Shown here: positions 1 through 64,000 of the stretch, piece by piece
How the letters are laid out: the number at the start of each line of letters is the position of its first letter
Numbering within the stretch: position 1 is the stretch's first letter
NCBI GenBank assembly: GCA_053919585.1
Contig: CM132787.1
Length of the DNA stretch: 64,000 bases
Strand: one strand, 5' to 3'
Source of the DNA: Euprymna scolopes
Lineage: Eukaryota
Notes under the pieces: model-generated
What the model was told of the DNA's origin: nothing
Database searches by the model: none
The model's input: the letters and a program-made list of their open reading frames with translations, nothing else
Translations under genes and position numbers: made by a program

Positions 1-1157
1 TCATTGCACAAGCAGAAACGCCAGGCATATAAAATCAACAGTAAGTCCTTTGATATGACAAGCGCGTGTTCGAAATGAATGTTTCTACAGTACAATGGAA
101 CTATGGGACTTGACTTGAAATTTATACTAGTTAACATAATCTCTACCTACCGGCATGGAGTCCTAATATATAAAATTGTTCAAGATGTGGTCTTTCTGGA
201 TGCTTCTTAGTATTATCTTTGAGTTACCTATGTGGAAGGAATTGCATCTATTATCTTAACAGGAGTGGAGGGCCATGATTCACTGTTGTAGTCATGGGCG
301 AATTTGTGATGTAATATTTCTGATATTTTTATTAAATATAAACTAAAAATAAAAATGTATCTATATATAAATGATAATAAACTTTAAAGAATAAAAAAAA
401 TAGAATAATTCACCTTTTTTCTGATTGGTCTAAAACTTTTGGTTATTTGAAGCCGCCATAAAAAAAGAAATAAAAGAACTACCATCTGTTAGCATAGCTC
501 GAAAGCAATCGTTCGTTTTGGAAATTAGAAGAGCATCGTCACCTTCCACAACCCCCCCCCCTCCCGGGCTGCCATACTCTGGTAAGTTGGCCCGTTATAT
601 CCTATATTTTTTGGGGGGGATTTAATTTTTCAAGTTGAATCCAATTTTTGCGGTGCGTTTGTTTATTAACGATGAAGATACAGAAGAGTAAAGGATGGAT
701 TTCTACATAACACCGTTGTTCCAGCGCGGTTCGTGTTCTGCATAAGTGCCGAAGCGTATTATGGTCCTTTCCTGATCCTGGTGAACTTGAAGAAATAATC
801 TGATCAACTTTAATCATCCTTCTAGTATAAGGGAGTACCTGAACCGATAAAAACCAAGTGTATTAAGTTTTGTAGGCCTATCTAATCTCTTGCAAGTATT
901 CACAAAACCTACGAATTATAGCTCATTTGAAAACGCCTCAAAAACTCTCTGTCAAACATGGCATACTTTCATTCCAGGCATTATATAAAAAAAAAAGTGA
1001 CTGCAGGGAGGCATGTCAAACTTCCTGTCGTTACATCTGGTGGGTTCCTCAACAAGAGCAGGCAATCAATCAGTTTGATTGAATAATGGTTGATTTCACC
1101 AATTTCAATGATAATATAAGTATGGTAATATGAAACATTTGTTACTTTTCATTAAAT

Positions 1158-1185
1158 CTCGGTCAATGTCGGGTCTCCCTGCTAG
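1158..1185 (+). mobile_element. Helitron 3' terminus (GC hairpin + CTAG|T); upstream 1-1157 may be its body
   Basis: ctcggtcaatgtcggg-tctccctg-CTAG|t parallels cctgggcaatgccggg...gCTAG|t at 3854-3885; 7-120 resembles 4166-4280 inside Helitron B. Confidence 0.5.
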
Positions 1186-1230
1186 TCAATTAATAAAAGT
1201 CTCTTTGTTTTGCATAGATGTGTACAAGTC

Positions 1231-1473
1231 CATAACAAAGCTTCTTTCTTAGAACTGCACGCCTGTGGAACTCTGTTCCGTCTGCCTGCTTCCCACCGGA
1301 CTACAACTTGGATGTCTTCAAGTCCAATGTTAACAAATTCCTAATGAACCGCCCCCTTAAGTAAACACTTCATCAAATCTCCACACTAACGTAATGTACT
1401 TGCAATAACCCTTATCCCTGAGTGGCTTCCGGGCCTTGATAAGTGGTGATCACTGTGTAAAAAAAAAAAAAAA
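1231..1473 (+). mobile_element. 5'-truncated CR1/L2-like LINE, family 1 (3' end + poly-A)
   Basis: Encodes ...FFLRTARLWNSVPSACFPPDYNLDVFKSNVNKFL; 3' UTR ...gccttgataagtggtgatcactgtgt(A)15; possible aagtc TSD; matches the copies at 1938, 10567, 21043 and 22248-24478. Confidence 0.85.
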
Positions 1474-1937
1474 GTCTGACTCTCATTTTTTATTTCTTGC
1501 ATTGTCTAGTGGCTAGGGTTGGCTGTTCAGATCAGGGTAAATAAAACTCATACATAGAAACAGAAGGAGACTTGTTGGCAGTTTTATAGGCTTTACTATG
1601 GAAAGAGATTCTTTCACAATTGGAGAGACTAAGATTAACTCCTTATAAAAGAAACGCTAGAATTAACTCTTCTTTCTTACTTAATTTTCTTACATAGCTT
1701 TAAAAAAATGGCCGACAAACGGACAGATCTTGAAAAAATTTCTTCTAGCTTTTTAAATAGTCGGTATGTTTGGATCGGTTGCAAACTCCTCAGAAACTCT
1801 CTGTCAAACACATGACACAATTTTTATATCACATACTGACACCTGCTTCTAGCGTGTTTTGTCTAGGGAGCTGACCTCTGAACCTTTGCATGAATCAGAC
1901 CAAGTGCACTGGGTTCATTTCTACTGTTATTCCAACA

Positions 1938-2460
1938 TTTTTTTTTTTTTTTTTTTTTTTACACAGTGATCACCACTTATCAAGGCCCGGAAGCAACTCA
2001 GGGATAAGGGTTATTGCAAGTACATTAAGTTAGTGAGGAGATTTGCTGAAGTGTTTACTTAAGGGAGCGGTTCATTAGGAATTTGTTTACATTGGACTTG
2101 AAGACATCCAAGTTGTAGTCCGGAGGGAAGCAGGCAGACGGAACAGAGTTCCACAGGCGTGCAGTTCTAAGAAAGAAGCTTTGTTCATGGAATCCGCGTT
2201 TTGATTTAGGCACAGATATAGAGTGGGGGAAATTTTTCACAGTGGATTCAGCTAGACGGGTGTTTTTCGTGAAAGATTGGCGAGGGGGGACCAGAGATTG
2301 GAGTTCAGACGAGCATCTGCCATGGAAATAATGATAAAACAAGGACATGCTCGCAACGTCTCTTCTGTGGGAGAGAGGTTGCAGGGTAGAGAAAAGGGCA
2401 TCCCCCACTAAGCCACGAAGTCTATTTTGTACTCTGTCAAGGCAGGATAGGCTGTTTTTA
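1938..2460 (-). mobile_element. 5'-truncated CR1/L2-like LINE, family 1
   Basis: Poly-T 1938-1960; ORF 2055-2477 LQPLSHRRDVASMSLFYHYFHGRCSSEL is a typical CR1-group ORF2 C-terminus. Confidence 0.88.
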
Positions 2461-3155
2461 TCTATTCTAGTTAACATAATCTCTACCTGCTAGCATAGAG
2501 TCCTAATATATAATATTGTTTGAAATGTGGTCTTTCTCGATGATTCTTAGTATTATCTTCTTAGTATTATGTGGAAGGTGTTGCATCTATTCTCTCTACG
2601 GGACTATGATTCACTGCAGTAGTTATGAGGAAATTATAGCTCATTTGAATGATGTCGCATGGTCCAATACTGGTAAATCGAGAATACGACAATGGCACGG
2701 TTAGTTTAATAAGCAAATTTACATTTGCTAACACGAAGTAGACAATAACTACAATAATGGTAACAGCAACAAACCATTATTAACAGTGTTTTGAATCTTT
2801 GCTTGATTTCTAAGCTGCGCTCTGACTGGTGTACATATTTTGTTTCTGGTTTGCCCAGTTAGAAGAAATCTCTAATGTGAGCAGAGACTTGGACTGGAGT
2901 TGATAAAAGGGACCGCATCTTCCTTAAGCCACAAAACAGCACAGCTGCCTGACTCATCCACATCACTCCTTTCAATCCCCACACTTCTCCCTGTGGACAC
3001 AAATCAAAAACCCAACTGTCCCTGGTATTGAAAAGAAGGCTTAAACATTTAACATGTTAACAGCCACACACATGCACATGGACTTATGTCATTCTAACAC
3101 GCAAACACACACACGCATACTTACTAACACACATGAACATTCTCATAATCTCTAA

Positions 3156-3885
3156 TCTATTATATAAAAGCGAAACTGTGTGTGTGTTTTTGTGTGTGTG
3201 CATGTGTGTGTTTGTGTGTCTATGTGTATGCACATTTTTTGTATGTTCGGCAAAGGCTTTTTTCAGGAGGGCACTCAGAGCAGTTACCACATCTTAAAAC
3301 TTTTTATATACTCCCTAGATTATAATATGTCCGATTTATGAAAGCAGGTCATCTCTATCTTTTAGTTGAGCGACTTTTACACGCTATTTTTGCGCTATTT
3401 CTTACTCTCGCCTGTTTGTTTGGCTTTTCCGTATAAAAGCGAAACTAAAAATCAAAAGCAAAGTGTGTTCTCGGTCGTTCATGCTGTCTAGAAGTAATGA
3501 GCTTTGATCAATGCAGGGAAAACCCGTCATATCAGACAATTGCTATTCATTTGGACACTCCCCTTTTTGTGAGGAGCTGGTTTTCCCAAACATCTTGGGA
3601 TAACAAACAAATATGCAGAAAGTGTAAAGCTTAATTGGCTCTGTGTGATTTCATTTCTCTATGGCGTGACGTTTGACCTAGAAAAGCAGACGTTTTTTAA
3701 GCGTTTAATGTCAACCATTCTCACTTCTCTGTCCTCTTAGTGTCACGGTAAGATGTCATGCTTTCTTTTCCGCCTTCGCCTTAAGGCTTCAGGTTCGAGC
3801 CTACCTGCCTACCAAAACTCTATATTTTTTTCCTACACACACACCGACAAACACCTGGGCAATGCCGGGCACCCCCCCCCGCTAG
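3156..3885 (+). mobile_element. Non-autonomous Helitron A (~730 bp)
   Basis: A|TCTATTATATAAAAGCGAAA then (TG)n-rich tract at the 5' end; hairpin cctgggcaatgccggg + CTAG|T at the 3' end; sits between A and T with no TSD. Confidence 0.75.
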
Positions 3886-4329
3886 TTATATATAAAAGGA
3901 ACATAGTTTGTGTATATGTGTGTGTGAGTTTGGTTTCTTATAGACTCCGAAACAGCTGGACCAATTTTTTTTTTAATTTCAGACAAATGTATTTTATATA
4001 TTTGGGAGTGTTCTTAAATAGGTTTTGTATCGAAATGACTCTGATAAGTATCGAAAATCAATAATCGAAAAAATCCTATTAAAGAAGAAACAATCTGATT
4101 ATTACCAAAGTAAACACTCTTATACAACCTAACATCACAAGTGCATTTGAAAAGTTTCATCACCACACAAGCAGAAGGGCCAGACATATAAAATCATCAG
4201 TAGGATTTTTGATAATACAGGGGTGCATTCAAAATGAATGTTTCTGTTTAGAGTGCAATCGAATTATAATACTTGACTTTTACAAGAATATGTGCATTTT
4301 GTTGCCATTTAATAAATGTTACAGTTTGA

Positions 4330-6340
4330 AAACATTGCAGGAGGACTCTTGATGTGCCAATGACTTCTGGCAAGGGAGACAACCCTGCGTCCATTCTCAT
4401 ATATTTCTATTGATGGCAGTCCATATAAAACATGACGTCACCAACTTCTGAGTCGAACGGATGCCAGGATGTGATAGACTGTGCAGCTTTGTAAACACAA
4501 CTCGCCTATGTTTCAGGGGCACATAGGGGTGTTCGTGACCGGTTGTGATGTCACACCATATCACTTCATTGGAGAAGGGTAAAGGAAATTGGACATTAGG
4601 TTTTCAGAAATGTATTAAATGACCCAATTCTTCGTCATTCCTCTAGTCGACTGCGATCTGTTGTAGATCGATATTATCGGTAGCGCAATGATGTGTCTGC
4701 AACTACATTCTCAGTTCCTTTGCTGTACTTGATATCCGAAGTGAATTGCAAAATATAGTCCAAATGATGAGCTTCTCTGGCCGAATGTTTGCCAGATTTG
4801 GCGAGTAAATATATAAAGTGAAATCAGAGCCTTTTAACATGTAACAAAAATTTTTGACCAGACAATAAGCGGCTGGAAGTTCTCTGCCAAAGGTACTACA
4901 TTTGGTCAGCGTTCTGGAGGCATCTGGAGAAAAAGGACAGCGATTGCCACACATTATCGACAAACTGCTGCAGGACTCCTCCAATGCCGATATCAGATGT
5001 GTCTACTGATAAGGCTAAGGGTGCGTTGGTGTGAGGAAAAATCAACATCGTTGCATCTGTCAAAGCTTCTTAAACTTGTGCGAAAGAGCATGATTCAGAT
5101 TCATTCAATGTTATTTCTTCATGTTTCTTCTTTTTTTATTTCTGGGTAAATCAGTAAAAGGTTGTGTGATTTCAGCACAAAACGCCTGTCAAAATTGATC
5201 CACCCGAGGAATTCCTGAAGTTTATGTAATGAAGTGGGAGGTAGATAATCAATAATGGATCGAACCTTCTCCGGGAGAGGACGAATACCGTCCAAATCGA
5301 TCACATGACTGAGGAAGAATAATGAGGAGACTCCAAACTCACATTTACTGGGGTTGATTTTGACACTGTATTCCGATAGTTTGTGGAACAATTGTTGAAG
5401 GTGTTGAATGTCTTCGTTTTTCGATGAGCTGGCTACTAATAAATTGTCAATGTATACATAGATGAATGGCAACCCACATATAACTACATCTATAAACCAC
5501 TGGAACATTTGGCCAGCATTTCTCAGTCTGAAAGGTATTCATAAAAACTCAAAAAGTCTGAATGGAGTAGTGATCGCAGTTTTAAGAATATCTTCGTGAT
5601 TGACTGGAATCTGGTTGTATGCATATATAAGATCGATTCTAGAAAATATTGATTTCCTATGGAGAGAATTTGAAAAGTCTTGGAGGTGAGGAATAGGGTA
5701 ATTGTCTGGGATGATGTGGCTATTGAGCGCCCAGTAATTCCCTCAAGGTTGCCAGTCACCAGCCGTTTTCTTGGGCAGTATGTTGAGTGGCGATGATCAG
5801 TTAATATTGGAGGGTCGAATTATGCCTAAGTCTAACATGTGCTGAAATTCTTGTTTAGCAACTCTCAGGCGATTGGGTTTGAGTCTGCGGCAGTCCCTTG
5901 GTTTGGATGTGATGAGTAACGTTGTGGCTAACCTTGTCGTCACTAAAAACGGGACAAGCTATGTTGGGGAAATCTTTTAAAAGGTCAGTGTACGTGTCCA
6001 TTGCTTATCCCCGCTGTATTATTAATCCTTCCCTGCACGGTAATTCCAGTGTTGTTGTCAATTAATTTCCCATGCTTGATGTCCATGAAGATGCCGAAAT
6101 GGTGTAAAAAATCCGCTCCCAAGATCGGAACTGGTAGCTTCACAATGGTAAATACACACTGGAAAATGCATTGAAAACCCAAATTCAACATTAAAGATTT
6201 TTCTCCAAAAGTCAGGATAGGTGAGTGGTTCATGGCTTGTAAACAGAAGTTGACTGGGGTCGCTTCTCTTTCGCTAGTCTTTTGGGTATGATGCTAACCT
6301 CTGCACCAGTATCGATGAGAAAGCCTGCATTCTGATGGAA
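4330..6340 (-). pseudogene. Decayed Ty3/Gypsy pol (protease, RT, RNase H, integrase Zn-binding domain)
   Basis: FLIDTGAEVSI near 6290-6325; PILGADFL; YIDNLLVASS...INPSKCEFG (5119-5508); LHSLSHPGIRSTQ...CLPCQKS near 4365-4490; many stops and frameshifts. Confidence 0.9.
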
Positions 6341-7104
6341 TGAAAAGTCAACACACTGTCACGTAGTACAGCTATGTACTACGGCCTTGCAAAAAGGCAT
6401 GGTTTTAGTTTTTATACACGGATAATTTGCATGGGTGTAGATAACAGATGTATGCACAACTGGAACACTCCTTGTCCAGCCACTCCAATGTCTGTGATGA
6501 GTCGCTGCACATAAATTCATATGATTAATTTTTAATACATTGAAATGATATAAATTCCATTATTTCAAAATGTGTGTTTATAATCATAGAATTTGGAGTA
6601 AACGTTTCCTATTTTTTTTTCTATTTATTAAACGCTAAATTATGGCATCAATATGGCGAGCAGTGAAGGTTTCTATTGACCACTTCATAAAAATGAATAC
6701 ATACATTCATTCAAAAAGAATACTTAATAATATTTCTTTTTTTATTTAGCATTCTCCTATATTACTGCAGGCATCGCCAGGAAACGGGTCTTGCTAGTAT
6801 AAAAATAATCAATCAATTTCGACGATAATAAAAGTATTGGAAGTGTGAAAGATTCGTTGATCCTCATTCAGTCCCAGGCAATTATTCTCCTTTCCCTAAA
6901 AACATGATATTTATTATTCATGTTATAAACTTTCAAACGTTTTTCTCATCCACACTCCCATACATATCTTTTCAGTCATTATCACGTGTTATCGATGATG
7001 GCCAACAAAATTGTTTTAAATGTTAGAAAGAGACTTGGACGTTTTTTTTTCTACCAACATTCTAATTGTTTGTTTCCTTTTTCCTTTTTTAAATGCATCT
7101 CTTC

Positions 7105-7561
7105 TTTTTTTTTCACCCCATACAAGGCATAGTGCAACTTTGATGTAGGGGGTCACTATCAGAGGGATACAATGCAACGATACTATGTAGGGAGTTGAGC
7201 AGTCAGATGTCTGTTTACATTACACTTGAACTTCTGCATGTCAGTACAATCAATGAAGCAGGGGCCCGGAAGATAATTCCAAAGTTTAACAGTCCGAGGG
7301 AAGAAACTATTAGAGTAGAAGCATTTTTGGCATCTAGGGATCTCTACTGTGTAAGGATGGGATTTAGCCGCTTGTCAAGTTTGTCAGGAGTTAGAGTTAG
7401 GGTTAGGGTTTGTCAGGAGTATTTATGTCGAAAGAGTATTAAGGTTTGAAGTTGTTCGGAGCACCTACCATTAAAAATATTTGTAAAACAGGTAGCGGGA
7501 TTCAGACTTTGAAGCCTAGCTGACAGTGCAGGACCTATTAGGTTGGCGACTCTCTTTTTGT
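7105..7561 (-). mobile_element. 5'-truncated CR1/L2-like LINE, family 2
   Basis: Poly-T then caccccatacaaggca...gtagggggtcactatcagaggg; reverse complement aligns with 31385-31810. Confidence 0.8.
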
Positions 7562-9679
7562 AAGGTCTCCATGTTTTTAGCTCAAAAAGTTGAAGAGCTA
7601 TGAAGACAGGAGTGGTACCATTAAAACAAGCGACCTTAGAATTTATTTTTCTACATAGTCACCACTATTCTCAATGCACTTTTACCACTAATGAACGATG
7701 GCTGTGTATGAGCGTGCACTTTGTCATAATGATGCGTGTTAGCAGCAGAAGCAGCAGCAGCAGCTGTATGACATATATGCAAATGACCAAGCTGGTGTGC
7801 AATGTAGTGGCATAGCAGAGGAAAATAAGAGAAAGAAAAAGCAGGAAAAAAATGCACCACGTAGCAAGGGACAGAAAAGGCGTATGTTGGTGTAAGATGA
7901 ATGTGTGGTCCATGGTAGCGAGAAACTTTTAAGCCCACATTGAGACGGCAGGGTTTTGTTAACTACATGGCAGACAAGATAGACAAAGAGACCTTTATAA
8001 TAAGATTCAATGTGATATTTTGGAAGAACAATAAATAAATATTTTTATTTCATTGGAAAAAATTGATTCTAATTTATTTCCTTTTTTGTTCCTTTGCAAC
8101 GGTCTCTGTATGCAACGTGTTGGGTCAAGTGTTAACATGTAATTACACTGTCAAAGAAGACTAACGACTATGTCACATATGTTTATTTTGGTTCAGAATA
8201 AAGAAAAAAGAAGAAAGAATGTTACTACAGAAGAGAATAGAATTGCAAAGAAAGGATATAACAATGAACCAAACCAGGAAGGAAAATTTGGAGACAAAAA
8301 AAGAATTACACCACACTGTGAGTAATATGATTTATTTTCGTTTTTTTTTTTTTTTGTTTCTCTTTTTTGCTTCACATTTTTTCTCCTATTCTATGTGCAC
8401 AAGGGCAGTTTGTAGGGGCCTTAAGTCACCGCCAATATGATCTTTAATGTTAAAGACAAAATTTCGAGTATTATGAATCGGTTATATAACATTATAGGGG
8501 AAATGCTCATTTAATATCACAAATATTTGGTTTTAAATAAGAATTTAGAATTTAACGTTTAGAAATGAACATATTTATATTTATATATATTTATATTTGT
8601 AGTTTTGTATTTGGGTTATTTAAGTGATGTCCGACTCCCAGCTGAAAATACTAAATATCTCTAATTATTTTACGGATTATTACAGTTCTCAAATTAAAAA
8701 AAAAGAAAAAGAGACGTCCAATTCTTAGCAAAGACTGTGCTGAGTGACTTATAACTAGATTTTTTTTTTTTTTTTTTTTGTAAGTTTTTAAACCATGTTT
8801 GGTGTTGTTACTTTTTGGTACTTTGTTACTTGGATTTATGTAAATCTAATACCGAATACAGAAAACATAATATTTAAAATCATCTTTACTTTTAAAACTA
8901 ATGGCTAGCAAAATTGCTTGGCAGTCAAGTAAGACACTTGACATTAACAAAACTTTATTCTTTAATCCTGTGACTGAAACTCTAAATGAAAAGAAGATGC
9001 AGCAATTGCATCACTGCCATCATAGAAAGGTAAGTGTCTGCTAAGCATTAAAAATACTTACTTTTAACATAATAACCGATGTATAGTTTCTTGATATGAA
9101 CTCGCTACCTTTGTATTGGGGCAACTCTTCCAGACAGAGATTCAACTATCATAGCAAAATGAATAAGGCACTTACGTGTGTTGCAAATTAATATCAAAAT
9201 ATAGTGTCCTGTTGTCATTTCTCCATATTTACTATTTCATATACTACTTATACAGTAGAACCCCAGGATACAGCATTAAAAATTAGCAAGAAAATACTGT
9301 ACAGTATATAATACACATGTATATAATCTAATAATATAATAAATAACACCATAAGGCGAGACAAATACTGTAACCAGGGGGCCAGAAAACCATCATATTC
9401 CACATTGTAACCTGAAAACAACGTATTCCAGGGTTCTACTGTACATGGTGTTCCAAAGTGGAATAAAAAAAAAGTAAATAAAAAATAAAATAAAATAAAT
9501 GGAAATACAACAGCCCATCCCAAAGTCAAGAATGGAGAAACTTATTAATGAAGCTAATGGACGAATATGAGTTTGAGTGAGTTTGAATACGTCTTAAACT
9601 CCTACCCACCAAAATCGTTCATCTATTAATGCCTCTTACATTCTATGTATTTTGACTTTTTATCTACAACAACCACTGA

Positions 9680-12410
9680 AAATGTCTAACCCATACTCCC
9701 CCCCCATCAAAATAAACTGAAATCGACCAAGTAGCGTTCATGATGCAAATGCATCAACAACAGCTTGCCATGCAAGAACAAATGATACACCTTATGGCAC
9801 GTTTATTCCCTGCCGAGCAACATGTACCCACACCATTTTTGTGTCACTCACATGGTGAACCTGAGCATTCATAGAATCAGACTCATCAGATGATAAACAG
9901 ATTATTTTCAAAGACGCATGGTTCTGCTACAAAGAGATGACACAGTCAGTTCACCCCACAGAACCTTGAAACAAGCTACAGTTCACGTGCAGTTCATCTG
10001 TTAACGAAATGCTGTTCAATTGGTCAACATGTCCTAAATAATGCCACAGAGGAACAACGGCTAGGATACATCAAATTTGTTGCAGTGAAATCCGTTCATC
10101 CTGACGTGTACCAACAACAATTCTTTGTCATAAAGGTGATGGGTAAACTATCACGACTTTCATTTCCTGCTTGAAGTCGCAATTGATGCACTTTCAAAAG
10201 GCAATGTGGTTGCAATAATCAACGATATACAATCATTTTCTGAGGATATGATCAAATCCCAGATGATTGCCAGCTTACGGAACATTTCCCACCAAAGTAA
10301 AATTTTGACAGAGATTAGTTCCCTGCCAAAACTAAGTGACTTAACTGAACACCTGTTAACTCTAGCACTTTTGACCGGCAGAGACTCCACAAATTGACCC
10401 AATAAAATCTGCATCATCACAAAAATTCCCACCACAGAATAAGACAAGTAATGACAACAAATGCAAAGGTTGCGGTCACAGACCACACCCAAAGGGGCGC
10501 AGGCAGTGCCCCACTTTGAGCAAGTCATGCCACAAATGTGGAAGAAAAAAACACTACTCAAATACATTTTTTTTTACAAGGTTGTCACCACTTATCAAGG
10601 CCCGGAAGCCACTCAGGGATAAGGGTTATTGTAAGTACAGTACGTTAGTGTGGATATTTAAGAGTGTCTACTTAAGAGGGCGGTTCATCAGGAATTTGTT
10701 TACATTGGACTTGAAGACATCTAAGTTGTAGTCAGGAGGGAAGCAGGCAGGCGGAACAGAGTTCCACAGGCGTGCAGTTCTAAGAATGAAGCTTTGTTCA
10801 TGGAATCTACGTTTTGATTTAGGCATAAAGAGTGGGGAAAGTTTTTGACAGTGGATTCAGCTAGATGCATGTTTTTTGTAAAAGATTAGCGAGGGGGGAC
10901 CAGAGATTGGAGTTCAGACGAGCACCTGCCATGGAAATAACGATAAAACAAAGATAGGCTTGCAACGTCTTTTCTGTGGGAGAGAGGTTGCAGGGAAGAG
11001 AAAAGGGCATCCCCCACTAAGCCACGAAGTCTATTTTGTACTCTGTCAAGGCAGAGCATTATCTAATGCCATAATGGAGAATAATCCTAATGGCAACCAG
11101 AGTGATGACACTTCTTTTATATCAACTATGAATATGCAGCCCAGATAACTAAAGGAAGAAGAGGGAATTTCACATGATGTATGCACCAACAACCAGTTCA
11201 CACTAGACCGACCCCATTCATTAATATTAAAGTCACATGGAATACGATTGTCCACAAGCACCTTAGACATTTGATGTATGTGAAACCATGAACCACTCAA
11301 TTAGCTGCTATGGCAGATACTGGGGCTGAAACCAGTACAGCTGGAGAAGATACATTGTATGATTTCGCGTACACCTCTAAACATCTATTGCGTGCTAGGC
11401 ATCAATTATGTGCCGTAAACAACACCAACCTGCTTATCATAGGAGCTCTAATCACCACAGTGACGCTTGGTGATGTAACATACTCGGAGATAATTTACAT
11501 CTGCCCAAAAATTAAGGGCCTATATATCTCACAGACGACCCTGAGAAAATTAAGGATTATCGACAACGACTTTCTAATACAAATTAGAAGTCAGATAGCC
11601 ACAACAAAAGTAGACTCTAAATCAACTAACAGTACATTAGCTCCTTGTGGTTGCCCATCCAGATTACCACCAGACAAGCTGCCATTCCCTGTGACATCTG
11701 ATTATCGCAAAGACCTAGAAAATTGGATCAAGTGTTACTTTGCCAGCAGTGCATTCAACATATGCGCACACCAAAAGTTGCAGATCATGATGGAAGAACC
11801 ACTCACCATTACATTCTTGGACAACTGCCAACCCAAAGCCATTCACAAGCTAATTCCAGTCCCCTACCACTGGAAAGAACCTGCTAAATCTCAGCTAGAC
11901 CCTGATGTTGCACTGAGCATAATTCAACCAGTGCCAGGTGAGACACCAACAACATAGTGTTCCAGAATGATCACAGTTCCCCAAAAAAAAAATGGTTTCT
12001 CATGTAGAACAGTTAACCTGCAGAATCTGAATGCAGCAACAAGACAGGAGACACACCACACACCTTCTCCTTTCAACCTTGTCAATACGATACTCCCAGG
12101 AAAAAAAGAAATCCATTCTCGATGCCTGGAATGGATATCACAGTGTTCCTCATTGCTGTGAAAGCATAGGATGCTACCATAAAAGAGTGGGGCAGATACC
12201 GATATTTGCAAGTTCCACAAGGTTTCTAAGCATCTAATGATGGCTACACAAAGAGATCCGATACCATTATGGAAGGTTTCCTTCATGTGAACCATTGTGT
12301 GGACGATTCCATTTTATGAGATGATGATATAGCACTATCTTTTTGGCACACTATTGGATACATCATGCTTTGTGCTGAAAATAGGATCGTATTCAACCCA
12401 GATGAATTCC
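9680..12410 (+). pseudogene. Decayed Gypsy-type gag-pro-RT, split by a LINE at 10567-11054
   Basis: Zinc knuckle CHKCGRKKH (~10528); protease ADTGAETS (11313); PVPYHWKE; RTVNLQNLN; LDAWNGYHS; RT CVDD (~12297); truncated near 12410. Confidence 0.85.
10567..11054 (-). mobile_element. 5'-truncated CR1/L2-like LINE, family 1, inserted in a gag zinc knuckle
   Basis: Colinear with and highly similar to 1960-2445; poly-T at 10567. Confidence 0.88.
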
Positions 12411-12425
12411 ATATTATAAAAAATA

Positions 12426-12579
12426 TAAGTTTGGGAAAATGAGTTAAAACTAAAAAACTATACAAAATACTGTTAGAAACTCGCTCAATATATGTTACCG
12501 TGACATAAGCTGACATATATTCAGTGGGTTTTAACAGTATTTTGTATATTTTTAGTTTTAACTCATTTTCCCAAACTTA
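12426..12579. repeat. ~154-bp near-perfect palindrome (hairpin/MITE-like)
   Basis: taagtttgggaaaatgagttaaaactaaaaa...aatatatgt pairs with acatatatt...tttttagttttaactcattttcccaaactta; arms ~70 bp. Confidence 0.9.
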
Positions 12580-12906
12580 CCATGTTCAACAGAGAGTCTG
12601 ACGCCATTTGTAATTTTGAAAATTTTCAAATACATCAGTAAACACTGTATATTTTTCGAGAACAAGATACTTTGATGGCTTGGTGATGGTTAAAGAATCG
12701 ATGAGAATTAATGGTTAAGGTCACAGGTTCGGTTTACAGGAGAATGTTAAGAAAAACATGAGGAAATGATAAGGATGGACTTGAGAAAAAGAGGGATAAA
12801 TAAAGACCTGGGCAGAGATAGGTTTGCTAGGAACTCAATTTCTTAAAGCTGTTCAATACATGACAGTATGTAAACCATGACAGCATGTAGACCAAATGTT
12901 AAAACA

Positions 12907-13035
12907 GATGACAATGATGATGATGATGATGATGATGACGACGACGACGATGATGATGATGACAACAATGATGATGACAATAATGATGATGACGACAACG
13001 ATGATGATGACAATGATGATGATGATGACGATAAT
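12907..13035. repeat. (GAT/GAC/AAT)n microsatellite
   Basis: Direct reading; explains the poly-D/S/H/I ORFs. Confidence 0.95.
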
Positions 13036-13482
13036 GGCACTGTCCAAGAATCAATACTGCCTGTAAATCAATCCTTGAATTTGATCCAAGAATAAAAAAT
13101 TGATGAGTGACAATATGCAGAGAATCCAAATTCGATCAATAATGTCTGCCGACGTGTTTTGGAAATATCCATTTTACGTTCACGTATTTACAAAGCAAAC
13201 ATTGAGTAATTTGAATATTCTGTTGAAGTCAGAAGTAAATAGACACCATTATTTTTGTTCATAGAAATCACTCCAGACAAGATTTGAAGCCACTTGATGT
13301 AAGGGGTTAAAAATATATTACTTCAACTCTAAGAGTTTGATAATAGATTCTGATCAAGAAAACAGCACTCTTCTACTTTTCTCAGAAACATCACTCATGG
13401 AATGTGAGGACTAAAGGACAAAATAAAGGAAGCAGGAATTTCAGCTGAAAGTAAACCTAAGGTTCATTTTCTACTCTCCTGG

Positions 13483-13557
13483 TTATTATTATTATCATTA
13501 TTATTATTATTACTATTATTATTATTATCATTATTATCATTATTATCATTGTTATTG
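13483..13557. repeat. (ATT/ATC)n microsatellite
   Basis: Direct reading. Confidence 0.9.
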
Positions 13558-14024
13558 TGAGAATGTATTGATCTTTCTAGGTGAAATAATATTGATTATT
13601 CTTATTTTCTGGTGAATTGAACAATCACTCAATTAACAACGAAAAGTGGAATCCCAAGGTTTGCAGCAAATTTGATGCTGATTAAGCCAACTTTAAGATT
13701 GCTTTATAATATGACTCTCCTAAAACTCTAACGATTGTACTGCTTCTTTGCCCTTAGATGGTGATATATGATTCATATATTGATATCGGAAACACAACAA
13801 ATATCTACGTTTCAAACTTTAACTTCTGCTCCATACTGAAAATGTCAATAAAGTAAGTAGAAAAAAGGCAAAAATCCTGCGTTGGATTTCTAGTCAGACC
13901 AGACAGAACCACACCAAAAGTTACGACAATCTTGGATAAAATAAATGAAAACCGTTTCATGTGATCCACAAAAATGACGCAACTATCGTTAGTATGAGAT
14001 TCAGGATGGAGGCTCCTCAGAAAA

Positions 14025-14426
14025 TGTAAAAGTGAGAAATTACTGTAAGAAAAAAATGTAGGGAAAAATTCAAGATGGCGCCCGACTCTCTCTTTAACAC
14101 GGTAAGATATCCTCAACACGGCACAAGAAGCAACAGCCACACGATTCCCCAGCCAACTCAATCGTCACTCACCCACGTCTTTCCCCTCACCCGCTTTTAT
14201 CGTCGTTCTAGGTCGGCTAAATTTGCATATTCCGAGAATTCGTGTGACTTTGCGAGACATCATACTTTACAAAAGACGGCGGTCGCCATCTTGGTCCCTC
14301 TTTTCTATTTTTGGTCGGTAACGCTGAGCTGGTCTCGAGGTAAGTCTTTTTCCCCTCATCCGTCTCTCCCACGTACCCACACAACACGCAAACACGCGGG
14401 CGCTTATCTCCTGGATGCACGTTACA
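14025..14426 (-). repeat. 3' LTR (402 bp)
   Basis: tgtaaaagtg...gcacgttaca, adjacent to the PPT at 14427-14436. Confidence 0.93.
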
Positions 14427-16478
14427 CTCCCCCCTGATCTGATGATCACATAGAGAGCACTGGGGGGGTGGCCTTTTAGTGCGTGTGCTTCTGCGAAGAG
14501 GTACATTCACTGTTTCAGATTCGGGCTCTGGATCTGGTTCCGCCTCATCAGATGAAGTATCGCTATCAGTCTCTGGAAGGGGCTCACTGAATCCGTGCAT
14601 CGGCAGCTCATCGCTAGACGCTTCACTGCTTTCTTCTGTAGTTGTATGACGCACCTCGGTAGCTGGGCGAAGATCTCGCACATGTCGTGGGGTTCCATCG
14701 ACCAAAACAGACTGCTGGCTAATCACTCCAGATATGTGTCCTCGCTTAAACTTGTCGGTGCACCGATTTCCTGGAGGCCGCACCCACACTGGATCTCCCA
14801 CTTCATATCTGTTATATGTTCCCTTGTCGGTTGGCTGCGTAGTGTTGATTCCCTTCACTCCGACTTGGTACGTGTAAATAGCATTCGCAGGTGCGGTTGA
14901 AGGGGACGTCCCGTCCTTTGGCGTAATGTTGTACCAATATGTTGCTTCCGCAATAGTACATCGCTTCCTGGCAGCAATTCTCTTGATGCTGCGATGGCTT
15001 CTTTCAGCAATGCCATTTCCTGATGGCACATGCGCACATCGCAACCGTAGACGGACGCCCCACTCATCTAACAACTGCCGGACTTGCTGGCTACAAAACG
15101 CTGCATCATTGTCAGTCAGGAGCTCTTCCGGCGCACCTCGCTCAAAAAAAATGGATGATAGGTGGCGAACAACATTTGCTGAATCCTGTCTGGTCATCTG
15201 CCGCCACACCGCAAATCTCGTAGGCCCGCAATCAATGAGAGTTAGAAAGGGCTTGCCACTGTAATGGGTAATATCCATGGCCAGCCGCTGCCACACACTC
15301 TCAACTTCCAAGCGACCCTTCTGCCATCGCTCTGGTGCAGGATCAATAGACTGGCAAGCCTCACAATTTCTGACGATCTGTCTGACATCCATCTTGGTCA
15401 CTGCTGGGTATGCACGCCTCACAAAATAAAGGGTCCTCTTGATACCCGGATGTCCGCTCTGTGCATGAATTTTTTGTATTTGACATGGGTCGATTGCAAC
15501 TGCACAAGATCGAGCAGTAATCTCCATTCCCATCTTCGCGGCTTCATACCATTTGTGAGGTACACGGGTCAGTTGGTCAGCACGATTACAATGTGATGGC
15601 ACCAGAGTGACGCTCAGTGATAGCCCATACTCAGATACCAGGTTTTTTAGCGTGTCTAGCCTTCTCCGTATTAACATTTCGCTTGCTGCCTTGGTACGGA
15701 TTCGTGTCCGTCCTGAAAGTGTGTCAGACACCCAGTGGTAGACACAGAGAGAATCTGTGTACAAGGTCAACTTCTTAGACTGCCATTGCAGGGCCAGATT
15801 TACCCCCTTTACAACAGCGTCCAGCTCTGCCAGGTTGATATGCTGAGAATCTGTTACGGGCCGCAGCCAACATGCATCCTCGAACACGTTTCCTCCTTGC
15901 TCCAACGATACTCCCAACGCCAAAGAACTGGCATCAACCCACACACCTACGTTGTCTCCGTTAACACACCACCGCCCACAGGCAGGGTCCTTCTTGTTCA
16001 CTCTCTCCAGTGTCTCCTTAATCATCAGAGTTAGTAGGACATCATCGGATATGTCATCCCAACCCGTGGTTGTTAAATTTGCTCTGCGTTTAATCACACC
16101 AACAGCTGCGCGGAGCCAGCCACAGACTGGTAAGTGACCAACAAGTTTTCCACACCAAGAAAAAACGGTCCGCCTTGTAACGAGGTTGGGGATGCTTGGA
16201 ATTTCACTGCCACGCCTCCATTGTAGGGTGCCATCCTCTTCATAAACATCCAATCCCAATACACGTGCTCCTTCCCTTAAACGTTCGGGATTCTTGCATT
16301 CCAGACCAAACTGAGCCAACTTTTCTTTGACACACGACGCAGACTGTACATCTTCATTGACGTATACGTCATCAATGTAAGCTGACGTTGAGTCCCTCAT
16401 GGGCTTTTCTTGGGACAATACTGTGTTGACAATAGTCTTCATGATCTGTGGTGCCACATTTAGGCCGAAGCCAAGGCG
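14217..16478 (-). CDS. pol: 5'-truncated pol: RT C-terminal half, RNase H, HHCC + DDE integrase, SH3-like region and acidic tail
   Basis: 746-aa open frame preceded in frame by RLGFGLNV; YIDD; VDASS/NLAELDAV/TDS/NRADQL; HAQSGHPG...CEAC; MDITH/TDND/GIAER; no stops; gag, protease and RT N-terminus absent. Confidence 0.9.
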   Translation of the reverse strand, partial: RLGFGLNVAPQIMKTIVNTVLSQEKPMRDSTSAYIDDVYVNEDVQSASCVKEKLAQFGLECKNPERLREGARVLGLDVYEEDGTLQWRRGSEIPSIPNLVTRRTVFSWCGKLVGHLPVCGWLRAAVGVIKRRANLTTTGWDDISDDVLLTLMIKETLERVNKKDPACGRWCVNGDNVGVWVDASSLALGVSLEQGGNVFEDACWLRPVTDSQHINLAELDAVVKGVNLALQWQSKKLTLYTDSLCVYHWVSDTLSGRTRIRTKAASEMLIRRRLDTLKNLVSEYGLSLSVTLVPSHCNRADQLTRVPHKWYEAAKMGMEITARSCAVAIDPCQIQKIHAQSGHPGIKRTLYFVRRAYPAVTKMDVRQIVRNCEACQSIDPAPERWQKGRLEVESVWQRLAMDITHYSGKPFLTLIDCGPTRFAVWRQMTRQDSANVVRHLSSIFFERGAPEELLTDNDAAFCSQQVRQLLDEWGVRLRLRCAHVPSGNGIAERSHRSIKRIAARKRCTIAEATYWYNITPKDGTSPSTAPANAIYTYQVGVKGINTTQPTDKGTYNRYEVGDPVWVRPPGNRCTDKFKRGHISGVISQQSVLVDGTPRHVRDLRPATEVRHTTTEESSEASSDELPMHGFSEPLPETDSDTSSDEAEPDPEPESETVNVPLRRSTRTKRPPPQCSLCDHQIRGECNVHPGDKRPRVCVLCGYVGETDEGKKTYLETSSALPTKNRKEGPRWRPPSFVKYDVSQSHTNSRNMQI

Positions 16479-16820
16479 GACCGTTTTTTCTTGGTGTGGA
16501 AAACTTGTCTTACCGTGTTAAAGAGAGAGTCGGGCGCCATCTTGAATTTTTCCCTACATTTTTTTCTTACAGTAATTTCTCACTTTTACATTAGTATTGC
16601 TATTTTCTGTTGCGTTTCTTAACACGTGCATATCCACATGGTGTGTGTGTGCGCGCACACAACAGCTTTAACGTAACTGTTTTGGTGCTTATATAGGTCA
16701 GCCCCCATGGCGACCACACCGAACAAAAGCCGGGTTCCTGAAACTAAAAACGAAAAAAAAACTATTTTATGTACATTATTAGCATCATCATTGTCTCAAT
16801 CTTAGGATTTTTTCGGTTAG

Positions 16821-16827
<7 letters not shown>

Positions 16828-16868
<41 letters not shown>

Positions 16869-16970
16869 AACAACATCAGATTGATTCCTTTGACTTTAGA
16901 CATTCAAGCTGTATCTTAACATTTTCGCCGTTCCTAACAGGCAAGCTTTTTGCAAAATTGTAAAACAAAT
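16828..16970 (-). mobile_element. R4/Dong-like non-LTR retrotransposon 3' tip with (TAA)n tract
   Basis: Minus strand 16970-16896 reads ICFTILQKACLLGTAKMLRYSLNV*, resembling the R4/Dong C-terminal LQKxxLLGTAxILR motif; ~30-bp UTR, then (TAA)~13. Confidence 0.7.
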
Positions 16971-17186
16971 TGTCTTATTATAATTATTAATTAGGTTTCA
17001 AGGACTTCAGAAAATAAGGACAACGAAAGAAACGACTTCGCGTCTACACCGATTGACTTTCCGTGCATGTAAACAATAATAAAACCAAATTGTTTGGTTT
17101 TTCGTCAGAAGGTTGATTTTTTAACGTAAGGAAATATTTATTGGAAGAACGGGTTCTTGAAGCCTAATTGGTTCGCCGAAATACCT

Positions 17187-17588
17187 TGTAAAAGTGAGAA
17201 ATTACTGTAAGAAAAAAATGTAGGGAAAAATTCAAGATGGCGCCCGACTCTCTCTTTAACACGGTAAGATATCCTCAACACGGCACAAGAAGCAACAGCC
17301 ACACGATTCCCCAGCCAACTCAATCGTCACTCACCCACGTCTTTCCCCTCACCCGCTTTTATCGTCGTTCTAGGTCGGCTAAATTTGCATATTCCGAGAA
17401 TTCGTGTGACTTTGCGAGACATCATACTTTACAAAAGACGGCGGTCGCCATCTTGGTCCCTCTTTTCTATTTTTGGTCGGTAACGCTGAGCTGGTCTCGA
17501 GGTAAGTCTTTTTCCCCTCATCCGTCTCTCCCACGTACCCACACAACACGCAAACACGCGGGCGCTTATCTCCTGGATGCACGTTACA
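17187..17588 (-). repeat. LTR in the 5' position (402 bp), no PBS adjacent
   Basis: Matches 14025-14426; on the minus strand it is followed by aggtatttcg rather than a TGG primer-binding site. Confidence 0.93.
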
Positions 17589-19019
17589 GAAAAGTCCAAG
17601 AGGATGGCTGTGACAGTTTATTATAAGTTCAAGGATCAATCAAATCAAAACACCTATTGTTTTACATGGATTTAATATTCCAAACTGGAGGATGAATTCA
17701 ATAAAAAGACATAAACATGTTTTACTGTAACACACACATGAGGTGATCGTTTTATTTACATTAGGGAGAAAAGCAAAAAAAAAAAAAAAAAAAAAAAATA
17801 GAATCCCCCTACAGAAATTTACAACAGAGAAAAAGAACTAAGATCAGATAACTCTAATTCATTGTTATAATAGAACAAGGAATACTTGATCCCTTTTCAA
17901 ATATGAAACAAGGGAAATAACAAAGCAGAAAACACGCTCGATTAAAAAAAAAAAAGTGAAAGAAATGCAGTTGTGAAATAAAATAAAATAGCGCACGAAA
18001 AAAGTTAAAGAAATTTAGTTTTGATATAAATTCGACATAAGTTAGCTGTTGATTCCAATTTGTAGTTGACGTAATTCAATGGATAAATGACCAATGAAAA
18101 CCTTCTGCGCATGGGCCGTAAGGGAGCAGTCCTTGGAAAGCCAATGTTTACGCAGGGTCCACAACTCGTCATCAAGTACCATTACTCTTAACTATAATAA
18201 TTTTCTACTCGATTATTTTTCGTAATTTTTGGATATATTACTATTTTCGACATGCAATGTTGCTTTTGCTTAAAACTACATATTAAAAAAAAATCGATCT
18301 GTCGACTCCATCTTAACAAGCACTCGTGAATCTAACACTATTTTTGCACGTACTTATGAAAACTATGAAAACATTCAATAGAAAACCATCATTATTGTCA
18401 GGAATACGAATCTATTCTAATGTCAAATAATTGTGTTCGTTTGTAAATGAGTTATCGGAAGAATAAATTTTAGGGTAAATATTTCAGGTCCTAAATTTGG
18501 AGTTAACCAAGTTATTCCCCTTGACTTACTAACGCGCCAGAGTTAGTTCCCCTGTTTTGGTTTTCATAAGATGGGAAATAAAAATCAGCAGAAACTATGA
18601 CATTTTTAATATTTGACTAAAATAACAAGAGTTATTTCCCTGTTTTGTCAAGTATTTTTTTCTTATTTTCGTGTTCACTATTTTTCTTTAGCTATATTAC
18701 AGGATTTAACATTCTTATAACGTACCCTTCTAAAAATTTCTATAATTTTTTTGTATAATGATATACTCTGTTTCGTTATTATTTATATGTGGATGGTAAT
18801 CGATGAAATACAATAGACACATGTGAGATCATTGATCCTTTATTTAGGGCAAAGACACAGAGACCTAGCTCAAGGCAGTGTAAACCCTAATGCAACCGCT
18901 TCTTCCCTTTTCTGAAAAAATAAAAGAATTAGAAAGAAAAGAAAAATCTGATAAAAGGTAACAGAAAAAAATATGATAGTGACCTAGGCATTCATTGGGC
19001 TTGTGCAACATACTTTTCT

Positions 19020-19137
19020 TCACACACACATGCACGTATACACACATTCACGTACACACAAACACACACGCACGAATACACACATTCACGTACACACACA
19101 CACATGCAAGCTCGCGCTCACGCAAACATGCACACAT
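19020..19137. repeat. Degenerate (CA)n-rich microsatellite
   Basis: Direct reading. Confidence 0.8.
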
Positions 19138-19576
19138 TAGTGACGTCACTTCCTTTTAAATGAAATCCAGACATACGCAGTCAGAACACTGACTCCGGTA
19201 TAAAAGCGAACAACATGTTTCAACTTCCTCTTTTTTTCTTTTCGCATCCGCAGCTTGTGGTCTGAAGGCACTCCCACGTAGCCGACTACTATCATTTACT
19301 GAGGTCAATTCTCCCTCTCATTTTTTTTACATGCTGGACTGCTATTTCTCTTTCTACTACATTATCTCTTTTCCACTCATGTCATCGTTAACGAATGAAC
19401 TGAACACGTGTTTCCCTAAACCATTTTTCCAACAGAAAATAAATGACATGTTTGTTTATTCAACAATTGTGTTTCTTCATTCCTTCCATTCGTTTCATTA
19501 ATATATTTTATTTTCTAGCGGTTAGTGTGTAAATAATATTATGCTAGTCCACAACAGGCTTGACAAACAGGAATTA

Positions 19577-20095
19577 TTCTGCCCTTTTCATTTTGGACTC
19601 AATTCACGATGTATAGTCCTTGAACCTAACCAGATTTCTTATTAGTCTTCTCAACCGTGTCCTCCTCGCCCTTTCTGGGTTTGGTTTTGATCGAGATAGT
19701 GTTGGGCTCAGTCTTTCTCTTTGATCATTTTGTTGTTGAGATGTCTGGGGGTCACACATCTCTTCTGTATCTGGTACCATATTTGCTGGTACTTCACTGT
19801 GCAATTGGTATGGCTGGTACTATTTTTTTTTTCAACTCTGCTCTATTCCATCGAATGGCTTTCTTCCACTCTTTCTGACCATTTATGTGTGGTTTCATCC
19901 GTACCACATCTCTGCAGTGCAAAGTTTGGAGTGGTTTTATTTTGTGATTGAGTACTGTTCTTGCTTTCTGCTCTCCCACTTAATCATCTTGTTTAAATTT
20001 TTGGGGCATTCTGGTTGGAGTAAATTCTCTCTGATTGGAAGAAATGTTTTTGTTCTTCTGGACATCAGTTTCTGTGCTGGTGATAACTAACTTTT
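19577..20095 (-). pseudogene. Gypsy integrase C-terminal remnant
   Basis: LSPAQKLMSRRTKTFLPIRENLLQP; DVVRMKP; RTRLRRLIRNLVRFKDYT; purine-rich tract downstream. Confidence 0.75.
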
Positions 20096-20159
20096 AGCTG
20101 ATGTATTCCTGTGATCCAGCATCGCTAGGTGTGGATCAGTCTCATCATCCATCACTTAT

Positions 20160-22050
20160 CATCCCACACTATGCACAATTACCTGAGCTGGGCATACTAA
20201 TCATCATCGATGATGTCTCCAAGGCAATTAACAAACTCCCACTGGGAAATGCTCCAGATACTGATTCCATCTCAGGCGAAAAAATCAAGAGTGGCAAGTC
20301 CTCTCTCCTCAAGCCATTATACCAACTCTTGCTACGTTGTCGGAAAGAAGACACTGTTCCTCAGGACATGAGAAACGCAAACATAGTCACCCAATATAAA
20401 AATAAAGGGGACCGCAGTGACTGCAATAATTATAGGGGAATCTCACTACTGAGCATCGTTAACCAACTGTTTGCTTGCATCATTTTGACGAGACTGCAAG
20501 TTCTTGCTGAGAGAATATATTCTGAATCACAGCGTGGCTTTCACTCTCAATAATCTTCTCACTACACCAACTCCAGAAGTGCAGAGAACAAAACAGACCA
20601 TTGTATTTTGCCTTCATTGATCTTACTAAGGCGTTTGACCTAGTCATTAGAGATGAACTATTTAAGATGCTGCCTCTCACTGGTTGCCCTCCCAAGAGTC
20701 ATTTCATGATGGTATGATGAGCACCATGCTATTCAACGGAGACACCTTTGCTGAATTTGGTGTAAAAAATGGTGTCAAATAGGGATGTGTGCTTGCACCT
20801 ACGTTATTTGGCATTTTCTTTGCCATTCTCCTGAGATATGCCTTCAATTCATCAGAAGACAGAGTTTACCTTCATTCCAGATCGGATGGCTGCCTCTTCA
20901 GCATCAACCGTCTTCAATCCAGGACCAAAGTCCAACAATTTAACATTAGGGATCACCTGTTTCTTGATGATGTGGTGGTAACATCTATCACTAAAGAAGG
21001 ACTTCAAAAACTCATGGAGAAATTTTCCAAAATTTGCAAAGATGTCTTCAAGTCCAACATAAACAAATTCCTGATTGATCGCTCCCTTAAGTAAGACATT
21101 TTATCAAATCTCCAATACCAACTATTACTACGATATTATCCCATTGATTATTGTACACACAATAACTCTTATCCCCGAGTGGCTTCCGGGCCTTGATAAG
21201 TGGTGATCCCCCCCCCCCATGTAAAAAAAAAAAAAAGAATTCAGCCTCACCATCAGCCTGAAGAAAATCCAGGTCATGAGCCAAGGAATCTCATCATCTC
21301 CAATCATCACTATGAATGGTCAGTGCTTAAACGTAGTCCATCAATTCCAATAGCTCAGGTCTACAACCTCAAACATCTCTTGATGTAGTGCTCAACAAGT
21401 GCATCAGAAAGGCATCCACCACTCTTACAAAATTGACAATTAGAGTGTGGGAAAATAAATATCTCACCATCTTTACAAAAGTGACCGTTTACATGGTCTG
21501 TGTCACCAGTATCCTTCTGTATGGAAGTGAAACACGGACAACTTACAACCACCATGAACGGAAACTGAACGCATTTCACATGCATAATCTACAGAGAATT
21601 CTTGGAATTTTTTTTTAGGGATAAAGCTGCAAACAATGCTGTGCTTGCAAGGACTGATATCCCCCTCCATTTTCACCCTTCTTCGCCAAAAACGCCTACG
21701 CAGTACAGGCTATGTGCACCACATGAACAATGGGAGAATCCCAAAAGATATTCTCTACAGTGAACTCACTACTGGCAAAAGGAAAATTGGTCGTCCTCAT
21801 CTCCGCTATGTCGACGTGTGCAAACGCGACATGAAATCATGTGATATTGATCCTATCAGCTGGGAGTTCAAAGCTAAAGTCCACAACATCTGGAGACAAT
21901 CGGTAACCAAAGGCTTGACCACTGGGGAAAGCTTCATTGCAGAACAGGCGGAGACCAAAAGACGATTTAGGAAGGCCAGTCAACAAAATTCAGCAGACCA
22001 CCAACTCGATACACTGACCTTTACCTGCGATGTCTGCAACTAACAATGTA
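20160..22050 (+). mobile_element. Decayed RTE-clade LINE (RT to C-terminus)
   Basis: PQDMRNANIV...KNKGDRSDCNNYRGISLLSI; FIDLTKAFD; GVK*GCVLAPTLF; LLYGSET; RIPKDILYSEL...GRPHLRY. Confidence 0.9.
21043..21233 (+). mobile_element. Short family-1 LINE 3' end nested in the RTE
   Basis: Family-1 3' UTR + poly-A; aaaga TSD (21038-21042 and 21234-21238); removal restores the RTE frame CKEFSLTISLKK. Confidence 0.88.
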
Positions 22051-22247
22051 GATCAGCCACAGAAGACGGTGTTCAATCACCTCTACAGGCACAACCCTAT
22101 TATCTTCTAGACTGCCAACCATATAGTTCCTATAATAAGGTATATCTGTGAAAATTTTCATAATGATTTGGTTTGGTTTGAGTTATTTAATGCCGTATAA
22201 AGTTTGTCAAATATAAGTTTAAAAGTAAGATAATTATTTGTATTTTT

Positions 22248-24478
22248 AGAAAGCTGTTCAAGTGTTGTCTTAAGGAGAATTGCTTCCCATCACCCTGGAA
22301 AACCTCATTGGTATGCCCTGCATTTAAGAATTCAGGTGATTGGTTATCTTCCTTTCAGTACAGACCAATGAGTCTTCTGTGCGTCATGAGTAAGTTGCTG
22401 GAATCTGTGTTAAATAGAGGAGTGGTCAACCACATCAGCAAAAATAACATTCTTAGTGAAATGCAATATGGTTTCCATTCTGCTAGATCTACAGCAGATG
22501 TGCTAACGGTTATATCTCATAGGATTAGTGAATCTCTTGACAAAGGCTTCCTTTCCAGGGCAATTGCTCTTGACATATCGAAGGCCTTCGACAAGGTATG
22601 GCATAAGGGCCTACTTCACAAGATTTCCAGCTATGGTATCACTGGAAATGTTTTCTCAATCATTAAATCATTTCTCTCCGATAGGTTCATAAGAGTAGTG
22701 GTTGATGGGCAGAAATCAGAAGCCCACAGTATTAATGCTGGAGTCCCTCAGGTGTCCATCCTGGGCCCAACTCTCTTCCTGATCTACATCAATGATCTCC
22801 CAAAACACATACTTAAATCATTCGTAGACATCTATGCTGATGACACGACCATCTATGGCAACACATCAAAGGCCGTAAAAGACAAAGTTCTCTCTAATTC
22901 TCTCTCCTCTGATCTTGAGCACGTGGTACAATGGGGGAAGAGGTGGCTGGTCACTTTTAATGCATTCAAAACCAAACTTCTATCTTTACATCATCAATGC
23001 TCTGATCTCCGTTTGGCATCAATTGAAATGGATGGCTCTCGTCTTGAGGCGGCTCCATGTTTTGACAAGCTTCTGGGCTTGACCTTTACTCATTTAATCA
23101 TATTAAATAAAGAAGTAGTCAACCACCTCAGCAGAAATAACCTTTTTAGTGACATGTAATATGGTTTCTGTTCTGTTAGATCTACAACAGATGTGCTAAC
23201 GGTTATATCTCATAGGATTTGCAAAACTCTCGATAGAGGCTTCGTTTCTGGGGCAATTGCTCTTGATATATCAAAGGCCTTTGTTAGGGTATGGCATAAA
23301 GGTCTACTTGACAAGATCTCCAGCTACAGTATAGCTGGAAAGGTCTTCTCAATTACTAAGTCATTTCTCTCTGATAGGTTCATAAGAGTAGAGGTTGATG
23401 GGCAGAAATCAGAAGCTCATAGAATTAATGCTGGAGTCCTACAGGAGTCCATATTGAGACCAACTCTCTTCCTGATCTACATCAATGATCTTCCAAATCA
23501 CATCCTAAGATCATTCATAGACATTTATGCTGACAATACTACCATCTACATAAACACACTAAAGGCTGTAAATGACCAAGTTCTCTCTGATTCTCTCTCC
23601 TCTGATCTTGAGCATATGGTACAATGGGGAAAGAGGTGACTGGTTACTCTTAATGCTTCTAAAACCAAGCTTCTATCTTTACATCATCAACGCTCCGATC
23701 CCCATCTGGCATCGATTGAAATGAATGGCTCTTGTCTTGGGAAATCTTCATTTTTTGACAAGCTTCCGGGCTTGACCTTTACTCCTGATCTGAAATGGAA
23801 CACGTATATTAAATCTGTTGCGAAGGTCACTGATAAAATGGTGGGATTCTTCTACTGCTCCAGAAGATATCTCACTGTTGATGCAATTTTCCACCTATAT
23901 AAAAGCCAGGTATGTCCAAAGATGGAGTACTGCTGCCACATCTGGGCAGGAGCTGCTAAAAACTGCCTTGACAGAGTTCAAAATAGACTTGGTAGCCTAG
24001 TGGGGGATGCGCTTTTCTCTTCCCTGCAACTTTTTCCCCACAGAAGAGACATTGCGAGGCTGTCTCTGCTTTATTGTTGGCAAGTGCTCGTTTGAGCTCC
24101 AATCTATGGTCCTCCCTCACCAAATTTTCACAAAAAACACTCGTCTAGCTGAAACCACTATCAATAATTTCCCTCACTCTTTATCTGCATCTAAACCTAG
24201 ATTCCATGAACAAAGCTTCTTTCTTAGAACTGCACGCCTGTAGAACTCTGTTCCGTTTGTCTGCTTTCCAGCTGACTACAATTTGGTCGTCTTTAAGTTC
24301 TACATAAATAAATTCTTATTGAACCATCCTCTTAACTAATCCAATTTACTAAATTTTCACAACTAACGATTACTACGATATTATCCTATTGACTACTGTA
24401 CATTCATTAACTCTTCTCCTCGAGTGGCATCCAGGCCTTGATAAGTGGTGACTCCTTTGTAAAAAAAAAAAAAAAAAA
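22248..24478 (+). mobile_element. CR1/L2-like LINE, family 1; decayed, with RT region present twice
   Basis: YRPMSLL, QYGF, LDISKAFDKVWH, GVPQ, YADD; 22410-23091 repeated in diverged form at 23103-23784; family-1 3' UTR + poly-A. Confidence 0.92.
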
Positions 24479-24518
24479 TAGAATGCATTGCTATTTGAGA
24501 ATAGTCGCATCCAAGCTA

Positions 24519-25707
24519 TTAGGTTGAATAGAAAGTTCTTGCAGAATTTTTAATTTGGATTTTAAACGATATATTTTCACTAAAATACCATTAATTTATT
24601 TCCACTCAATTCAATCTTTTAAATTATAATCGTTTTATAACAATTATTCTTCTTTTCAAAACGTGAAAAAAAGCAAATTCGCACAATTTTCTTTTTTCAA
24701 TTCAAGCTAGGCCGAAAAGCTGCTGAAACAGCTTGCGGTATCAACAAAACGTTTGATCCAGGAACACTACTGAATGCACAGCACAATGGTGGTTTAAGAA
24801 ATTTTGTGGCGGCGATGAGAGGCTTGAAGATGGTGAGCATAATGGTCAGCAATCAGATGTTGACAACGATCAATTAAGAACTTTAGTCAAAGCCGATCCA
24901 TGCACAACTGTTTGAGAACTTGCTTTTGAATTAGACGTAACGTATACAATGATTTCCAACCACTTGAGATAGATTGGAAAGACCAAACTATTTGATAAAT
25001 GGGTGCATCACGAATCGAACGACAACCAACAGAATTATAAAGTGTCATCTTCCTTTCTTTTATGAAACAAGAACGACCTGTTTCTTGACTGGGTTGTGAC
25101 TTGTAATGAAAAGTGGACTCTTTACAACAACTGGCGATGCTCAGCTCAGTGGTTAGATGCCAACAGAGCTCAACAACACTTCCTGAAGCCAGAGTTGCAC
25201 CAAAAGAAAGTCATGCTGACTGTTTGGTGGTTTGCGACTGGTCTCATCGATTAGTTTTTTAAATGCAGGCCAAACCATTACGGCGAAGATGAAAGATGAA
25301 ATGCATCAGAAACTTCTACAACAACACCCAGCATTAGTTAACAGAAAAAGCCCAATTCTCCTCCACGACAATGCCTGACCACACTTTACTAAACCGCTCC
25401 TGCATAAGTTGAACGAATTGGTCTATGAAACTCTGCCTTATCCGCCATACTCTCCAGACCTCTCACCTGCTACTTTTTTTCAAGCATCTTGACAACTTTC
25501 TGCAGAAATGCTTCAAGAACATAAGTGACATCAAAAACACCTTCAGCGACTTCATCGCCACTAGAATACAAGACTTTTACACTACTGGATTAAATGCACT
25601 TGTTTTGCACTAATTCTGATGGTGCTTATATAAAGTTTTGCTTGAGCCGAGATATGTTCATCTGAATTCAAAAGTTAAAAACTGCAAGAACTTTCTTGTC
25701 AACCTGA
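24519..25707 (+). mobile_element. Mariner transposon, cecropia/Hsmar1-like, decayed transposase
   Basis: TA|ttaggttgaatagaaagttcttgcag...ctgcaagaactttcttgtcaacctga|TA; KKQIRTIFFFQFKLGRKAAETA, QWWFKKFC, LLHDNA, PYSPDLSP. Confidence 0.93.
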
Positions 25708-25859
25708 TAGGAAAATAATCTGACTATTTCTAAAACACTAGACCTACTGTGTTTGATTTGTATTGTTTGGAATAAAGTTGTCAAATAAAATTCCATAGGT
25801 GACATAATTATTCATATTCTTTAGAATATATTGCTCTTATACATTGAAATCTACACCAA

Positions 25860-26070
25860 TAAGTAGAGATTATGTTAACTAGTATGAATTTTGACAAAGA
25901 TTATATAGCACATGTCAGGCAAATCTGGCGGCAAATGGAAATAGACCCAGCTGCAGGTGGTGTGATTGAAGTGAAGAGTTAGAAGCTATCTCCCTAGACA
26001 AACTACACTAAAAATGCAGGTGTCAAATGATATGACAAAGAAATGATGTCACATACTCAAGGGACAGTTT
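25860..26070. repeat. Copy of an unclassified dispersed repeat, inverted relative to 126-150, 1790-1930 and 2468-2490
   Basis: Reverse complement contains tgacacctgc...gtctagggag and ctagttaacataatctctac. Confidence 0.65.
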
Positions 26071-27284
26071 TTAGTCAATTAAAGTCAACATGCAAGAGAT
26101 GTGATATGAGTCTAACAATGTAGAGAGAATCTAAGTAGATGTTGCCTCAAGACTCTGTCCCTATGTCACCATCTTAAGACTATAAAGCAAAAAGAAAAAC
26201 AACTTAAGAAATAATTAGAATTAAATATTGGTCTCTCCTCTCAGGAACAATCTCGAAATAAAACCTTTGAAATTGCAACAAGACTCTATTGTGTTTCCAT
26301 GTATGAGTAGATTCGTACTGAGTTAAACAACCATGAGAGTATCGCAGCACACACATGGAGAAGCGACAATTGGAGAATGAGGACCAGTGACCGTGCATGT
26401 ATGTATAAAAGAACTTTTATTATTTGATTTATCTGGTTAATTGATTACGGACATGAGCAAAAGTGTGTGCTTACATAAAAGAAACGATGTGCAAAGTGTT
26501 TGTTTAATATATCAAAAGCTTCAACATTGATATCAGGAAGAAAATTCACAAGTAAAATGGGAATATTACTCATAGAATAGAATTCTACTGAGAGAAAAGG
26601 AAGCATTACTCTCAGACAACACTACTTCAAGAAAATTTGAAAACATTACTTTTTGGCATTTGTATTGCTTTCTGTTCTCAATGCAATCACTTTATCATGA
26701 CTGTCACGTGATATTTCAAAAATATATATAGTCATATATTGACTGCCATTAGTTTATTATAAGTTAACGGAAGTCAATATACGTGAAAAAAAAGATGAAG
26801 AAAAAGGGGAGAATAAAATGTATATATCAGGGGATAGAGAGGAAAAAAGAAAGAAGAAAGAAAAAGGAAAGAAGAAAGAAAAAAGAAAGAAGAAAAAAGT
26901 AATTGCCAGCAAGTGCACAACTTTTTACCTTGTCTCATATCCTTTGCTGCCAACCACACAAACCCTCTGGCCTCTTAATCTTTTAATAACATCTAATTCA
27001 GTAATATGCAAATTAATGCATATCAAACTACACGGCCCTCATGATCCTTAAAGTTTATCACACATAAACCCATGCCCAGATCGGCAATCTCATCCCTAGG
27101 GTTTCTAGGTACAACTAGCCTTGATTGTCCCGCCAGGCATAGCTAGCCCTCACTGCATGACTAGACACATAGGAAAAACAGAGAGGAAAAGGAGAGGAAA
27201 GAAAAAAAGAGAGAAAGAGAAACGGAAATGAAAATAGATGAGAACCACTCAACTTAATGCCCTGGACATGACCCAGACTTTTAT

Positions 27285-27492
27285 GTTTTTACATAAATTT
27301 TTATTCGTTTTGGAAATTACAACATTTTTTACATAAATAATTTGTTTTGAAAATTACAATATTTTTTACATAAATCATTTGTTTTGGAAATGACAATATT
27401 TTTTACATAAATTATTTGTTTTGAAAATTACAATATTTTTTTTGCATAAATCATTTACTTTGAAAATTACAATATTTTTTACATAAATCATT
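27285..27492. repeat. 37-bp minisatellite, ~5.5 copies
   Basis: Unit acataaatcatttgttttggaaattacaatatttttt, starting at about 27291, 27331, 27368, 27405, 27444 and 27481. Confidence 0.9.
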
Positions 27493-28390
27493 TCGCAGCC
27501 TAGTCCTCTCTCTGAACATACACACATAGAAAACTCGTATTTATAGATTCCTACAGAAATGAGTTGGCATAAGGGAATTAACTCCTTGATTAAAATAAAT
27601 CGGTTGCTTTCGTTTAGTTATTGCAAAATCTGGCTGAACCCCCCCTCCTCTTAACAAAATCTGTGCCAGCCAGTCAAACAATGTATTTTTACAAAAATTA
27701 TTGACAATTATGTTTTGATATTTTGTGTTTAAAAATGGCGAACCCATAATTTAAGTCAACGAAGATAGGTCAGTTTGTCATACTGAATCGATTGCACAAC
27801 TCTTCCACATTAAAACATACAATAAAAGTTGATTCTTTGATAAATTCTAATTGTACTTTTAATTATTTTCGACTTTATCATTCTTTGTAATTTATACTAA
27901 TCTTGGCACAACATTTACATGACAATGTTTTCACCTGAAATGCGTTGGTTTAAATCATTACTAATCTGCACAAGCACCACTATGCATTCTTTATTTGAAC
28001 ATTCAACAACGTAAATCTTTTAACTATTGGTATTCATTTTTTCCCCACGAAAGTAAAATGTGACACAAAGTCGTTTTTAACATGGGAGATAACCAGCTCC
28101 CCAAAAGGGGGCATTCCAGAAGTAGGCAAAAATTAAAGTTGCCTCAGTATAGAAAGGCATCCCCTCCATTGATTAAGGACAAATTAGTTTAAGTGTAGCA
28201 TCAGAACAGATACTACACCGTGATCTTTGCCTGAAGGACAGATCAAAACTTAGAAACTATCTGCGAGATTTTTTAGCAAAATCCAAAGTCGGTGACGGTG
28301 AGCTTTAAAAGATATTAGTTCTTGCAGAGTTATCTCCCATGCTCGATTTAAAAATTTTCAACCAAGAATCTAATAACAGTATTTTGATCC

Positions 28391-28533
28391 NNNNNNNNNN
28401 NNNNNNNNNNNNNNNNNNNNNNNNNNNNNNNNNNNNNNNNNNNNNNNNNNNNNNNNNNNNNNNNNNNNNNNNNNNNNNNNNNNNNNNNNNNNNNNNNNNN
28501 NNNNNNNNNNNNNNNNNNNNNNNNNNNNNNNNN
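28391..28533. other. Assembly gap (N run)
   Basis: 143 N. Confidence 1.
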
Positions 28534-29502
28534 NCTTTCTCTCTAATAATATAGGAACAAAAATTCCATAAGCTGACATGCAAAAAAAAATTACAAAATG
28601 CTCTTCCTTAACCCTATCGCTAACTCTAAATCTTAGTGGCAATATACCCCACCTCATATTAGAACATGCATTCCCTTAATCTTATCACTAACTCTAAGTC
28701 AGGATTGCAGTAGACAAAACTACAAATTCCCTTAAACACACACACACACACACACAATTGATTTTAAAGGAATTAATGGCCAAGATTTAACTGAAAACAA
28801 AAATTTTGTTATATATCCTTAAAAAACATTAATTGATCATTTTAACTTTACAAAACTGATTCCCTACTCTAAAATCTAAAATATATATTTTTTTGTTTTA
28901 TTTAGATTTACCCTCAAGTTTTTCTGCCTATTTAGATATAATCACCTAAAAAAAATAGAATCTGTTTTCTTTTTGGTTTTCAACTAATCATGAGCTATTT
29001 ATTAACTATACGCCCGGTGTTGCCAAGAACTTTTTTTTATTTCATTATGATTTTGCTTTTTAAATCATTTTTTTCTTTTCTGTTTTTTTTTTTGTATCTT
29101 TTTTTATCAAATTAAGTTTTATTCCTTTTTTGAATAGTTTTTTTAAATTAAATTAACTAATTACATATTATATAGTTATTAATTGAAGTAAATTGCTATA
29201 TCTAAAATTGGAGTGCTTATTTAGAATTACAGTTATTTTTTTTTTTAATTTCGAGTTTTCTAAGTTGCCATAAAAACATTTTTCATTAAAACGTTTTTTC
29301 ATGTGTAAAAACACATTTTTTTTTTCTTTTTTACGCTTTTATCTTTCAAAGAAAATCAAAAACTAATCAAAAACTTATAAAGCATTATGATAAACTGGTC
29401 TTTATAACCATGGGCCCTATCATCTTTCACCATTTTTTTTTTTTTTTGCACATATTAAATAAATAGTAGTAATATAATAAATAGAAATAAAATAAGGTAA
29501 AT

Positions 29503-30133
29503 TTTTGCTTTCTGTCCACCTTAACAACCACCTTTAAAATGACGACTTTGATAGGTTTTCAAGTATGCTGAAAACGAATATCACATTTACATTTTGTGCA
29601 AACAAGCACATGGTGTTCAAAAAGTCATTGAAGATTCTTTATTTTTGATATCTTTCTGTGATTTTAACACAATCTAAGACATCGGGAATTTTAAAAAAAA
29701 AGATGCAAAATTCAAACAATCTTTATTTATGAAAAACTGTTCACGAATCCATTCAAATGAAAATGGGCTTCATCTGACATAATCAACTTTTGAAGAAAAT
29801 TGAGGTCATTTCGGACAAGTTCTTACATTTGAACTGCGTATTGAACCTTTGTTTGGAAATCTTCAGTGTTGAACAAGCTGCACTTTACACGGAAAGAATT
29901 TTGAATTGTGCAGAATATTGTGTAGTGAGCTTCGACATATCCCAAGTTGTCAAATCAATGTTTCAGGATGCTGCGCCATGCTCTCTCGCACTTTCCCTAT
30001 TTTCATTTGTGATGACGTTTCAAGATCTGCCAGCTTGCAGAAGATCAAGTACAGCTCTTTTTCAGCATACCCAAAACCCTTTAAAAGTCATCAATTTAAA
30101 GGCGAGTGTTAAGGTGGAAAGAAAGTAAAAAAA
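29503..30133 (-). mobile_element. Internally deleted Tc1/mariner-superfamily element with ~70-bp imperfect TIRs
   Basis: ctttctgtccaccttaaca...gtatgctgaaaa versus ttttcagcatac...tgttaaggtggaaagaaag; minus-strand remnants KVRESMAQHP...LGICRSSLHNIL...PCKVQLVQ and FLQKLIMSDEAHFHLNGFVN. Confidence 0.8.
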
Positions 30134-30224
30134 TATATATATATACCTAAAATAATAAAATAATAATAAATAATATCGTTTTTGAAAGAATGAGTGCCTA
30201 AAACAACTTTAAAGTCTCGGATAC

Positions 30225-31840
30225 AACATCAATAAGCGCATGCTATCATAAAAAACCTTAACACTTCAAAAACATGTGGACCCGATCTCATCCCAGCTGT
30301 GCTATTAAAAAAGTGCTCAGCCGAAGTAGCTCCAGTTCTTTCCAAACTCTACAACAAATGCCTTAATGAATCTTGCTTTCCGGGCTGTTGGAAAACTGCT
30401 TTTGTGGTACCAGTTTCAAGAATTCTGGCGAAAGAACTGACCCATTAAATTATCGCCCTATTAGCCTCCTCCCACTTTTTGCCAAAATATTTGAGACCTT
30501 AATTAACCATGCTCTAGTCCATCACTTTACAGATGCTAAACTTCTGACTGGCAAACAATATGGATTTAGACAAGCCCGTTCCACAACAGACATCCTAACT
30601 GTAATCTCTGGACGTATATACCATTCACTGGACAAAGCGGGGGAGGGCAGAGCAGTAGCTCTAGATATATCTTAGGCATTTGACAGGGTATGGCATGAGG
30701 GTCTCCTCAGGAAAATTAGATCATATGGTATCACTGGTAGAATACTTAACATAATTAAATCCTTCTTAGATAAGAGAAAAATCCAGGTTGTCCTCGACGT
30801 TCATGCATCTAAACAATATGATATAAATGCGGGAGTGCCCCAGGGATCTATCCTTGGACCTCTACTTTTCCTGATATTCATAAATGATCTCCCCGACAAA
30901 ATTTCCTCTGAGATGGGTACATATGCTGATGACACCACACTCTATAACAGGCATGACAGGAAAACAAATGAACACATATCTAAAGAAATGGCAGAAACAC
31001 TAGAGGATGACCTCCAATCTGTAATGGAATGAGGACAAAAATGGATGGTCACTTTCAATGCTGCCAAGACTAAACTAGTTTCATTCAATAATTACAAGAA
31101 ACCTTCTCTACCACCTATAGCAATGGCCAACGACTCTTTATCTGAGAGTACATCTTTCAAACTCCTTGGCCTAACGTTCACAGGAAACATGAGTTGGAAC
31201 AATTACATTGAAGGCATTGCCAGGGCCGCTGCAAGGAAGGTAGGCTCTCTATACCGTGCTAGAAAACTACTAACACCTGAAAGTATCCAGTACCTCTATA
31301 AGGCATTCATTCGCCCATGTATGGAGTATTGCTGTCACATTTGGGCTGGTGCATCTGCTACTAGTCTCTTGCTCCTTGACAAGGTTCAAAAGAGAATCGC
31401 AAATCTGATAGGCTCTGAACTGGCATCTAAGCTTCAGCCTCTGTCCCATCGACGAAACGTTGCATTCCTCTGCCTGGTGAATGCTCTGACGAACTGCAAG
31501 CACTTGTGCCCCCACGACGTGAACACCCTCGATAAACCCGACAGGCTGCAAAATCCCACCCCCACACTGTAGAGATCCCTAGATGTAAAAGATCTTTCTA
31601 CTCCAGTAGTTTTTTCCCCAGAACCGCTAGACTTTGGAATTCCATTCCAGGTCCCTGCTTCCCCAAATGTACTGACATGCAGAAGTTCAAGTGCAACGTG
31701 AACTGACATCTTGCTGCCCAAATCCCTACATAGTACCCCAGTAGATGTTTCCCCTGATAGTAGCCCCCTACACCAAAGTGGCAATGTGCCTTGTTTGGGG
31801 TGAAAATGTAATAAAAAAAAAATAAATAAAAATAAAAAAA
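30225..31840 (+). mobile_element. CR1/L2-like LINE, family 2; decayed RT to poly-A
   Basis: NYRPISLL, QYGFR, LDIS*AFDRVWH, GVPQGSILGP, YADD, MEYCCHIW; A-rich tail. Confidence 0.92.
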
Positions 31841-32403
31841 GAGAAGAGACAATGCAAAATGGAGATTAATCGAAACAAAACGGATCCAATGACGCCTACA
31901 GTTATATATTGAAACAATTCCCAATTACTCGTGTAGAATAACAAAAAACGATTATTTCAATATTATTTAAACATGAAAAAGATAACAAAAAATAATAATT
32001 TGGTTTCACAAAACAATTGATAAAAGTTGAAAATATTTCTAGGAAAAAATTCAATATTAGTTTACAGAGGAAAACGCTCATTTAAACAAAAAAATAATTG
32101 TAATACACCTTAGTGATATGAAAATATATACCATAAAAAAATGTCTTCTTTATTCGGTCATTCAACAATTTTCGAGACATTTTAAATGTAAGGGACAAAA
32201 CTTGGAAAATTATCTGCAAGATGTTTTTTTAGCAAAATGCAAAGTCGTTTACCTTTTTAGTTCTTGCAGAGTTATCTCCCATGCACCATTTAAAAAATTT
32301 TAAATAAGAATTTGCTATCATATTTTACTACGCCCACCCTCATACAGCTATTACTAAATAATAAGAATAATAAGTAACATTGTTTTTATTATGCGTCTCT
32401 TCA

Positions 32404-32460
32404 CACTACTACTACTACTACTACTACTACTAATTAGTAGCTTCAGTACTACTACTAATA
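32404..32460. repeat. (CTA)n microsatellite
   Basis: Direct reading. Confidence 0.85.
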
Positions 32461-32682
32461 ATAATTCTTAAACGACAAGAAATCTTAGAAACTGTGCCCC
32501 CCCCTCTCCAAAAGAAAGGTGTCAACCTTGTTTGATACCACACAAAATAATCCTGGAAGGTCGAAGCGGATAGATAGATCAAGCAGGGAGAGTACTAACC
32601 AGACCTCTACTGGAAGAATGCAGAGAGTACCTGAACCTTGACAAAATATTCAAAATAACTAAATATGAAGTTATTCCTTCTT

Positions 32683-32816
32683 NNNNNNNNNNNNNNNNNN
32701 NNNNNNNNNNNNNNNNNNNNNNNNNNNNNNNNNNNNNNNNNNNNNNNNNNNNNNNNNNNNNNNNNNNNNNNNNNNNNNNNNNNNNNNNNNNNNNNNNNNN
32801 NNNNNNNNNNNNNNNN
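32683..32816. other. Assembly gap (N run)
   Basis: 134 N. Confidence 1.
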
Positions 32817-32889
32817 AATCATTAGATCACTCAGGATGGATGTTACAGCATTTAAAAATAAATATTTAAATTTCAACGGTATGCTTTGA

Positions 32890-32960
32890 AGTTGGCCGTG
32901 GGATTTGTTCCTCGCTAATGGAGTCAAAGATAGCTTCGTGGCGGGGTTCGAATCTCCTGA
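32890..32960 (+). promoter_or_regulatory. tRNA-like Pol III head (B box clear, A box degenerate)
   Basis: GGTTCGAATCT at 32945-32955 within a T-arm-like hairpin gggg-ttcgaat-ctcc; A-box candidates tggccgtgg (32893) or tcgctaatgg (32912). Confidence 0.55.
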
Positions 32961-32979
32961 CTGGCAGTAATCGTGTCAC

Positions 32980-33025
32980 CCTGCACTGATGATTCCCGAA
33001 AGGATGAAACACTAGTGTCTGTAGG
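32980..33025 (+). ncRNA. Type I hammerhead ribozyme (this copy slightly degenerate)
   Basis: Stem I CCUGCA/UGUAGG; CUGAUGA 32986-32992; stem II (U)UCC-CGAAA-GGA(U); GAAA 33006-33009; palindromic stem III ACACUAGUGU; GUC cleavage triplet ending at 33019. Confidence 0.8.
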
Positions 33026-33323
33026 TATTTAAAAATTATTATAGCAATGATAATAATAATATGTGTGTGGGGGGGGGGGTATATTTCTATAAAATATAAA
33101 TATATATAAATATTAAATATAATCCCCTCGATACAGCTACACACTGGTTCATTTAAGGAACAGTACATCTTCATTTAAATCCTGTTATCTCAAGTAACAG
33201 TCATTAAATGGATACTCTACCAGATAAGATGAATTCTTGTTCTGGAATCCGGTAGAACAAGAGATCACAAATAAGATGCATTTGTTGTGAAACCAAAATT
33301 ATAAGACTACCATGAGTAGTACT

Positions 33324-33420
33324 TAGTGATGGGAGGATTCCAAAATTTTTCCTGATTCCGATACAATTACTGATTCCGTTCTAAATTTCCGATTCCAATA
33401 TGATTCCCGATTCCGATTCT
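33324..33420 (+). mobile_element. Probable hAT-type terminus with GATTCC subterminal repeats (other end not found)
   Basis: TAGTGATGGG start followed by about 6 gattcc/gattct motifs. Confidence 0.45.
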
Positions 33421-34062
33421 AATAACAAAAGCGCCCAAAAACATAACTATAGAATGAGTTCATTAAATGGTGTCGATTAAAGTCTATTTAAGAAATGTTT
33501 CGATATTTCAAGCTTTACTGGTCACAGAGGACAATGAGTTCAGGATATAAATATACCAAATTTATTATTTAAAAATCAACTAACAATTTGTTTATGTCAG
33601 TTTTTTTTCTTTCTCTTAAATAATTTTGTGAAACAAAATCTATAAATAACAGACATGTTAATTTTTTTATTCGTATCTCACTGATAATTTATATGCAAAA
33701 TATGAATTTATGAAACCTCTCCTCCAGAAAACTCGTCTCTGGAAAACTCGCCCATTTTTTGCTATGTAGCAAAACTGGTCCATTATTGGATAAATATCGA
33801 TTGAAAACACATTTTATGATCGTTCTTGAAGGAGATATTGTTTTTCAAAGAATACACATCCCATAATATTTTTACAAAAATATTTTTACTTGTTTGTTGT
33901 TTTAAAAAAATTAAATTGATTTTTCTAAGTGTTCGTTTTCTACCTAGCTTTGTAAGTTTTTAGTGGTTCAACTTATTTTAAAGAGTTTATTTAGTTAAAA
34001 AAAACAAGTAATGTTTAGTGCTACTTTAGAACAAAAAATGTCCAACATGAAAGAATCACGTC

Positions 34063-36603
34063 TTAATTAATGCTAAAGCCCAAGAAATCTAGTGACGTTA
34101 CATCAAAAATAGATTTGGATGTTGATATTTTAAAGTTGTTTTCTTGTAAAATTCTAAAAACTGTGTCTGTATCTTTTTGAGAATGTTCGGCGTCACTGAA
34201 AATTAAAATATAATCTATATATATATATATATAAATACAGTCTATATCGCTTAAAATTTTGTCCATATATCTTTGAAATGTCGCTGCTGAGTTTTTTAAT
34301 CCAAAAGGCATAAATTCGCAATAAAAAAATCCCATTGGATAAATAATTACTGTTTTCGGAATATCAGCTGGTGCATTTTGATTTGGTGGTATTTTAGAAA
34401 ACGGTTGCTTATTTGCGAGTTTCATGGTAAACGAATTTATATTGGGTACAGGGTATCTATCGCATTTGGTTATGCTAATTAATGCGTGGTAATCGCCACA
34501 GCAGCAGTATCCTTCACTTTGCTTAGGAACAAGACATGGTTCGGCCATTCGCTATTTGATGAGGTTATCATTTAGGAGCTTTTGGAATTCTGTTTCAGTT
34601 GCTTTTAGTCTTTCAGCAGAGAGCTGTCTGGACTTCACAAAGACTGGTGAATGGCTACTTATGTCTGTTCTGTAATAAAAGCCGCAATAATTTTTACTGG
34701 TATTCATTTGTGGGGAAATAATTTCTGGGTATTTATCCAGGCTGGTTTGAATAAATGGAAGTAGTTCCACTTTATTGATGGTCATTTAAACTGGAGGTCC
34801 TGTAGTCAATTTTAAATTCTTTCTGGTAGCTGTTAATGGATCGTAAATGATTTTATTCCTGCAGTCAATTGTTAAACCGAATTTGTTCAAGAAATCAAAT
34901 CCACGGAGGGGATTGGTGATATCAGCGATCACGAACGTCCAAGAGAAGGATCGGCGCTTCTACACTATTAGGATGAAATTTCGGAAATCGTAAAACTGAA
35001 TTTCACATGAAAACAATGGTATCTTTGTATTCCTCATATTTTTAAGATGATTATATCCAAAAAATTACGAAAATCGATAAGGTAGAAAATTATTTCTTAA
35101 AGAAAATAGAATTTGAAGAACACTATTGTACTTGCTAATGTAAAACACAGGAGAGTTAATAAGGGAGGTAATTTCCTCCCGATAATTCTTGGAAAACTCA
35201 GAAAAAGATTTTGGAATTTTCCAAATAGACCCGAGGAAATTGAATCAATGCGATATTTATTATTTTTGCTCAAATAAAATGCATATTTTGGATTTCCTGC
35301 ATGCCATGGACTTTTGGCAGATTCACTGTATATATGTTATGTTTATTTTGTTGTTGGTTTTGTGTTAGTCACATTAAACATTTAGAGTTACTTCTCTTGT
35401 TTACGGTTTCATTTCGCTTTATTTTAGAAAAACAAGATGGCCGCAATTTTTCACCTGCTAACACAATTAAAGTTGTGTTTTTTAATAATTCAATAATATT
35501 CAGGTAATTTCGACCACATAATTTGGAAGCTACTATTGTAACTTATTAGAGTTGACAAAAAAAAAAATCAGTTGAAACCATTGTTTTTTTATTTGAAAAC
35601 TCCATTTATCAACTACAAAATTTCGTCCTAATAGTGTAAAAGCACTGAAGGATCTTCTCAGACTTGGTATTTCAATTTCCAGACTTGCTTGTTCAGGGCA
35701 TTTTATTTTGTCTTCATAGGCCAGTAGAAAAGGACACTGGTGTTGGGTTTAGTGTGATACTGTTTATTATTGATGCTGGTACTGTTGAAATACTTGCACC
35801 GGAACCCACGATAAACTTTAATATAGTTGTTCATAATCGTAGTGGTGAACTCATAGGGATAGACATGGTTTGCATAAATTAGTTATCCAAGTAAAGGCCA
35901 TTTGCACCACAGTTTGTATATCCTTGCTGGGTCGGTGAAGTAGATATGTGCTCTACACACTTTAGTTTTCTGTTTTGGGAAATATGGTTTTATTCCCACC
36001 GGAAGACACGTGATGTCATTATTCTTATCCATTTTTATTTTTATTTATTTTTTTTTTTTGCAGCTTGCTGAGCAATAAACACTGTTTCGTTTATGCCATT
36101 CAGCAATGGCATAAGTTCATCTTTCTGTTTTCTTAGTTGTGTAGGAGTTGGCTCTTTTTGTAAGGCAATAACTGGGGAGATTGTTGCTGGCAGAACTTGA
36201 AGAAATTTGTGTAGCACAAGTTTTTCTCTGACATTTGTTTTGCTATCGACAGCATCTCTTGTAAATATGATGATGGCTGACCTGTTGTTGTTGTCGACAT
36301 TAATTTATCAAGCAATTCCGGTTTTGCCCATTTGTGTGCCTCGATTAGTGCACATATTACTTTCTCATAGCTTTTCAACTTTAGCACCGATATCAGTATT
36401 TTTGTAACTACCTCTGCAGGCAGAGATGATATTACTGTAAAGAATTTTGTAGGGGAGGCGGCTATATTGTGCAGATGGAATTGCACTTCCAGAATGAAAA
36501 ACCAGCCATTCACTGCCGTCTCCATGAATTCTGATGTTTTAATGTTTATTTGTTGGAGGCAAGCTTCTTCCATTTTTTTCTTTTTATTTTGTTGACAAGA
36601 CAA
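34063..36603 (-). pseudogene. Decayed Ty3/Gypsy gag-pro-RT, interrupted by a MITE; 5' end abuts the satellite
   Basis: Gag WFFILEVQF...TKFFTVISSLP; CRAHIYF...WCKWP; protease FIVGSGASIS; FSWTFVIADI; DRYPVPNI, MPFGLKNSAATFQRYMD, YIDY. Confidence 0.88.
34963..35636. mobile_element. 674-bp MITE-like TIR element flanked by TA
   Basis: TA|cactattaggatgaaattt...aaatttcgtcctaatagtg|TA; weaker inverted similarity extends ~60 bp. Confidence 0.8.
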
Positions 36604-36623
36604 CGTAAGGATTTGACTGTGGT

Positions 36624-39600
36624 TAAAGGATTTTTTTATGAAAGCTTTAATTAATTAAGTCTATGTAAAGGGTTTTTTGTGAAAGCTTTAATTAATTAGG
36701 TCTATGTAAACGATTTTTTTATGAAAGCTTTAATTAATTAGATCTATGTAAAGGATTTTTTTATGAAAGCTTAAATTAATTAAGTCTATGTTAAGGATTT
36801 TTTATGAAAGCTTTAATTAATTAGGTGTATGTAAAGGATTTTTTTATGAAAGCTTTAATTAATTAAGTCTATGTAAAGGATTTGTTTATGAAAGCTTTAA
36901 TTAATTAGGTCTATGTAAAGGATTTTTTTGTGAAAGCTTTAATTGATTAGGTCTATGTAAAGGATTTTTTTATGAAAGCTTTAATTAATTAGGTGTATGT
37001 AAAGGATTTTTTTATGAAAGCTTTAATTAATTAAGTCTATGTAAAGGATTTTTTTGTGAAAGCTTTAATTAATTAAGTCTATGTAAAGGATTTTTTTATG
37101 AAAGCTTTAATTAATTAAGTCTATGTAAAGGATTTTTTTATGAAAGCTTTAATTAATTAAGTCTATGTAAAGGATTTTTTTATGAAAGCTTTAATTAATT
37201 AGGTCTATGTAAAGGGTTTTTTGTGAAAGCTTTAATTAATTAAGTCTATGTAAAGGATTTTTTTATGAAAGCTTTAATTAATTAGGTCTATGTAAAGGGT
37301 TTTTTGTGAAAGCTTTAATTAATTAGGTCTGTGTAAAGGATTTTTTTATGAAAGCTTTAATTAATTAGGTCTATGTAAAGGGTTTTTTGTGAAAGCTTTA
37401 ATTAATTAGGTCTATGTAAAGGATTTTTTTATGAAAGCTTTAATTAATTAGGTCTATGTAAACGATTTTTTTATGAAAGCTTTAATTAATTAGATCTATG
37501 TAAAGGATTTTTTTATGAAAGCTTTAATTAATTAAGTCTATGTAAAGGGTTTTTTGTGAAAGCTTTAATTAATTAGGTCTATGTAAAGGATTTTTTTATG
37601 AAAGCTTTAATTAATTAGGTCTATGTAAACGATGTTTTTATGAAAGCTTTAATTAATTAGGTCTATGTAAAGGATTTTTTTATGAAAGCTTTAATTAATT
37701 AGGTCTATGTAAAGGATTTTTTTATGAAAGCTTTAATTAATTAGGTCTATGTAAAGGGTTTTTTGTGAAAGCTTTAATTAATTAGGTCTATGTAAAGGAT
37801 TTTTTTATGAAAGCTTTAATTAATTAGGTCTATGTAAACGATTTTTTTATGAAAGCTTTAATTAATTAGATCTATGTAAAGGATTTTTTTATGAAAGCTT
37901 AAATTAATTAGGTCTATGTAAAGGATTTTTTTATGAAAGCTTTAATTAATTAGGTCTATGTAAAGGATTTTTTTATGAAAGCTTTAATTAATTAGGTCTA
38001 TGTAAAGGATTTTTTTATGAAAGCTTTAATTAATTAGGTCTATGTAAAGGGTTTTTTGTGAAAGCTTTAATTAATTAGGTCTATGTAAAGGATTTTTTTA
38101 TGAAAGCTTTAATTAATTAGGTCTATGTAAAGGATTTTTTTATGAAAGCTTTAATTAATTAGGTCTATGTAAAGGATTTTTTTATGAAAGCTTTAATTAA
38201 TTAGGTCTATGTAAAGGGTTTTTTGTGAAAGCTTTAATTAATTAGGTCTATGTAAAGGATTTTTTTATGAAAGCTTTAATTAATTAGGTCTATGTAAAGG
38301 ATTTTTTGTGAAAGCTTTAATTAATTAGGTCTATGTAAAGGATTTTTTATGAAAGCTTTAATTAATTAGGTCTATGTAAAGGATTTTTTTATGAAAGCTT
38401 TAATTAATTAGGTCTATGTAAAGGATGTTTTTATGAAAGCTTTAATTAATTAGGTCTATGTAAAGGATTTTTTGTGAAAGCTTTAATTAATTAGGTCTAT
38501 GTAAAGGATTTGTTTATGAAAGCTTTAATTAATTAGGTCTATGTAAAGGATTTTTTTGTGAAAGCTTTAATTGATTAGGTCTATGTAAAGGATTTGTTTA
38601 TGAAAGCTTTAATTAATTAGGTCTATGTAAAGGATTTTTTGTGAAAGCTTCAATTGATTAGGTCTATGTAAAGGATTTTTTGTGAAAGCTTTAATTAATT
38701 AGGTCTATGTAAAGGATTTTTTGTGAAAGCTTTAATAAATTAGGTCTATGTAAAGGGTTTTTTGTGAAAGCTTTAATTAATTAGGTCTATGTAAAGGATT
38801 TTTTGTGAAAGCTTTAATTAATTAAGTCTATGTAAAGGATTTTTTATGAAAGCTTTAATAAATTAGGTCTATGTAAAGGATTTTTTATGAAAGCTTTAAT
38901 TAATTAGGTCTATGTAAAGGATTTTTTTATGAAAGCTTTAATTAATTAAGTCTATGTAAAGGATTTTTTTATGAAAGCTTTAATTAATTAAGTCTATGTA
39001 AAGGATTTTTTTATGAAAGCTTTAATAAATTAGGTCTATGTAAAGGATTTTTTGTGAAAGCTTTAATTAATTAGGTCTATGTAAAGGATTTTTTATGAAA
39101 GCTTTAATTAATTAGGTCTATGTAAAGGATTTTTTGTGAAAGCTTCAATTGATTAGGTCTATGTAAAGGATTTTTTGTGAAAGCTTTAATTAATTAGGTC
39201 TATGTAAAGGATTTTTTATGAAAGCTTCAATTGATTAGGTCTATGTAAAGGATTTTTTGTGAAAGCTTTAATTAATTAAGTCTATGTAAAGGATTTTTTT
39301 ATGAAAGCTTTAATTAATTAGGTCTATGTAAAGGATTTTTTATGAAAGCTTTAATTAATTAGGTCTATGTAAAGGATTTTTTGTGAAAGCTTTAATTAAT
39401 TAGGTCTATGTAAACGATTTTTTGTGAAAGCTTTAATTAATTAGGTCTATGTAAAGGATTTTTTATGAAAGCTTTAATTGATTAGGTCTATGTAAAGGAT
39501 TTTTTGTGAAAGCTTTAATTAATTAGGTCTATGTAAAGGATTTTTTTATGAAAGCTTTAATTAATTAAGTCTATGTAAAGGATTTTTTTATGAAAGCTTT

Positions 39601-42600
39601 AATTAATTAAGTCTATGTAAAGGATTTTTTTATGAAAGCTTTAATTAATTAAGTCTATGTAAAGGATTTTTTTATGAAAGCTTTAATTAATTAAGTCTAT
39701 GTAAAGGATTTTTTTATGAAAGCTTTAATTAATTAGGTCTATGTAAAGGATTTTTTTATGAAAGCTTTAATTAATTAGGTCTATGTAAAGGATTTTTTTA
39801 TGAAAGCTTTAATTAATTAAGTCTATGTAAAGGATTTTTTTATGAAAGCTTTAATTAATTAAGTCTATGTAAAGGATTTTTATGAAAGCTTTAATTAATT
39901 AAGTCTATGTAAAGGAATTTTTGTGAAAGCTTTAAAAAATTAGGTCTATGTAAAGGATTTTTTGTGAAAGCTTTAATTAATTAGGTCTATGTAAAGGATT
40001 TTTTATGAAAGCTTTAATTAATTAGGTCTATGTAAAGGATTTTTTGTGAAAGCTTTAATTAATTAGGTCTATGTAAAGGATTTTTTGTGAAAGCTTTAAT
40101 TGATTAGGTCTATGTAAAGGATTTTTTGTGAAAGCTTTAATTAATTAGGTCTATGTAAAGGATTTTTTGTGAAAGCTTTAATTAATTAGGTCTATGTAAA
40201 GGATTTTTTGTGAAAGCTTAAATAAATTAGGTCTGTGTAAAGGATTTTTTATGAAAGCTTTAATTAATTAGGTCTGTGTAAAGGATTTTTTATGAAAGCT
40301 TTAATTAATTAGGTCTGTGTAAAGGATTTTTTTATGAAAGCTTTAATTGATTAGGTCTATGTAAAGGATTTTTTTGTGAAAGCTTTAATTAATTAGGTCT
40401 ATGTAAAGGATTTTTTTATGAAAGCTTTAATTGATTAGGTCTATGTAAAGGGTTTTTTTGTGAAAGCTTTAATTAATTAGGTCTGTGTAAAGGATGTTTT
40501 TATGAAAGCTTTGATTGATTAGGTCTGTGTATAGGATTTTTTTATGAAAGCTTTAATTAATAAGGTCTGTGTAAAGGATTTTTTTATGAAAGCTTTAATT
40601 AATTAGGTCTATGTAAAGGATTTTTTTGTGAAAGCTTTAATTAATTAGGTCTATGTAAAGGATTTTTTTGTGAAAGCTTTAATTGATTAGGTCTATGTAA
40701 AGGATTTGTTTATGAAAGCTTTAATTAATTAGGTCTATGTAAAGGATTTTTTGTGAAAGCTTTAATTGATTAGGTCTATGTAAAGGGTTTTTTGTGAAAG
40801 CTTTAATTAATTAGGTCTATGTAAAGGATTTTTTGTGAAAGCTTTAATTAATTAGGTCTGTGTAAAGGGTTTTTTATGAAAGCTTTAATTGATTAGGTCT
40901 ATGTAAAGGGTTTTTTTGTGAAAGCTTTAATTAATTAGGTCTATGTAAAGGATTTTTTATGAAAGCTTTAATTAATTAGGTGTATGTAAAGGATTTTTTT
41001 ATGAAAGCTTTAATTAATTAGGTCTGTGTAAAGGATTTTTTATGAAAGCTTTAATTAATTAGGTCTGTGTAAAGGATTTTTTTATGAAAGGTTTAATTGA
41101 TTAGGTCTATGTAAAGGATTTTTTTGTGAAAGCTTTAATTAATTAGGTCTATGTAAAGGATTTTTTTATGAAAGCTTTAATTGATTAGGTCTATGTAAAG
41201 GGTTTTTTTGTGAAAGCTTTAATTAATTAAGTCTATGTAAACGATGTTTTTATGAAAGCTTTAATTAATTAGGTGTATGTAAAGGATTTTTTTATGAAAG
41301 CTTTAATTAATTAAGTCTATGTAAAGGATTTTTTTATGAAAGCTTTAATTAATTAAGTCTATGTAAAGGATTTTTTATGAAAGCTTTAATTAATTAGGTG
41401 TATGTAAAGGATTTTTTTATGAAAGCTTTAATTAATTAGGTCTGTGTAAAGGGTTTTTTGTGAAAGCTTTAATTAATTAGGTCTATGTAAAGGATTTTTT
41501 TATGAAAGCTTTAATTAATTAGGTCTATGTAAAGGATTTTTTTATGAAAGCTTTAATTAATTAAGTCTATGTAAAGGATTTTTTTATGAAAGCTTTAATT
41601 AATTAAGTCTATGTAAAGGATTTTTTTATGAAAGCTGTAATTAATTAAGTCTATGTAAAGGATTTTTTTATGAAAGCTTTAATTAATTAAGTCTATGTAA
41701 AGGATTTTTTTATGAAAGCTTTAATTAATTAAGTCTATGTAAAGGATTTTTTTATGAAAGCTTTAATTAATTAAGTCTATGTAAAGGATTTTTTTGTGAT
41801 AGTTTTAATTAATTAAGTCTATGTAAAGGATTTTTTTATGAAAGCTTTAATTAATTAAGTCTATGTAAAGGATTTTTTTATGAAAGCTTTAATTAATTAG
41901 GTCTATGTAAAGGATTTTTTTATGAAAGCTTTAATTAATTAGGTCTATGTAAAGGATTTTTTTATGAAAGCTTTAATTAATTAAGTCTATGTAAAGGATT
42001 TTTTTATGAAAGCTTTAATTAATTAAGTCTATGTAAAGGATTTTTATGAAAGCTTTAATTAATTAAGTCTATGTAAAGGATTTTTTGTGAAAGCTTTAAT
42101 AAATTAGGTCTATGTAAAGGATTTTTTGTGAAAGCTTTAATTAATTAGGTCTATGTAAAGGATTTTTTATGAAAGCTTTAATTAATTAGGTCTATGTAAA
42201 GGATTTTTTGTGAAAGCTTTAATTAATTAGGTCTATGTAAAGGATTTTTTGTGAAAGCTTTAATTGATTAGGTCTATGTAAAGGATTTTTTGTGAAAGCT
42301 TTAATTAATTAGGTCTATGTAAAGGATTTTTTGTGAAAGCTTTAATTAATTAGGTCTATGTAAAGGATTTTTTGTGAAAGCTTTAATAAATTAGGTCTAT
42401 GTAAAGGATGTTTTTATGAAAGCTTTAATTAATTAGGTCTGTGTAAAGGATTTTTTATGAAAGCTTTAATTAATTAGGTCTGTGTAAAGGATTTTTTTAT
42501 GAAAGCTTTAATTGATTAGGTCTATGTAAAGGATTTTTTTGTGAAAGCTTTAATTAATTAGGTCTATGTAAAGGATTTTTTTATGAAAGCTTTAATTGAT

Positions 42601-45600
42601 TAGGTCTATGTAAAGGGTTTTTTTGTGAAAGCTTTAATTAATTAGGTCTGTGTATAGGATTTTTTGTGAAAGCTTTAATTAATTAGGTCTGTGTAAAGGG
42701 TTTTTTGTGAAAGCTTTAATTAATTAGGTCTATGTAAAGGATTTTTTTATGAAAGCTTTAATTAATTAGGTCTATGTAAAGGATTTTTTTATGAAAGCTT
42801 TAATTAATTAGGTCTGTGTAAAGGATGTTTTTATGAAAGCTTTAATTGATTAGGTCTGTGTATAGGATTTTTTTATGAAAGCTTTAATTAATAAGGTCTG
42901 TGTAAAGGATTTTTTTATGAAAGCTTTAATTAATTAGGTCTATGTAAAGGATTTTTTTGTGAAAGCTTTAATTAATTAGGTCTATGTAAAGGATTTTTTT
43001 GTGAAAGCTTTAATTGATTAGGTCTATGTAAAGGATTTGTTTATGAAAGCTTTAATTAATTAGGTCTATGTAAAGGATTTTTTGTGAAAGCTTTAATTGA
43101 TTAGGTCTATGTAAAGGGTTTTTTGTGAAAGCTTGAATTAATTAGGTCTATGTAAAGGATTTTTTGTGAAAGCTTTAATTAATTAGGTCTGTGTAAAGGG
43201 TTTTTTATGAAAGCTTTAATTGATTAGGTCTATGTAAAGGGTTTTTTTGTGAAAGCTTTAATTAATTAGGTCTATGTAAAGGATTTTTTATGAAAGCTTT
43301 AATTAATTAGGTGTATGTAAAGGATTTTTTTATGAAAGCTTTAATTAATTAGGTCTGTGTAAAGGATTTTTTATGAAAGCTTTAATTAATTAGGTCTGTG
43401 TAAAGGATTTTTTTATGAAAGGTTTAATTGATTAGGTCTATGTAAAGGATTTTTTTGTGAAAGCTTTAATTAATTAGGTCTATGTAAAGGATTTTTTTAT
43501 GAAAGCTTTAATTGATTAGGTCTATGTAAAGGGTTTTTTTGTGAAAGCTTTAATTAATTAAGTCTATGTAAACGATGTTTTTATGAAAGCTTTAATTAAT
43601 TAGGTGTATGTAAAGGATTTTTTTATGAAAGCTTTAATTAATTAGGTCTATGTAAAGGATTTTTTTATGAAAGCTTTAATTAATTAAGTCTATGTAAAGG
43701 ATTTTTTATGAAAGCTTTAATTAATTAGGTGTATGTAAAGGATTTTTTTATGAAAGCTTTAATTAATTAGGTCTGTGTAAAGGGTTTTTTGTGAAAGCTT
43801 TAATTAATTAGGTCTATGTAAAGGATTTTTTTATGAAAGCTTTAATTAATTAGGTCTATGTAAAGGATTTTTTTATGAAAGCTTTAATTAATTAGGTCTG
43901 TGTAAAGGATGTTTTTATGAAAGCTTTAATTGATTAGGTCTGTGTATAGGATTTTTTTATGAAAGCTTTAATTAATAAGGTCTGTGTAAAGGATTTTTTT
44001 ATGAAAGCTTTAATTAATAAGGTCTATGTAAAGGATTTTTTTGTGAAAGCTTTAATTAATTAAGTCTATGTAAAGGATTTTTTTATGAAAGCTTTAATTA
44101 ATAAGGTCTGTGTATAGGATTTTTTTATGAAAGCTTTAATTAATAAGGTCTGTGTATAGGATTTTTTTATGAAAGCTTTAATTAATAAGGTCTGTGTAAA
44201 GGATTTTTTTATGAAAGCTTTAATTAATAAGGTCTGTGTAAAGGATTTTTTTATGAAAGCTTTAATTAATAAGGTCTGTGTATAGGATTTTTTTATGAAA
44301 GCTTTAATTAATAAGGTCTGTGTATAGGATTTTTTTATGAAAGCTTTAATTAATAAGGTCTGTGTATAGGATTTTTTTATGAAAGCTTTAATTAATAAGG
44401 TCTGTGTATAGGATTTTTTTATGAAAGCTTTAATTAATAAGGTCTGTGTATAGGATTTTTTTATGAAAGCTTTTATTAATAAGGTCTGTGTAAAGGATTT
44501 TTTTATGAAAGCTTTAATTAATTAAGTCTATGTAAAGGATTTTTTTATGAAAGCTTTAATTAATAAGGTCTGTGTATAGGATTTTTTTATGAAAGCTTTA
44601 ATTAATAAGGTCTGTGTAAAGGATTTTTTTATGAAAGCTTTAATTAATTAGGTCTATGTAAAGGATTTTTATGAAAGCTTTAATTGATTAGGTCTATGTA
44701 AAGGATTTTTTTATGAAAGCTTTAATTAATTAAGTCTATGTAAAGGATTTTTTTATGAAAGCTTTAATTAATTAAGTCTATGTAAAGGATTTTTTTATGA
44801 AAGCTTTAATTAATTAAGTCTATGTAAAGGATGTTTTTATGAAAGCTTTAATTAATTAAGTCTATGTAAAGGATTTTTTTATGAAAGCTTTAATTAATCA
44901 AGTCTATGTAAAGGATTTTTTTATGAAAGCTTTAATTAATTAAGTCTATGTAAAGGATTTTTTTGTGAAAGCTTTAATTAATTAAGTCTATGTAAAGGAT
45001 TTTTTTATGAAAGCTTTAATTAATTAAGTCTATGTAAAGGATTTTTTTATGAAAGCTTTAATTAATTAAGTCTATGTAAAGGATTTTTTTATGAAAGCTT
45101 TAATTAATTAAGTCTATGTAAAGGATTTTTTTATGAAAGCTTTAATTAATTAAGTCTATGTAAAGGATTTTTTTATGAAAGCTTTAATTAATTAAGTCTA
45201 TGTAAAGGATTTTTTTGTGAAAGCTTTAATTAATTAAGTCTATGTAAAGGATTTTTTTATGAAAGCTTTAATTAATTAAGTCTATGTAAAGGATTTTTTT
45301 ATGAAAGCTTTAATTAATTAAGTCTATGTAAAGGATTTTTTTGTGAAAGCTTTAATTAATTAAGTCTATGTAAAGGATTTTTTTATGAAAGCTTTAATTA
45401 ATTAAGTCTATGTAAAGGATTTTTTTATGAAAGCTTTAATTAATTAAGTCTATGTAAAGGATTTTTTTGTGAAAGCTTTAATTAATTAAGTCTATGTAAA
45501 GGATTTTTTTGTGAAAGCTTTAATTAATTAAGTCTATGTAAAGGATTTTTTTATGAAAGCTTTAATTAATTAAGTCTATGTAAAGGATTTTTTTATGAAA

Positions 45601-48600
45601 GCTTTAATTGATTAGGTCTATGTAAAGGATTTTTTTATGAAAGCTTTAATTAATTAAGTCTATGTAAAGGATGTTTTTATGAAAGCTTTAATTAATTAAG
45701 TCTATCTAAAGGATTTTTTTATGAAAGCTTTAATTAATTAAGTCTATGTAAAGGATTTTTTTATGAAAGCTTTAATTAATTAAGTCTATGTAAAGGATGT
45801 TTTTATGAAAGCTTTAATTAATTAAGTCTATGTAAAGGATTTTTTTATGAAAGCTTTAATTAATTAGGTCTGTGTAAAGGATTTTTTTGTGAAAGCTTTA
45901 ATTAATTAAGTCTATGTAAAGGATTTTTTTATGAAAGCTTTAATTAATTAGGTGTATGTAAAGGATTTTTTTATGAAAGCTTTAATTAATTAAGTCTATG
46001 TAAAGGATTTTTTTATGAAAGCTTTAATTAATTAAGTCTATGTAAAGGATTTTTTCATGAAAGCTTTAATTAATTAAGTCTATGTAAAGGATTTTTTTAT
46101 GAAAGCTTTAATTAATTAGGTCTGTGTAAAGGATTTTTTTATGAAAGCTTTAATTAATTAAGTCTATGTAAAGGATTTTTTTATGAAAGCTTTAATTAAT
46201 TAAGTCTATGTAAAGGATTTTTTTGTGAAAGCTTTAATTAATTAAGTCTATGTAAAGGATTTTTATGAAAGCTTTAATTAATTAAGTCTATGTAAAGGAT
46301 TTTTTATGAAGGCTTTAATTAATTAAGTCTATGTAAAGGATTTTTTTATGAAAGCTTTAATTAATTAAGTCTATGTAAAGGATTTTTTTATGAAAGCTTT
46401 AATTAATTAAGTCTATGTAAAGGATTTTTTTATGAAAGCTTTAATTGATTAGGTCTATGTAAAGGATTTTTTTATGAAAGCTTTAATTAATTAGGTCTGT
46501 GTAAAGGATTTTTTTGTGAAAGCTTTAATTAATTAAGTCTATGTAAAGGATTTTTTTATGAAAGCTTTAATTAATTAGGTGTATGTAAAGGATTTTTTAT
46601 GAAAGCATTAATTAATTAAGTCTATGTAAAGGATTTTTTTATGAAAGCTTTAATTAATTAAGTCTATGTAAAGGATTTTTTTATGAAAGCTTTAATTAAT
46701 TAAGTCTATGTAAAGGATTTTTTTATGAAAGCTTTAATTAATTAAGTCTATGTAAAGGATTCTTTTATGAAAGCTTTAATTAATTAAGTCTATGTAAAGG
46801 ATTTTTTTATGAAAGCTTTAATTAATTAAGTCTATGTAAAGGATTTTTATGAAAGCTTTAATTAATTAAGTCTATGTAAAGGATTTTTATGAAAGCTTTA
46901 ATTAATTAAGTCTATGTAAAGGATTTTTTTATGAAAGCTTTAATTAATTAAGTCTATGTAAAGGATTTTTTTATGAAAGCTTTAATATATTAAGTCTATG
47001 TAAAGGATTTTTATGAAAGCTTTAATTTATTAGGTCTATGTAAAGGATTTTTTTATGAAAGCTTTAATTAATTAAGTCTATGTAAAGGATTTTTTTATGA
47101 AAGCTTTAATAAATTAGGTCTATGTAAAGGATTTTTTTATGAAAGCTTTAATTAATTAAGTCTATGTAAAGGATTTTTTTATGAAAGCTTTAATTAATTA
47201 AGTCTATGTAAAGGATTTTTTTATGAAAGCTTTAATTAATTAAGTCTATGTAAAGGATTTTTTTATGAAAGCTTTAATTAATTAGGTCTATGTAAAGGAT
47301 TTTTTTATGAAAGCTTTAATTAATTAAGTCTATGTAAAGGATTTTTTATGAAAGCTTTAATTAATTAAGTCTATGTAAAGGATTTTTTTATGAAAGCTTT
47401 AATTAATTAAGTCTATGTAAAGGATTTTTATGAAAGCTTTAATTAATTAAGTCTATGTAAAGGATTTTTATGAAAGCTTTAATTAATTAAGTCTATGTAA
47501 AGGATTTTTTTATGAAAGCTTTAATTAATTAAGTCTATGTAAAGGATTTTTATGAAAGCTTTAATTAATTAAGTCTATGTAAAGGATTTTTTTATGAAAG
47601 CTTTAATTAATTAAGTCTATGTAAAGGATTTTTTTATGAAAGCTTTAATTAATTAGGTCTATGTAAAGGATTTTTATGAAAGCTTTAATTAATTAAGTCT
47701 ATGTAAAGGATTTTTATGAAAGCTTTAATTAATTAAGTCTATGTAAAGGATTTTTTTATGAAAGCTTTAATTAATTAAGTCTATGTAAAGGATTTTTTTA
47801 TGAAAGCTTTAATAAATTAAGTCTATGTAAAGGATTTTTATGAAAGCTTTAATTGATTAGGTCTATGTAAAGGATTTTTTTATGAAAGCTTTAATTAATT
47901 AAGTCTATGTAAAGGATTTTTTTATGAAAGCTTTAATTAATTAAGTCTATGTAAAGGATTTTATTATGAAAGCTTTAATTGATTAGGTCTATGTAAAGGA
48001 TTTTTTTATGAAAGCTTTAATTAATTAGGTCTATGTAAAGGATTTTTTTATGAAAGCTTTAATTAATTAAGTCTATGTAAAGGATTTTTTTGTGAAAGCT
48101 TTAATTAATTAAGTCTATGTAAAGGATTTTTTTATGAAAGCTTTAATTAATTAAGTCTATGTAAAGGATGTTTTTATGAAAGCTTTAATTAATTAAGTCT
48201 ATCTAAAGGATTTTTTTATGAAAGCTTTAATTAATTAAGTCTATGTAAAGGATTTTTTTATGAAAGCTTTAATTAATTAAGTCTATGTAAAGGATGTTTT
48301 TATGAAAGCTTTAATTAATTAAGTCTATGTAAAGGATTTTTTTATGAAAGCTTTAATTAATTAGGTCTGTGTAAAGGATTTTTTTGTGAAAGCTTTAATT
48401 AATTAAGTCTATGTAAAGGATTTTTTTATGAAAGCTTTAATTAATTAGGTGTATGTAAAGGATTTTTTTATGAAAGCTTTAATTAATTAAGTCTATGTAC
48501 AGGATTTTTTTATGAAAGCTTTAATTAATTAAGTCTATGTAAAGGATTTTTTTATGAAAGCTTTAATTAATTAAGTCTATGTAAAGGATTTTTTTATGAA

Positions 48601-51600
48601 AGCTTTAATTAATTAGGTCTGTGTAAAGGATTTTTTTATGAAAGCTTTAATTAATTAAGTCTATGTAAAGGATTTTTTTATGAAAGCTTTAATTAATTAA
48701 GTCTATGTAAAGGATTTTTTTGTGAAAGCTTTAATTAATTAAGTCTATGTAAAGGATTTTTATGAAAGCTTTAATTAATTAAGTCTATGTAAAGGATTTT
48801 TTTATGAAAGCTTTAATTAATTAAGTCTATGTAAAGGATTTTTTTATGAAAGCTTTAATTAATTAAGTCTATGTAAAGGATTTTTTTATGAAAGCTTTAA
48901 TTAATTAAGTCTATGTAAAGGATTTTTTTATGAAAGCTTTAATTAATAAGGTCTGTGTATAGGATTTTTTTATGAAAGCTTTAATTAATAAGGTCTGTGT
49001 AAAGCATTTTTATGAAAGCTTTAATTAATTAGGTCTATGTAAAGGATTTTTATGAAAGCTTTAATTGATTAGGTCTATGTAAAGGATTTTTTTATGAAAG
49101 CTTTAATTAATTAAGTCTATGTAAAGGATTTTTATGAAAGCTTTAATTAATTAAGTCTATGTAAAGGATTTTTTTATGAAAGCTTTAATTAATTAAGTCT
49201 ATGTAAAGGATTTTTATGAAAGCTTTAATTGATTAGGTCTATGTAAAGGATTTTTTTGTGAAAGCTTTAATTAATTAAGTCTATGTAAAGGATTTTTATG
49301 AAAGCTTTAATTAATTAAGTCTATGTAAAGGATTTTTTTATGAAAGCTTTAATTAATTAAGTCTATGTAAAGGATTTTTTTATGAAAGCTTTAATTAATT
49401 AAGTCTATGTAAAGGATTTTTTTATGAAAGCTTTAATTAATTAAGTCTATGTAAAGGATTTTTTTATGAAAGCTTTAATTAATTAAGTCTATGTAAAGGA
49501 TTTTTTTATGAAAGCTTTAATTAATTAAGTCTATGTAAAGGATTTTTTATGAAAGCTTTAATTAATTAAGTCTATGTAAAGGATTTTTTTGTGAAAGCTT
49601 TAATTAATTAAGTCTATGTAAAGGATTTTTATGAAAGCTTTAATTGATTAAGTCTATGTAAAGGATTTTTATGAAAGCTTTAATTGATTAGGTCTATGTA
49701 AAGGATTTTTTTATGAAAGCTTTAATTAATTAAGTCTATGTAAAGGATTTTTTTGTGAAAGCTTTAATTAATTAAGTCTATGTAAAGGATTTTTTTATGA
49801 AAGCTTTAATTAATTAAGTCTATGTAAAGGATTTTTTTATGAAAGCTTTAATTGATTAGGTCTATGTAAAGGATTTTTTTATGAAAGCTTTAATTAATTA
49901 AGTCTATGTAAAGGATTTTTTTGTGAAAGCTTTAATTAATTAAGTCTATGTAAAGGATTTTTTTATGAAAGCTTTAATTAATTAAGTCTATGTAAAGGAT
50001 TTTTTTATGAAAGCTTTAATTAATTAAGTCTATGTAAAGGATTTTTTTGTGAAAGCTTTAATTAATTAAGTCTATGTAAAGGATTTTTTTATGAAAGCTT
50101 TAATTAATTAAGTCTATGTAAAGGATTTTTTTATGAAAGCTTTAATTAATTAAGTCTATGTAAAGGATTTTTTTGTGAAAGCTTTAATTAATTAAGTCTA
50201 TGTAAAGGATTTTTTTGTGAAAGCTTTAATTAATTAAGTCTATGTAAAGGATTTTTTTATGAAAGCTTTAATTAATTAAGTCTATGTAAAGGATTTTTTA
50301 ATGAAAGCTTTAATTGATTAGGTCTATGTAAAGGATTTTTTTATGAAAGCTTTAATTAATTAAGTCTATGTAAAGGATGTTTTTATGAAAGCTTTAATTA
50401 ATTAAGTCTATCTAAAGGATTTTTTTATGAAAGCTTTAATTAATTAAGTCTATGTAAAGGATTTTTTTATGAAAGCTTTAATTAATTAAGTCTATGTAAA
50501 GGATGTTTTTATGAAAGCTTTAATTAATTAAGTATATGTAAAGGATTTTTTTATGAAAGCTTTAATTAATTAGGTCTATGTAAAGGATTTTTTTATGAAA
50601 GCTTTAATTAATTAAGTCTATGTAAAGGATTTTTTTATGAAAGCTTTAATTAATTAGGTGTATGTAAAGGATTTTTTTATGAAAGCTTTAATTAATTAAG
50701 TCTATGTAAAGGATTTTTTTATGAAAGCTTTAATTAATTAAGTCTATGTAAAGGATTGTTATGAAAGCTTTAATTAATTAAGTCTATGTAAAGGATTTTT
50801 TTATGAAAGCTTTAATTAATTAAGTCTATGTAAAGGATTTTTTTATGAAAGCTTTAATTAATTAAGTCTATGTAAAGGATTTTTTTATGAAAGCTTTAAT
50901 TAATTAAGTCTATGTAAAGGATTTTTTTATGAAAGCTTTAATTAATAAGGTCTGTGTATAGGATTTTTTTATGAAAGCTTTAATTAATAAGGTCTGTGTA
51001 AAGGATTTTTTTATGAAAGCTTTAATTAATTAGGTCTATGTAAAGGATGTTTATGAAAGCTTTAATTGATTAGGTCTATGTAAAGGATTTTTTTATGAAA
51101 GCTTTAATTAATTAAGTCTATGTAAAGGATTTTTTTATGAAAGCTTTAATTAATTAAGTCTATGTAAAGGATTTTTTTATGAAAGCTTTAATTAATTAGG
51201 TGTATGTAAAGGATTTTTTTATGAAAGCTTTAATTAATTAAGTCTATGTAAAGGATTTTTTTATGAAAGCTTTAATTAATTAAGTCTATGTAAAGGATTT
51301 TTTTATGAAAGCTTTAATTAATTAAGTCTATGTAAAGGATGTTTTTATGAAAGCTTTAATTAATTAAGTCTATGTAAAGGATTTTTTTATGAAAGCTTTA
51401 ATTAATTAAGTCTATGTAAAGGATTTTTTTATGAAAGCTTTAATTAATTAAGTCTATGTAAAGGATTTTTTTATGAAAGCTTTAATTAATTAAGTCTATG
51501 TAAAGGATTTTTTTGTGAAAGCTTTAATTAATTAAGTCTATGTAAAGGATTTTTTTATGAAAGCTTTAATTAATTAAGTCTATGTAAAGGATTTTTTATG

Positions 51601-54600
51601 AAAGCTTTAATTAATTAAGTCTATGTAAAGGATTTTTTTGTGAAAGCTTTAATTAATTAAGTCTATGTAAAGGATTTTTTTATGAAAGCTTTAATTAATT
51701 AAGTCTATGTAAAGGATTTTTTTATGAAAGCTTTAATTAATTAAGTCTATGTAAAGGATTTTTTTGTGAAAGCTTTAATTAATTAAGTCTATGTAAAGGA
51801 TTTTTTTGTGAAAGCTTTAATTAATTAAGTCTATGTAAAGGATTTTTTTATGAAAGCTTTAATTAATTAAGTCTATGTAAAGGATTTTTTTATGAAAGCT
51901 TTAATTGATTAGGTCTATGTAAAGGATTTTTTTATGAAAGCTTTAATTAATTAAGTCTATGTAAAGGATGTTTTTATGAAAGCTTTAATTAATTAAGTCT
52001 ATGTAAAGGATTTTTTTATGAAAGCTTTAATTAATTAAGTCTATCTAAAGGATTTTTTTATGAAAGCTTTAATTAATTAAGTCTATGTAAAGGATTTTTT
52101 TATGAAAGCTTTAATTAATTAAGTCTATGTAAAGGATGTTTTTATGAAAGCTTTAATTAATTAAGTCTATCTAAAGGATTTTTTTATGAAAGCTTTAATT
52201 AATTAAGTCTATGTAAAGGATTTTTTTATGAAAGCTTTAATTAATTAAGTCTATGCAAAGGATGTTTTTATGAAAGCTTTAATTAATTAAGTCTATGTAA
52301 AGGATTTTTTTATGAAAGCTTTAATTAATTAGGTCTGTGTAAAGGATTTTTTTGTGAAAGCTTTAATTAATTAAGTCTATGTAAAGGATTTTTTTATGAA
52401 AGCTTTAATTAATTAGGTGTATGTAAAGGATTTTTTTATGAAAGCTTTAATTAATTAAGTCTATGTAAAGGATTTTTTTATGAAAGCTTTAATTGATTAG
52501 GTCTATGTAAAGGATTTTTTTATGAAAGCTTTAATTAATTAAGTCTATGTAAAGGATTTTTTTATGAAAGCTTTAATTAATTAGGTCTGTGTAAAGGATT
52601 TTTTTATGAAAGCTTTAATTAATTAAGTCTATGTAAAGGATTTTTTTATGAAAGCTTTAATTAATTAAGTCTATGTAAAGGATTTTTTTGTGAAAGCTTT
52701 AATTAATTAAGTCTATGTAAAGGATTTTTATGAAAGCTTTAATTAATTAAGTCTATGTAAAGGATTTTTTTATGAAGGCTTTAATTAATTAAGTCTATGT
52801 AAAGGATTTTTTTATGAAAGCTTTAATTAATTAAGTCTATGTAAAGGATTTTTTTATGAAAGCTTTAATTAATTAAGTCTATGTAAAGGATTTTTTTATG
52901 AAAGCTTTAATTGATTAGGTCTATGTAAAGGATTTTTTTATGAAAGCTTTACTTAATTAGGTCTGTGTAAAGGATTTTTTTGTGAAAGCTTTAATTAATT
53001 AAGTCTATGTAAAGGATTTTTTTATGAAAGCTTTAATTAATTAGGTGTATGTAAAGGATTTTTTATGAAAGCTTTAATTAATTAAGTCTATGTAAAGGAT
53101 TTTTTTATGAAAGCTTTAATTAATTAAGTCTATGTAAAGGATTTTTTTATGAAAGCTTTAATTAATTAAGTCTATGTAAAGTATTTTTTTATGAAAGCTT
53201 TAATTAATTAAGTCTATGTAAAGGATTTTTTTATGAAAGCTTTAATTAATTAGGTCTATGTAAAGGATTTTTTTATGAAAGCTTTAATTAATTAAGTCTA
53301 TGTAAAGGATTTTTATGAAAGCTTTAATTAATTAGGTCTGTGTAAAGGATTTTTATGAAAGCTTTAATTAATTAAGTCTATGTAAAGGATTTTTTTATGA
53401 AAGCTTTAATTAATTAAGTCTATGTAAAGGATTTTTTTATGAAAGCTTTAATTAATTAAGTCTATGTAAAGGATTTTTTTATGAAAGCTTTAATTAATTA
53501 AGTCTATGTAAAGGATTTTTTTATGAAAGCTTTAATTAATTAGGTCTATGTAAAGAGTTTTTTTATGAAAGCTTTAATTAATTAGGTGTATGTAAAGGAT
53601 TTTTTTATGAAAGCTTTAATTAATTAAGTCTATGTAAAGGATTTTTTTATGAAAGCTTTAATTAATTAAGTCTATGTAAAGGATTTTTTTATGAAAGCTT
53701 TAATTAATTAAGTCTATGTAAAGGATTTTTTTATGAAAGCTTTAATTAATTAAGTCTATGTAAAGGATTTTTTTATGAAAGCTTTAATTAATTAAGTCTA
53801 TGTAAAGGATTTTTTTATGAAAGCTTTAATTAATTAGGTCTATGTAAAGGATGTTTTTATGAAAGCTTTAATTTATTAGGTCTATGTAAAGGATGTTTTT
53901 ATGAAAGCTTTAATTAATTAGGTCTATGTAAAGGATTTTTTTATGAAAGCTTTAATTAATTAGGTCTATGTAAAGGATTTTTTTATGAAAGCTTTAATTA
54001 ATTAAGTCTATGTAAAGGATGTTTTTATGAAAGCTTTAATTAATTAAGTCTATGTAAAGGATTTTTTTATGAAAGCTTTAATTAATTAAGTCTATGTAAA
54101 GGATTTTTTTGTGAAAGCTTTAATTAATTAAGTCTATGTAAAGGATGTTTTTATGAAAGCTTTAATTAATTAGGTCTATGTACAGGATGTTTTTATGAAA
54201 GCTTTAATTAATTAGGTGTATGTAAAGGATTTTTTATGAAAGCTTTAATTAATTAAGTCTATGTAAAGGATTTGTTTATGAAAGCTTTAATTAATTAGGT
54301 CTATGTAAAGGATTTTTTTGTGAAAGCTTTAATTGATTAGGTCTATGTAAAGGATGTTTTTATGAAAGCTTTAATTAATTAGGTCTATGTAAAGGATTTT
54401 TTTATGAAAGCTTTAATTAATTAAGTCTATGTAAAGGATTTTTTTATGAAAGCTTTTATTAATTAGGTCTATGTAAAGGATTTTTTATGAAAGCTTTAAT
54501 TAATTAGGTGTATGTAAAGGATTTTTTTATGAAAGCTTTAATTAATTAAGTCTATGTAAAGGATTTGTTTATGAAAGCTTTAATTAATTAGGTCTATGTA

Positions 54601-57600
54601 AAGGATTTTTTTGTGAAAGCTTTAATTGATTAGGTCTATGTAAAGGGTTTTTTTATGAAAGCTTTAATTAATTAGGTCTATGTAAAGGATTTTTTATGAA
54701 AGCTTTAATTAATTAAGTCTATGTAAAGGATTTTTTTATGAAAGCTTTAATTAATTAAGTCTATGTAAAGGATTTTTTTATGAAAGCTTTAATTAATTAG
54801 GTCTATGTACAGGATTTTTTATGAAAGCTTTAATTAATTAGGTCTATGTAAAGGATTTTTTATGAAAGCTTTCATTAATTAGGTCTATGTAAAGGATTTT
54901 TTTATGAAAGCTTTAATTAATTAGGTGTATGTAAAGGATTTTTTGTGAAAGCTTTAATTAATTAGGTCTATGTAAAGGATTTTTTGTGAAAGCTTTAATT
55001 AATTAGGTCTATGTAAAGGATTTTTTTATGAAAGCTTTAATTAATTAGGTGTATGTAAAGGATTTTTTATGAAAGCTTTAATTAATTAGGTCTATGTAAA
55101 GGATTTTTTTATGAAAGCTTTAATTAATTCGGTGTATGTAAAGGATTTTTTTATGAAAGCTTTAATTAATTAGGTCTATGTAAAGGATGTTTTTATGAAA
55201 GCTTTAATTAATTAGGTGTATGTAAAGGATTTTTTTATGAAAGCTTTAATTAATTAGGTCTATGTAAAGGATGTTTTTATGAAAGCTTTAATTAATTAGG
55301 TGTATGTAAAGGATTTTTTATGAAAGCTTTAATTAATTAGGTCTATGTAAAGGATGTTTTTATGAAAGCTTTAATTAATTAGGTGTATGTAAAGGATTTT
55401 TTATGAAAGCTTTAATTAATTAGGTGTATGTAAAGGATTTTTTTATGAAAGCTTTAATTAATTAGGTCTATGTAAAGGATGTTTTTATGAAAGCTTTAAT
55501 TAATTAGGTCTGTGTAAAGGATTTTTTTATGAAAGCTTTAATTAATTAAGTCTATGTAAAGGATTTTTATGAAAGCTTTAATTAATTAAGTCTATGTAAA
55601 GGATTTTTTTTATGAAAGCTTTAATTAATTAAGTCTATGTAAAGGATTTTTTTATGAAAGCTTTAATTAATTAAGTCTATGTAAAGGATTTTTTTATGAA
55701 AGCTTTAATTAATTAGGTGTATGTAAAGGATTTTTTTATGAAAGCTTTAATTAATTAAGTCTATGTAAAGGATTTTTTTATGAAAGCTTTAATTAATTAA
55801 GTCTATGTAAAGGATGTTTTTATGAAAGCTTTAATTAATTAGGTGTATGTAAAGGATTTTTTTATGAAAGCTTTAATTAATTAAGTCTATGTAAAGGATT
55901 TTTTTATGAAAGCTTTAATTAATTAAGTCTATGTAAAGGATTTTTATGAAAGCTTTAATTAATTAAGTCTATGTAAAGGATTTTTTTTATGAAAGCTTTA
56001 ATTAATTAAGTCTATGTAAAGGATTTTTTTATGAAAGCTTTAATTAATTAAGTCTATGTAAAGGATTTTTTTATGAAAGCTTTAATTAATTAAGTCTATG
56101 TAAAGGATTTTTTTATGAAAGCTTTAATTAATTAAGTCTATGTAAAGGATTTTTATGAAAGCTTTAATTAATTAAGTCTATGTAAAGGATTATTATGAAA
56201 GCTTTAATTAATTAAGTCTATGTAAAGGATTTTTTTATGAAAGCTTTAATTAATTAAGTCTATGTAAAGGATTTTTTTATGAAAGCTTTAATTAATTAAG
56301 TCTATGTAAAGGATTTTTTTATGAAAGCTTTAATTAATTAAGTCTATGTAAAGGATTTTTATGAAAGCTTTAATTAATTAGGTCTATGTAAAGGATTTTT
56401 TTATGAAAGCTTTAATTAATTAAGTCTATGTAAAGGATTTTTTTATGAAAGCTTTAATAAATTAGGTCTATGTAAAGGATTTTTTTATGAAAGCTTTAAT
56501 TAATTAAGTCTATGTAAAGGATGTTTTTATGAAAGCTTTAATTAATTAGGTCTATGTAAAGGATTTTTATGAAAGCTTTAATTAATTAAGTCTATGTAAA
56601 GGATTTTTTATGAAAGCTTTAATTAATTAAGTCTATGTAAAGGATTTTTTTATGAAAGCTTTAATTAATTAGGTCTATGTAAAGGATTTTTATGAAAGCT
56701 TTAATTAATTAAGTCTATGTAAAGGATTTTTTTATGAAAGCTTTAATTAATTAGGTCTGTGTAAAGGATTTTTTTATGAAAGCTTTAATTAATTAAGTCT
56801 ATGTAAAGGATGTTTTTATGAAAGCTTTAATTAATTAAGTCTATGTAAAGGATTTTTTTATGAAAGCTTTAATTGATAAAGTCTGTGTAAAGGATTTTTT
56901 TATGAAAGCTTTAATTAATTAGGTCTGTGTAAAGGATTTTTTTGTGAAAGCTTTAATTAATTAAGTCTATGTAAAGGATTTTTTTATGAAAGCTTTAATT
57001 AATTAAGTCTATGTAAAGGATTTTCTTATGAAAGCTTTAATTAATTAAGTCTATGTAAAGGATTTTTTTATGAAAGCTTTAATTAATTAAGTCTATGTAA
57101 AGGATTTTTTTATGAAAGCTTTAATTAATTAGGTCTATGTAAAGAGTTTTTTTATGAAAGCTTTAATTAATTAGGTGTATGTAAAGGATTTTTTTATGAA
57201 AGCTTTAATTAATTAAGTCTATGTAAAGGATTTTTTTATGAAAGCTTTAATTAATTAAGTCTATGTAAAGGATTTTTTTATGAAAGCTTTAATTAATTAA
57301 GTCTATGTAAAGGATTTTTTTATGAAAGCTTTAATTAATTAAGTCTATGTAAAGGATTTTTTTATGAAAGCTTTAATTAATTAAGTCTATGTAAAGGATT
57401 TTTTTATGAAAGCTTTAATTAATTAAGTCTATGTAAAGGATTTTTTATGAAAGCTTTAATTAATTAAGTCTATGTAAAGGATTTTTATGAAAGCTTTAAT
57501 TAATTAAGTCTATGTAAAGGATTTTTTTATGAAAGCTTTAATTAATTAGGTCTATGTAAAGAGTTTTTTTATGAAAGCTTTAATTAATTAGGTGTATGTA

Positions 57601-60600
57601 AAGGATTTTTTTGTGAAAGCTTTAATTAATTGAGTCTATGTAAAGGATTTTTTTATAAAAGCTTTAATAAATAAGGTCTATATAAAGGATTTTTATGAAA
57701 GCTTTAATTGATTAGGTCTGTGTAAAGGATTTTTTTTTGAAAGCTTTAATTAATTAGGTCTGTGTAAAGGATTTTTTTATGAAAGCTTTAATTAATTAGG
57801 TCTGTGTAAAGGATGTTTTTATGAAAGCTTTAATTAATTAGATCTATGTAAAGGATTTTTTTATGAAAGCTTTTATTAATAAGGTCTATGTAAAGGATTT
57901 TTTTGTGAAAGCTTTAATTAATTAAGTCTATGTAAAGGATGTTTTTATGAAAGCTTTAATTAATTAGGTGTATGTAAAGGATGTTTTTATGAAAGCTTTA
58001 ATTAATTAGGTCTATGTAAAGGATTTTTTATGAAATCTTTAATTAATTAGGTCTATGTAAAGGATGTTTTTATGAAAGCTTTAATTAATTAGGTCTATGT
58101 TAAGGATGTTTTTATGAAAGCTTTAATTAATTAAGTCTATGTAAAGGATGTTTTTATGAAAGGTTTAATTAATTAGGTCTATGTAAAGGATTTTTTTATG
58201 AAAGCTTTAATTAATAAGATCTATGTAAAGGATTTTTTTATGAAAGCTTTAATTAATTAAGTCTATGTAAAGGATTTTTTTATGAAAGCTTTAATTAATT
58301 AGGTCTATGTAAAGGATGTTTTTATGAAAGCTTTAATTAATTAGGTGTATGTAAAGGATTTTTTATGAAAGCTTTAATTTATTTGGTCTATGTAAAGGAT
58401 GTTTTTATGAAAGCTTTAATTAATTAGGTCTATGTAAAGGATGTTTTTATGAAAGCTTTAATTAATTAGGTGTATGTAAAGGATTTTTTATGAAAGCTTT
58501 AATTAATTAAGTCTATGTAAAGGATTTGTTTATGAAAGCTTTAATTAATTAGGTCTATGTAAAGGATTTTTTTGTGAAAGCTTTAATTGATTAGGTCTCT
58601 GTAAAGGATGTTTTTATGAAAGCTTTAATTAATTAGGTCTATGTAAAGGATGTTTTTATGAAAGCTTTAATTAATTAAGTCTATGTAAAGGATTTTTTTA
58701 TGAAAGCTTTAATTAATTAGGTCTATGTAAAGGATTTTTTATGAAAGCTTTAATTAATTAGGTGTATGTAAAGGATTTTTTTATGAAAGCTTTAATTAAT
58801 TAAGTCTATGTAAAGGATGTGTTTATGAAAGCTTTAATTAATTAGGTCTATGTAAAGGATTTTTTTGTGAAAGCTTTAATTGATTAGGTCTATGTAAAGG
58901 ATTTTTTTATGAAAGCTTTAATTAATTAGGTCTATGTACAGGATTTTTTATGAAAGCTTTAATTAATTAAGTCTATGTAAAGGATTTTTTTATGAAAGCT
59001 TTAATTAATTAGGTCTATGTAAAGGATTTTTTTATGAAAGCTTTAATTAATTAGGTGTATGTAAAGGATTTTTTATGAAAGCTTTAATTAATTAGGTGTA
59101 TGTAAAGGATTTTTTTATGAAAGCTTTAATTAATTAGGTCTGTGTAAAGGATTTTTTTATGAAAGCTTTAATTAATTAGGTCTGTGTAAAGGATGTTTTT
59201 ATGAAAGCTTTAATTAATTAGATCTATGTAAAGGATTTTTTTATAAAAGATTTAATAAATTAGGTCTATGTAAAGGATTTTTATGAAAGCTTTAATTAAT
59301 TAGGTCTGTGTAAAGGATTTTTTTATGAAAGCTTTAATAAATTAGGTCTATGTAAAGGATTTTTTTATGAAAGCTTTAATTAATTAGGTCTGTGTAAAGG
59401 ATGTTTTTATGAAAGCTTTAATTGATTAGGTCTATGTAAAGAATTTTTTTATGAAAGCTTTAATTAATTAAGTCTATGTAAAGGATTTTTTATGAAAGCT
59501 TTAATTAATAAGGTCTATGTAAAGGATTCTTTTGTGAAAGCTTTAATTAATTAGGTCTATGTAAAGGATTTTTTTGTGAAAGCTTTAATTAATAAAGTCT
59601 ATGTAAAGGATGTTTTTATGAAAGCTTTAATTAATTAGGTGTATGTAAAGGATGTTTTTATGAAAGCTTTAATTAATTAGGTCTATGTAAAGGATTTTTT
59701 ATGAAAGCTTTAATTAATTAGGTCTATGTAAAGGATGTTTTTATGAAAGCTTTAATTAATTAGGTCTATGTTAAGGATGTTTTTATGAAAGCTTTAATTA
59801 ATTAGGTCTATGTAAAGGATGTTTTTATGAAAGCTTTAATTAATTAGGTCTATGTAAAGGATTTTTTATGAAAGCTTTAATTAATAAGGTCTATGTAAAG
59901 GATTTTTTTATGAAAGCTTTAATTAATTAAGTCTATGTAAAGGATGTTTTTATGAAAGCTTTAATTAATTAGGTCTATGTAAAGGATGTTTTTATGAAAG
60001 CTTTAATTAATTAGGTGTATGTAAAGGATTTTTTTATGAAAGCTTTAATTAATTAGGTCTATGTAAAGGATGTTTTTATGAAAGCTTTAATTAATTAGGT
60101 CTATGTAAAGGATGTTTTTATGAAAGCTTTAATTAATTAGGTGTATGTAAAGGATTTTTTATGAAAGCTTTAATTAATTAAGTCTATGTAAAGGATGTGT
60201 TTATGAAAGCTTTAATTAATTAGGTCTATATAAAGGATTTTTTTGTGAAAGCTTTAATTGATTAGGTCTATGTAAAGGATGTTTTTATGAAAGCTTTAAT
60301 TAATTAGGTCTATGTAAAGGATTTTTTTATGAAAGCTTTAATTAATTAAGTCTATGTAAAGGATTTTTTTATGAAAGCTTTAATTAATTAGGTCTATGTA
60401 AAGGATTTTTTATGAAAGCTTTAATTAATTAGGTGTATGTAAAGGATTTTTTTATGAAAGCTTTAATTAATTAAGTCTATGTAAAAGATTTGTTTATGAA
60501 AGCTTTAATTAATTAGGTCTATGTAAAGGATTTTTTTGTGAAAGCTTTAATTGATTAGGTCTATGTAAAGGATTTTTTTATGAAAGCTTTAATTAATTAG

Positions 60601-63600
60601 GTCTATGTAAAGGATTTTTTATGAAAGCTTTAATTAATTAAGTCTATGTAAAGGATTTTTTTATGAAAGCTTTAATTAACTAAGTCTATGTAAAGGATTT
60701 TTTTATGAAAGCTTTAATTAATTAGGTGTATGTAAAGGCTTTTTTTATGAAAGCTTTAATTAATTAGGTCTATGTAAAGGATGTTTTTATGAAAGCTGTA
60801 ATTAATTAAGTCTATGTAAAGGATTTTTTTATGAAAGCTTTAATTAATTAGGTCTATGTAAAGGATTTTTTTATGAAAGCTTTAATTAATTAAGTCTATG
60901 TAAAAGATTTGTTTATGAAAGCTTTAATTTATTAGGTCTATGTAAAGGATTTTTTTATGAAAGCTTTAATTAATTAGGTCTATGTAAAGGATGTTTTTAT
61001 GAAAGCTTTAATTAATTAAGTCTATGTAAAGGATTTTTTTATGAAAGCTTTAATTAATTAAGTCTATGTAAAGGATTTTTTTGTGAAAGCTTTAATAAAT
61101 TAGGTCTATGTAAAGGATTTTTTTATGAAAGCTTTAATTAATTAAGTCTATGTAAAGGATTTTTTTATGAAAGCTTTAATTAATTAAGTCTATGTAAAGG
61201 ATTTTTTTATGAAAGCTTTAATTAATTAGGTCTATGTAAAGGATTTTTTTATGAAAGCTTTAATTAATTAGGTGTATGTAAAGGATTTTTTTATGAAAGC
61301 TTTAATTAATTAAGTCTATGTAAAGGATTTTTTTGTGAAAGCTTTAATTAATTAAGTCTATGTAAAGGATTTCTTTATGAAAGCTTTAATTAATTAGGTC
61401 TATGTAAAGGATTTTTTTATGAAAGCTTTAATTAATTAGGTGTATGTAAAGGATTTTTTTATGAAAGCTTTAATTAATTAAGTCTATGTAAAGGATTTTT
61501 TTGTGAAAGCTTTAATTAATTAAGTCTATGTAAAGGATTTCTTTATGAAAGCTTTAATTAATTAGGTCTATGTAAAGGATTTTTTTATGAAAGCTTTAAT
61601 TAATTAGGTCTATGTAAAGGATTTTTTTATGAAAGCTTTAATTAATTAGGTGTATGTAAAGGATTTTTTTATGAAAGCTTTAATTAATTAGGTGTATGTA
61701 AAGGATTTTTTTATGAAAGCTTTAATTAATTAAGTCTATGTAAAGGATTTTTTTGTGAAAGCTTTAATTAATTAAGTCTATGTAAAGGATTTCTTTATGA
61801 AAGCTTTAATTAATTAGGTCTATGTAAAGGATTTTTTTATGAAAGCTTTAATTAATTAGGTGTATGTAAAGGATTTTTTTATGAAAGCTTTAATTAATTA
61901 AGTCTATGTAAAGGATTTTTTTGTGAAAGCTTTAATTAATTAAGTCTATGTAAAGGATTTCTTTATGAAAGCTTTAATTAATTAGGTCTATGTAAAGGAT
62001 TTTTTTATGAAAGCTTTAATTAATTAGGTCTATGTAAAGGATTTTTTTATGAAAGCTTTAATTAATTAGGTCTATGTAAAGGATTTTTTTGTGAAAGCTT
62101 TAATAAATTAGGTCTATGTAAAGTATTTCTTGTGAAAGCTTTAATTAATTAGGTCTGTGTAAAGGATTTTTTTATGAAAGCTTTAATTAATTAGGTCTAT
62201 GTAAAGGATTTTTTTATGAAAGCTTTAATTAATTAGGTCTATGTAAAGGATGTTTTTATGAAAGCTTTAATTAATTAGGTCTATGTAAAGGATTTTTTTA
62301 TGAAAGCTTTAATTAATTAGGTCTATGTAAAGGATTTTTTTGTGAAAGCTTTAATTAATTAGGTCTATGTAAAGGATGTTTTTATGAAAGCTTTAATTAA
62401 TTAGGTCTATGTAAAGGATTTTTTTATGAAAGCTTTAATTAATTAGGTCTATGTAAAGGATTTTTTTATGAAAGCTTTAATTAATTAGGTCTATGTAAAG
62501 GATTTTTTTATGAAAGCTTTAATTAATTAGGTCTATGTAAAGGATGTTTTTATGAAAGCTTTAATTAATTAGGTCTATGTAAAGGATTTTTTTATGAAAG
62601 CTTTAATTAATTAGGTCTATGTAAAGGATTTTTTATGAAAGCTTTAATTAATTAGGTCTATGTAAAGGATGTTTTTATGAAAGCTTTAATTAATTAGGTC
62701 TATGTAAAGGATTTTTTATGAAAGCTTTAATTAATAAGGTCTATGTAAAGGATTTTTTTATGAAAGCTTTAATTAATTAAGTCTATGTAAAGGATGTTTT
62801 TATGAAAGCTTTAATTAATTAGGTCTATGTAAAGGATTTTTTTATGAAAGCTTTAATTAATTAAGTCTATGTAAAGGATTTTTTTGTGAAAGCTTTAATT
62901 GATTAGGTCTATGTAAAGGATTTTTTTATGAAAGCTTTAATTAATTAGGTGTATGTAAAGGATTTTTTTATGAAAGCTTTAATTAATTAGGTCTATGTAA
63001 AGGATGTTTTTATGAAAGCTTTAATTAATTAAGTCTATGTAAAGGATTTTTTTGTGAAAGCTTTAATTGATTAGGTCTATGTAAAGGATTTTTTTATGAA
63101 AGCTTTAATTAATTAGGTCTATGTAAAGGATTTTTTATGAAAGCTTTAATTAATTAAGTCTATGTAAAGGATTTTTTTATGAAAGCTTTAATTAATTAAG
63201 TCTATGTAGAGGATTTTTTTATGAAAGCTTTAATTAATTAAGTCTATGTAAAGGATTTTTTTATGAAAGCTTTAATTGATTAGGTCTATGTAAAGGATTT
63301 TTTTATGAAAGCTTTAATTAATTAGGTCTATGTAAAGGATGTTTTTATGAAAGCTTTAATTAATTAAGTCTATGTAAAGGATTTTTTTGTGAAAGTTTTA
63401 ATAAATTAGGTCTATGTAAAGGATTTTTTTATGAAAGCTTTAATTAATTAAGTCTATGTAAAGGATTTCTTTATGAAAGCTTTAATTAATTAGGTCTATG
63501 TAAAGGATTTTTTTATGAAAGCTGTAATTAATTAGGTCTATGTAAAGGATTTTTTTGTGAAAGCTTTAATAAATTAGGTCTATGTAAAGTATTTCTTGTG

Positions 63601-64000
63601 AAAGCTTTAATTAATTAAGTCTATGTAAAGGATTTTTTTATGAAAGCTTTAATTAATTAGGTCTATGTAAAGGGTTTTTTATGAAAGCTTTAATTAATTA
63701 GGTCTATTTAAAGGATTTTTTTATGAAAGCTTTAATTAATTAGGTCTATGTAAAGGATTTTTTTGTGAAAGCTTTAATTAATTAGGTCTATGTAAAGGAT
63801 TTTTTTATGAAAGCTTTAATTAATTAGGTCTATGTAAAGTATTTCTTGTGAAAGCTTTAATTAATTAAGTCTATGTAAAGGGTTTTTTTATGAAAGCTTT
63901 AATTAATTAAGTCTATGTAAAGGATTTTTTTATGAAAGCTTTAATTAATTAGGTCTATGTAAAGGATTTTTTTATGAAAGCTTTAATTAATTAGGTCTAT
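36624..64000. repeat. 42-bp AT-rich satellite array, >27 kb, ~650 monomers, runs off the window end
   Basis: Consensus gtaaaggatttttttatgaaagctttaattaatta(g/a)gtctat; 40-43 bp through T-tract length; ~20% GC; HindIII and PacI sites in most monomers; single orientation, no insertion seen. Confidence 0.99.

Follow-up and report, generated by a model that had tools for sequence, protein, structure and literature searches.

Inversions and host DNA capture at the end of a tRNA-Phe-matching primer-binding site in a young Gypsy-type retrotransposon of Euprymna scolopes

Several described systems resemble the retrotransposon copy reported here. In Tf1 and sushi elements, a 5'-terminal 11-nt stretch of the RNA pairs with a primer-binding site (PBS) adjoining the LTR, and a cut provides the 3'-OH. 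In LINE-1 twin priming, two 3' ends copy the RNA and microhomology joins them in head-to-head orientation, resulting in an inversion, and in retroviral read-through transduction host sequence beside the 3' LTR enters the particle on the element RNA. Pulsinelli and Temin in 1991 and Dunn, Olsen and Swanstrom in 1992 reportedly observed retroviral rearrangements with the 5' junction at the PBS end, some of them with cellular inserts; these cases are said to come from cultured retroviral vectors or unintegrated DNA and to be largely deletions. For the Copia superfamily, PMC10886601 lists priming of copia and Ty5 by a tRNA cut at the anticodon loop.

We compared these systems with a composite copy in a 64,000-nucleotide stretch of Euprymna scolopes DNA (the whole stretch analysed, hereafter the window). 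In window coordinates, the copy comprises the following features:

14020..14024, no strand: left copy of the target-site duplication GAAAA, from sequence comparison
14025..14426, minus strand: 3' LTR, 402 bp, TG...CA, identical to the 5' LTR
14427..14439, minus strand: polypurine tract adjoining the 3' LTR, from the sequence, with sister copies alike
14427..16478, minus strand: 3' part of pol that is kept (second half of RT, DUF7047, RNase H and integrase; sister coordinates 2019-4070)
16141..16177, minus strand: RT stretch that is the source of the inverted copy 16472-16508 (sister coordinates 2320-2356)
16472..16508, plus strand: inverted RT piece, with 7-nt microhomology with pol (16472-16478) and 1 nt with the next piece
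16508..16590, plus strand: inverted LTR end, LTR positions 320-402, stopping at the terminal CA
16591..17177, plus strand: captured host DNA, 587 bp, donor C7:165433024-165433625
17175..17186, minus strand: 12-nt PBS, complementary to tRNA-Phe(GAA) nucleotides 1-12 with one change at 17184
17187..17588, minus strand: 5' LTR, 402 bp
17589..17593, no strand: right copy of the target-site duplication GAAAA

The element has the TG...CA LTRs, polypurine tract and 5-bp target duplication of the Ty3/Gypsy type. Its pol is ordered protease-RT-RNase H-integrase and its gag contains two zinc knuckles, as read from one full-length sister and, for the part it keeps, from the window remnant. By this gene order, the element is classed as Gypsy-type. 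It is like Ty3/Gypsy elements (Metaviridae) in its LTRs, 5-bp duplication, polypurine tract, gag zinc knuckles, pol order and lack of env, but differs in a PBS that matches tRNA bases 1-12 and follows the LTR without a spacer, in its compact length of 4.5 kb and in the DUF7047 after RT. The nearest solved structures among PDB matches were retroviral and weak (E 1e-10 or weaker).

Other classes were considered and rejected. The integrase-before-RT order of Ty1/Copia was not found. Pao-type Pfam domains are Peptidase_A17 and DUF1758/1759, and no Pao-type domain was among the families matched at E 0.01, which removed BEL/Pao. A retrovirus or endogenous retrovirus was rejected for lack of env, gag and pol being the only two sense-strand frames of at least 150 aa in the 4472-bp sister.

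The composite is a very young LTR retrotransposon copy in which the gag-protease-RT half has been replaced from the PBS end onward. Its two LTRs (14025-14426 and 17187-17588) were identical at 402/402 positions, and over 2454 bp its element part departed from the nearest sisters at 1 position. The first-pass annotation of the window had described matching LTRs with a clean GAAAA duplication, a break in native pol at 16478 and two inverted pieces, all of which were borne out; the interior was not standard for the family. GAAAA was present on both sides and pol resumed at 16478, and full-length sisters were 4472 bp long, the composite lacking their bases 415-2018. The segment 16472-16508 was the reverse complement of 16141-16177 at 37/37 positions (E 8e-13 in a search within the window), the two sides of the join having 7 letters in common, and 16508-16590 matched the LTR at 14107-14025 in inverted orientation at 83/83 positions, stopping at CA. 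This inverted match extended 2 letters past the LTR, to 14023 (85/85), and the inverted LTR piece had the 7-T allele of the composite copy's own LTRs.

Two of the earlier statements needed revision. The PBS had been called missing and the whole of 16591-17186 unrelated DNA; we found that 17175-17186 is the 12-nt PBS of the family, with one change at 17184, and that the foreign part is 16591-17177, the rest being PBS. The site had been overlooked because its match lies at the 5' rather than the 3' end of a tRNA. The host piece begins exactly where the PBS ends; its left end coincides with the LTR end and its right end with the end of the PBS, with 2 shared letters (CA) at the left join and 3 (GCC) at the right. 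The LTR/host join stops exactly at CA, which is where a junction made by integrase would lie. The supposed bracketing of the foreign segment by two precise LTR ends thus held on the left and failed on the right, where the join is to the PBS end. Aberrant multi-end integration had also been offered, in which integrase would join two LTR ends to a host fragment that was then carried to the insertion contig, C5. It would explain why one host end adjoins a precise CA, but it is hardly credible, given that the other host end adjoins the PBS and so lies 12 nt inside the element, sharing 3 letters there, that no separate duplication flanks the host piece and that the left LTR piece is just 83 nt.

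The donor of the foreign piece, for which a genome-wide search had been proposed, was located at C7:165433024-165433625, on another contig than C5. Between the captured piece and the assembled donor there were 2 substitutions and a microsatellite difference of 15 bp, and its divergence from C7 (2/572 bp) compared with that of the element part from its sisters (1/2454) gave p 0.02. A contig of sequencing run X1 was 1 letter off the window over a stretch where C7 was 2 off. Because the captured allele diverges more than the element part and the run X1 contig is nearer the window, the donor was likely another haplotype than the assembled C7, as far as these alignments indicate. LTR ends near the donor and other copies of the composite had been named as further things to look for; no family LTR was found at the donor or ≤20 kb from it in the assembly, and the junction between LTR end and host DNA occurred once genome-wide. 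Inspection of ORF lists by eye gave no evident gene at the C7 donor locus. Taken alone, the composite is a copying accident, without sign of spread (one copy).

The longest match of the PBS to tRNA-Phe was 12 nt, at tRNA bases 1-12, and the usual complementarity to a tRNA 3' end was not found, tRNA-Phe being the sole tRNA compared. The PBS adjoins the LTR with no spacer. Among 62 normal copies of the young subfamily, 31 carried a tRNA-matching and 31 a non-matching PBS allele, and both alleles were present inside one sublineage. The matching tRNA start had 695 genomic matches and the non-matching allele 0; a looser search with the latter gave 3 matches, none a tRNA. Copying of a tRNA primer into the plus strand is expected to restore the tRNA sequence at the PBS in about half of the progeny. 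The observed 31/62 versus 31/62 agrees with this expectation, and the split would document, in nature, the copying and inheritance of the primer. All 6 rearranged events described below had the tRNA-matching allele (p 0.016-0.027). From the 31:31 allele split, together with covariation across the lineage, we infer a tRNA 5' piece as primer; reverse transcription is very probably primed by tRNA-Phe bases 1-12, a reading based on sequence comparison. A recurrent error at the modified tRNA base 10 was rejected as the source of the change at 17184, a position at which 0/62 normal copies vary.

The predicted primer resembles that of Tf1/sushi in being a short 5'-terminal RNA on an LTR-adjoining PBS; here it matches a host tRNA instead. 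Tf1-type self-priming was rejected, the primer sequence being absent from the element's own LTR (no 6-mer shared; likewise 0/31 relatives). As with copia and Ty5 in PMC10886601, the primer would be a cut tRNA and not a mature 3' end, whereas here the cut is predicted after base 12 and the gene order is Gypsy-type.

The PBS was further compared in 77 relatives, of which 34 contigs were too short upstream, leaving 43. The motif AGCTA-N4-GGC was found in 35/43 relatives (metagenome contigs), 1627-2128 nt upstream of YxDD, and 32 of these 35 motifs directly follow ACA (controls, 1/43 and 0/43). Its commonest variant is the 5' end of a real tRNA-Phe, and where both LTR ends are present (3 contigs) it begins at the first base past the LTR. 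The exact 12-mer was present in 10/77 relatives, the middle of the motif being variable, and the strict motif missed 8/43 relatives, with a near variant in four of these. Single-protein scans of metagenome and viral contigs and an alignment scan of viral contigs gave no loci. Relatives at about 56-86% identity occurred in invertebrates, namely Trichinella, Trichuris, a barnacle, a crab and prawns. On these motif comparisons, the tRNA-5'-end PBS type is lineage-wide.

In the young subfamily we then surveyed 70 exact-pattern 5' junctions. Seven of the 70 copies departed from the element at the last PBS base, representing 6 events, as two copies are one duplicated locus; L034 and L035, which have the first junction in common, may be one lineage, giving 5 events and not 6. 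Inverted element pieces occurred in 5/6 rearranged events and in 0/63 copies with a normal junction (Fisher p 5e-7). A 5-bp target duplication was present in 5/6 rearranged events, L090 being without one, and in 55/61 sister copies for which the two ends were located. Four of the sisters have inversions; their inverted pieces all adjoin the PBS and derive from sequence lying 5' of the point at which the sense part continues. A pattern of the twin-priming type (inverted part from RNA not yet copied) fits 4/4. Because these inverted regions had not yet been copied by the minus strand, the PBS end appears to have been the primer in all four. The composite copy, unlike its sisters, has inverted pieces from regions that it still holds. 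One sister event re-joins the neighbours 1861/1862, like cut RNA, and at one junction the PBS base is retained although the template base opposite it is a mismatch, which is how a primer would behave. The sole 7-nt inversion site of the element was used by two events and a 6-nt plain-deletion site by none. An assembly or library chimera is highly improbable as the source of the composite. No junction-spanning read or contig was listed at its four junctions, at an uninformative depth of ~0.3-fold per run and with host-piece raw depth near zero; against a chimera, the exact PBS-end junction is common to five other events on other contigs, the duplication is clean, the host piece differs from the assembled donor allele and a run X1 contig starts matching at 17587, as an empty site would.

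A second foreign capture at the same PBS base was found in L089, which contains 356 bp of LINE pieces. None of these pieces ends at an LTR end, and no perfect donor was found when 40 of the 6327 candidates were scored. L089 is inserted inside another copy (83-90% alike) of the LINE family that it captured, whose 3' part makes up ~0.5-1% of sampled DNA.

Because six events of the family have their breakpoint at the final base of the PBS, we assign the composite to the plus-strand transfer step, and it was probably made there during reverse transcription. Like a plus-strand transfer error, it has a junction at the last PBS base, the tRNA allele and normal LTRs. Serial template switching that captured host DNA, as suggested at first pass, is supported and can now be placed at this step. 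In the best explanation taken as a whole, to which we give a probability of about 0.5, the PBS end was misprimed after failed plus-strand transfer on a read-through template from a sister copy at C7. A 12-nt tRNA-Phe 5' piece, whose complementarity is observed, would prime the minus strand, its 3'-OH at tRNA base 12 perhaps (a guess) coming from RNase H cleavage as in Tf1. The minus strand would stall at sister position 2019. Plus-strand strong-stop DNA, ending at tRNA base 1, would fail to meet its partner and would instead pair by 3 bases with the read-through tail and prime there, at a distance of 587 nt along it; the junction is present in the window, and the read-through template is the least certain part of the explanation. 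RT would copy back via host sequence into U5/R, skip to 2356 and copy to 2320, after which the two 3' ends would anneal by 7 bases and both strands would be completed. Integrase would insert the product normally at C5, where the 5-bp duplication is found. The inverted pieces of the composite, in their order, run in one direction along one sense template.

This explanation predicts a parent sister copy at C7, missing from the assembly and probably present in another haplotype. The predicted C7 target scored like true targets (39th percentile of 56 true sites), and CA directly preceded the target duplication in 17/112 symmetrised sites. Several points count against it: the parent copy is absent at the donor, the CA common to the donor has to be a coincidence (about 15%), and the jump from one inverted piece to the other, with a single letter in common, lands at LTR 320/321 and not at the inferred transcription start, about 253-260. 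The 2-letter run into the copy's own duplication (chance about 0.1) suits copying after integration, and the L089 LINE capture, without an LTR end and inside the same LINE family, also counts against it.

As the inverted pieces come from retained regions, fold-back on the copy's own DNA would fit equally. In this alternative, a stalled minus strand folds back (7 bases), copies 30 nt, jumps to its own U5, runs off the 5' end at CA, clamps by 2 bases to free C7 RNA or DNA, copies 587 nt and meets the PBS end by 3 bases. It needs no sister copy at C7 and accounts for the precise end, the CA common to the donor and the 7-T allele, which is the composite copy's own, and both inverted pieces would come, in one direction, from DNA that the minus strand already had. 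The ability of RTs to extend 2-nt terminal duplexes, given in PMC3035444, also counts in its favour. Nevertheless, it requires four non-homologous joins versus three and free nucleic acid from a locus without evident gene, and the inverted pieces of all four sister inversions were drawn from regions still uncopied by the minus strand; we regard it as rather unlikely.

Short 30-nt fold-backs and microhomologies of 1-7 nt are typical of polymerase-theta-type repair. Break repair, also raised at first pass, would start with the integration at C5 of a copy that was either normal or half-finished; a break inside it would then be mended by such host joining, with templated inserts from nearby DNA and C7. 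The 30-nt fold-back and the 1-7 nt microhomologies fit, the inverted match running 2 letters into the target duplication would give a 4-letter overlap with the donor, and L089 lies within the LINE family that it captured. Repair of this kind is possible, but it leaves both the constant breakpoint and the bias in PBS alleles without an explanation: it does not predict a PBS-end breakpoint in 6/6 events, 0 inversions in 63 normal copies, the tRNA allele in 6/6 events or inverted pieces from regions lost in sister copies. We consider it doubtful.

Failed plus-strand transfer, the reading we prefer, departs from the related systems in several respects. Compared with retroviral plus-strand transfer errors, the events here are germline copies, ~1 event in 11, all inversions or captures with no plain deletions. 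The primers would be the minus-strand end and the PBS end in the particle, not target-site cut ends as in LINE-1 twin priming, and, in contrast to retroviral transduction, the captured piece is inverted behind the PBS and the parent copy is absent from the assembly. There is perhaps an even chance of a general account in which the short PBS causes plus-strand transfer to fail in ~1/11 insertions and the free end primes on any particle RNA, with tRNA-Phe 1-12 priming widespread in invertebrates.

In the literature searched, with most subscription papers and Repbase notes outside it, we found no report of priming by tRNA 5' ends; nor, for LTR elements, was there a matching report of inversions or capture during plus-strand transfer, and the accessible part of PMC12789967 contains nothing on aberrant transfer. 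Priming by a tRNA 5' end would be distinct from priming by tRNA 3' ends, anticodon-loop halves and self-priming, and undescribed if true. It would then be a fourth way to prime LTR reverse transcription, a mode overlooked by PBS finders restricted to tRNA 3' ends. It would also link germline transposition with very short fragments from tRNA 5' ends. The rearranged copies represent a germline route by which LTR elements gain host DNA between intact LTRs, and their fixed junction can be searched for in any genome.

Two further observations concern the LTR. Position 320 was rejected as the transcription start, with the 83-nt piece as the whole R-U5, since variants cluster at 253-260, 30 nt past a TATA-like box, which suggests a start there; RNA folding gave no clear hairpin boundary at LTR 320. 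Loose ends at 17268, considered as a major LTR subfamily, proved to be mostly a palindromic MITE (17/24 loci) with 51-72 bp in common with the LTR.

The window was taken from a 5.9-Gb animal assembly (G000:C5:9920001-9984000) and carries a young LTR retrotransposon copy:

14025-17588, minus strand, LTR element

Both LTRs are 402 bp long and identical. As the first-pass annotation described, the GAAAA target-site duplication is present on each side; positions 16141-16177 are the exact reverse complement of 16472-16508, and 16508-16590 are exactly reverse-complementary to the LTR end. The 4472-bp full-length sister copies of the young subfamily differ from one another by a few bases. Because their bases 415-2018 are absent from the window copy, which otherwise differs from the nearest sister at 1 of 2454 retained bases, its interior is not the family standard. 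The segment called foreign (16591-17186) proved to be host DNA at 16591-17177, with the remainder up to 17186 belonging to the primer-binding site (PBS). The PBS is thus not missing, as had been stated; its 12-mer is kept at 17175-17186 with one change from the sisters. The letters shared at the four joins number 3, 2, 1, and 7, starting from the PBS side. Multi-end integration was the least probable explanation considered.

The donor that the annotation expected elsewhere in the genome was located on contig C7 (165433024-165433625, the source of 16591-17177). The captured piece differs from it at 2 substituted positions and by 15 bp in a microsatellite, and it looks like an allele from another C7 haplotype. 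In the assembly, no family LTR was found within 20 kb of this donor, and the LTR-end/host junction occurred once, with no second copy of the composite. No junction-spanning records were listed in one contig set and three raw runs of about 0.3-fold depth. The match of one contig from sequencing run X1 to the window starts at 17587, as expected of an empty site, and another contig departs from the window at 17177, as expected of the native donor; we consider a chimera highly improbable. Directly behind the donor's right breakpoint (2103-2450 of the fetched locus), an apparent endonuclease end of a non-LTR element was seen by eye, followed by a long TTA-rich tail.

In all sisters, the 12-mer directly follows the 5′ LTR without a spacer, and its complement equals bases 1-12 of tRNA-Phe(GAA); the longest match to this tRNA is 12 nt, at tRNA position 1. 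The tRNA-Phe(GAA) start has 695 matches in the genome, and five of eight fetched loci were called tRNA-Phe. Copies with a normal junction (n=62) comprised 31 with the tRNA-matching allele and 31 with one different base, both alleles being present within one sublineage. The other allele had 0 matches to a tRNA gene in the genome, and a looser genome search returned three loci, none a tRNA. Under the retroviral scheme, this even split would be expected from a PBS heteroduplex between mismatched template and copied primer. Self-priming was excluded as far as can be judged from sequence. Window position 17184 carries a private PBS change, absent from the 62 other copies, opposite tRNA base 10, a base that is often methylated. 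Large tRNA-Phe gene arrays lie on C18 (near 100.1-100.3 and 105.4-105.5 Mb) and C28 (near 101.7 Mb), one having a 219-bp period.

Three pattern searches, which would overlook PBSs that are truncated as well as some of the junctions starting like normal sequence, yielded 70 young 5′ junctions, of which 62 were normal, 1 had a point change, and 7 were rearranged. The latter represent six events, since L035 and L036 hold a single rearranged copy, doubled along with its flanks by a tandem duplication of 8.1 kb (C22:4881237-4892233); L034 and L035 have their first junction in common and may be related. In all rearranged copies, the exit point from the element was the last PBS base. Inverted element sequence follows the PBS via 5-7 shared letters in four sisters, and C7 DNA follows it in the window copy. 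A second capture at the PBS end occurred in L089 (C24; 5096-5451), where the 356 bp consist of two pieces from LINE 3′ parts, oppositely oriented and with a fold-back of 31 nt. The L089 copy sits in a further member of this LINE family, within the same region as was captured. None of the 63 normal-junction copies contained an inversion (p = 5e-7), and several had plain deletions elsewhere. The tRNA-matching PBS allele was present in 6/6 rearranged events (p = 0.016-0.027). Four young copies (L021, L090, L107, and L111) have both ends and no 5-bp duplication.

In the sister inversions, the inverted pieces derive from the region 5′ of the resumption of sense sequence, a region otherwise lost there. 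The sole 7-nt inversion site was used by two sister events and the 6-nt deletion site by none, and one sister junction retains the PBS base opposite a mismatched template. These features argue for priming by strong-stop DNA at the PBS: plus-strand strong-stop DNA would prime on RNA still uncopied by the minus strand, and the primed strand and the stalled minus strand would then be joined head to head. Such joining resembles L1 twin priming, where two primers generate a head-to-head inversion, and the breakpoint is similar to that of retroviral transfer errors at the PBS. Host capture belongs to a known class of error, shown here to be a recurrent germline route.

From the PBS, the window pieces are host DNA, LTR 402 to 320, and 2356 to 2320 in sister coordinates; they therefore run one way along a single sense template, pointing to a read-through transcript. 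The template would be transcribed from a family copy inserted at C7, so that a precise LTR end is followed by host DNA, a reading to which we assign a probability of about 0.5. The predicted C7 target scores like real targets (39th percentile of 56); against this reading, the predicted parent copy is absent from the assembly, and the CA shared with the donor would be chance (17/112 sites). The junction letters are explained equally well by a mirror-image route, possible but rather unlikely, in which the minus strand would fold back, run off at CA, and then be held on host sequence by a 2-base clamp; extension of 2-nt terminal duplexes by RTs is described in PMC3035444. Repair after integration appears unlikelier still, with in its favor the continuation of the inverted LTR match for 2 letters into the target duplication and the location of L089 within the LINE family that it captured.

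By domain order, the element is Gypsy-type without env, and it has at least 796 pol relatives, those named being from nematodes and crustaceans. Among the 43 of 77 metagenome loci extending far enough upstream, AGCTA-N4-GGC was found 1627-2128 nt before the YxDD motif in 35 and right behind ACA in 32, compared with 1/43 and 0/43 for two controls. The base following the 12-mer was unconstrained, and the downstream sequence differed in all 35. In three contigs with both LTR ends, the motif begins at the first post-LTR base. Its complement, GCC-N4-TAGCT, has the shape of tRNA bases 1-12, and the commonest variant is identical to the first bases of a tRNA-Phe in L241, the locus against which it was compared. 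The putative tRNA-5′-end PBS type is lineage-wide. Further variants, including a possible 13-mer and other acceptor stems, occur in L167, L194, L195, L197, L204, L209, L210, and L211 and may indicate other tRNAs or hosts. The passages on priming sites in Kojima 2024 (PMC10886601) give only tRNA 3′ ends and anticodon loops, and no report of tRNA 5′-end priming was found in the literature searched, whose coverage left out most subscription papers. The 5′-terminal 12-nt tRNA primer, predicted from complementarity, may be the new part.

A deletion at 320/321, between short direct repeats, makes the young LTR shorter than the older one (L084 and L087); this site (window 14106-14107 and 17268-17269) is the exact end of the inverted 83-nt piece. 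When 64 5′ LTRs are compared, several alleles cluster at LTR positions 253-260 (window about 14167-14174); a TATA-like box lies 30 nt ahead of this cluster, which likely marks the U3/R boundary. The LTR may hold an older capture: 51 bp of it (positions 321-371), and 72 bp in the long-LTR subfamily, are shared with an abundant palindromic MITE roughly 600 bp long (L080-L083 and L058-L079; 1647 pattern matches, with MITEs at 17/24 loci). Elsewhere in the window, fragments of decayed LINEs and a repeat present in two copies (300 nt or more) lie at about 20100-21200, 10570-11050, 23960-24470, 31161-31832; 22410-23402, and N stretches at 28391-28534 and 32683-32816. A 42-bp satellite (656 copies, 95% matches) occupies 36624-64000, reaching the window end.

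What the first reader, a model, noticed from the sequence alone, without database searches (positions are those of the whole stretch)
32890..33030. tRNA-headed SINE-like unit carrying a type I hammerhead ribozyme (Sm-alpha/retrozyme-like)
Seen: a B box in a T-arm-like hairpin (32943-32957), then ~22 nt later a complete hammerhead core in the correct order. It has a 6-bp stem I (one G-U pair), CUGAUGA, a UCC/GGA stem II, GAAA, and GUC with predicted cleavage after 33019. Stem III is a perfect palindrome (ACACUAGUGU) with essentially no loop. Known: Schistosoma Sm-alpha repeats join a tRNA-like head to a type I hammerhead, and animal hammerheads with palindromic stem III can cleave as dimers. 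Inference: this is one copy of a ribozyme-bearing SINE/retrozyme family, possibly undescribed in this lineage. The stem II closing pair is U-U instead of the usual G-C, so this copy may be weak or dead.
Basis: partly seen in the sequence, partly recalled or inferred. Interest (0 to 1): 0.85.

Follow-up and report, generated by a model that had tools for sequence, protein, structure and literature searches.

The report
Solo hammerhead-ribozyme SINE-like repeat copy
This is one isolated, roughly 149-base copy of a very abundant non-coding jumping element of a mollusc genome that joins a tRNA-gene-like promoter piece to a self-cutting hammerhead RNA motif; it is a real but ordinary member of a known kind of element that this scan has already met many times in the same genome.

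Summary
At 32980-33025 (+) there is a complete type I hammerhead, preceded by an exact B box. The motif is sub-threshold in Rfam (HH9, 24.4 bits against a cut-off of 52). The window holds only this one copy.

Laying public reads shows that this stretch is massively repeated in the organism. In one DNA run, 26,719 contigs fit the laid 600 bases at 80% or better. Depth peaks about 100-fold over the hammerhead compared with the head. Other copies carry a B box at the same distance upstream. Exact 31-mers of the unit occur in DNA runs under at least four other organism labels.

The unit is about 149 nt (32891-33039, GC 46%) and sits in 26-27% GC DNA. There is no tandem partner and no Penelope-like ORF nearby.

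The U-U closing pair seems to be the family's normal state rather than private decay. No alternative letter stands out anywhere in the hammerhead.

On its own the RNA prefers a non-catalytic fold. Two copies cofold into the classic double hammerhead.

No read ends pile up at the predicted cut.

I could not fetch any family copies, so covariation is untested.

The scan has already described this element family on other DNA of this genome. Verdict: a new member of a known kind (Sm-alpha / animal retrozymes), of modest interest.

The parts
32891..32966 (+). tRNA-related head (76 nt). It has an acceptor-like closing stem, an A-box-like TGGCCGTGGG at 32894-32903, and the B box in a T-arm-like hairpin.
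   Evidence: Two X2 contigs lose homology exactly at 32891 (records 12 and 13). ARAGORN at a 60% threshold draws a weak cloverleaf over exactly 32891-32966. It is not recognised at normal thresholds.
32945..32954 (+). Pol III B box GGTTCGAATC (exact consensus).
   Evidence: Other family copies also carry GGGTTCGAATC at the same distance upstream of the hammerhead: the loose-end consensus before 32968 comes from 323 contigs in X2 and 151 reads in X24.
32967..32979 (+). 13-nt linker between the head and the hammerhead.
   Evidence: Alignments of most other copies break at 32968 (table 7).
32980..33025 (+). Type I hammerhead motif. Stem I is 32980-85/33020-25. CUGAUGA is 32986-92. Stem II with the U-U closing pair is 32993-33005. 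GAA is 33006-08. The palindromic stem III is 33009-18. C17 is 33019, so the predicted cut is 33019|33020.
   Evidence: Sequence. Rfam HH9 at 24.4 bits, E 5e-4, below the cut-off of 52. It is the only descriptor hit in the window. Summed depth is highest here (1.8-3.3 million in X2, against 7-30 thousand on the head), and no high-share variant is listed at 32977-33032. The dimer cofold gives the double hammerhead.
33026..33039 (+). Short A/T-rich tail, the 3' edge of the repeated unit.
   Evidence: Other copies diverge into A/T-rich sequence behind 33039 (loose ends in X2, X21 and X24). Contig homology ends at 33033-33038 (records 12 and 13). GC drops from 46% in the unit to 26% in the flank.

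Best explanation
The stretch 32891-33039 (+) is one solo unit of a very abundant, non-coding, non-autonomous retroelement family of this mollusc genome. The unit consists of a degenerate tRNA-gene-derived head that keeps the internal Pol III promoter boxes, a 13-nt linker, a canonical metazoan type I hammerhead, and a short A/T tail.

Proposed life cycle, inferred by analogy with Sm-alpha and animal retrozymes:
1. Master copies, probably tandem ones, are transcribed, probably by Pol III from the A and B boxes.
2. Two hammerheads pair through the palindromic stem III into a double hammerhead and cut after GUC.
3. Unit-length RNA, possibly circularised by a tRNA ligase, is copied by a reverse transcriptase supplied in trans. 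A Penelope-like element is the leading candidate.
4. The copy is inserted into A/T-rich DNA.

This particular copy is a by-product of that cycle. It has no partner hammerhead in cis and no nearby Pol III terminator, and its monomer fold is not the catalytic one. It is probably inert, apart from possibly pairing in trans with other family transcripts. The U-U pair at positions 10.1/11.1 is a family trait.
For: Shown:
- A complete core and three helices in the right order.
- Best Rfam hit is a hammerhead over the full model length.
- 26,719 contigs of one DNA run, and thousands of RNA reads and contigs, fit the laid 600-base stretch at 80% or better. Depth is concentrated on 32977-33036.
- Other copies have a B box at the same offset (table 7).
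- Contig homology edges fall at 32891 and at 33033-39 (table 8).
- In other copies the sequence 'goes back' from about 33039 to the head, which indicates tandem copies elsewhere (table 5).
- The unit is 46% GC in 26-27% GC flanks.
- Exact 31-mers of the unit are held at 0.5-0.58 in DNA runs of organisms B, C, D and E. All sampled words are held in one RNA-type run of organism A.
- The dimer MFE of -29.0 kcal/mol is the double hammerhead, with a 10-bp intermolecular stem III. The monomer MFE of -11.2 is a different fold, and the hammerhead fold costs -5.9.
- The + strand folds better than shuffles (z = -1.92). The - strand does not.

From the literature:
- Canonical metazoan hammerheads have helix I of 6 bp, helix II of 4 bp, and a short palindromic helix III that works in dimers (PMC4209133).
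- Sm-alpha is Pol III-driven and needs tandem copies (PMC6765202).
- Animal retrozymes occur in a mussel and other animals (PMC7229834).
- Retrozymes derive from Penelope pLTRs (bioRxiv 10.64898/2026.07.22.740005).
Against: - No family copy could be fetched as sequence, so stem covariation and the exact family state at 32993/33005 are not shown directly. 103 of the 143 variant rows are hidden.
- tRNA detectors do not recognise the head.
- No read ends pile up at 33019/33020 in two poly(A) RNA runs, although hundreds of reads cross the site (table 6).
- A G10.1-C11.1 pair is highly conserved in known active hammerheads (PMC4209133), so the U-U family may cleave poorly or not at all.
- No target-site duplication could be defined.
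- The 134-nt N run 74 nt upstream hides whether anything else belongs to the insertion.
- No Penelope-like ORF lies in the window. The neighbours are a LINE-type RT and a decayed Gypsy.
Confidence: 0.8

Rival explanations
1. The stretch is a detached piece of the 3' end (pLTR) of a Penelope-like element, not an independent SINE or retrozyme. The tRNA-like boxes plus hammerhead would then be the Penelope terminal module, left here by truncation.
For: The hammerhead module is about 100 times deeper than the head, as expected if many element types share it. Penelope-like elements always carry hammerheads near their 3' end and prefer microsatellite and (TA)n targets (PMC4209133, PMC8557442). Unchecked first-reader notes report Penelope GIY-YIG relics followed by a tRNA-type promoter and a hammerhead elsewhere in this genome.
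Against: No RT/GIY-YIG coding remnant lies next to the unit. Upstream is a LINE-type RT and downstream a Gypsy. Contig homology ends sharply at 32891, the first base of the tRNA-like shape. That fits a short unit with its own 5' end.
Confidence: 0.12
2. A host-exapted ribozyme with a cellular function at this locus, like the conserved intronic HH9/HH10 hammerheads of amniotes.
For: The best Rfam match is HH9. All sampled words of the unit occur in one RNA-type run.
Against: Thousands of look-alike copies exist. The surroundings are a TE-rich, gene-poor stretch beside a 27-kb satellite. The closing pair is non-canonical. No read ends mark the cleavage site.
Confidence: 0.03
3. A chance hammerhead-like string beside a chance B box.
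For: My relaxed descriptor hits 2% of shuffled 36-kb sequences, so a multi-gigabase genome would hold many chance hits. The Rfam score is far below the cut-off.
Against: Exactly this 60-nt segment is the depth peak of a massive repeat. Other copies keep a B box at the same spacing.
Confidence: 0.01

Closest known systems
Schistosoma Sm-alpha / Sj-alpha SINE-like hammerhead elements
   Same: A tRNA-gene-derived Pol III promoter region and a type I hammerhead sit in one short non-coding, high-copy unit. The promoter lies upstream of the cut site, so a solo copy cannot regenerate a full-length RNA (PMC6765202, PMC2770079).
   Different: The host phylum differs (mollusc, not flatworm). The unit here is about 149 nt, whereas I recall about 335 nt for Sm-alpha (from memory, not checked). 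The stem II closing pair is U-U instead of G-C. The head is not recognisable as a specific tRNA, whereas Sm-alpha derives from tRNA-Gln (PMC2770079). Sequence homology to Sm-alpha was not tested.
Animal non-LTR retrozymes (Cervera and de la Pena 2020)
   Same: A canonical metazoan type I hammerhead, low-GC repeats, thousands of copies, and occurrence in molluscs (a mussel). The short palindromic helix III implies dimeric cleavage (PMC7229834, PMC4209133).
   Different: Retrozymes are defined as tandem repeats of 170-400 bp expressed as circular RNA. This locus holds one unit of about 149 nt, and no circular RNA evidence was obtainable. In my keyword search of that paper, every mention of tRNA shown concerned tRNA ligase, tRNA processing or ligation, and none a promoter head.
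Penelope-like element pLTR hammerheads
   Same: A hammerhead near a 3' end followed by a short tail, a palindromic helix III, and insertion in A/T-rich or microsatellite DNA (PMC4209133, PMC8557442).
   Different: No RT/GIY-YIG ORF is present here. Penelope min-hammerheads have a long helix II (7-8 bp), an unpaired base before 10.1 and a conserved G10.1-C11.1. This one has the canonical 4-position helix II with U-U.
Rfam Hammerhead_HH9 (RF02275)
   Same: Full-length alignment to the model, with the core and stems I-III in register.
   Different: The score is 24.4 bits against a gathering score of 52. The outer extension of stem I is not formed and the closing pair of stem II is mismatched.

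Membership tests
Hammerhead ribozyme, type I | Conserved core CUGANGA ... GAAA ... UH in the right order around three helices, with helix I open | tested here: met
   (sequence). (the only descriptor hit in the window).
Hammerhead ribozyme, type I | G10.1-C11.1 pair closing helix II | tested here: not met
   U32993 and U33005. This is apparently the family's state.
Hammerhead ribozyme, type I | Score at or above an Rfam hammerhead gathering threshold | tested here: not met
   Nothing at gathering thresholds. HH9 scores 24.4 bits against 52.
Hammerhead ribozyme, type I | Self-cleavage after H17 | not testable with these tools
   The only indirect evidence is that no read ends pile up at 33019/33020 in two poly(A) RNA runs (table 6).
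Hammerhead ribozyme, type I | Compensatory changes in the stems among homologues | not tested
   No family copies could be fetched.
Sm-alpha-type SINE-like hammerhead element | tRNA-derived internal Pol III promoter (A and B boxes) | tested here: inconclusive
   The B box is exact. The A box matches about 9 of 11 positions at 32894-32903, 51 nt upstream. A cloverleaf appears only at a 60% ARAGORN threshold, and there is no tRNA hit at normal thresholds.
Sm-alpha-type SINE-like hammerhead element | Hammerhead in the same short non-coding unit, downstream of the promoter | tested here: met
   The hammerhead starts 25 nt after the B box. Other copies have the same arrangement.
Sm-alpha-type SINE-like hammerhead element | High copy number, dispersed and tandem | tested here: met
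   26,719 contigs were laid in one DNA run, and 'goes back' joints are seen in other copies. This locus itself is a single copy.
Animal non-LTR retrozyme | Tandem repeats of 170-400 bp, each with a type I hammerhead | tested here: not met
   The window has one unit of about 149 nt and no second hammerhead. The N run upstream cannot be read.
Animal non-LTR retrozyme | Expressed as unit-length linear and circular RNA | not testable with these tools
   Only poly(A) libraries were laid, and they show no back-joint at unit length and no end pile-up.
Penelope-like element (pLTR) | Adjacent RT plus GIY-YIG ORF | tested here: not met
   The neighbouring ORFs are a LINE-type RT (30373-31572, +) and a Gypsy gag/PR/RT (34063-36603, -).

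The most novel reading that the evidence does not exclude
The U10.1-U11.1 hammerhead is not a dead relic. On this reading it is a conserved, catalytically competent variant that cuts only as a double hammerhead. Together with the tRNA-like head it forms an unusually compact (about 150 nt) Pol III-driven ribozyme SINE, shared by several related mollusc species and mobilised by Penelope-type reverse transcriptase. That would be a second, independent origin of the Sm-alpha design.
Probability: 0.3. Interest if true: 0.55.

Novelty: new member of a known kind. Interest (0 to 1): 0.3.

Why it matters
The combination of a tRNA-promoter head and a hammerhead is classically known only from schistosome Sm-alpha elements. 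Finding it as a major repeat in a mollusc would show that this design is either older or has arisen more than once. It would also give a second system for asking what hammerheads do for retroelements: RNA processing, circularisation or recognition by the reverse transcriptase.

The apparently family-wide U-U pair is a natural experiment on the metal-binding 10.1 position of the ribozyme.

This single copy adds little beyond what the scan has already recorded for the family. Its value is as one more dated, solo insertion.

Tried and rejected
1. Rfam at gathering thresholds over the whole window gave no hit.

2. ARAGORN over the whole window and at relaxed thresholds gave no tRNA.

3. Looking for other copies in the window by pattern, blastn and repeat finders gave none. 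The two other CTGATGA...GAAAC strings, at 4154-4200 and 14512-14551, lack the stems, and the second lies in a Gypsy ORF.

4. Fetching family copies failed by every route:
- A pattern scan of viral contigs returned only GC-rich hammerhead-core matches with G-C closing pairs, unrelated to this AT-rich family.
- A pattern scan of metagenome contigs returned nothing.
- An exact look-up of the window's Gypsy protein found no record. Its homologues are at most 80% identical, and the one long contig I tried returned no DNA.
- Using the open reverse-strand frame across the unit as a pseudo-protein handle gave no word-sharing candidates. In the exhaustive HMMER search it gave only three hits that look unrelated. 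All three are repetitive proteins, and the hammerhead-like stretch of the best one does not back-translate to CUGAUGA.

5. A 10-nt direct repeat ATTTAAAAAT (32850-59 and 33027-36) was considered as a target-site duplication. I rejected it because other copies share the 33027-33039 tail, and such strings are common in this A/T-rich DNA.

6. A Penelope-like partner next to the unit was looked for and not found.

7. The strand bias of the RNA reads was not interpreted, because the library strandedness is unknown.

Full report
**Observation.**
- An exact B box GGTTCGAATC at 32945-32954. It is the only match in the window even with one mismatch allowed. It sits in a 4-pair T-arm-like hairpin.
- 25 nt after the B box, the stem I 5' strand CCUGCA (32980-85).
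- CUGAUGA (32986-92).
- Stem II UCC/GGA with loop CGAAA, closed by U32993 and U33005.
- GAA (33006-08).
- The 10-nt palindrome ACACUAGUGU (33009-18).
- C17 at 33019.
- The stem I 3' strand UGUAGG (33020-25). This gives six pairs with one G-U.

Rfam at gathering thresholds reports nothing in the window. In E-value mode on 304 nt the best hit is Hammerhead_HH9 over the whole model, at 24.4 bits and E 5e-4, against a cut-off of 52. The mismatched stem II closing pair and the unformed outer stem I are flagged.

My own descriptor finds only this site in the window, and hits 6 of 300 dinucleotide shuffles. The string alone is therefore suggestive, not proof. The window holds no second copy.

**It is a repeat family.** I laid one DNA run and three RNA runs on 32817-33416 at 80% likeness or better.
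- In the DNA run X2, 26,719 contigs fitted the laid stretch.
- Summed depth is 7-30 thousand over the head (32877-32956) and 210 thousand at 32957-76. It reaches 1.8-3.3 million over 32977-33036 and falls to zero in the unique flank at 33057-33176.
- The hammerhead module is therefore the most repeated and best conserved part.
- Where other copies stop aligning (before 32968), their consensus reads GTTGCCGGGTTCGAATCTATCGACTGGTGT. This comes from 323 contigs in X2 and 151 reads in X24. It is a B box at the same offset, so the head-plus-hammerhead design is general in the family.
- Two contigs lose homology exactly at 32891 on the left and at 33033-38 on the right (records 12 and 13).
- Behind 33039, other copies run into A/T-rich sequence.
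- Several contigs 'go back' from about 33039 to the head, which indicates tandem copies at other loci.

The unit 32891-33039 is 46% GC, in flanks of 26-27% GC. Exact 31-mers of the unit are held at 0.5-0.58 in DNA runs labelled with four other organism codes. All sampled words are held in one RNA-type run of organism A. Run labels such as 'mollusc metagenome' point to a mollusc.

**The head.** ARAGORN and the Rfam tRNA model do not recognise it. At a 60% threshold ARAGORN draws a poor cloverleaf over exactly 32891-32966. That is the same left edge as the contig homology edge. An A-box-like TGGCCGTGGG lies at 32894-32903, 51 nt before the B box. I therefore call the head tRNA-related and degenerate. 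The boxes, not the tRNA structure, are what is kept. The first run of four or more T on the + strand is at 33346, so a Pol III transcript would not terminate near the unit.

**The ribozyme.**
- As a monomer, the 53-nt region prefers a different hairpin (-11.2 kcal/mol) to the hammerhead fold (-5.9).
- Two copies cofold (-29.0) into the classic double hammerhead, with a 10-bp intermolecular stem III and trans stems I.
- This matches the published description of canonical metazoan hammerheads: helix I of 6 bp, helix II of 4 bp, and a short palindromic helix III that is active as a dimer (PMC4209133, PMC7229834).
- The + strand of the unit folds somewhat better than shuffles (z = -1.92). The - strand does not.

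**The U-U pair.** In one search, none of the 40 best-supported variant rows falls in 32977-33032, although depth is highest there. Majority variants are listed just outside it (32976, 33033) and at seven or more head positions. Run X1 has no T-to-G place at 10% or more anywhere in the stretch, so G at 32993 is rare among the look-alike hammerheads. The mismatch therefore seems inherited from the family, not a private lesion. 103 variant rows were hidden, so this is an inference and not a count. Known active hammerheads keep G10.1-C11.1 (PMC4209133). Whether the U-U family cleaves is open.

**RNA.** Hundreds of poly(A) reads in each run cross the site, and 93-94% of them run on into unlike sequence, so they come from other copies. 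No pile-up of read starts or ends was reported anywhere, including 33019/33020 (table 6). This is weak evidence against efficient cleavage in such transcripts. Poly(A) libraries are the wrong kind for small or circular RNAs.

**Surroundings.**
- Upstream on the + strand is a LINE-type RT (30373-31572), followed by an (ACT)9 run.
- A 134-nt N run lies at 32683-32816. I did not try to read it, and it hides any further upstream part.
- Downstream are two other abundant repeats, at 33197-33256 and 33317-33416.
- Next comes a decayed Gypsy on the - strand (34063-36603: gag DUF7041, protease, RT).
- From 36624 there is a 42-bp satellite.
- No Penelope-like ORF is present.

**What it is.** It is a solo unit of an abundant non-autonomous retroelement of the Sm-alpha / animal-retrozyme kind. 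The steps shown are the motif, the repetition, the shared architecture, the edges and the dimer-prone fold. The steps inferred by analogy are Pol III transcription, dimeric self-cleavage, ligase-mediated circularisation, and reverse transcription by a Penelope-like element (PMC6765202, PMC7229834, PMC8557442, bioRxiv 10.64898/2026.07.22.740005). As with Sm-alpha, the promoter lies upstream of the cut, so a solo copy cannot regenerate a complete RNA. This copy is most likely inert.

**Prior knowledge.** Retrozymes are described in a mussel (PMC7229834). The giant squid genome paper only counts 235 Hammerhead_1 hits (PMC6962438). I found no paper describing a tRNA-head plus hammerhead element in molluscs. 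Within this scan, many first-reader notes and several follow-up reports already describe tRNA-headed hammerhead families at other places of this same genome. Those are unchecked AI notes. My read-laying result agrees with them independently.

**Limits.** I could not obtain any family copy as sequence. Covariation, copy number, target sites and the partner element are therefore untested here.

Noticed in passing
window 36624-64000: A 42-bp satellite begins at 36624. Tandem Repeats Finder was run only to 40000 and found 81 copies at 94% match there. The same low-GC (about 21%), strongly G-over-C-skewed composition continues to the end of the window (GC skew about +0.55). It abuts the 5' end of a decayed Gypsy.
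   Followed up: no
window 34063-36603 (-): A decayed Gypsy-type LTR retrotransposon: gag (DUF7041), a protease motif and an RT broken by stops. Its integrase half is missing or unrecognisable.
   Followed up: partly
window 30373-31572 (+), 32405-32432: LINE-type reverse transcriptase ORF pieces, followed about 0.8 kb later by an (ACT)9 microsatellite that may be the LINE tail.
   Followed up: no
window 33317-33416: Another very abundant repeat built of GATTCC-containing 37-nt units (depth up to 0.84 million in X2). In other copies it is preceded by (TA)n. One X2 contig joins 33042 to 33337 with only 14 other letters between them, so in some copies it may directly follow the hammerhead unit.
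   Followed up: partly
window 33197-33256: A short hairpin-containing repeat that is abundant in DNA and in RNA reads, with conserved flanks in other copies. It may be a MITE or SINE fragment.
   Followed up: no
window 14217-16457 (-): A 746-aa open frame of an LTR element (DUF7047, RNase H, integrase). The closest public protein is only 80% identical.
   Followed up: partly
window 33067-33079: A (GT)3 run followed by a G11 run lies 28 nt behind the unit's tail, in otherwise A/T-rich DNA. Its origin is unknown.
   Followed up: no
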